Shown here one piece after another: positions 1 through 33,517 of a DNA stretch of 33,517 bases (within the stretch, counting starts at the first letter, position 1; each line of letters starts with the position of its first letter). Origin of the DNA: a virus (lineage: Duplodnaviria; Caudoviricetes); the IMG/VR virus record IMGVR_UViG_3300035527_000079, positions 1-33,517 of that record; one strand, 5' to 3'. The notes beneath the pieces are model-generated. The model saw nothing but the letters and a program-made list of their open reading frames with translations, was not told where the DNA came from and made no database searches. The position numbers were made by a program, and so were the translations under genes.

Positions 1-138
1 TACTTTGCATTTCTTTTTATGTAGCTTTAGAAAAACTTCCTTTAATCTCTTTTGATCCTCGAGTGAGAAAATTTTCGCATTATATTGTAGAAAGCCATTA
101 TTAGAATGCGTTGTGACATAAGGTGGTTAAATAACTTA

Positions 139-318
139 TCAGCCATCTTTTTTCTTTTGTGAGCATAAATCCCTCTGCATTTCAAGGACTATAATTTTAT
201 CATCGTACCAACAATCAGCACAAATCTTTTCACCCTCCGGGAGGTCGGCACCGCAGATGCATCGCCTTTCCTCCCGATCTTGTCCTTCACGTTCTGTCCA
301 GTCTGGTATATACGTCAT
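139..318 (-). CDS. small zinc-ribbon-like protein (59 aa), not in ORF track
   Basis: Hand translation: [40 protein letters not shown]...KKKDG*. CxC...CxxC pattern; start overlaps the csp stop codon (ATGA). Confidence 0.6.
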
Positions 319-527
319 ACCGACCTCACATTCATCGCCTGTGGACCGCGCCGTCCGTCCATGGTATCAAAAATAACCTGCTCATCATCGACAAGCGTTC
401 TTCGCTCCTTTGAGGATCTTGTGATTATCCCCGTATAATGCACAAAGACATCTTCCCCGCCATCTTCAGGCGTTATGAATCCAAAACCTTTTTTTTTGTC
501 AAAAAACTTAACTTTTCCCTTGCGCAT
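315..527 (-). CDS. csp: cold-shock domain protein (CspA family)
   Basis: GKVKFF, RNP1 KGFGFI, RNP2 DVFVHY, C-terminal GPQAMNV; SD AGGAG upstream. Confidence 0.95.
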
Positions 528-556
528 TTTTTATATGCTCCTTTCTTTTTAATAGG

Positions 557-1573
557 TCAAATTGGCGACTCTCCGCTCACAACGCCTGATATGTCGTCAA
601 ACACAACGTCTGTGATCTCGTTGTATTTTTTTCCTGATGCCCTTGTTTTTTCCTCGTACATAATTATGACTTTTGACTTCTCTGACTTTGCCGACTGTAG
701 CTTTGACAAAATTTTTCCATCAAATGTTATGTACTCAACGCCATCAATGTCCGTTGAGTATTTCATAACCTTTTTCCCGCCTTTTTTAACCCTCTGTTCC
801 GAGAGATTGTCAATGACGGTTTCAACGCCGGTTGCGTCATTCTCCGGCTTAACGGCATCCTGCAACTTCGATGATGTCGCCGGCTTTTCTTGGTGCTCGG
901 CCTCGCCGTTGCTGTCATCGTCCTGCGGGATAAACAGCTCATCGTCCGCGTGTATCGTCGCGTTGAGGTCGGTGCTTGACGGCAGGCGCTTTGATATGCG
1001 CCTTAAAACTGTTTTTTTGCGCATCTCGTTTGCAAACGGGCCGTTCCACGGACTGTCTGATCCGGCGCGGCTTGACTTTTTACAGTCCATAATTTCAGAC
1101 TCGCGCATAATCTCAATATACGGCGGTTGCCCGTCTTTGATGCGAGCGATGCAGTATGTCAAGATCGGTTTTGCCTTTGCCCCTTTAAAGTCAGGCACGT
1201 GTTTGATGTGTTCTCCGTTCTCATCTACAAAAAACTCAAATACATCCTCCTCGTAAACGACCCCGCAGTTTATGCTTGCAAGTTCTCCGCTGTTTCTAAC
1301 CTGTTTAAGCAGGCCCTTATACATCGGCATAAACTTGACCTTGCCCTTAAATGGCACCGGGGCGGCCTCCTGACCGTCAAGATACAGGCCCGCCTGCGCG
1401 GCGTCATTAATCGTTTTATACAGAGACGCCCGGTCCTTGTCGAGCAGTGACTGATTTTGCTCAACGTAATTGCACGCCACCTGGATAAATTTGTCTGTAT
1501 CAGCGCCGAGAATTTTTGACAGGCTCTCTTTCATGGCCGACACAGTGTTTTTAAATTCGTCAATACGTTTCAT
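557..1573 (-). CDS. recT: RecT-family ssDNA annealing protein with C-terminal extension
   Basis: AAQAGLYLDG..EAAPVPFKG..MPMYKGLLKQVRNSG, VVYEEDVF, SPW...EMRKKTVLRRISKRLP motifs; same operon as YqaJ. Confidence 0.92.
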   Translation of the reverse strand: MKRIDEFKNTVSAMKESLSKILGADTDKFIQVACNYVEQNQSLLDKDRASLYKTINDAAQAGLYLDGQEAAPVPFKGKVKFMPMYKGLLKQVRNSGELASINCGVVYEEDVFEFFVDENGEHIKHVPDFKGAKAKPILTYCIARIKDGQPPYIEIMRESEIMDCKKSSRAGSDSPWNGPFANEMRKKTVLRRISKRLPSSTDLNATIHADDELFIPQDDDSNGEAEHQEKPATSSKLQDAVKPENDATGVETVIDNLSEQRVKKGGKKVMKYSTDIDGVEYITFDGKILSKLQSAKSEKSKVIIMYEEKTRASGKKYNEITDVVFDDISGVVSGESPI

Positions 1574-1575
1574 TA

Positions 1576-1830
1576 TTACCAGTCCTCCTCTTCTTCTGTT
1601 GCCGGTTCAGGTTTTTGTTTTGTCTCAAACATGGACACGATCACGAGGTCGCGTCCTTCGTCTCTGTCAACCCCGGCAAAATTAAATCTCGGGTTAACCA
1701 TGAGCATTTTACGGCCCTCCTCATCCTTTAAAATCATGCCACAGTTTTCATAACGTCCCTTAGTTTCTCCTTCCGAGTTTTCGTATGTTCCTACCTTTAC
1801 TGCAAGATCATGCGTTTTTCTGAATCCCAT
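1576..1830 (-). CDS. putative phage ssDNA-binding protein (SSB-like)
   Basis: Small beta-rich protein (VGTYENSEGETKGRYENCG) with an acidic tail ending in an aromatic residue (EEEEDW); adjacent to recT. Confidence 0.55.
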   Translation of the reverse strand: MGFRKTHDLAVKVGTYENSEGETKGRYENCGMILKDEEGRKMLMVNPRFNFAGVDRDEGRDLVIVSMFETKQKPEPATEEEEDW

Positions 1831-3065
1831 TAGAATTCCTCCAATTCTTCTTCCTGTTTTTGTTTGTATTGATTTTTTACTTCCCCGTTTTCGATAACAA
1901 ACCCGACCTTGCCGGACCCATCAACGATTTCAATCCACACCTGGCAATCGTATTTCTCGGCCAACGCCTCAAGCGCACGCATGGAATCATCGTCCAGGAG
2001 CGACCCATCGCGAACCCGGATAACGCGCAGTTCCGGATTCAGGGCCATTGCGATTGATACAGAGGCGTTTAACTGTTCTGCATCCGATGCCTGACAATAA
2101 GGCTTTCCGTTTAGCAGTATTTCGCCGTCACCGAACGATATGCCGTCAACCGGAAGGTTGGCCGCCTCAATGGCCTTTTGTTTGTCTGCGTTGCGTTTTT
2201 CAATTCTAGCCGTGAGGTTGTCGGACTTTTCTTTGATTTCTTCTGCCTCCTTCTTTATGTTTTCTTTGACCTTTTTTAGTTCGATGTGCTTGTTAATTTC
2301 TCTTGCTTTCCCGATCTGTTCAGAGAGTTTCGATATGTCTGATATAGTTTTCTTTTCTCCAAGCGTTGCAAGTTCCTCTTTTAGCTTCTTTGCCTCCGCG
2401 CGTAACTCCTCAAGCCGTCCGTTAATCGCATCGATTCTGGCGTTGTGTTTCTCTGCTTCCTGATTCTCGGATGATGCCTGTTCGAGTTCTTTCATTAGCA
2501 GTTCATCATCAATTTCAACGTGTCCTGCAAGTTCTTTGTCATACGTCATCTGCTCATAGGCAGATTTTTTTTCTTTATATTGCCGGTTAATCAACGTGCG
2601 TTCGTCGTAATCTTCCTTGTTTTGCCACTCGATTTTATCAAAATCAACGCCGGGAACAAGTTTCTTCATAACATCAAACTGCGCCTTTTTGTCCATGCGG
2701 TTAAATGCGCCCGGATCAAAACTTAAATCACCGACAATTTTATCGAGTATTGCCTGCGGGGACCCGGCGCGGCCCTCAACTTTTAATGAGGTTGTGAGTT
2801 CTCCGCCTTTCTTATACTTAAATTTTCGTGTTGCGGTTATGCCATCGCTGAGTTTTAACGTAATGTATGCCTCTGATTCCCCGGTGCGGATTGGGTCTGG
2901 CTGAACGGCCTTTGAACCTCCAAGGCACCACCAGATACAGTCCAGCACTGTGGTTTTTCCTTGCCCGTTTTTCCCTGTGATTTTAACGACTTTTTTATCC
3001 GGTGAAATGTCAACGGCGATCAGTTTTTTGATGTTTTCGGCTTGCAGGTTTATTATTGTGCTCAT
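1830..3065 (-). CDS. SMC/Rad50-like ABC-type ATPase with central coiled coil
   Basis: N-terminal AENIKK and Walker A GKNGQGKT, long coiled coil, signature-like ASDAEQ, Walker B/D-loop-like VIRVRDGSLLD. Confidence 0.85.
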   Translation of the reverse strand: MSTIINLQAENIKKLIAVDISPDKKVVKITGKNGQGKTTVLDCIWWCLGGSKAVQPDPIRTGESEAYITLKLSDGITATRKFKYKKGGELTTSLKVEGRAGSPQAILDKIVGDLSFDPGAFNRMDKKAQFDVMKKLVPGVDFDKIEWQNKEDYDERTLINRQYKEKKSAYEQMTYDKELAGHVEIDDELLMKELEQASSENQEAEKHNARIDAINGRLEELRAEAKKLKEELATLGEKKTISDISKLSEQIGKAREINKHIELKKVKENIKKEAEEIKEKSDNLTARIEKRNADKQKAIEAANLPVDGISFGDGEILLNGKPYCQASDAEQLNASVSIAMALNPELRVIRVRDGSLLDDDSMRALEALAEKYDCQVWIEIVDGSGKVGFVIENGEVKNQYKQKQEEELEEF

Positions 3066-3304
3066 TTGAGTTCATCTCCTTTATTAAAAACTTTTGTTAA
3101 AAAAACTTGAATACTTTTGTCTCTTGCTAAGTTAAATGCTATTTCCAATTCTGTTTTTGTCCAATTTTCAGACCCCTTTTCAAGCAACAAATGATATAAA
3201 TGTTTTTTTGCTTCTAATAATTCGTCGTATGTAGAATTAAGCAATAAATGAAATAAGCGTTTTTTTACTTTTAGCAATTCATTATCAATCGACTGTTTGC
3301 TCAT
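3062..3304 (-). CDS. hypothetical protein
   Basis: ATGA-type overlaps with both neighbours; internal repeat ELLxxKKxLxHLLL twice; AT-rich. Confidence 0.7.
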   Translation of the reverse strand: MSKQSIDNELLKVKKRLFHLLLNSTYDELLEAKKHLYHLLLEKGSENWTKTELEIAFNLARDKSIQVFLTKVFNKGDELK

Positions 3305-3513
3305 TGTAAGCCCTCCAATGATAAGTTTGTTGTAAAAATTTGAATATCCGCAAGTTGTCCTTCTAAAGGAACGCTTCTGGATTCATATTCGGTTTCTCCT
3401 GAATATATAGTTAGCAATCCTAATTTATAGTCCTTTTTTAATGCCTCTTCAATAACATTCAGAATGTGCGTTTTTCCACATCCTTGCGGACCTTGTATAA
3501 TTATTTTTATCAT
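3301..3513 (-). CDS. small protein with an isolated P-loop
   Basis: IIIQGPQGCGKT Walker A in a 70-aa ORF; SD AGGAGG; coupled to neighbours. Confidence 0.7.
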   Translation of the reverse strand: MIKIIIQGPQGCGKTHILNVIEEALKKDYKLGLLTIYSGETEYESRSVPLEGQLADIQIFTTNLSLEGLQ

Positions 3514-4415
3514 TTCTTCCTCCTAAAATTAATTTTAAACGTTCTGTAAGGTTTTCTTATGTAGCTAATTTCAGCCTCAGCAACAACGCCGGCGGATATC
3601 GTGAAATCATCTCCTGCGGCTTTTTCGTTATCTCCGATAATCGTTAGCAACTCCGACTTGCAAGATTCCTTGATAGACTTTGCTTCTTTTTCTTTCTGCG
3701 AGGCTTCCTTATATTTCGAAACGATTTCGTTAATCCGTTCATCGCCACGGGCATCGTAAACCGTTCCGGGCTCTGCGTGTTGGTATAATTCTTTTAAAAA
3801 CACAGCGTCTGAATTAAAATTCGGATCAGGTGGTTCGTTGTTTTTTATTGATTTCCAAAACTTCGCGGATTCCTCTAATATGCGGTTAATTACAATCTCA
3901 TCACGTTCCCGGTAAATAAGTTTCTCGTCGTTGCCGCCAACAAGAACGCCTATATACGCATATTTAAGGCCGCTAACAAGTAGCTGGTGCTGGACCTGCA
4001 TTTCGATGTGTAGCGGCGGTTCCCCGTCGATCCAGTTGTCCCGGTAGACAAGGCCGTCAACGTTTTTAATTTCAAGGATTCCGTCGCCTTTATCATTATC
4101 AAGAATTCGAAAATCAAAACTACTACCGATTTTTTCTTCTTCTAATCTAATATATTCCTTGAATGGTCTAACTTCCCATCCTTTTTCTTCGGCGATACAT
4201 TCGGCGATTGATGCTTCTAATTTAATTCCCCATTTCATGCGTTTGTTTTCTTTAAAATCTACAACAAGATTATTCTTGATGCGATGCCATAACTCAAACT
4301 TTGTTAAGTAAGGGCTGATTCCGAATAACGCGGGCGACTTGGTCGATGTAATGTCGTTAAGTCTGAGCGTGAGCCATTCTTGTTCGTTTTTAGGTTGAAT
4401 TGTGATTCTAGCCAT
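3510..4415 (-). CDS. YqaJ-like viral recombinase / lambda-exonuclease family
   Basis: EWLTLR..DITST, GISPY, WGIKLE, SSFD...LEIKN, QVQHQLLVSG motifs; SD AAGGAG. Confidence 0.92.
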   Translation of the reverse strand: MARITIQPKNEQEWLTLRLNDITSTKSPALFGISPYLTKFELWHRIKNNLVVDFKENKRMKWGIKLEASIAECIAEEKGWEVRPFKEYIRLEEEKIGSSFDFRILDNDKGDGILEIKNVDGLVYRDNWIDGEPPLHIEMQVQHQLLVSGLKYAYIGVLVGGNDEKLIYRERDEIVINRILEESAKFWKSIKNNEPPDPNFNSDAVFLKELYQHAEPGTVYDARGDERINEIVSKYKEASQKEKEAKSIKESCKSELLTIIGDNEKAAGDDFTISAGVVAEAEISYIRKPYRTFKINFRRKK

Positions 4416-4531
4416 GCAATACTCTCCTTGTATTCTTGGATTTTTTGTTTATGTTTTTCCGGAAACAAATCGTTTTCGAGACGATTGATTTCGCGTTTCA
4501 TGTCATAAATTGGTTTTTTGAATTTTTTCAT
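4304..4531 (-). CDS. hypothetical protein
   Basis: Plausible SD (GAGG) and fills the operon gap, but overlaps the YqaJ gene by about 110 nt. Confidence 0.4.
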   Translation of the reverse strand: MKKFKKPIYDMKREINRLENDLFPEKHKQKIQEYKESIAWLESQFNLKTNKNGSRSDLTTLHRPSRPRYSESALT

Positions 4532-4709
4532 ATTCCTCTCTTGCCTCTCTCATAACTGTAAAAGGATTTATGTTTTTTCTCATGCAATCTAAAAACGTAT
4601 CATCTAAAATCTTGTCGTCTTCGATTGACATTTTATCTATTTTAGTATCATATTTTTTTAATAAACGTAAGAATGTTTGTTTACAGTTCATAAAATATGT
4701 GATCTCCAA
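4503..4709 (-). CDS. hypothetical protein
   Basis: Fills the operon gap. The true start is probably the second Met (about 4691) behind GGAG. Confidence 0.55.
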   Translation of the reverse strand: MEITYFMNCKQTFLRLLKKYDTKIDKMSIEDDKILDDTFLDCMRKNINPFTVMREAREEYEKIQKTNL

Positions 4710-5091
4710 TCTTGATGCTTGATTTGGCTGATTTAATCCAATATGGCTTGCAGTCGTGCCGGCAGTAATGGTTATATTTCCATGGGCGTGCGGATTCCCA
4801 CGCTTTTTTAGCCATTATAAGTTCTTTGGGTTTTAATGTTCGTGTCTGGGTAGGTTTTCCATTTTCCCAACAGGAAAATTGGTAAGGCTGTAAGACGATC
4901 TCTGTTGCGGCTTTGTTGCGCTCAACCATCCTTCTCTTAATGGTAGAGGCTACAGCAATTTGCCCCTTTAATGATTGATCTGATGCTTCGTAGGCGATTG
5001 TTTGGATAACTTTTTTCTCTGATGCTTGAGATGCTTGGCAGGACATAACCAAAATTACGGTTAAGATTACGGTTCTCATTTTTTTCTCCAA
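4681..5091 (-). CDS. SleB/Hydrolase_2-family cell-wall hydrolase with signal peptide
   Basis: IAYEA..QSLKGQIAVA, IVLQPYQFSCW, IGDHIFY motifs. Hydrophobic N-terminus MRTVILTVILVMSC; likely start at ATG 5079. Confidence 0.88.
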   Translation of the reverse strand: MEKKMRTVILTVILVMSCQASQASEKKVIQTIAYEASDQSLKGQIAVASTIKRRMVERNKAATEIVLQPYQFSCWENGKPTQTRTLKPKELIMAKKAWESARPWKYNHYCRHDCKPYWIKSAKSSIKIGDHIFYEL

Positions 5092-5109
5092 AATTACGGT
5101 TTTTATTTT

Positions 5110-5154
5110 CCCCCGGCCCGCCGAAGCGGTAAGGAGTGACCAACTCGCCGGGGA
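5110..5154 (-). ncRNA. structured intergenic RNA element (predicted three-way junction)
   Basis: Outer stem 5111-5117/5147-5153; inner stem 5118-5121/5126-5129 with a C(UUCG)G loop on the minus strand; inner stem 5134-5137/5143-5146. Confidence 0.6.
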
Positions 5155-5178
5155 TGATAGGTCGTTAAAGATGTATTG

Positions 5179-5478
5179 TCAGCTTATAATCTCGATCTCG
5201 CCTGCATCTAGCATAGATTGCACTTTGTCTTCGGCGGATTTGACACTAATTGGGTTATCCCAGTCGCAACAATCTCCGTCTCCTTCCAAATGCAATCCCA
5301 TGTCTGATATTTCCCACCATACATGTACGGGATAATTGCCATCTAGGTCAGCATCTGCCATTGTAAGCCCGAGGTCTTTTGCGTTTATAATTTCGCCGTA
5401 AGCTTTGTATACGGGGTTTTCCCGCGTGCCGTCAAGACCTACCTCTTGCAATAATTTAATTTTAATTTTTTCTTTCAT
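5179..5478 (-). CDS. hypothetical acidic early protein
   Basis: Strong SD AAGGAG; 99-aa ORF in the early arm. Confidence 0.8.
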   Translation of the reverse strand: MKEKIKIKLLQEVGLDGTRENPVYKAYGEIINAKDLGLTMADADLDGNYPVHVWWEISDMGLHLEGDGDCCDWDNPISVKSAEDKVQSMLDAGEIEIIS

Positions 5479-6140
5479 TTGGTCACTCCTTTTTTTTATA
5501 TTAATTATTTTAATCTAATATTTTTTTTGCCTTGGCTCTAATCTCTTTAGCCTCTGCCATTATCTCATCATGGCGTTTTTGTCTGGCCTCTGCATCAAGC
5601 AATCCATCAGCATCATAATATAATGCTCCCTCGGCTAAGGATTCTTTTTTTTCGGCTTCTGCGATCAGATTATCCGCTTTTTCTTTTCGTGCTTCTTTCG
5701 GATATTTTTCTTCCCACGCCTTAAGCCTCGCATCTGCATCGGATTTGTATTGGTGGTATCGCATGATATTACTATCATCACACGCATGATATGCTTGATT
5801 TGCTTGGGCGTATAATCGGGATATCTCCGATCGCTCACGTTGCGCATCTGTAAGTGATGCTATCGCCTCTTTCCGGACATCATCTGCCCACTGGGCAATA
5901 AGTCCGTTGCCGTTATCACCTATATAGATTCCCATTGCCTCAATCTCTGGTGTTATGTTGCGTGCTTGTAATTGTTGCTTGATGTAATCTGATCTTTCTG
6001 CGGGGATTTTATCACGGTTTACAAGCAGGTTGCCTTTGGGAGTATATAGTTTTCCGTTTTTTTCCTCTGCGGGGGTTACGATATTTGTTGTTCCGTTGCG
6101 TTTGATGATTACTGTTTCCATCGGTCACTCCTTTTTTTTA
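5479..6140 (-). repeat. duplicated translation-initiation region GGTCACTCCT(T)nA at 5481-5498 and 6123-6140
   Basis: Identical 18-nt sequence directly upstream of two consecutive early genes; an inverted partial copy lies at 5131-5143. Confidence 0.85.
5510..6121 (-). CDS. hypothetical early protein with helical/coiled-coil C-terminus
   Basis: 203-aa ORF with strong SD; first gene after the leftward promoter at about 6175-6203. Confidence 0.85.
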   Translation of the reverse strand: METVIIKRNGTTNIVTPAEEKNGKLYTPKGNLLVNRDKIPAERSDYIKQQLQARNITPEIEAMGIYIGDNGNGLIAQWADDVRKEAIASLTDAQRERSEISRLYAQANQAYHACDDSNIMRYHQYKSDADARLKAWEEKYPKEARKEKADNLIAEAEKKESLAEGALYYDADGLLDAEARQKRHDEIMAEAKEIRAKAKKILD

Positions 6141-6174
6141 AGATCGGCTTTATTGCCTCTCTTTATCTACTCTA

Positions 6175-6203
6175 ATTATGCCACATTAATTGACATACGT
6201 CAA
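6175..6203 (-). promoter_or_regulatory. leftward sigma70-type promoter overlapping operator palindrome 1
   Basis: -35 TTGACG (6203-6198), 17 nt, extended -10 TGG-CATAAT (6183-6175); palindrome TTGACATACGTCAA at 6190-6203. Confidence 0.7.
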
Positions 6204-6383
6204 GTGTTTTTTTAAGTATTTTTTAATTAATTTTTCGTGTGCCGGGATGGGATTTCTTCCTTTGTTATTAATCAACCGGCAAAGTGTAAAATGATTGATT
6301 CCTATCTCGTCGGCAATGGTTTTCCATTGCAGGCCTGTCTGTCTGTGTATATTTTTTAATTGATTTATAATTTTATTTTCCAT
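6186..6383 (-). CDS. small XRE/Cro-like helix-turn-helix regulator
   Basis: LQWKTIADEIGINHFTLCRLIN HTH pattern; located at the divergence point, flanked by palindromes. Confidence 0.8.
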   Translation of the reverse strand: MENKIINQLKNIHRQTGLQWKTIADEIGINHFTLCRLINNKGRNPIPAHEKLIKKYLKKHLTYVN

Positions 6384-6389
6384 GCTTCA

Positions 6390-6418
6390 AATATATCAAA
6401 GAAATTGACTAATGTCAA
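6390..6418 (-). promoter_or_regulatory. leftward promoter for the HTH gene overlapping operator palindrome 2
   Basis: -35 TTGACA (6418-6413), 17 nt, TGA-TATATT -10 (6398-6390); palindrome TTGACTAATGTCAA at 6405-6418; ATG at 6383. Confidence 0.7.
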
Positions 6419-6427
6419 GTTTTTTTC

Positions 6428-6455
6428 TTGACATATGTCAATTTTTATATATAAT
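6428..6455 (+). promoter_or_regulatory. rightward promoter overlapping operator palindrome 3
   Basis: TTGACA (6428-6433), 16 nt, TATAAT (6450-6455); palindrome TTGACATATGTCAA at 6428-6441. Confidence 0.8.
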
Positions 6456-6462
6456 AAAAATC

Positions 6463-7854
6463 ATGCAATTAAGACCCTACCAACAAAAAATTATTAATCT
6501 TACCAGATCGGAATTTCTACACGGTAAACGCTCCGTCTTAATCCAGCTACCCACCGGCGGCGGGAAAACCCTCCTCACCGCTGAAATGTTTCGGCTTGCC
6601 GCTAATAAAGGGAAGCGAGCATGGTTTATCGTTCATCGAAGAGAATTACTCAAGCAAACAATGCGGACGTTTTACGATATCGGTGTTAAAAACTTCGGGA
6701 TTGTTTCCGCAGGATTCCCGGAATCTAAACGCATGCCGATACAAATATGCTCCATACAAACTCTTATCCGGCGATATAAACGTTATGCGCCGCCGGATTT
6801 TGTCTGTTGGGACGAATGCAAGCATAACGGATCAAAAACTTATTCAACGATATTTGAGCATTTCAATAAAGCTTATCATATAGGACTTGACGCAACACCG
6901 ATACGGCTTGACGGGACAGGACTAGGTAACTGGTTTAAGTCTATGGTTAACGGCCCCAGCGTTTCATGGCTTATCGATCATAAATATTTATCTCCTTATA
7001 AATTATATGCACCTTCGCACGTTAACACAGACGGATTACATAAGCGCATGGGTGATTATATTAAGGAAGAGTTAGACGTTCTTATGGATAAGCCAACGAT
7101 CACGGGGGACGCGATTAAGCACTATAAAAAGCTGTGCAACGGAAAACGCGCTGTTGTGTTTGCCGTGTCGATCAAGCACTCAAAGCATATCGTTGAGCAA
7201 TTCTGCGCCGCAAGTGTTGCCGCGGCCCACGTAGACGGTAAAACATCAAAAAACGAGCGCGATTTAATCCTGGATAAATTCAGGAAAGGTCAGATAAGGG
7301 TTTTATCCAACGTTGATCTGTTTGGCGAGGGGTTCGATTTGCCGTCTATGGAGGCTGTTATTTTGCTTAGGCCCACATCATCGTTGGCGTTGTATCTTCA
7401 GCAGGTTGGGCGGGTTTTAAGATATGTTGATGGCAAAACCGCTATAATTTTGGATCATGTCGGGAACTGCGAACGGCACGGCCTGCCGGATGAAAACAGA
7501 GAGTGGGAGCTCACAACGGGTCGCCGTAACAAAAAACAGTCAGAGGAGAAGCCAATAAACATAAAAATATGCGAAAAATGTTTTGCCGCTCAGTTGCCCG
7601 GAAAAACACGTTGTTCGTTTTGCGGGGCAGAGTTTGAGATAAAATACAGGAAGGTTGACGAGGAGGACGGCGAGCTTGTTGAGGTTGACGTTAAAGAGTT
7701 GAGGCGTAAGCGATTAATGGCACAGGGGAAATGTAAAACGCTTGAAGAATTAGTCTCAGAGGGAAGGCGTAGAAAATATAAAAATCCAAGGTTATGGGCC
7801 AAGCACGTATTTAACGCGAGGCAGAAAAAGAAATTAATGGGAGGGATAAGATAA
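6463..7854 (+). CDS. superfamily 2 (DExH) helicase with C-terminal zinc ribbon
   Basis: LRPYQ Q-motif, LPTGGGKT, DECKH, ATPIR, GEGFDLP, QQVGRVLR, CxxC..CxxC. Start moved from 6412 to 6463 because the extension spans the promoter. Confidence 0.95.
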   Translation: MQLRPYQQKIINLTRSEFLHGKRSVLIQLPTGGGKTLLTAEMFRLAANKGKRAWFIVHRRELLKQTMRTFYDIGVKNFGIVSAGFPESKRMPIQICSIQTLIRRYKRYAPPDFVCWDECKHNGSKTYSTIFEHFNKAYHIGLDATPIRLDGTGLGNWFKSMVNGPSVSWLIDHKYLSPYKLYAPSHVNTDGLHKRMGDYIKEELDVLMDKPTITGDAIKHYKKLCNGKRAVVFAVSIKHSKHIVEQFCAASVAAAHVDGKTSKNERDLILDKFRKGQIRVLSNVDLFGEGFDLPSMEAVILLRPTSSLALYLQQVGRVLRYVDGKTAIILDHVGNCERHGLPDENREWELTTGRRNKKQSEEKPINIKICEKCFAAQLPGKTRCSFCGAEFEIKYRKVDEEDGELVEVDVKELRRKRLMAQGKCKTLEELVSEGRRRKYKNPRLWAKHVFNARQKKKLMGGIR

Positions 7855-7902
7855 GAATGTGGATGATAAACCCGAGAATGTGGATGATAAACCCGAGAAT
7901 GT
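7854..7902 (+). repeat. 21-bp tandem duplication AGAATGTGGATGATAAACCCG
   Basis: Two exact copies plus a 7-nt partial; encodes MWMINPR twice. Confidence 0.95.
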
Positions 7903-8384
7903 TATGCAGGAAACATCTTCTCGAGGAGCATGGCGATATACATAAGCACAGGCATAATTTTGTCAAAAAACACAACATGTCCGGACGCAAAGGGCAAATT
8001 TTTCCGCTACTTATGAAAGAACGTCACGACTTACTCGCAGAGGAAATGCTCCGCAGAGGATATGAACACGAGTCTCCGTATGAGCAGCCGGACGTGTCTT
8101 ACTTGCCCGGTGATGTCTTGACGTGCATACCGGATATAGACTGGAACATTAAAGATTTATCTAGCCGGTGCGATGAGTGCGCCGGAAGAATAAAACAGGA
8201 AAAATTGCCGTACAAGGCAGACATTGAGAAAACTCTCAAGCAAATTGGAATGCTCACGGATAAGCTGGTAGCCTACGGATCGGAAATATCAGACAATTTT
8301 AAGGTGATATTGCGTGGCGGGAGCTGGGAGTTGACGGTTAGGAGGAGGGGGATAAATGACAAGAAAGAAAAACAGAATCTGTAA
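7857..8384 (+). CDS. pyrimidine-dimer DNA glycosylase / T4 DenV-like protein
   Basis: RMWMINP.MLCRKHLLEEH.DIH...RHDLLAEEMLRRGYEHESP resembles the Pyr_excise family. Confidence 0.7.
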   Translation: MWMINPRMWMINPRMLCRKHLLEEHGDIHKHRHNFVKKHNMSGRKGQIFPLLMKERHDLLAEEMLRRGYEHESPYEQPDVSYLPGDVLTCIPDIDWNIKDLSSRCDECAGRIKQEKLPYKADIEKTLKQIGMLTDKLVAYGSEISDNFKVILRGGSWELTVRRRGINDKKEKQNL

Positions 8385-8508
8385 ATGCGGGAAAAAATTC
8401 AAAGACCACCCGGTCGAAGGTTGTGACTGGAAACCGAAGCTGTGGATAGACAGATTTGAGAGGCCAAGGCCATTTTTGGAGGTGATAAATGAAACGAATA
8501 ATCCTTGA
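8356..8508 (+). CDS. small Cys/His protein (50 aa), not in ORF track
   Basis: MTRKKNRICKCGKKFKDHPVEGCDW...; strong GGAGG SD; fills the gap between neighbours. Confidence 0.55.
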   Translation: MTRKKNRICKCGKKFKDHPVEGCDWKPKLWIDRFERPRPFLEVINETNNP

Positions 8509-8800
8509 AACCCCATACGCAGGCGACACCGAAAAATACCTGATATACGCACGCGAGTGCATGCGCGACTGCCTTTACCGCGGTGAGGCTCCGATGGCAA
8601 GCCATCTGTTATACACGCAATGCCTGGATGACACAATTAAAAATGAGCGTATGCTCGGAATAAATGCCGGGTTTGTGTGGCGCAAATCTGCCGACTATAC
8701 GGTGGTTTATATAGATCACGGCATATCGAGAGGGATGCAGCTTGGAATCGACCATGCCAAAAAAATAAACCATGAGGTTAAATACAGGAGGCTATTATGA
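8489..8800 (+). CDS. conserved phage protein of the DUF4406/DUF7768 type (nucleoside deoxyribosyltransferase-like fold)
   Basis: ETPYAGD...YAR..RGEAPMASHLLYTQCLDD...GIS.GM..GI pattern; SD GGAGGTGA. Confidence 0.75.
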   Translation: MKRIILETPYAGDTEKYLIYARECMRDCLYRGEAPMASHLLYTQCLDDTIKNERMLGINAGFVWRKSADYTVVYIDHGISRGMQLGIDHAKKINHEVKYRRLL

Positions 8801-9099
8801 CAGAAATTTTTATTTCAATTTCTCTGGTGTCTATGATTCTTGCGGTTTTATCAGCCATGCACGAGAACGCAAAACTCAAACGTCAAAACGATTATTACCG
8901 GACAAAATTCGCAGCCGAGAGCATTCGTGCTGAAAAACCAAGAAAATTTCGCATTATCATCGAAAATAATATTATTTATGTTCAGTCAATAAACGGAAAG
9001 ATTGTTCTTGAATCCATCGAACATATCAGCGCGCACGCGTGCAGAAAAACCGCAAGGTCGCTTTCTGAGAGCTCCGGGTGGGAGGTGATCCGCGCGTGA
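8797..9099 (+). CDS. hypothetical protein with N-terminal membrane anchor
   Basis: Hydrophobic residues 4-20; ATGA overlap with the upstream gene; SD AGGAGG. Confidence 0.7.
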   Translation: MTEIFISISLVSMILAVLSAMHENAKLKRQNDYYRTKFAAESIRAEKPRKFRIIIENNIIYVQSINGKIVLESIEHISAHACRKTARSLSESSGWEVIRA

Positions 9100-9479
9100 A
9101 CGAACACAACATCGGAAAAACAATACACCTCGCCCTCTCCAAGATCGGCGCGCGTCTTTTTCGGAATAATGTGGCGTTCGCCTGGCGCGGAGATAAAATC
9201 ACAAAACTGGACAACGGTGATATAATAATACATAATCCAAGGCCAATACACGCCGGCCTATGCAAGGGCTCATCTGATTACATCGGATGGAAACCTGTCA
9301 AAATAACGCCTGATATGGTCGGCAGAACCGTTGCTGTATTTACCGCGTGCGAGGTTAAAACCCCATCCGGCAGGGCCTCCGGAAAACAAAAAACGTTTTT
9401 ATCGGCTGTGCGGGCCGCGGGCGGCATATCGTTTATTGCGAGATCATCTGATGAGGCAATAAATAAGTGCAAAATATAA
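9096..9479 (+). CDS. VRR-NUC domain nuclease
   Basis: RLFRNNV, GLCKGSSDYIG, ACEVKTPSGRASGKQKTFL..V..AGG; GTG start at 9096 behind GGAGGTGA. Confidence 0.9.
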   Translation: MNEHNIGKTIHLALSKIGARLFRNNVAFAWRGDKITKLDNGDIIIHNPRPIHAGLCKGSSDYIGWKPVKITPDMVGRTVAVFTACEVKTPSGRASGKQKTFLSAVRAAGGISFIARSSDEAINKCKI

Positions 9480-9495
9480 AAAACAGGAGCAACAC

Positions 9496-11598
9496 GTGAA
9501 TTTTAACGGCCTATCAAAACACCTCTTATCTTACGCCAAACAACTCCTCCCTGAAATTCTGCCGGGCGGAAAAATAAACGGACACGAATACGAAACCAGC
9601 AACCTTTACGGCGGCAACGGAGATTCTCTGCGGGTAAATATCCGCACCGGCGTGTGGTGCGATTTCGCCGAGGAAAACGTCAATGGCGGCGATCTTATCT
9701 CTCTTTATGCGGCAGTTTACGGGATAACACAGGCCGAGGCATACGCAGAGCTTGCCGAAAAATACGGTTTCAACGAAAAAACATCGAAATTCCGGCACTA
9801 TAAACTCGGCGAACCGGCCAACGTGTGGAAATATAACGACTCCCTTTTTGTGGCACGATACAACACGCGGACCGGCAAACAGTACCGCCCCATCCAGATT
9901 ATAAACAAAAAAATCGTGTGGCAGTCCCCGGACGTCAGGCCCCTATATAACGAGAATAAAATAATTAACAACCCGAGACGCCCGATACTCATAACCGAGG
10001 GTGAAAAGGCATGCGACGCGGCCCAGAAAATCGTCAACGATAAATTTCTGTGCGTTACGTGGATGGGCGGGACAAACGCGACACATAAAACCGACTGGTC
10101 ACCTATCCGCGACCGGAGCGTTGTTATCTGCCCCGATGCGGACGCGCCCGGGGCCCGGGCCGCTGATAATATCGCTAAAATTTTGCGCTCCCAGAACAAT
10201 AAGGTCAAAATAATCGAAATTGACGATAAACCAAGCGGGTGGGACCTGGCGGACGAACCGGGATGGTCATGGGACGATTTCTACGCGTGGGCCAAACCGC
10301 GCGCGAGAATAGTAAGCGATATCGAGCAAAACGTAACGGTCAACGCGGTCCAGGTCAACGTACAGGCTGAGGACACGCCAGAGGTCAGCGGTTCCGCGGT
10401 TGTTTTGTGGGATAACCTGGGCCTGGCGCTCACATCCTCTGGAAACCCTGTAGCTAATATCGATAACGCCATGCGCGTTCTGAGCGGAGTGCCTACTCTT
10501 AATAACAGTATATGGTACGATGAGTTTTTTCACCAGGTGTTTATCGATGGCCGACCACTATCAGATGTTGAGGAATTCGAGATCGCGGTCTATATGCAGA
10601 GCAAAATCGGGCTATCCCGCATGACAGACACCATTGTCAACAAGGCAATCAAGGCGCACGCAAGGCGCAACGTCCGCAACGAGCCGCGGGAGTGGCTGAA
10701 CTCTCTTGTGTGGGACAAAACCTCAAGAATAGACACGTTTTTCGCTGAGTGCGTCGGCTGTGAGGACTCAGAGTATACACGGGCCGTATCGCGCAACTTC
10801 ATGATATCGATGGTCGCGCGCATATTCAACCCTGGGTGCCAGTGTCATTCGATGGTTATTTTTGAGGGGGCCCAAGGTAAGCGCAAATCAACGTTCCTGC
10901 GGTCCATCGCTGGAGAAAAATATTACACTGAGGCGATCGAAAACATATACTCAAACAACTTCTACCAGTGCTTGAGCGGAAAAATAATCCTTGAGTTCGC
11001 CGAGCTGTCAACCTGGAAGAAGGCCGACATCTTCAAGCTCAAACAGATGCTCTCAAACTCCAAGGACACATACCGGGCCCCGTATGACCGGCACCAGGCC
11101 GACCATAAACGCTCATCCATATTCGCCGGGACAACCAACGAGTACGAATACCTTGAGGATCACACAGGCGCACGCCGGTTCTGGCCGGTTAAAACCGGAG
11201 ATATCGAGATCAACAAAACCCGCGATATGCGTGAGCAGCTTTTTGCCGAGGCGGTACATGTTTATAAATCCGAGGACGTCGAATATGACGATCAGCGCGT
11301 TGTGTCCCGTTGGTGGGAGGTGCCTGAGTCCGCGCTTGATGAGCAGGAGCAACGCCGCGTCCGGGATCCATGGGAGGAGGACATACAGCGGTACGTCAAA
11401 ACAAACATCGAGTTTACCATGGATGACATCATGGAGTCCTGCCTGAAAATAGAGAAATCCAAGAAAACGAGGTACGATACAATCCGGATAGGGAAGATAC
11501 TTGCGATGCTCGGGTATGTTAAAAAGCGCAAAACAACGGGTGATAGGGGGTATTTTTATGAGCTTGAAAATCAGGAAGAAATCGATGAAAATTGGTGA
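9496..11598 (+). CDS. primase (Toprim) fused to VapE/VirE-type P-loop helicase
   Basis: ITEGEK..DAA, WMGG, PDADAPG, GWDLAD (Toprim); FEGAQGKRKST, YRAPY, FAGTTN..YLED.TGARRFWPV, REQLFAEA (VapE). Confidence 0.9.
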   Translation: MNFNGLSKHLLSYAKQLLPEILPGGKINGHEYETSNLYGGNGDSLRVNIRTGVWCDFAEENVNGGDLISLYAAVYGITQAEAYAELAEKYGFNEKTSKFRHYKLGEPANVWKYNDSLFVARYNTRTGKQYRPIQIINKKIVWQSPDVRPLYNENKIINNPRRPILITEGEKACDAAQKIVNDKFLCVTWMGGTNATHKTDWSPIRDRSVVICPDADAPGARAADNIAKILRSQNNKVKIIEIDDKPSGWDLADEPGWSWDDFYAWAKPRARIVSDIEQNVTVNAVQVNVQAEDTPEVSGSAVVLWDNLGLALTSSGNPVANIDNAMRVLSGVPTLNNSIWYDEFFHQVFIDGRPLSDVEEFEIAVYMQSKIGLSRMTDTIVNKAIKAHARRNVRNEPREWLNSLVWDKTSRIDTFFAECVGCEDSEYTRAVSRNFMISMVARIFNPGCQCHSMVIFEGAQGKRKSTFLRSIAGEKYYTEAIENIYSNNFYQCLSGKIILEFAELSTWKKADIFKLKQMLSNSKDTYRAPYDRHQADHKRSSIFAGTTNEYEYLEDHTGARRFWPVKTGDIEINKTRDMREQLFAEAVHVYKSEDVEYDDQRVVSRWWEVPESALDEQEQRRVRDPWEEDIQRYVKTNIEFTMDDIMESCLKIEKSKKTRYDTIRIGKILAMLGYVKKRKTTGDRGYFYELENQEEIDENW

Positions 11599-11975
11599 AA
11601 TACTACAAAAACATTATAGATTCTATAATGCGTCACGAAACATAATTATAGATTTTATAATGTGTTTATAACATAAACCCAAAAAACCCTATTAAAACAA
11701 TAGGACGAAAGGGGGTTAATAGGACGACTTTTGGACGTTGTAAGTCCTTATATACTATATTGATACTGATTTATGTCTTATTGTCTTATTAAATAATAGG
11801 GTATAAAATATATATTGGTTATAAAGTACATAGTAATGTTATATTGTATTTTTATAACAAATATAGAAAGTTTGGGCGGGGGGGTTTTTTAATGGACGGA
11901 TTGGACGGATTGATGTAAACGCTTAAAATAAAAAAAGTTACAACAAAAACATCAAAAAATTTCATAAGGACGCAT
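11599..11975. other. AT-rich non-coding region with palindromes and GGACG repeats; candidate replication origin
   Basis: CATTATAGATTCTATAATG palindrome (11612-11630) with a near copy at 11645-11662; AATAGGACGA twice (11699, 11718); further GGACG copies to about 11982. Confidence 0.55.
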
Positions 11976-12362
11976 ATGGACGAAATCAAAAAACTAAAAA
12001 AACAGATAGAAATCTTAAAAAATCGAATCAAAGAACTTGAGGATCAAGGATACGGATGGAATCAATGCGTAGTCTGCGGACACGGGTGGAAGCAACGCAA
12101 AGATAAAAAATCTTTAAGGTGTCCAAGGTGCTCAAGGAAAAACTGGGAAGATGGAAAAAGAAAAAAACAGTCATACGGAATCGAAAAGCTGGAAATCGGA
12201 GAATCGAAAATAATTCCGTGGAACCTTCTGCCGGATGGGAACATGGACCAGAAGAAGAATTACAGGGTCGCCCGCGCTGTTGATTCGTACAGCTGCCGGA
12301 CAAAAAGAAGATTCCGGAAAGAGCCAAACTACACCGGGTTAAAAATAACAAGGATTTCTTGA
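11976..12362 (+). CDS. basic zinc-ribbon protein, possible late transcription regulator
   Basis: Coiled N-terminus, CVVC...CPRC, Lys/Arg-rich; last gene before the packaging module. Confidence 0.65.
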   Translation: MDEIKKLKKQIEILKNRIKELEDQGYGWNQCVVCGHGWKQRKDKKSLRCPRCSRKNWEDGKRKKQSYGIEKLEIGESKIIPWNLLPDGNMDQKKNYRVARAVDSYSCRTKRRFRKEPNYTGLKITRIS

Positions 12363-12387
12363 TAAAAAACAAAACAAGAGATATAAT
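12359..12387 (+). promoter_or_regulatory. sigma70-type promoter for the packaging operon
   Basis: TTGATA (12359-12364), 17 nt, TATAAT (12382-12387); ATG at 12394 with no SD. Confidence 0.7.
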
Positions 12388-12393
12388 AAGAAA

Positions 12394-12933
12394 ATGAGAA
12401 ACCATAAAAAGTTCGAAGAGTTTATTAAAAAAGATGATGCGATTGATATTTTGTGCGCACACTTAGCGAACGGTGGAAACATTATTGAGTTTTGCGAAAT
12501 GCACGAAATACCGTTTTGTCAGCTGACAACGTGGGCTAGCAAGCCGGAAAACATTGATCAGTATAAGATGGCAATATTCTCACAGACTGAATGGGCCGTG
12601 CAAAAAATACTCAATGAGTTAAAAACGATGACATATGCAGACAGGGCAGCGGTTTTTTATGATGACGGAACGCTCAAACCTGTAACTGAGTGGCCCAAAA
12701 ACATAAGATCGGCGGTTGCCGGCATAGATGTAAAATTTCTTGATGATGGGACACAGGTAAACAAAATCAAGTTTGAGTCAAAAACGAAGACGCTTGAAAT
12801 GATGATGAAAAACCTTGGAATTTTAACAGACAGGGCCATGTCACTTCACTTGGTTGGAAGTGATGAAAAATTCATCGACGAATTTTTCGGGATGAAAAAA
12901 CAGGAAAACAAAACAGGAGAGGAAGACAAATGA
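12394..12933 (+). CDS. terS: terminase small subunit
   Basis: N-terminal HTH-like segment and ILNELKTMTYAD...DDGTLKPVTEWP...KIKFESKTKTLEMM pattern; position upstream of terL. Confidence 0.8.
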   Translation: MRNHKKFEEFIKKDDAIDILCAHLANGGNIIEFCEMHEIPFCQLTTWASKPENIDQYKMAIFSQTEWAVQKILNELKTMTYADRAAVFYDDGTLKPVTEWPKNIRSAVAGIDVKFLDDGTQVNKIKFESKTKTLEMMMKNLGILTDRAMSLHLVGSDEKFIDEFFGMKKQENKTGEEDK

Positions 12934-14330
12934 ATTATTTAATAATCTGGTTTGCCCTTGCGGTGATGTTTTTCCGCGTGCTGAAACTCGGATATGTTGT
13001 TGATGATGACTCCCGCCTCGCGCGCATGAAAGAAATACGCAAAAACAAAAAATTCCCACTATTGAAATTTATCCATGAATCAATGTACGGGGCCGGGTTT
13101 TTTAAGAACGCATGGGCCGACCACCTGGCAACGATTATTTTACACGGTGTCAACTGCTCACTTATCTATCGCATGACAGGGCACCTAGAGATCGCGTTGC
13201 TGTATCTGATAAACCCGATCAATAATCAAACAGTTTTATGGCTCAACGGCAGGCGGTATGCGTTATCGTTGCTCGCTGTTCTTGTGGCATGGAATTTCTG
13301 GCCAGCGGCCCCGGCCATGGCCATGTTTACGGCGTGGCTTCACGTGTCCGGCGTTGTTTTTCCGTTGTTGTTTTTGACAACACCGTTCTGGTGGGTTGTG
13401 CCGGTGTTGGCGATAATTGTTTTTTTGGCCGGAAGAAAAAAAATATTATCAAAAATAAGGGCACGCAAGGCGGCATACGCATCAAAAGAATCGTTTAAGT
13501 TTAATCCAAAAAAAATAATTTTATATATAAAGACAGTTGGATATCATTTTTTTAACTGCATCCTCCCGAATAAGCCTGCGATGTATCATGATTTCTTGAT
13601 GTATTACGGAGCGACAAAGGAAGGGAATAAGGATGCGTTCGCGTTTAATCTGGATTTCTGGAAGGGCGTGGCCGTGCTCGCGTTTCTTGCGTTCGATCAT
13701 TCGTTTTATGCGCTATGGTTTCTGCTGTTTGTTTCTCCGTGGTGCAATATATATCAGGTGACAATGACAGCCTCGGACAGGTATTGCTCGATTCCGAACG
13801 TTGGCGCGATGGCGTTGTTGTACAAATATGCGATGATGACGCCGTATGGAAATGAGATATTGCTCTGCTTCGCTGTTTTTTATTTGGTCAAATATCAACC
13901 GTTGTTTCACGCCTATAAAAATGTTGAGACGTTTCACCACTACCATATAGCGATAAACCCGGCCACGGTAAACTCGAGATTTTTTCTGTCAAAGATATTT
14001 CTAGCGAAAAAAGACCCGTTCTCCGCGTTCGGCATGATACGTCAGGGGATGCAGCATAAGCCAACGGATTTCAAGTTTCTGCTCGGGTTCATTGAGTGCC
14101 TCTTCGCCCTCGGCAAGCGGCAGTCAGCGTTCAAGGCGATGGAGTTCACCGAAAAACACATCCCGTTCGGAGAGGAGGAGGACTGCAAAAACCTATTTGA
14201 CGGAATCCGGAACCAGTTCCCGGAAGAATATAATAAATTCCGCGGGCTGGACAAAAACGGGCACAAGGTAATACACAACAATGGGAAGCCATATGTAAAA
14301 AACAATGCCTCTAAAACCAAAACAAGCTGA
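12930..14330 (+). CDS. polytopic membrane protein, TMTC-like GT-C glycosyltransferase with C-terminal TPR-like helices
   Basis: TM1 followed by YVVDDD; HLATIILHGVN; LLYLINP..NQTVLWLNGR; ASDRYCSIP..G; many TM segments; TPR-like C-terminus. Confidence 0.72.
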   Translation: MNYLIIWFALAVMFFRVLKLGYVVDDDSRLARMKEIRKNKKFPLLKFIHESMYGAGFFKNAWADHLATIILHGVNCSLIYRMTGHLEIALLYLINPINNQTVLWLNGRRYALSLLAVLVAWNFWPAAPAMAMFTAWLHVSGVVFPLLFLTTPFWWVVPVLAIIVFLAGRKKILSKIRARKAAYASKESFKFNPKKIILYIKTVGYHFFNCILPNKPAMYHDFLMYYGATKEGNKDAFAFNLDFWKGVAVLAFLAFDHSFYALWFLLFVSPWCNIYQVTMTASDRYCSIPNVGAMALLYKYAMMTPYGNEILLCFAVFYLVKYQPLFHAYKNVETFHHYHIAINPATVNSRFFLSKIFLAKKDPFSAFGMIRQGMQHKPTDFKFLLGFIECLFALGKRQSAFKAMEFTEKHIPFGEEEDCKNLFDGIRNQFPEEYNKFRGLDKNGHKVIHNNGKPYVKNNASKTKTS

Positions 14331-15699
14331 GTTTATAAATGCGTTTCGGTCCGGCCGGTTTGTTTATCTGTGTGCTGCTGGAACAACCGGGAGCGGAAAA
14401 ACGTTTGCAACGGTCGGGCTGATACACTACCTATGCCAGAGGATACCGGGGTCAAGGTTTTTTATCGGAAGAAAATCTGAGAAGAACCTGAAGCAGACAA
14501 CAATACCGTCATACAACGAAATAAAAAGAACGACAAAATCACAAAATGCGTCGAAGGTCGTTGATATGACAGCGAAGTACGAAAACGGAAGCGAGATATT
14601 ATTTATCTGGTGCGACATAACAAAAGACCCGGACCTCAACAACATCCGCGGGATTGAGGTTAACGGCGGGTTGTTTGAGGAGGCCAACCAGATAGATAAA
14701 AAATATTTTGAGATTGCCAAAACAAGGGTTGGCCGGTGGCGCAGGGATATCTGCATACCGTTTATTATGCTGAACCTCAACCCATCAATAGGTTGGGTCA
14801 AGGATACGTTTTATGATCCGTGGGTCGAAAATAAACTGCCGGAGAAGTATTTTTTTCTTGAGTTTGACGAGCAGGACGCGGTTGACTGCTCTGGGGAGCG
14901 GTACGTTGAAAATTTATCAGAACTAGCAAAAGAAGAATATGAGCGATTTGTGAAAAATCGCTGGGATTACTCGTCGGCTGCAAATCAGTTAATTAACTTC
15001 GAATGGTATAAAAGTTGTAAGCGCGAGAGTGATCCCGAAATTATAATAACCGATAGAGCATTGGGCGCCACAGACCCGGCGTGGGAAGGTGACGACTCAA
15101 CTGTCATGGCGCGGATGCACGGGAACCATATCGGGTGGTGGGAAGAGTACGAGAAGCAGGATCCGGACATATCCGGAATTATTTCACATGAACGTGCGAC
15201 GATGTTTCACGTGAAACAAGGCGACTGGATAGTTGATCCTGTTGGAATCGGTTCAGCGACGGTATTGAAAATGAGAAACGATCTTAACTATAGCCCGGAC
15301 ATGTTTTATGGGGGGTCAGGATCGACCAACATGTTTGGCGTGCTTGAGATTTACAACAAAAGGTCAGAGGCGCACTGGTTGTTGGCCGAGGCCATGCGTA
15401 AAAAAGAGATAACGTTTACTCACAACGAATCGTTTCAAAGGCAGTGTCTGGCGCTAAAATATTATATTGATGAAAAGAAAATCCGTATTGTTGATAAAAA
15501 AACCTTAAAAAAAGACCTCGGGGAATCACCGGGGCACACAGACTGTGGTGCTATGTTAGCGCATAAATGGAAAACCGAAGGAGGGACCGGCATAACCGAT
15601 ATAATGATCAGGCAGGAAGAAGCTCGTCTGAAAACGCAGGAAACAAGAGCACAACGTGAACGACGGGAAAAAAGATCACAAATGACAATAATGGAATAA
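14305..15699 (+). CDS. terL: terminase large subunit
   Basis: LKPKQ, Walker A GTTGSGKT, Walker B GLFEEA, LNP coupling motif, RNase H-like ATDPAWEGDDSTV, VDPVGIG, SPGHTD. Confidence 0.93.
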   Translation: MPLKPKQAEFINAFRSGRFVYLCAAGTTGSGKTFATVGLIHYLCQRIPGSRFFIGRKSEKNLKQTTIPSYNEIKRTTKSQNASKVVDMTAKYENGSEILFIWCDITKDPDLNNIRGIEVNGGLFEEANQIDKKYFEIAKTRVGRWRRDICIPFIMLNLNPSIGWVKDTFYDPWVENKLPEKYFFLEFDEQDAVDCSGERYVENLSELAKEEYERFVKNRWDYSSAANQLINFEWYKSCKRESDPEIIITDRALGATDPAWEGDDSTVMARMHGNHIGWWEEYEKQDPDISGIISHERATMFHVKQGDWIVDPVGIGSATVLKMRNDLNYSPDMFYGGSGSTNMFGVLEIYNKRSEAHWLLAEAMRKKEITFTHNESFQRQCLALKYYIDEKKIRIVDKKTLKKDLGESPGHTDCGAMLAHKWKTEGGTGITDIMIRQEEARLKTQETRAQRERREKRSQMTIME

Positions 15700-15760
15700 T
15701 TAATTTTTTTGTTGTTTTTTTGTAAAAAATAAAACATAATGCTTACATGAGGAAAAATAC

Positions 15761-17806
15761 ATGAGAATAGGAAGAAAACCATTAGGTGACGCAGGGCTAA
15801 ATGAATACTCTGATAATTCGAATAGAACCATTGAGCACTTAGCTGAGCTGCAAGGCCGCGCCGGGTCTATCCGGTACCAGACGATGTCAAAGGGTGACGA
15901 TATTGTCGGTATGATTTTGCGCGTACATAAAAATCCTATCAGGTCCGCATCATGGAACATACCATATCCGTCCAACGTAACAGATAAGGAAAAACTTGCC
16001 ATAGAGGTAATCAAAGATAAACTGTTTGGGGAATCCGGATCAGAATTTGACGCGTTTTTGGGTCAAATATTATCAATGCTTGAGTATGGATTTTCGGTGT
16101 TTGAGCAATACTATCAGCCGGAAAGAATTGGAAGCACGATGTATCTTGTGCCGCAGATAGAACAAAGGATGCAAACATCCATTGAAGAAATTTTACCTAA
16201 AAAGAAAATCATCAGGCAGTTAACGATCGATAAAGGAACCATTGAAATCCCGTTTGAAACTTTGTTGTTTTTTTCGCTCAACAAACAAGGAGAAGACTGG
16301 CGCGGGGAATCCTTGCTCCGTAACGCGTATGCCTCATACAAGCGTAAAAAGATTTATCAGAAGTGGATGGGAATAGGTGTACAGCGAAGCGTTTCGGGCA
16401 TCCCTTCGATGGAGGTTCCGTTGAGCGTTAAATACGGGAGCGAGGAATATACTGCCGTTGAAACGATGTTAAAAAATATTTGCCATCATGAAGAAGCGTA
16501 CATGATAACGCCGGAGGGGTATAAATTCATGTACCACGAATCGAAGTTTGACGCCGACCCTGTTCAGAAAGCGATAGACGGGTGTAACTCGGGAATGGCG
16601 TTAAGCGTTCTGGCACAGTTTGTTATGTTAGGGCAAAATGGGAATACGGGCGCGTTCGCGTTATCTAGAGACCAGAGTGATTTTTTCCTTGACGGGTTAC
16701 AGTACATCATAAACTTGATATGCGGCGTTATCAACTCGCGCGTGATTAATCCGTTTATTAAAATTAATTTTGGTGAAAGCGTTGATCCGGCACGTGTGCG
16801 AATAAAAGGTATGAACTTAAACAAGAAAGCCGGACAGGAATTGGCAAACGTTTTATCTGTCTTGAGCCAGTCAGGATTTGTCAAGCCAACTACAGACGAT
16901 GAAGTACAGCTTAGGAACAATCTGGAAATGCCGGAACTCACGGAAGAAGAACTTGAACGGAGAGAAAATCAGCCTGAACCGTCTGCGCCAGTTGAAAATA
17001 AAATACAGTTTGCCGAAAAAATTACAAGAGATGAAAGGCAGAAATATATCGAGGACACAAATAAAGAGGTTCTTGATTTTATGCAGGCTAACCTTGCGCT
17101 CATAAAGGATAAAATGATCGCGGACATTGAGTCGACCCTTAAAAAGGGAACCATTGACATTCAGGGCTTAAAAAATGTCACCGTTTCATCATCGAAATAT
17201 CTTAAAGGGCTACAAAGAAAGCTATCAGGAATCGCCGTTGAATCGTTTGAGTGCGCAAAGAAACAGGCAAAGAAAAACTCGATAAAACTTGCGGATATTG
17301 ACCCTAAAGATATAGAGGATAAAACGTTAAAGCAATACGTGCTCAACGAATCAACATCCATAGTGGACAAGCAGACATCCGGGATGCTTAACCGAGCGAT
17401 ACTTACAGCGTCTAATAACTCCTTGAAAAATTTATCAATCGCGCAAACGATGTCGAATGTTTCAAAGGCGGTTGATAAATACATCACATCAGCAGGTGTT
17501 GTTGTTGACGGATCGCTTGTTGTTGTTGGCACGTCGAATTTTGGAGAATATCAGTTTAATAAACAGATAGAAGATCAGCTTTGGGGGTACAGGTTTGTAA
17601 ATCCATCTCCTGAGGCTGAAATTTGCAAGTGGTACAAAGGAAAAACGTTTTCGATCAATAGCCCGGAACTTGCCGAGGCTACGCCGCCATTACATCCAAA
17701 TTGCAATTCATACATGGAGCCGATTTATAAGACGGAGAAAAAGCCTGAAGAGATTGATGACGTAATCCCGCCGCCAACGATACGTCAAGGAAAGACAATA
17801 TTCTAA
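15761..17806 (+). CDS. portal protein (Mu gp29/DUF935-like) fused to a Mu gpF/SPP1 gp7-like head morphogenesis domain
   Basis: LSMLEYGFSVFE, GESLLRNAY, GAFALS, INPFIKINFG (portal); C-terminal IC..YKGK...PPLHPNCNS (gpF). Confidence 0.88.
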   Translation: MRIGRKPLGDAGLNEYSDNSNRTIEHLAELQGRAGSIRYQTMSKGDDIVGMILRVHKNPIRSASWNIPYPSNVTDKEKLAIEVIKDKLFGESGSEFDAFLGQILSMLEYGFSVFEQYYQPERIGSTMYLVPQIEQRMQTSIEEILPKKKIIRQLTIDKGTIEIPFETLLFFSLNKQGEDWRGESLLRNAYASYKRKKIYQKWMGIGVQRSVSGIPSMEVPLSVKYGSEEYTAVETMLKNICHHEEAYMITPEGYKFMYHESKFDADPVQKAIDGCNSGMALSVLAQFVMLGQNGNTGAFALSRDQSDFFLDGLQYIINLICGVINSRVINPFIKINFGESVDPARVRIKGMNLNKKAGQELANVLSVLSQSGFVKPTTDDEVQLRNNLEMPELTEEELERRENQPEPSAPVENKIQFAEKITRDERQKYIEDTNKEVLDFMQANLALIKDKMIADIESTLKKGTIDIQGLKNVTVSSSKYLKGLQRKLSGIAVESFECAKKQAKKNSIKLADIDPKDIEDKTLKQYVLNESTSIVDKQTSGMLNRAILTASNNSLKNLSIAQTMSNVSKAVDKYITSAGVVVDGSLVVVGTSNFGEYQFNKQIEDQLWGYRFVNPSPEAEICKWYKGKTFSINSPELAEATPPLHPNCNSYMEPIYKTEKKPEEIDDVIPPPTIRQGKTIF

Positions 17807-17922
17807 TGATTGAATTTAGGTGCAAGAAATGCAGAAAATTATTGTTTAAATATAAAAGAAATGCGATAATAGAAGTAGAAATAAAGTGTGATAGATGCGG
17901 AGAGATTAATAAAACAAGATAA
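17806..17922 (+). CDS. com: Com-family zinc-finger RNA-binding regulator (38 aa), not in ORF track
   Basis: MIEFRCKKCRKLLFKYKRNAIIEVEIKCDRCGEINKTR*, matching the Mu Com pattern RCxxCxKLLFK...EIxCxRC; TAATG coupling to the portal gene. Confidence 0.85.
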   Translation: MIEFRCKKCRKLLFKYKRNAIIEVEIKCDRCGEINKTR

Positions 17923-17932
17923 ATAAATTTTA

Positions 17933-17949
17933 GAGAGCCTTTGAGCCCC
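17933..17949 (+). promoter_or_regulatory. putative Com-binding RNA site GAGAGCC-TTT-GAGCCCC
   Basis: Bipartite GAG(N2)CC(N3)GAG(N2)CC starting 10 nt after the com stop codon. Confidence 0.7.
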
Positions 17950-17980
17950 ATGATAAATAATTCGTGGGGCTATTTTTTTT
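17944..17980 (+). terminator. intrinsic terminator in front of the protease/capsid genes
   Basis: AGCCCCATGA (17944-17953) pairs with TCGTGGGGCT (17962-17971) with one G-U pair, followed by A and T8. Confidence 0.8.
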
Positions 17981-17997
17981 AAAAAAAAGGAGATATT

Positions 17998-19500
17998 ATG
18001 CCAGGCGCTTTTGATGATAATTATGCTAACAGACAAATATTTTTGTTTTCTGAGATTGACCAGTGGTCAGCTGAATACGTTGTCAGGCAGCTTTTGGCAA
18101 TGGACAGAGAATCAAACGAAGAGATAACAATTTTCATAAACTCTTGTGGTGGCGGGGTAAGAGATATGTTTGCCATAACGGACACGATGAAGATTGTTAA
18201 GTCGCCAATAAGAACCGTTTGTGTTGGAATTGCCGCAAGCGCCTCTGCTGTTATTTTATCATCAGGAGATACAAGGCTTGTAAGTAAAACTTGCGAAATT
18301 ATGATCCATGAGCTTAGCGCGGGAACGTTTGGCTCTATGTCCTCTATGATGGACAATGTAGAGCAATTCAAAAAATTACAAAAAAAACTTGTTGACTTAT
18401 TGGCAGAAAACACAGGAAAGACATCAGGTCAGATTGAAGAATCTATGAATCGTACAGATAAATATTTTAACGCGATGGAGGCCGTTTCGTTCGGGTTGGC
18501 TGATAGAATAATTAATGATCAGGAAGCCCAAGCGTTAAAACTATCCGAATCGATAACTGTCGAAGGGTACGAGATCAAAGGCAAAGAAATTCAGATTTTA
18601 CGTGAAGGCAAATATATTCATCCTGTATATGGTGATATTCTTATCACTGAAAAAATGCTTCACAAAATGAAAGAGAATTTTGACAACAATGTCCGCGGGT
18701 GCGACATATCTTATGATTACACGCATGACAACGATTCCGGGGAGGCGCCGGCGGCGTTATGGTTAAGAGGTCTTGAGGTTCGTCAAAATGATGACGGAAA
18801 AGGGAAAGGACTGTTTGCGAAGGTAGAATTTACTCCAATGGGACAGAAGAAAGTCTCTGAGAAGGAGTATAAATACTCAAGCGCAGATTTTAGGATTGAT
18901 TACATCGACCAACACGGAGAACATCACCCCTATGTTTTATGTGGCGGCACGCTGACTAATCGTCCATTTATAAAAAACATGAATCCAATAAAGCTATCAG
19001 AGAATTATAAGAAGGAGGTTAAATCAATGGACAGAAAACAACTAATCGCCGAATTGCAGGGCCACGGCGTAGATGTTACTGCCTTACTTAAGGAAAAAGA
19101 ATCCTTGTCCGCAAGGGTTCGTGATCTTGAGGCGAAGATTACGGAGTTAAACGCTCTTCCGGCGCAGAAAGAAAGTGAAATCAAGGCGTTGAAAGATTCC
19201 CTAAGTGCGGCCAATGAAAAGATTGTCGTGAACGAAAAAACGGCTACCTTTGAAGGGTTGGTTGCAGAAGGAAAGTGTATTCCGGCGCAAAAAGAAAGCA
19301 TCCTCAACACGTTTAAAACGGCTGAGGACATTTCCGAGTTTTACAAAGACGCTCCGGTTATTGTCAACATGTCAGCCAAAGGAAGTGGAGACGACAACAA
19401 TAACGAGGACTTGACAGACGCGGAGGCAGAGCTTGTCAATTCCGGGGAATACACGCGCGAAGAAATCATTGAAGCAAGAAAGCCGGTAACGAAAAAATAA
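17998..19500 (+). CDS. ClpP-like protease fused to a Mu gpI-like prohead protease and scaffold
   Basis: INSCGG, GIAASAS, IMIHE, DKYFNAMEAVSFGLAD (ClpP S-H-D); then YDYTH, APAALW, VEFTP.G...YKYSSADF, LTNRPF (Mu I-like); then coiled coil. Confidence 0.88.
   Translation: MPGAFDDNYANRQIFLFSEIDQWSAEYVVRQLLAMDRESNEEITIFINSCGGGVRDMFAITDTMKIVKSPIRTVCVGIAASASAVILSSGDTRLVSKTCEIMIHELSAGTFGSMSSMMDNVEQFKKLQKKLVDLLAENTGKTSGQIEESMNRTDKYFNAMEAVSFGLADRIINDQEAQALKLSESITVEGYEIKGKEIQILREGKYIHPVYGDILITEKMLHKMKENFDNNVRGCDISYDYTHDNDSGEAPAALWLRGLEVRQNDDGKGKGLFAKVEFTPMGQKKVSEKEYKYSSADFRIDYIDQHGEHHPYVLCGGTLTNRPFIKNMNPIKLSENYKKEVKSMDRKQLIAELQGHGVDVTALLKEKESLSARVRDLEAKITELNALPAQKESEIKALKDSLSAANEKIVVNEKTATFEGLVAEGKCIPAQKESILNTFKTAEDISEFYKDAPVIVNMSAKGSGDDNNNEDLTDAEAELVNSGEYTREEIIEARKPVTKK
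19027..19500 (+). CDS. nested in-frame scaffolding protein (Mu gpZ-like internal start)
   Basis: AAGGAGGT at 19012-19019 followed by in-frame ATG 19027 (MDRKQLIAEL...), just after the protease domain. Confidence 0.7.
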   Translation: MDRKQLIAELQGHGVDVTALLKEKESLSARVRDLEAKITELNALPAQKESEIKALKDSLSAANEKIVVNEKTATFEGLVAEGKCIPAQKESILNTFKTAEDISEFYKDAPVIVNMSAKGSGDDNNNEDLTDAEAELVNSGEYTREEIIEARKPVTKK

Positions 19501-19535
19501 ATATCGGTTAAAAATATAAAGGGAGGAAAAAAGAA

Positions 19536-19991
19536 ATGTCTCTAAGTGCAAATAAAGTTATTCGAAGAAAATCCGCGCCTACACCTAAAAAGTTAAAGGT
19601 TGTAGACGGGGCAGTGCATATTCATGTTGGGGCTAACCTGAATTATGAAGCGTCAAACATCGGTTACGTTATGCCGGCAACTGACGTTTTAAACGCCGAG
19701 TTTGCCGGGATCGCCCTGGAGGAGTTGAACGTTGCCGCGGCTGATAATACATCTGATGGAACCTATGAAGTTTTGGTTCTTCCGCGCGGCGCGGGTGATG
19801 AGGTTTTGATGGACGTTCATGACGCGATCACAATCGCAAACGAGGGTGATCCGGTTTATGTTTATGACGATGATGATGTTGGTTTATCGGCAAGCGTCAC
19901 GAACACAACAGGCGGGCTTGTTGGAATTATCCGGCAGTTTGTAAGCGCAAACAAGGCATGGGTTCAGCTGGTACAGCACCCAACGTTATAA
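19536..19991 (+). CDS. head decoration/cement protein
   Basis: Between scaffold and capsid genes; FAGIALE...GDPVYVYDD...VG pattern. Confidence 0.7.
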   Translation: MSLSANKVIRRKSAPTPKKLKVVDGAVHIHVGANLNYEASNIGYVMPATDVLNAEFAGIALEELNVAAADNTSDGTYEVLVLPRGAGDEVLMDVHDAITIANEGDPVYVYDDDDVGLSASVTNTTGGLVGIIRQFVSANKAWVQLVQHPTL

Positions 19992-20023
19992 TAAATTTTT
20001 AATTTTGTAAGGAGGAAAAAATT

Positions 20024-20974
20024 ATGGACGTAAAAGCATTTTTGGCTTTGTTCAACGTTAAGGCGCGGACAGAGTTCAACCGAGGCTTCCAAAGCATTAA
20101 GCCTGAAATTGATGGCTTGCTTTATGAATACCCTTCCGGACCAGTGGAAAAAATGAATTTCCCGTTTTTTGGGTTCTTTCAGGGGATGAAGAAGTTTACC
20201 GGAAAGTCAGAGTTTGAGAGTTTCCCGGAAGCGATGAACTTCTATGTCACTAATGAAGAGTGGCAAGAAGGCGTTGAGATTCTGGCAAAATACATCGACC
20301 GGGCCGCCGGTATTGGCGATCTAAACCTGTACGTTAAGCGTATCGGAGAATTGCCGCAGGTGGCCGCGGAACATCCCTATGAATTGGCGCTCGACATGCT
20401 TGAGGCTGGGGACGCGAACACATACGGAACGTGTTTTGATGCGCAGAATCTGTTTGATACCACGCACAGCTATTCAACCTCTGCGGGTTCGCAAAGCAAC
20501 CTGTTAAGCGGTACCGGTACGACCGAGTCAAACGTTATTACCGACCTTAATTCAGCATTGGCCGCGTTAAACGGGTTTTATATTCAGCAAGGTGGAACCT
20601 CAAACAGCAAAAAACGAAAGCTTAATAAACGGATGAAATTGGTTGTTGTTTGTCCGGATGAGCTATACACAACGTTTTGGAATATCAAAACTAAAGCCCG
20701 TTTGTCCGCTGGCGAAACAAACCCATGGCAGAATCGGTTTGAGGTTGTTTCCCGCCCGTTTTCTGATGATGATGATTGGTATCTGATCAACGTCGACAAT
20801 TCAGATAATTTAAGCTTGTTTTTGTATCAGGTGGAAAAACCTGTAGAGCTTGAATATCCGTCTGAAACGGACGAAAGCTACAAGAAAGAAAAGAAATTCC
20901 AATGGAATATGTACGGACGTTACGCTGTGGCTTATGGCGCATGGTGGAAAGGCGTGATGACTACAAACACCTAA
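20024..20974 (+). CDS. major capsid protein (Mu gpT-like)
   Basis: VTNEEWQEGVEI, CFDAQNLFDTTH, LVVVCP, DDWYL, GRYAVAYGAWW; strong SD AAGGAGG. Confidence 0.9.
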   Translation: MDVKAFLALFNVKARTEFNRGFQSIKPEIDGLLYEYPSGPVEKMNFPFFGFFQGMKKFTGKSEFESFPEAMNFYVTNEEWQEGVEILAKYIDRAAGIGDLNLYVKRIGELPQVAAEHPYELALDMLEAGDANTYGTCFDAQNLFDTTHSYSTSAGSQSNLLSGTGTTESNVITDLNSALAALNGFYIQQGGTSNSKKRKLNKRMKLVVVCPDELYTTFWNIKTKARLSAGETNPWQNRFEVVSRPFSDDDDWYLINVDNSDNLSLFLYQVEKPVELEYPSETDESYKKEKKFQWNMYGRYAVAYGAWWKGVMTTNT

Positions 20975-20999
20975 TCAAAAAAAACTAATAATCGATAAC

Positions 21000-21030
21000 G
21001 TCGGGGGCTGGCCGGCCCCCGGCATTACTT
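21000..21030 (+). terminator. GC-rich hairpin after the capsid gene (weak terminator or mRNA stabiliser)
   Basis: GTCGGGGGCT/GGCCCCCGGC stem with two G-U pairs; poor U tract (ATTACTT). Confidence 0.6.
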
Positions 21031-21047
21031 AACAGGAAAGGCAGAAA

Positions 21048-21344
21048 ATGAGAGTTAAGCTAAAAAAAGAACTTGAGTTTATCCACAAATCAGGATTAAA
21101 GGAATTTTCCGTTGAGGAAATCAACGGGCGGCACGTTATTAAAGAGGGAAATTTTAAACAAAACATTAAGGGCTCCGAATATAAGTTGATTTTAGAGTGC
21201 CGGATTCCGGAAGTTGAAAAGGTTAATGAGAAGGTAAAGAAAACCGAGAGAAATGTTAAGGCAAGCCGACAAAGAAAACCTGTTGAGAAAAAAGAAGAAC
21301 CTGAACCAGAAAAACAAAAAGACCCGTTGGAGGATGATTTTTAA
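21048..21344 (+). CDS. hypothetical charged protein downstream of the capsid gene
   Basis: 98-aa ORF coupled (TAATG) to the next gene. Confidence 0.75.
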   Translation: MRVKLKKELEFIHKSGLKEFSVEEINGRHVIKEGNFKQNIKGSEYKLILECRIPEVEKVNEKVKKTERNVKASRQRKPVEKKEEPEPEKQKDPLEDDF

Positions 21345-21772
21345 TGTATTGTGATGTCCAGGACCTTGAAAGTTATTTTTTAAACCGATCATTTAAGTGT
21401 GGGGATTACCTTACAAACGGTAAGGCATCCGCTTTTATTTTGGCCGATACGGCTATTATAAACGCCTCGCTAAGGAATAAATATACTCTCCCGATCACAA
21501 ACCAGGACGATCTTTTGCTGTTAAAAACGATCAATGAATGGATGGTTGTCGGCACGATAGATGATATCTTCCGGGAAAAAAACGATGACGGAAGTTTTGA
21601 GCGCGGAAGGAACACACGCAAGACGGCTCTTGATATGCTAAAAGACATACGAGAGGGAAAAATTTTGCTTAATAGCACGTCGATTACATCAATTATTAAA
21701 TTCAACAACGTTAATTCTGATGGCGATGTAGTTGAGCATCGATTTAAGGAATCGGAAATAGGCAATGAGTAA
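21344..21772 (+). CDS. head-tail adaptor (Mu gp36/DUF1320-like)
   Basis: MYC..QDL...IINASL..KYTLPI...ALDMLKDIREGKI.L pattern; position. Confidence 0.78.
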   Translation: MYCDVQDLESYFLNRSFKCGDYLTNGKASAFILADTAIINASLRNKYTLPITNQDDLLLLKTINEWMVVGTIDDIFREKNDDGSFERGRNTRKTALDMLKDIREGKILLNSTSITSIIKFNNVNSDGDVVEHRFKESEIGNE

Positions 21773-22265
21773 ATTTAGAATAAAACTCACGAAAGAATCG
21801 CAAAGGAAGATCGACAATCTCGCACGCGCCGGAAAAGTCGATCTACGGCCATCGCTCAAGGTTATCGGGATTGGATACAGGAAAGAGGTTGATCAGATAT
21901 TTAGCAAACAACAACCCCGCGGAATTGGGTTGCGCTGGCCGCCGCTATCAGAAAAATATGCTGAATGGAAAGAAAAGAGGTTCCCTGGCAGGCCGCTACT
22001 TGTTAGGACCGGGGCACTAAAGGAATCGATGACGCAGGAAGGCGCCCAGGGGAACATAACGGCGATATCAAAAACATCAGCGATTTTCGGGACGAGCATA
22101 CACTATGGGATCTACCATGACAAAGGCGGTTCGAAGATTCCAAAGCGTAATTTTAGCGAGCCAAGCGAAAGGCGTAGACTGATATGGCTTGACCAGATTG
22201 AAAAAGATATTATTCATAATTTTGAACAAAACGGAATTGATGTTGAGGGGAGTATATTCGCATGA
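21765..22265 (+). CDS. virion morphogenesis protein (Mu gpG-like)
   Basis: WPPLS..Y..WK...LLVRTGALKES...FGTSIHYGIYH..G...IPKRNF. Confidence 0.85.
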   Translation: MSKFRIKLTKESQRKIDNLARAGKVDLRPSLKVIGIGYRKEVDQIFSKQQPRGIGLRWPPLSEKYAEWKEKRFPGRPLLVRTGALKESMTQEGAQGNITAISKTSAIFGTSIHYGIYHDKGGSKIPKRNFSEPSERRRLIWLDQIEKDIIHNFEQNGIDVEGSIFA

Positions 22266-22726
22266 TAAATGATGAAGAAGCCTTGTTAAAATCTATTCAT
22301 TCATACGTTAAGTCAAACCTTAATACAAAGATATCAGAAATAAACACAGAAAAAGATGATGATTATGATATTTCATCGATAACTGCAGACGATGACCATT
22401 ATGTTTTTGCCGGCGAACTCCAAGATCTTCCCAACCATGCGTTTGTTGCTTTTGCGATCGATGGGGAAATAGACGTCCAGGGCGGGCACGGGCAAAAGAT
22501 TTCATTGCCAAGCATATCGATCGAAGTCGTCGTTGATAACGAAAAAAAAGAAGGCATGTATTATAAATCATTGAGATACATGCGGGCGTTATATGAGACA
22601 ATATTGGAATATTCGGCAATAGAAGCCGATGACATACAGTTAACAAAGTTTATACCAATGATTGTAAGTAATAGGGGTCGTGAATTGGTGGTGAGCGGGG
22701 TATCGCTATCAGTCGCAATCAGTTAA
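22262..22726 (+). CDS. putative tail terminator/completion protein
   Basis: Position, size and acidic alpha/beta character. Confidence 0.6.
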   Translation: MINDEEALLKSIHSYVKSNLNTKISEINTEKDDDYDISSITADDDHYVFAGELQDLPNHAFVAFAIDGEIDVQGGHGQKISLPSISIEVVVDNEKKEGMYYKSLRYMRALYETILEYSAIEADDIQLTKFIPMIVSNRGRELVVSGVSLSVAIS

Positions 22727-22740
22727 AACAGGAGATTATT

Positions 22741-23037
22741 ATGATACCAAAGTTGCCAGAAAAAGATTTAAAATTGATCAATGATTCTTTTAAGCAGGAT
22801 TCAGGGGTAGAAACGTTGATTAAGAACGCTGATGGAAAACTTGTTAAGGCGGTAAAAAAAGTTTCTAACGAAAAAACCGTTGAACTTGATTATTTTGCCG
22901 GCAAAACTTTAAAACACCAAAAATCTGTTGTCTTGCCTGACGGACAGAAGGTCGTCGGAGTCAAGGGGCAGAAATACGAAGATATCCCGGAGAAATTAAG
23001 GTCATTGGTCTCTTGGGACAAATCCGATTTTATTTAA
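22741..23037 (+). CDS. hypothetical protein
   Basis: SD AGGAG; lies in the tail operon. Confidence 0.75.
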   Translation: MIPKLPEKDLKLINDSFKQDSGVETLIKNADGKLVKAVKKVSNEKTVELDYFAGKTLKHQKSVVLPDGQKVVGVKGQKYEDIPEKLRSLVSWDKSDFI

Positions 23038-23051
23038 AGGAGGCATAAAAG

Positions 23052-23906
23052 ATGTCAATACCAAACGTAAGAGATTTTTTTGGGATTAAATATTTAATCC
23101 TGTATAACATCACAACAAAGGTTCCGTTTTGTGTTTTACGCGCAATCGGAGAGGTAAACTTTGATAACGCGCAGGAGGCCGTAACGCTTAACGGCGGTCA
23201 CACCGAGGCGCCGTATGACGTTGAGTACGGACAGCCTGATCCGACGTTAACCTGTACGGTCCGTGAATATCCTGCAGAACTGTTTAAGGCGTTTGAAAAG
23301 TACACGATCACGGAAAATAGCGCAGAGACAGGTGGGGCATTGGATGCAAGCCCAACAAACGGACAGGGAACAAGCGTTATTAACGCGACAAACGGGATCG
23401 CAACGGTAGCGATCACGACTGCCGCTGACCTTATTTTCGGTCGATATATCCTAAAAGCAACCGCGGCGCAAGAGCTTGATCTTTACGTTGCCGGGCTTGA
23501 GGATTCTTTCGAGGATATCGAGGGTAAAGTAAATTCAACGAGCATTGAAACAACCACAGCCGGAACTGTTGCAATTGCAAACACCGGAATTTCTCTGACC
23601 GTTGTTGGAACGCCAAATTACACCATCGGAGATACAGCATACGTTGATATCCGACCGATAAACACCGGATCAACAAAGGTTGTTGTTGGTGCAGGGACAA
23701 CTCCATCGAATTTCGGCGTCCGGTGCGTGTTCCCGAGGAAGACAGACGGTGTTCTGCATTACATTGATCTGTTCAACGTATCAGGCCGCGGTATGCCGTG
23801 GCGTGGTGTTTCGCGCGAATTTTCAGAGTTTGAGATTAATCTTAAGCCACTTGCAAGGTCATCGGATGGCGCGGTTTATGAAATGGTTCGCGTCTTAGGA
23901 TCATAA
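23052..23906 (+). CDS. major tail tube protein with Thr/Gly-rich inserted beta domain
   Basis: Beta-rich 284-aa protein upstream of chaperone and tape measure; SD AAGGAGG; followed by a hairpin. Confidence 0.75.
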   Translation: MSIPNVRDFFGIKYLILYNITTKVPFCVLRAIGEVNFDNAQEAVTLNGGHTEAPYDVEYGQPDPTLTCTVREYPAELFKAFEKYTITENSAETGGALDASPTNGQGTSVINATNGIATVAITTAADLIFGRYILKATAAQELDLYVAGLEDSFEDIEGKVNSTSIETTTAGTVAIANTGISLTVVGTPNYTIGDTAYVDIRPINTGSTKVVVGAGTTPSNFGVRCVFPRKTDGVLHYIDLFNVSGRGMPWRGVSREFSEFEINLKPLARSSDGAVYEMVRVLGS

Positions 23907-23922
23907 CAGGATAAAAATAATC

Positions 23923-23966
23923 TGGTGGGATAACGGTGGATGTTTCCTGTCATTTGCCGCCCACCA
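23923..23966 (+). promoter_or_regulatory. long bulged hairpin between tail tube and chaperone genes
   Basis: TGGTGGG/CCCACCA outer stem and CGGTGGATG/CATTTGCCG inner stem (with G-U pairs); no U tract. Confidence 0.55.
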
Positions 23967-23989
23967 AAATAAAACAGGAGAGGTTTAAT

Positions 23990-24367
23990 ATGGTTAAAAT
24001 TAAAGGAAAAGAGTATCGGTTAAAATTTACAATAGGATTTTGGAAAAAAATCAAAGAAGATTGTGGCGTTATCCAGGAAAACATGGAAAAGCGTCTTAAC
24101 GAAGATTTCGGGAATGTGGCATCAAAGATAGTTTATTACGGAATTTATTATGGCTTGCCAAACAAGCCGGAGAACATAAACGAGATGGAAGTTTCGCTCA
24201 ATGACATTGAAAGCGATCTTGATAGGAGTGTTGTTGACGATATTGAGCAGGCCCTGATTGATGGAATGACAGAGGCCGAGAAGAGAGCGGTTGAACTTGT
24301 GAAAAAGAAACGTGACAAGCAGTACGCTGACATAGAAAAAGAGATTGAAGGTAAAAAAAAAGAATAA
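23990..24367 (+). CDS. tail assembly chaperone (lambda gpG-like)
   Basis: MVKIKGKEYRLKFT..; ATG 23990 behind AGGAGAGG; ends in an A9 slippery run. Confidence 0.8.
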   Translation: MVKIKGKEYRLKFTIGFWKKIKEDCGVIQENMEKRLNEDFGNVASKIVYYGIYYGLPNKPENINEMEVSLNDIESDLDRSVVDDIEQALIDGMTEAEKRAVELVKKKRDKQYADIEKEIEGKKKE

Positions 24368-24642
24368 CGTTTGATGAGTACAGGTTTTCTATCGAGGCAA
24401 CGCTCATATTTAATAGTGGTTTTTCGTTGACAGAAATTTACGGACTTACATATAAGGAGGCCGAAAAATACTATGATTTCTTTTGCCGCAAAGAAGATGA
24501 AAAAAATCGGATGAATTTTCATTTGTTACTAACCGCTGGTCGAGGGAAAAAGGAAGATGTGAAGCGGACATATCGCATGTTTGAAAACGAAGAGCAGGAA
24601 AACGATATTGAAGATCAATTCCAAGGAGTAAACTTTGGCTAA
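24353..24642 (+). CDS. -1 frameshift extension of the tail chaperone (gpGT-like)
   Basis: A9 at 24353-24361; the -1 frame is open from 24355 (..RITFDEYRFSIEATLIFNSGFSLTEIYGLTY..) to 24642. Confidence 0.8.
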
Positions 24643-26548
24643 TAAAATTGAGTTTAAGGTATTCGGGGACGCAAAAGAGCTCTCTAAGGGTCTATCCTCA
24701 GCTAAAAAACAATTTGATTCACTTAAAAGAAACGCTGGTCTTGCATTTATAGGGTTGACAGCTTCGATTGTTGGGTTTACGGAAGCCGCACGAAAGCAAC
24801 AACTCGCCGTTAATCAGCTTAACCAGGCCCTCCAAAATACAGGAAACTATTCAGATAGAGCAAGCAGAGATTTACAGAAATACGCCAAGAGCCTTCAAGA
24901 CGTGACTTTGTTCGGAGATGAAACAATACTCACCGCACAGTCTCTGATTGCGTCTTTTGGATTCGAAGGAGAAACCCTAAAAGCATTGACCACGGCGACA
25001 CTTGACCTGGCACAGGCCAAAGGAATGGATTTAGTTGCCGCGGCAGACCTAGTGTCCAAGGCCGTTGGTTCTTCGACAAATGCTCTTAGTAGGTACGGGG
25101 TCCAGGTGACAGGCGTCGCCGGAAGCACAGCAAGGGCAGAGTCGGCTGTGCAGAATATTACAAAGCTGTTCGGAGGACAGGCGAAAGTGGCCGCTGAAGG
25201 GCTTGGAGTCAATGTCCAGTTTAAAAATACGATGGGAGATTTAGCTGAAACGATAGGATTTGCGCTTGCTCCAACAGTTATAAAACTCACGTCTGCAATG
25301 AAAGAATTTATTGAAACGGCTGATCAGAACCCGAAGTTAATAAAACTCGGAGCCGGGTTTCTGCTGATTGGAACGGCTATCGCCGGAACATTGGCGGCTA
25401 TAGGGTTTCTTGGAAGTGGGATAATATCTGCCATAGGGCTTTTTGGAAGTCTTGGGGCGGCCATTACGCCTGTACTCGCAACCGTAACATCACTTACCGT
25501 CGCATTACCTGCGCTTGGGATTGCCGGGGCTACGGCGTTAGGATTGTGGATTGCAAAACAGGAAGCCGTGACTAAATGGTTTGACGATATAACAAGGAAA
25601 TTTGATTTATTCGGTGTGCGGACAAGAGAAGCACAGTTGCAAGAGGCTGATCTTGCCAACAAGTTAGCAGTTGCCAGAAAGAAGGCATACGATGAACTAA
25701 ACGCTGAAAAGAATAAGAGTCTACAAGAAGAAGCCGCAATGCAAGCCGAACACGAAGAAAAGATTCGTGCGCTTCAACAAGAAACGAAGGATTTCATAAA
25801 AAATAATGAGTCAGAGCTTAAAGAACTCTCTATGACAAGAACGCAAGAAGAGCTTGAAGCTTTGAAGGAAAAGTGGGCGGCTGAACGGGATGGGTTAGTA
25901 GAGCACCTTGATTTAAAACTTCAAATATTATCCGAGGCCGGAATAAATGAAAGCAACCAGGTTAAAGAAATTGAAGAGAAGAAAGCTGAGATAATAGAAA
26001 GATATAATAAATTAATCCAGAAATCAGAAAAAAAGACAACCGATGCAAAAGAAAAAAGCTTACAAGATAGAGTTGATTCTGTTGCCGATTATTCATCTCA
26101 AACAATAGGGATATTGCGTCAGGCCGGCGTACAGACAAAAGCGCTTGAGATCACGAATGCAGTGATTCAGCAAGGCGGCGCCATTATGAAGGCTTGGAAT
26201 TCCGCACCATTCCCAGCAAATCTTCCGGCGGTAGCGTTAACAACCGCCCAGACAGGGCTTATTTTATCGCAAATATCAAAGGCTTCATACGCTACAGGAA
26301 CGCCAAATATACCATATGATATGGATGCAACAGTCCACAAGGGAGAAACTATCATCCCGAAAACTTTTGCTGAGGGAATCCGCGAAGGGGATTTAACGTT
26401 GTCCGGGGGAGGCAACCGGCCAGGCGGGTTAAACTTAAATTTTGATGGTGCGACATTCGTTGGCGTAACGGAAGATATCGTTGATCAAATATTCACAAAG
26501 GCAAGCGAAATGACAAAAAATAGAACACTAGTCGCGGGGGTTGCATAA
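24635..26548 (+). CDS. tape measure protein
   Basis: Ala/Gly-rich helical protein with TLFGDE, hydrophobic middle, coiled coil and C-terminal YATGT...VHKGETIIP; TTG start behind AAGGAG. Confidence 0.9.
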   Translation: MANKIEFKVFGDAKELSKGLSSAKKQFDSLKRNAGLAFIGLTASIVGFTEAARKQQLAVNQLNQALQNTGNYSDRASRDLQKYAKSLQDVTLFGDETILTAQSLIASFGFEGETLKALTTATLDLAQAKGMDLVAAADLVSKAVGSSTNALSRYGVQVTGVAGSTARAESAVQNITKLFGGQAKVAAEGLGVNVQFKNTMGDLAETIGFALAPTVIKLTSAMKEFIETADQNPKLIKLGAGFLLIGTAIAGTLAAIGFLGSGIISAIGLFGSLGAAITPVLATVTSLTVALPALGIAGATALGLWIAKQEAVTKWFDDITRKFDLFGVRTREAQLQEADLANKLAVARKKAYDELNAEKNKSLQEEAAMQAEHEEKIRALQQETKDFIKNNESELKELSMTRTQEELEALKEKWAAERDGLVEHLDLKLQILSEAGINESNQVKEIEEKKAEIIERYNKLIQKSEKKTTDAKEKSLQDRVDSVADYSSQTIGILRQAGVQTKALEITNAVIQQGGAIMKAWNSAPFPANLPAVALTTAQTGLILSQISKASYATGTPNIPYDMDATVHKGETIIPKTFAEGIREGDLTLSGGGNRPGGLNLNFDGATFVGVTEDIVDQIFTKASEMTKNRTLVAGVA

Positions 26549-27336
26549 TGTCAAAAGGATTCCGTTTCTTTGGCACAGATCACAATAATTTGTCATTCGA
26601 TAACACGGTTACTGTGTCAAGTCGTGACGGAAACAAAGATTTCATGTTTGATAATTTGATATATACAAGGTGGATATCTAACGGTGAGGATTCAGATGGT
26701 GATTCTGTTTCCGTTGAGGTCGACTACGGAACGAACAGAACCTTTGACAGCTTTTATGTTTACAATACAAACATAGACGATATCGGCATTGATTACTGGA
26801 ATGGCTCGTCTTGGGTCGCGGTTTCCGGGTTGACTAAAAGCGATGATGGAAGGTATGTTTTCGGGCACTTGTCATCATCCGTTACAGCGACGAAGGTTAG
26901 AATAACAGGCTCGAATACGATTACAGCAGATCAGGAGAAATCTGTAACTTTATTTTACACGTTTCTTGAAATAGGCCAGTTTGAATATTTTCCTGATGCA
27001 AAATATAAAAACAATAATAAGCAAGACATTAAAAAACTCGACGACGGAAGAAATTTTATCATTGAGCGAGGCGGCGCGTTCGAGGAAGAATTAAGGTTTA
27101 AATCGCACGTTAACCAAAACGATATTGATTTAATGCGGACACTAATTGACAGAAAAGAACCGTTTTATGTCTGGCCATGCGGAGGAGATACGAGTATATT
27201 CACATACTCGTTTAAGCCATATCGGTTTCAGGATATTTTTAAGGTCGCAATCGTTGGTTCGGATCAAGGGGAGTATACGAAAAATTATTACCATGCCGGA
27301 TATAATGATAAAATTAAAATGATAGAGGTTGCATGA
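26548..27336 (+). CDS. distal tail protein-like, with probable inserted discoidin/carbohydrate-binding-like domain
   Basis: Directly after the tape measure gene; TRW.S...VDYG...YWNGSSW..ATKVRI pattern. Confidence 0.6.
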   Translation: MSKGFRFFGTDHNNLSFDNTVTVSSRDGNKDFMFDNLIYTRWISNGEDSDGDSVSVEVDYGTNRTFDSFYVYNTNIDDIGIDYWNGSSWVAVSGLTKSDDGRYVFGHLSSSVTATKVRITGSNTITADQEKSVTLFYTFLEIGQFEYFPDAKYKNNNKQDIKKLDDGRNFIIERGGAFEEELRFKSHVNQNDIDLMRTLIDRKEPFYVWPCGGDTSIFTYSFKPYRFQDIFKVAIVGSDQGEYTKNYYHAGYNDKIKMIEVA

Positions 27337-28568
27337 CATTAACTTATCAGCAAATTTATGAGAGATATTCACAGGTTGAGTTTCGCAGAAGGCTCTACGT
27401 TAAACGTCTCAAGCAGGATGGAACGTATGAGGACAGTTTTACTGAAATATCCGCGGGCCTGCTGCCGGACGGATCGCTGAACAGATTGTCCTTATCGCTC
27501 CCAAACTCATCGTATAGTTTCGGCAAGGTTCAGGTCAGTAACGCGAGCCTTAAGATATTGAGCGCATATCAGGAGTTTGCGGGAGAACTTGATCCGAAGT
27601 CAATATTTAGCGGATACATACGTCACTGGTCAATCGTTAAGGTCGTTGATTCGTTAATTGATAAATACACTGACCCGGATAATCCGGAAGAAGTCAGCGA
27701 GACGGTTTTTCAGGGATTGCTCGACTCAACAACGGCGCAGACAGAACAGACGACCGAATCTATAACCGCACTCGATTTTTTAACAGTTCTCGACGAGATA
27801 AACGTCAACTCATTGACGCTGGCACAGACGACACTCAGTGATCTTATTTATGAGATAATGAACAGGTCTGAGTTTACAAAATTTTTTAATGTCAGCAACT
27901 CATCAACTTATATCAGCCCCGGCTATGACGCAACGAGTATTGACGTATCTCAATATGACGGAACAGTGCTTGAAATGCTTGAGGACTTAGCCAAGGGGCA
28001 CAGCATATTTTACGTTGACCCATCTGATAATTATTTTTATTTTGTCGAGGCCACGCCTACGTCGGCGGTGCAGTTTAATTTCTTGGAATCAAACAACAGG
28101 AAGATGTCTATATCAAAATATCGCGAGGGAGTGGACAGACAAATAAATAAATGGTACTGGGAGGACACAGACATATCCTCGGTTGTCGATCCTGAACCGA
28201 TTAACCCGAGATCGGAAACGCTGAATATTAAGGGCGTCACAAACAATACGCAGAGGCAGAATTTACTTGATTTTGTTCTTGAGAAAACAAAGAACGCGAA
28301 GCCGTACTTTTCCTTAAAGGTTCCATATTTGCCAACGATAAAACTTCTTGACAGGGTCGTTATTCAGTCCTTTGGCCAGGCTCCGCCGAATGTCGCGCGC
28401 TGGGGCATGTTTTTATGGACCGATTCTGGCACGCCCGACCCTGAAACAGCGCCGAGGTGGGCGCAGACAGCAGGGATAACGATATCAACGGACAAAGAGT
28501 GGATGGTAAGGGGAATAAATCACGATAAGAATTTGACAACCACCATAGAGGTTGAGCAGATATTATAA
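27333..28568 (+). CDS. tail tip hub protein (Tal/baseplate hub-like)
   Basis: Position; VFQG...ITALD.L..L and IKLLDRV patterns. Confidence 0.6.
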   Translation: MTLTYQQIYERYSQVEFRRRLYVKRLKQDGTYEDSFTEISAGLLPDGSLNRLSLSLPNSSYSFGKVQVSNASLKILSAYQEFAGELDPKSIFSGYIRHWSIVKVVDSLIDKYTDPDNPEEVSETVFQGLLDSTTAQTEQTTESITALDFLTVLDEINVNSLTLAQTTLSDLIYEIMNRSEFTKFFNVSNSSTYISPGYDATSIDVSQYDGTVLEMLEDLAKGHSIFYVDPSDNYFYFVEATPTSAVQFNFLESNNRKMSISKYREGVDRQINKWYWEDTDISSVVDPEPINPRSETLNIKGVTNNTQRQNLLDFVLEKTKNAKPYFSLKVPYLPTIKLLDRVVIQSFGQAPPNVARWGMFLWTDSGTPDPETAPRWAQTAGITISTDKEWMVRGINHDKNLTTTIEVEQIL

Positions 28569-28578
28569 GGAGAGTGTC

Positions 28579-29400
28579 ATGCCAAAAAATAACGAAATAA
28601 ACAAGCCGGTAAATGGCGAAGTTGCGGACGCGAATATCATAAACCAAATAATTCTCAACGCCGGGAATGAGGCAGGGGCCATACCGTACGATGAAAGCGA
28701 TCATCAGCGTGACACGACAGGAAGTCAGAGCATGGGCTCGGCCGCGTATCCGTGGGGGAGTTTTTATATAAACAGAGATTCGTATTTATTTGAGATTGAA
28801 ACAACAAGCAATACTGTTGCGTCTCAGGTCGCGATTAAGGATTTGAGGAAGTTTATTAGTCAGAAGGATACACCGGATAGTTATAGTGGGCAAGCAAATA
28901 AACTTGTGGCTGTAGATTCGGGTGAAAGCGAGCTTGAATTTGTTAACCCGCCGACAAAAACGCCGGTTGTGTTTTCTTTTGCAAAAGGAGGGTCGAACCA
29001 TTCTACCGGATCACATGGCGTCGCGCCACCAGATACCGCGGAATCAGATGCCGGCGGAGCTATAGTCCTTGACGACGTATGGGCTGTGTACAATGCGACA
29101 TATCGCACAATAATAACAACGAAATATAAAAAATTAGCAGGCAGCGATACTGTGAGAATTTATGCTCATGTTCAGCAAAAAAACAGCAACGCATTATATT
29201 ATGTGAGCGTTAAGGTTGATATCGGCGGTGCGAACAACAGCGTTAATGGGTCAACAACCGACGTTGATTGGGAATGGGTAACGTTTGATGTTGATGTTTC
29301 CGGCCTGACAGATGATACAGTATATGATGTTTCCATACAGCTTAAGCATTCTCAAGCAAGAAATGCGTACCTGGATTCAATCATAGGATTTGCATTATAA
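28579..29400 (+). CDS. tail tip / receptor-binding-like structural protein
   Basis: GEVADANIIN N-terminus, DTPDSYSGQANKLVAV fibre motif, beta-sandwich C-terminus; start at ATG 28579 behind AAGGAG. Confidence 0.65.
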   Translation: MPKNNEINKPVNGEVADANIINQIILNAGNEAGAIPYDESDHQRDTTGSQSMGSAAYPWGSFYINRDSYLFEIETTSNTVASQVAIKDLRKFISQKDTPDSYSGQANKLVAVDSGESELEFVNPPTKTPVVFSFAKGGSNHSTGSHGVAPPDTAESDAGGAIVLDDVWAVYNATYRTIITTKYKKLAGSDTVRIYAHVQQKNSNALYYVSVKVDIGGANNSVNGSTTDVDWEWVTFDVDVSGLTDDTVYDVSIQLKHSQARNAYLDSIIGFAL

Positions 29401-29449
29401 AAATCAATTTTTATCTAACATTTTAACCGCAAAAAAGGTATAATAAGCT

Positions 29450-29878
29450 ATGGTACTTTTAAACGTTCAGCAAACATTTATCGCGAATTTTGGCCTGTCA
29501 AGGACAGGAAAAACCGTTACCGTTTCCGTGCTTGACACCTCCGGAAATGTTGTCGGGGCCGGGTATTCTGCCGGCTCTGTTGTTGAATTATCAGACGGTC
29601 AATACGGTTGTGCGTTTACGTTTACAACTGCCATGACAGGTTATATTAAGTTTTCGAATACAACGGATAATTTAGAAGTTTACGTTCCTTTCCTTGCTGT
29701 CGCTGATTATCGGGCAGACATTACGGCTATTAAAAAAATCGAACTGAATAGATGGAAAATATCAAGTAATCAGTTAACTATCTATGATGATGATGGATCA
29801 ACTCCACTATATGTATTTAACCTTAAACGTTTAGGTGTAGCTGACGGAGAAACACCTGACGAGAGAGTTCCGGTATAA
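29450..29878 (+). CDS. putative structural protein
   Basis: Beta-rich; NRWKI..NQLTIYDDDGSTPL..FNL pattern; TATAAT 5 nt upstream of the ATG. Confidence 0.7.
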   Translation: MVLLNVQQTFIANFGLSRTGKTVTVSVLDTSGNVVGAGYSAGSVVELSDGQYGCAFTFTTAMTGYIKFSNTTDNLEVYVPFLAVADYRADITAIKKIELNRWKISSNQLTIYDDDGSTPLYVFNLKRLGVADGETPDERVPV

Positions 29879-30054
29879 TGAGCAATATAGTAATACGAGG
29901 TTTAAACGCCACATTAAAATTTGTAACGCGCGGTTTTGTTCAAGCCCCGATATCTGGCGAGAAAGTAAAGTTTTGTAGAGTATGGACTACTCCATATGTT
30001 TGCCAAAAAATAAAAACAAGTAATCATGTTGACATGAAAGTGAGTACATCATGA
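29878..30054 (+). CDS. small protein (58 aa), not in ORF track
   Basis: MSNIVIRGLNATLKFVTRGF...VSTS*; TAATG and ATGA overlaps exactly bridge both neighbours. Confidence 0.7.
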   Translation: MSNIVIRGLNATLKFVTRGFVQAPISGEKVKFCRVWTTPYVCQKIKTSNHVDMKVSTS

Positions 30055-30344
30055 ATTATGTTGTAGGCAGTGCGATAACAATAAGCGCGGAGATCCCGAG
30101 CGATAAGGTAACGGGAACAACGATTGTGCTTGAAAGCCTGATTAATCCTGACGGAACAGAGCTTGCAGGAAGCCAGGAGTTTACGTTTGGCACCGGGGAT
30201 AATGACACAAATATCGCATCGTATACATTGCAGACGACATCGTCTTATGTTTTGGGGAAATATAATTTTTTATTAAAAGCCACAAACGGCTCTTATGAGA
30301 ATTTTTCGAGAGGGTCGTTTATACTGACGGAGCAGTCATCATGA
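30051..30344 (+). CDS. small Ig-like beta-sandwich protein
   Basis: 97 aa with alternating beta pattern; coupled on both sides. Confidence 0.65.
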   Translation: MNYVVGSAITISAEIPSDKVTGTTIVLESLINPDGTELAGSQEFTFGTGDNDTNIASYTLQTTSSYVLGKYNFLLKATNGSYENFSRGSFILTEQSS

Positions 30345-31903
30345 GAAAATTTATTGTTTTTTTAGCGATTATTTTTATTGCCACGCTTGCCCACGGGCAG
30401 GGGTTTATCAGCTATGACCGCCTACAGGATTTGTCTGACGTCGGAGACGGCACGCCGACAAACGGAAATATTTTGATAGGCGACGGAACGGACTGGGAGA
30501 CTCAAGGTGTTAGCGGAGATGCGACGATATCTAATGCGGGCGTTGTTACGGTCACAGGCGGGGACGTTGACACAGCCGGAGCCTTAGCCGCAGACCCTGC
30601 GGATTGTTCAGCCGGAAGCTTTCCGATCGGTATCAACGCCAGCGGGGTAGCACAGTCATGTACAGACGCATGGACAGAAGCAGAAAATACAGCGGCCGGG
30701 TATATCGCAAACGTAGTCGAAGACACAACGCCGGAGTTAGGCGGGAATCTTGGCGCAGGTGGGAACGATATTGATAATCTCGGAAACATAACTTTTCAGA
30801 CAGGGGCGACCGGGGGAACAATCCGTACAGGCACGAGTAACGCGGATAAATATGTCGTCCAAGCTTATGACGTGGATGGGGCGGCGTATACGACCATTTT
30901 GCAGGCAGACGCCGGGAATGACCCGCAATTACAATTATTTACAGATTACCTGTTTTTTGAAAACTCTGCCGATAGCACAAAGCAGATGGATATTGATTTA
31001 TCAGGGGCGACTACGTCTACTAAGACCACTTTTGCCATATCGCAGACTGCTAACCGCACGCTTACCATGCCGGACGAAACAGGAACGATATGCTCAAGCG
31101 GGAGCGTTTGTAGCGGGTATCAGGGGGTTTTGACCAACTCTGCCGGGTTGCGTGGGGCGTTAAGCGACGAAAGCGGAACAGGGGTAGCCATCTTTGCAGG
31201 TGGGAACATTGGCGCAGGAACCGCCACCACAGCCGCCGCAGACACCAACACTACCGCCATAGCCACCACAGCCTTTGTACAGCAGGAGATTAATGGAGCA
31301 GGGGGGACAGGGTTAACGTGTTCCGGGGGGCAATGTAATGTTGATTTGGGGACGGATATTGATTTGTCGAGTGAGGTAACTGGCGAATTATCCTCATCTG
31401 ATATCAACTGGCAAGGGCTTGAGGAAATCCAAGCCGGAGATATCAACTGGACAAGCCTTAATGACGCTATCCAGTCTACCGGGATTAATTGGCAGTCGCT
31501 TGAGGATGACGTGATTAAAGACGATGCGATTAACTGGCAAGATTTTCCGCATCAAATTTCGTTTAGCTTATCTTCCCCGAATGACTTAACAAATAAAACA
31601 ACGATAGGAATGATACAAAACCAGAAAAGAGATTTGGTAATTAAAGAGATTACGGCTTTAGCGGATGCTGAATCATCTCTGGAGTTGTTTCGGGTGGGAG
31701 GCACAGCATCATCAATTAATTGGGATGATTTGGAAGTTATCGAGCCATTTGATATCAATACAGCTAACGGAGATTGGTACGAGGCTTACATCAATACAGG
31801 GATAAATTGGGATGATTACGAATTAAACGATAGAATCGGAATTAATTGGCAATCAGGGGATCCCGGACAAGCAACGATTAACCTTAAAATGTGGGGGAAA
31901 TAA
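30341..31903 (+). CDS. tail-fibre-like protein with Sec signal peptide and INW repeats
   Basis: MRKFIVFLAIIFIATLAHG; fibre-type motifs LQDLSDV, VEDTTPELGGNL, TANRTLTMPDETGT, DTNTTAIATTAFVQ; seven INW motifs. Confidence 0.75.
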   Translation: MRKFIVFLAIIFIATLAHGQGFISYDRLQDLSDVGDGTPTNGNILIGDGTDWETQGVSGDATISNAGVVTVTGGDVDTAGALAADPADCSAGSFPIGINASGVAQSCTDAWTEAENTAAGYIANVVEDTTPELGGNLGAGGNDIDNLGNITFQTGATGGTIRTGTSNADKYVVQAYDVDGAAYTTILQADAGNDPQLQLFTDYLFFENSADSTKQMDIDLSGATTSTKTTFAISQTANRTLTMPDETGTICSSGSVCSGYQGVLTNSAGLRGALSDESGTGVAIFAGGNIGAGTATTAAADTNTTAIATTAFVQQEINGAGGTGLTCSGGQCNVDLGTDIDLSSEVTGELSSSDINWQGLEEIQAGDINWTSLNDAIQSTGINWQSLEDDVIKDDAINWQDFPHQISFSLSSPNDLTNKTTIGMIQNQKRDLVIKEITALADAESSLELFRVGGTASSINWDDLEVIEPFDINTANGDWYEAYINTGINWDDYELNDRIGINWQSGDPGQATINLKMWGK

Positions 31904-32367
31904 TGAGGAAATTGATTTTAGTTTTGGTGTTTTGTTTGGTGGCTGTGCCTTGTATGGGGCAGTGTGTAGCAGAAATTAAAGATGTTGTTCAGGATGAAAT
32001 TAGAGGGTCGATAATTGTTCAGACTGAATATACGCTAAATGGAAAAGTTGTTCAGCAAGGGCAGACAAGGTATTTAGAAACAAGCGGAACGAATGAAGAA
32101 ATTATCGCAAGAGCAAAAGAGGATATTGCTATTCATTGCGAGAATCTTATACGACGGATTGAAGCAAACCAGACATTTCTACAAGCAGAAGCATTGAAGA
32201 TTCAAAAGGCGTTGACTGCTCCGATTATCACAGACATTAAAGATGATTTGGTCGGGTATAAGACAACAAAAACAGAAGCTATTGATACTTTTAAAGACAA
32301 GGAAATAAAGGTTACATATGATGAAAAAAATACTATTAGCGATATTATTTCTGCTGACACTAAATAG
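31903..32367 (+). CDS. secreted hypothetical protein
   Basis: MRKLILVLVFCLVAVPCMG signal peptide; ATG 31903 overlaps the upstream stop (TAATG). Confidence 0.75.
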   Translation: MRKLILVLVFCLVAVPCMGQCVAEIKDVVQDEIRGSIIVQTEYTLNGKVVQQGQTRYLETSGTNEEIIARAKEDIAIHCENLIRRIEANQTFLQAEALKIQKALTAPIITDIKDDLVGYKTTKTEAIDTFKDKEIKVTYDEKNTISDIISADTK

Positions 32368-33100
32368 CCAAACGTTTGCGATTAATTGGTCCAGCCAAGC
32401 AGAAACAGCAGGTGCATATAATATAGAAACAGGAAGTGGAACAACTTTTTACGACCAATCTTCAAACGAACATGACGGAACTTGTGAAAGTGGTGCATGG
32501 GATAGCGATGTTCCAGATTCAGGAGATGGCTTTGAAGGAACATCAACTTATTCGTTAAAATTTATTTTGTCGAATGCAAACATCTCTGATGATGATGATT
32601 TTGATTTCACGGATTCAATGACTCTTGGTGCATGGGTGGGAAGTGATGATACTCATACGGGAATGGGCGACGAAGTAATTATAGATAAATATACTGCAAG
32701 TACGGATGGATATAAATTAGCTTTTGAAACAACAGCTGATGATTACTATATTTTAATTGATTTGGATGGAACACCAACAACTTGTTATACAACAGGAATT
32801 TCGTTTTCTGCTAATACTTGGCATTATTTAACTGCCACATTTGACGGAAGTAATTTAAGAATTTATTGGGATGGTTCTTTAGAGAATACTTGCACTGCTT
32901 CTGGTTCAATAACAACAAGCACAGATAATATAAGGATAGGACAAAATCTTTCTGGTGGCAATTGTTACTTTGGTAGCATTGATGAAATTTTATTTTCTTA
33001 TGACGCTTTGGATTTAACCGACATCAACGACATAATGACAAACGGACTCGTGCAAGCAGAAACCGCCACCGGACAAATAATCTTCTCAAACTTTTTTTAA
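32318..33100 (+). CDS. secreted LamG/concanavalin A-like lectin domain protein
   Basis: MKKILLAILFLLTLNSQTFA signal; ETGSGTTFYDQS, MTLGAWV, WHYLTATFDGS.LRIYWDG, RIG....YFGSIDEI. Confidence 0.85.
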   Translation: MMKKILLAILFLLTLNSQTFAINWSSQAETAGAYNIETGSGTTFYDQSSNEHDGTCESGAWDSDVPDSGDGFEGTSTYSLKFILSNANISDDDDFDFTDSMTLGAWVGSDDTHTGMGDEVIIDKYTASTDGYKLAFETTADDYYILIDLDGTPTTCYTTGISFSANTWHYLTATFDGSNLRIYWDGSLENTCTASGSITTSTDNIRIGQNLSGGNCYFGSIDEILFSYDALDLTDINDIMTNGLVQAETATGQIIFSNFF

Positions 33101-33167
33101 TTATGAAATCAATCTTGAAGAAGATTAAGGACTTAACAACTATCAAACTTACTGTGAAAGGATAACT

Positions 33168-33470
33168 ATGGAAGGGTCAATCGGAACAATAATCGGAGTA
33201 ATACTTTCCCTTATAACTATATTGGGAGGGTTTTGGAAAATAGCAAAAGGGTTTCGTGATGATTTGAAGAAAACTACGGATTTATTGTTCCAAAGATTCG
33301 ACACTCACAAAGAAGCGGTCGATAAGAAACTTTTTTATTTAGCTGAGATAAACGATAAGAAATATACAAAATCAGAAATCTGTAATGTGGTAAGGAAAAA
33401 CACAGATAAAGTGCTTTCGGATATAAATCGTAAACTTGACTTGTTGCTTGAAGAAAGACGGAACCGATGA
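33168..33470 (+). CDS. single-TM protein with coiled coil, possible holin/lysis accessory
   Basis: IGTIIGVILSLITILGGFW TM then charged helix; position after tail genes. Confidence 0.55.
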   Translation: MEGSIGTIIGVILSLITILGGFWKIAKGFRDDLKKTTDLLFQRFDTHKEAVDKKLFYLAEINDKKYTKSEICNVVRKNTDKVLSDINRKLDLLLEERRNR

Positions 33471-33517
33471 TCTGCGATAACTGCAAACAAATTAATACGC
33501 CATATTGTAACCATTTT

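Follow-up and report, generated by a model that had tools for sequence, protein, structure and literature searches.

The closest described relative of the locus analysed here is the com/mom system of phage Mu. Com binds its target sequence, CC(N)2-3GAG, where this forms the loop of a small hairpin, and for a Haemophilus Com the zinc finger alone suffices to bind the SELEX motif in this form; the C-terminal tail of Mu Com may be needed for rearrangement of the RNA (PMC6483171). In Mu, the site lies inside the com tail, just after the zinc-finger codons, the hairpin that it overlaps hides the Shine-Dalgarno (SD) sequence, and the next gene is mom. Our locus, in a 33,517-nucleotide stretch of a tailed-phage genome (hereafter, the window), has in common with Mu a four-cysteine Com zinc-ribbon sequence and a SELEX-type RNA site, predicted to fold into a small hairpin whose loop is C(N)2-3GA and which overlaps a larger hairpin with an inhibitory role. 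As in Mu, this site follows directly after the zinc-finger codons. However, the overlapped hairpin is here a predicted terminator tailed by U8, the next gene encodes a head protease-scaffold protein, which is neither Mom nor a methyltransferase, the site is located after the com stop codon, and the 38-aa protein is devoid of the C-terminal tail.

Further parallels are found among antiterminators and other phage regulators. In BglG/LicT-type RAT systems, a protein stabilises an RNA hairpin overlapping the 5' arm of an intrinsic terminator, as in the switch proposed below, but the protein fold is different, the RNA site is larger, control is by phosphorylation and the targets are sugar-uptake genes. 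Phage lambda N and Q and the HK022 put RNA open delayed or late genes by overcoming terminators, and in P2 such genes are opened by Ogr, a small zinc protein with four cysteines. Ogr acts on promoter DNA, and N, Q and put act through processive modification of RNA polymerase, whereas here each terminator has its own RNA site and G.U covariation points to RNA rather than DNA. ANTAR proteins (PMC3369931) also hold small hairpins with conserved loops as antiterminators, with multiple targets forming regulons. They require two hairpins and signal-induced dimerisation, and control mostly nitrogen genes, in contrast to the unrelated 38-aa zinc ribbon, the single mini-hairpin in the window and the phage late-gene targets of the present case.

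The com-like gene and its genomic neighbourhood

The features relevant to the analysis are the following:

12359..12387, + strand, candidate sigma-70-type promoter TTGATA-17-TATAAT, directly before the small terminase gene (11/12 consensus match)
15761..17806, + strand, portal gene (Mu-type portal; PF06074, E 4e-31)
17806..17922, + strand, com-like gene, 38 aa, four-cysteine zinc ribbon (PF10122; phrog_13819 gpCom)
17933..17949, + strand, Com box GAGAGCC-TTT-GAGCCCC, predicted mini-hairpin, matching the SELEX motif (PMC6483171)
17944..17980, + strand, predicted intrinsic terminator, 10-bp stem 17944-17953/17962-17971, then A and T8 (17973-17980) (folding)
17987..17992, + strand, SD sequence AAGGAG of the protease-scaffold gene (sequence and folds)
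17998..19500, + strand, protease-scaffold gene, ClpP-type protease (PF00574, residues 9-174) fused to a Mu gpI-like protease/scaffold (PF10123, residues 216-479)
20024..20974, + strand, Mu gpT-like major capsid gene (PF10124)

A preliminary description of this DNA, made from the sequence alone, had noted a Com-like ORF coupled to the portal gene. By its sequence, the 38-aa product is indeed a member of the Com family, with a score of 31.4 bits against PF10122 (Zn_ribbon_Com), for which the Pfam gathering cut-off is 22.9, and the portal stop codon TAA shares one base with the com ATG (TAATG). The cysteines follow the pattern CxxC-x18-CxxC, and all four are invariant in the alignment of Com-family proteins. 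The protein appears intact, all near-invariant family residues being present within its length, and shares 48% identity with Mu Com in a stretch of 31 aa. Matches to the solved zinc ribbons eS27 and Rpo12 are weak (E 0.002-0.08).

The absence of mom, also remarked upon earlier, holds: a family scan of 40 proteins from the window gave no match to a methyltransferase or Mom family. The protease-scaffold gene would be the first gene gated by the predicted switch. Head-tail and tail genes come after the capsid gene on the same strand and would share the read-through transcript with it; between 19500 and 33517, no strong terminator was detected on the + strand. The candidate promoter before the small terminase gene may be the start of the transcript reaching the Com box. 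A scan limited to the promoter consensus revealed no promoter-like + strand sites between 16024 and 18277.

The Com box overlaps a predicted intrinsic terminator

The Com box starts 10 nt after the com stop codon. The pattern GAG-NN-CC-N2-3-GAG-NN-CC occurs a single time in the window, both strands included, versus 0.017 occurrences per window expected from 300 order-3 Markov simulations. Relaxed patterns yielded no further Com boxes in the window; one candidate, located within an ORF at 22971, is weak and was judged to be due to chance because its stem is only partial. The motif given in the preliminary description agrees with the SELEX consensus, except that it is better understood as a hairpin loop than as a linear bipartite word (PMC6483171). 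The CC(N)2-3GAG core is located at 17938-17945. In the predicted mini-hairpin, C17938 pairs with G17945, G17937 with C17946 and G17935 with C17948, with an A17936.C17947 mismatch and the loop CUUUGA. Due to this mismatch the mini-hairpin is weak, its predicted stability in isolation being about 0 kcal/mol (+0.3 versus a median of -3.5), and the cost of holding it is 14.8 kcal/mol versus a median of 8.7. With such a large energy cost, only kinetic capture by Com would work here. The A.C variant recurs beside com in other loci (L053, L065, L114, L133, L479, L552).

The second half-site (17944-17949), corresponding to the 3' half of the Com box, provides six of the ten bases in the 5' arm of the terminator. 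The terminator stem has 6 G-C among its 10 bp and a predicted energy of -19 kcal/mol (z = -6.0), and none of 200 shuffled sequences was equally stable. Hence, the element at 17944-17980 has the G+C-rich stem and the adjoining U tract of a predicted intrinsic terminator. The SD sequence and the ATG at 17998 both lie outside the stem (17944-17971), so that the earlier picture of a terminator-like hairpin ending just before an uncovered SD is borne out. When the entire Com box was held out of pairing in the folding, the predicted pairing of the terminator dropped from 0.97 to 0.03. No curated Rfam family matched at gathering score in the window or in 20 related loci, and a relaxed-threshold Rfam scan of 17850-18050 returned chance-level matches only (best E 0.89).

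Stem positions covary in both structures

Viral sequences were scanned with a DNA pattern in which two stem positions were left free; of approximately 510 estimated loci, 121 were listed, comprising 103 distinct matches. Among the matches listed, pairing of the free positions within the Com mini-hairpin is seen in 86/103 and 88/103 cases (42.6 and 49.7 on average in permutations), and pairing within the terminator in 85/103 and 85/103 cases (41.7 and 51.4). Off-register pairing controls on the same 103 matches were at or below expectation. With one match per flank-similarity cluster, pairs are formed in 69 and 71 (mini-hairpin) and in 67 and 68 (terminator) of the 85 listed, values not reached in any of 20000 permutations. 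The triplet exchanges across the two structures include G-C-G, C-G-C, U-A-U and A-U-A. By contrast, in cellular genomes, a collection scanned by DNA pattern and not starting from Com, the near-identical pattern pairs in 48/119 and 49/119 cases, which corresponds to the background. All four pairs are formed in 66 of the 103 viral matches listed, versus 14/119 cellular ones. These patterns indicate that the Com mini-hairpin and the foot of the predicted terminator are mutually exclusive, the same bases pairing in both, which is the arrangement of a protein-mediated RNA antiterminator.

In the Com box, G.U occurs in 32 cases versus 7 for A.C, an excess pointing to sense-strand RNA and not to a DNA palindrome. 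Together with the freely covarying stem positions, this ratio led us to reject a DNA-palindrome reading of the Ogr type, including the 'DNA-binding transcriptional regulator' name that com-like products carry at NCBI.

Association with com genes and late-gene targets

Com matches are found near 21 of the 121 motif loci listed versus 1 of 120 reversed-motif controls (Fisher p 5e-6), and the fetched flanks contain Com in 35 of the 103 box-terminator matches listed. Among 38 records without a flanking Com, 11 encode Com elsewhere, compared to 0/40 control records; the remaining 27, most of which are fragments, gave no Com match. Five more matches are preceded by a divergent CxxC-CxxC ORF missed by the Com profile. 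In the reciprocal, Com-first scan, a strict box is present in 18/43 Com clusters (0.76 expected; 0/43 on the reverse strand) and absent from 25/43. It is located on a terminator in 9/43, three of these nine being the present phage and the two relatives used as query seeds.

The box is within 400 nt downstream of com in 28 of the 103 matches listed, with Com-to-box distances ranging from 14 to more than 700 nt. Many copies are far from com or upstream of it (L479, L521 for the latter), and in two genomes (G014, G039) several boxes occur in leaders without an adjacent com. Two near-complete records with perfect box-terminators, G004 and G023, have no Com-like ORF recognisable by profile or relaxed pattern; in G004 the box follows a consensus promoter by about 200 nt. 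In other matches, the next start codon often comes only after tens to hundreds of bases. Among the matches listed, 39 of the 42 functionally labelled downstream genes are head, packaging, connector, tail or lysis genes. The same box is also found on SD-covering hairpins before tape-measure genes (L026, L064, L085, L329), which suggests one protein-RNA switch with two outputs. Collectively, these sequence comparisons suggest that the predicted switch likely recurs in many unrelated phages.

Comparing the regions downstream of com, as suggested in the preliminary description, revealed that the motif is kept in altered form in relatives, in addition to the covariation of the stems across phages. 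Two relatives, L004 and L006, with proteases 63% and 57% identical to that of the present phage, retain com, an altered box (GAG-GGT-C-AC-GA-ACC-CC and GAG-GGA-C-ATT-GA-ACC-CC, respectively) and a terminator that differs in sequence but overlaps the box in the same way, the L006 box being without a C-G or U-A closing pair. In a third relative, L005 (62% protease identity), a strong terminator occupies the same place, its box fails the consensus and no com was found in the 17-kb fragment.

Proposed mechanism and alternative explanations

The antiterminator role put forward in the preliminary description is supported by the relatives, the three-way covariation, the com linkage and the late genes downstream. 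On this comparative basis, we consider it quite probable that Com binding to the nascent mini-hairpin blocks the foot of the predicted terminator and allows read-through into the protease-scaffold, capsid and tail genes. The transcript would begin upstream, the promoter-like site that precedes the small terminase gene being a possible start, and would yield terminase, portal and, through TAATG coupling, Com. Without Com, the 10-bp hairpin would close beside U8 and transcription would stop near 17980. The box (17933-17949) would be made about 20 nt ahead of the 3' arm of the terminator, leaving a window in which Com could clamp the C-UUU-GA loop. With the foot blocked, about six upper pairs could still form, 5 nt from the U tract, and termination would not be expected; head and tail genes would therefore turn on once Com has accumulated. 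Melting, given for Mu in the preliminary description, does not suit a finished hairpin: the predicted stability of the full terminator hairpin exceeds that of the Com-held state by 11-15 kcal/mol, so that Com probably occupies the terminator foot before it can pair, while the RNA is being made. As for the portal coupling of Com, it is present here and in L004, but not in L006, where another ORF precedes com. Given the latter arrangement and the many copies distant from or upstream of com, a timing or feed-forward role of Com is a guess.

The output of the switch could nevertheless be different. If the terminator is leaky or bypassed, Com might free the ribosome site of the protease-scaffold gene, as in Mu; translational activation is the only demonstrated output of Com (PMC6483171), boxes on SD-covering hairpins precede tape-measure genes in other phages, and in the read-through RNA the U tract is predicted to pair with the SD. 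However, this pairing is predicted with or without Com, the SD being at most 17% unpaired whether or not the Com hairpin is held, the hairpin here excludes the SD and ends in U8, and the remote start codons of other matches do not fit either, making this explanation very unlikely. A similarly low probability is assigned to Com acting after termination, by unfolding the hairpin that protects the 3' end of its own transcript and thereby tuning terminase, portal and Com through negative feedback, with no read-through. The frequent position of the box directly 3' of com would agree with such a role, and the two structures exclude each other whatever the direction of the output. Yet boxes in com-free leaders, upstream of com, about 200 nt past a promoter and on SD-covering hairpins fit an ON switch for the next gene, and the energy gap makes melting of a finished hairpin unlikely.

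Alternatively, a real RNA switch might be thrown by another factor, for instance an RNA-binding protein of the host or the ribosome as it completes com, Com being only a frequent neighbour. The perfect elements of G004 and G023 without a detectable com are consistent with this possibility, as is the start of the box within reach of a ribosome terminating on com. We regard it as highly improbable, because the conserved loop is the motif selected by a Com protein in SELEX (PMC6483171), the linkage to com is strong relative to controls, five more matches have a divergent CxxC-CxxC ORF upstream, the Com-to-box distances vary widely and copies occur without an adjacent com. There is equally little to recommend the box of this phage as a decaying relic, with the terminator, leaky as it would be, holding upstream and downstream transcripts in a fixed proportion or being bypassed by another promoter or antiterminator. 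The weak mini-hairpin, the large energy gap and the L005 terminator with its failed box could be seen as signs of decay, but Com is intact, unrelated loci also combine com with the A.C variant and the consensus scan found no promoter-like site between com and the protease gene. Moreover, a strong terminator acting constantly would counteract the high expression that capsid genes require.

Novelty and implications

No description of a Com antiterminator was found in the literature, in a search that excluded the 224-motif supplement of PMC5737381, which may bear on novelty; 'Com' is also absent from term searches of two RNA-motif discovery papers. The general role of com-like genes has been called unexplored (PMC6240691). 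We see about an even chance that Com-family zinc ribbons are widespread, undescribed phage late-gene switches, in which one microprotein and one portable mini-hairpin, placed in terminators or ribosome-site hairpins before terminase, portal, protease, tape-measure and lysis genes, form regulons and positive-feedback loops timing virion assembly, with Mu com-mom as a special case. If true, this would be a new mode of phage late-gene control, with a 38-aa RNA-binding protein opening individual terminators, unlike lambda N/Q, HK022 put and promoter activators, and it would provide a function for many small, often unannotated com-like genes. At about 40 aa and 50 nt, the predicted protein-RNA switch would also offer synthetic biology a very compact device, and testing the prediction would cost little.

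The com gene, its box and the predicted terminator

The window, the entire virus record G000, is linear and 77% complete. All genes of its right arm lie on the + strand, in the order small terminase, membrane protein, large terminase, Mu-type portal, com, protease-scaffold, small virion protein, capsid, and head-tail and tail genes. The left arm encodes RecT, YqaJ, a helicase and a primase-VapE protein; therefore, by these scans, the phage is not a Mu-like transposing phage. The features discussed below are:

17806-17922, +, com, encoding a zinc ribbon
17933-17949, +, Com box
17944-17953/17962-17971, +, predicted terminator stem
17973-17980, +, T8 tract
17987-17992, +, Shine-Dalgarno (SD) sequence AAGGAG
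17998-19500, +, protease-scaffold gene (ClpP-type protease fused to a Mu gpI-like protease/scaffold)
3' of the small virion protein gene, +, major capsid gene, Mu gpT-like

The com-like ORF, motif and hairpin with a T tract named in the preliminary description were all found exactly where it had placed them. The ORF product is a Com-family member (PF10122, 31.4 bits versus a cut-off of 22.9) with 48% identity to Mu Com across 31 aa, and com starts inside the portal stop (TAATG), consistent with its proposed coupling to the portal gene. The box is the sole match on either strand of the window to the SELEX consensus NGAGNNCC(N)2-3GAGNNCCNN of PMC6483171 (0.017 expected per window), which agrees with the motif given in the preliminary description. 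According to that study, the Com target is CC(N)2-3GAG displayed in a hairpin loop, the zinc finger binds by itself and RNA rearrangement may need the C-terminal tail. Since Com reads a hairpin loop, we interpret the box as a mini-hairpin (predicted pairs C17938-G17945, G17937-C17946, an A.C mismatch and G17935-C17948), the 3' strand of which is the terminator foot. The hairpin at 17944-17971 (−19 kcal/mol, z −6.0), followed by one A and T8, indeed resembles an intrinsic terminator and is the sole strong + strand terminator-like site from terminase to the window end.

A consensus scan revealed no promoter-like site between com and the protease gene; an 11/12 site precedes the small terminase. 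This site, in the 12359-12394 (+) region, ends 7 nt before the small-terminase ATG, a spacing that suggests a leaderless transcript. Back-to-back near-consensus promoters (12/12 on +, 11/12 on −) are found at 6370-6455, where the two arms diverge.

Covariation of the overlapping stems

Viral contigs were scanned with AGAG-NN-Y-C-N2-3-GA-R-NN-CC-N8-38-GG-NN-Y-T-N-TTTT, which leaves pairing at the N positions free; 121 listed of ~510 estimated loci gave 122 matches, 103 of them distinct. Mini-hairpin pairing of the free positions occurs in 86 and 88 of the 103 listed matches (permutation means 42.6 and 49.7), terminator pairing in 85 and 85 (41.7 and 51.4); choosing the best-pairing 3' arm when several fitted may inflate the terminator counts and leaves those of the mini-hairpin unaffected. 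Off-register pairings do not exceed expectation in the listed matches. With one match per flank-similarity cluster, which strips near relatives and leaves deep ancestry, pairing is found in 69, 71, 67 and 68 of 85 clusters, values reached in 0 of 20000 permutations; the stem covariation proposed as a check is present across these phages. At one position the three partners shift jointly (G-C-G in 20 clusters, C-G-C in 18, U-A-U in 8, A-U-A in 4). G.U outnumbers A.C in the box (32 versus 7), which fits RNA on the sense strand. In cellular genomes, scanned with the same pattern plus one T (120 listed of ~770 estimated loci, 119 distinct), mini-hairpin pairing is at background (48 and 49 of 119 listed matches). 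All four pairs form in 66/103 viral versus 14/119 cellular listed matches, and a Com match lies beside 8 of the latter.

A protease search returned six loci, three copies of the window phage and three relatives (L004, L005 and L006; 63%, 62% and 57% identity). L004 and L006 retain com, an altered box and a different terminator with equal overlap; the closing pair of the box is U-A instead of C-G in L004 and an A.A mismatch in L006. L005 keeps a strong terminator with a box that fails the consensus; com is absent between its portal and protease genes and from the rest of its record (17 kb, 19% complete). This is either evidence against a strict com requirement or a loss, the switch possibly having been lost or replaced. 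At 3881-4010 of L005, the terminator and degenerate box are accompanied by an extra upstream hairpin with a C-UCAU-GA loop.

Linkage between box and com

The window's exact 14-base motif occurs at 121 viral loci, 21 of which (one a copy of the window phage) have a Com match of at least 18 bits to the profile of the Com-family alignment A3 in the fetched flank, versus 1/120 for the reversed motif (p 5e-6). In both sets, 80 loci had flanks of 1200 nt and the others flanks of 300 nt. A terminator follows 10/123 motif matches versus 1/120 reversed ones. Among the 103 viral box-terminator pattern matches listed, 35 have Com in the flank, within 400 nt upstream in 28, and five further matches have an upstream divergent CxxC-CxxC ORF missed by the profile. 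From the 68 matches without flanking Com, 40 were chosen (all 32 terminator-like and eight by eye) and 38 whole records searched; a Com match lies elsewhere in 11 (G013 and G037 being doubtful), versus 0/40 control records. Three of five near-complete records gave no Com match in this search; in one of these three, L375, a divergent zinc ribbon adjoins the box. G004 and G023 have no Com-like ORF even by a relaxed pattern, and G014 and G039 each contain three or more box-terminators. In G004, a complete phage without detectable com, a perfect box-terminator (L593; G004:C1, ~30200-30700, −) lies ~200 nt after a 12/12 promoter, inside a structured non-coding leader that precedes the protease-capsid gene.

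Scanning twice with Com alignments (the best 80 of 139 being kept from the second scan) yielded 91 loci. After removal of two without four cysteines, the 89 Com loci formed 44 clusters at 80% core identity, 43 of which were assessed (a long ORF was left out). In the stretch from the last cysteine codon to 170 nt past the com stop, a strict box occurs in 18/43 clusters versus 0/43 on the reverse strand and 0.76 expected from shuffles. A strict box is absent from 25/43, and 18 is a floor because Mu-type sites (L317, L326, L333) escape the strict pattern too. Nine of the 18 boxes lie on a terminator (three being the window phage and two relatives that seeded the query), three were classed as SD hairpin (one actually within the com tail), four lie in the com tail and two are unclassed. 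Variant boxes on terminators were recognized by eye at L027, L280, L311, L325 and L332. Nothing box-like follows the com-like gene at L021, L022, L285 and L294, a group that may use another target; these genes precede small regulator-like ORFs.

Downstream genes

The next ORF was found in 67 of 72 viral matches with long flanks: 32 head or packaging (three of these calls with an unknown family as top match and a head family second), 3 connector, 1 tail, 3 lysis, 3 other functions, 3 unknown families and 22 without match. Twenty of the 32 are protease or scaffold, as in the window phage. PMC6240691 reports com-like genes ahead of bacteriocin and lysis genes and describes what they do in general as unexplored. 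The box also overlaps SD-containing hairpins without a U tract before tape-measure genes (L026, L064, L085, L329). At these loci and L070 the SD-hairpin box is directly 3' of com, with tape-measure next in the four scanned. Two loci from cellular genomes, L479 and L521, have the box-terminator upstream of com, possibly providing positive feedback, and the com-box locus L473 of Sporomusa acidovorans precedes a non-phage gene.

Candidate mechanism and alternatives

In folding, the pairing probability of the terminator is 0.97 once the 3' arm is made and 0.03 if the entire box is held out. Blocking just 17938-17946 leaves six upper pairs, at a distance of five bases from the U tract; since intrinsic termination requires a stem closing next to the U tract, these would not terminate. 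The mini-hairpin is weak here (~0 kcal/mol versus a median of −3.5 in the 103 listed viral matches) and holding it is costly (14.8 versus a median of 8.7 kcal/mol), so any capture of the box by Com would have to occur during transcription. Com would seize the nascent box before the terminator 3' arm emerges ~20 nt later, and the held box would block the terminator foot, allowing read-through into protease-scaffold and later genes. We consider such Com-dependent antitermination, for which we infer binding, termination, read-through and timing alike, the probable explanation.

Translational activation, the mode of Mu Com on mom, appears improbable here: in all three states of the read-through RNA the SD is predicted to pair with the U tract (a shorter fold leaves it free), so that folding offers no hint of such activation. 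We regard as similarly improbable a post-termination feedback by Com, and would give equally little weight to an RNA switch thrown by another trigger or to the box being a relic in the window phage. The feature itself is real; the window offers a clear instance, in single copy, of a widespread and well-supported candidate switch, its mini-hairpin being weaker than usual.

This is not a com-mom system, since two of its defining features fail, as already noted in the preliminary description: the next gene is protease-scaffold, with no match to Mom or a methyltransferase among the 40 window proteins scanned, and the hairpin does not hide the SD. The proposed antitermination resembles BglG-type control, the protein of which is unrelated to Com. 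ANTAR antitermination (PMC3369931) likewise relies on a protein that holds small conserved hairpins, although the protein here is unrelated. Rfam gave no family match, and our literature search, with most subscription papers outside its coverage, found no account of Com acting on terminators; an earlier one is possible.

Other features of the phage

The fusion of ClpP-type and Mu gpI-like protease domains in one head protein is common to the three relatives. A 466-aa multi-pass membrane protein (12930-14330, +) is encoded between the terminase genes; it has no NCBIfam match and only a weak Pfam match, to a C-terminal repeat, and its early DDD motif may resemble those of GT-C-type glycosyltransferases. 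On the 3' side of the capsid gene (20990-21025, +) lies a G+C-rich inverted repeat that lacks a U tract, possibly an mRNA-stabilising hairpin. At 23936-24635 (+), the tail-chaperone gene (PF12363) is separated from the tape-measure gene by a 270-nt gap, where a programmed frameshift product is usually encoded.
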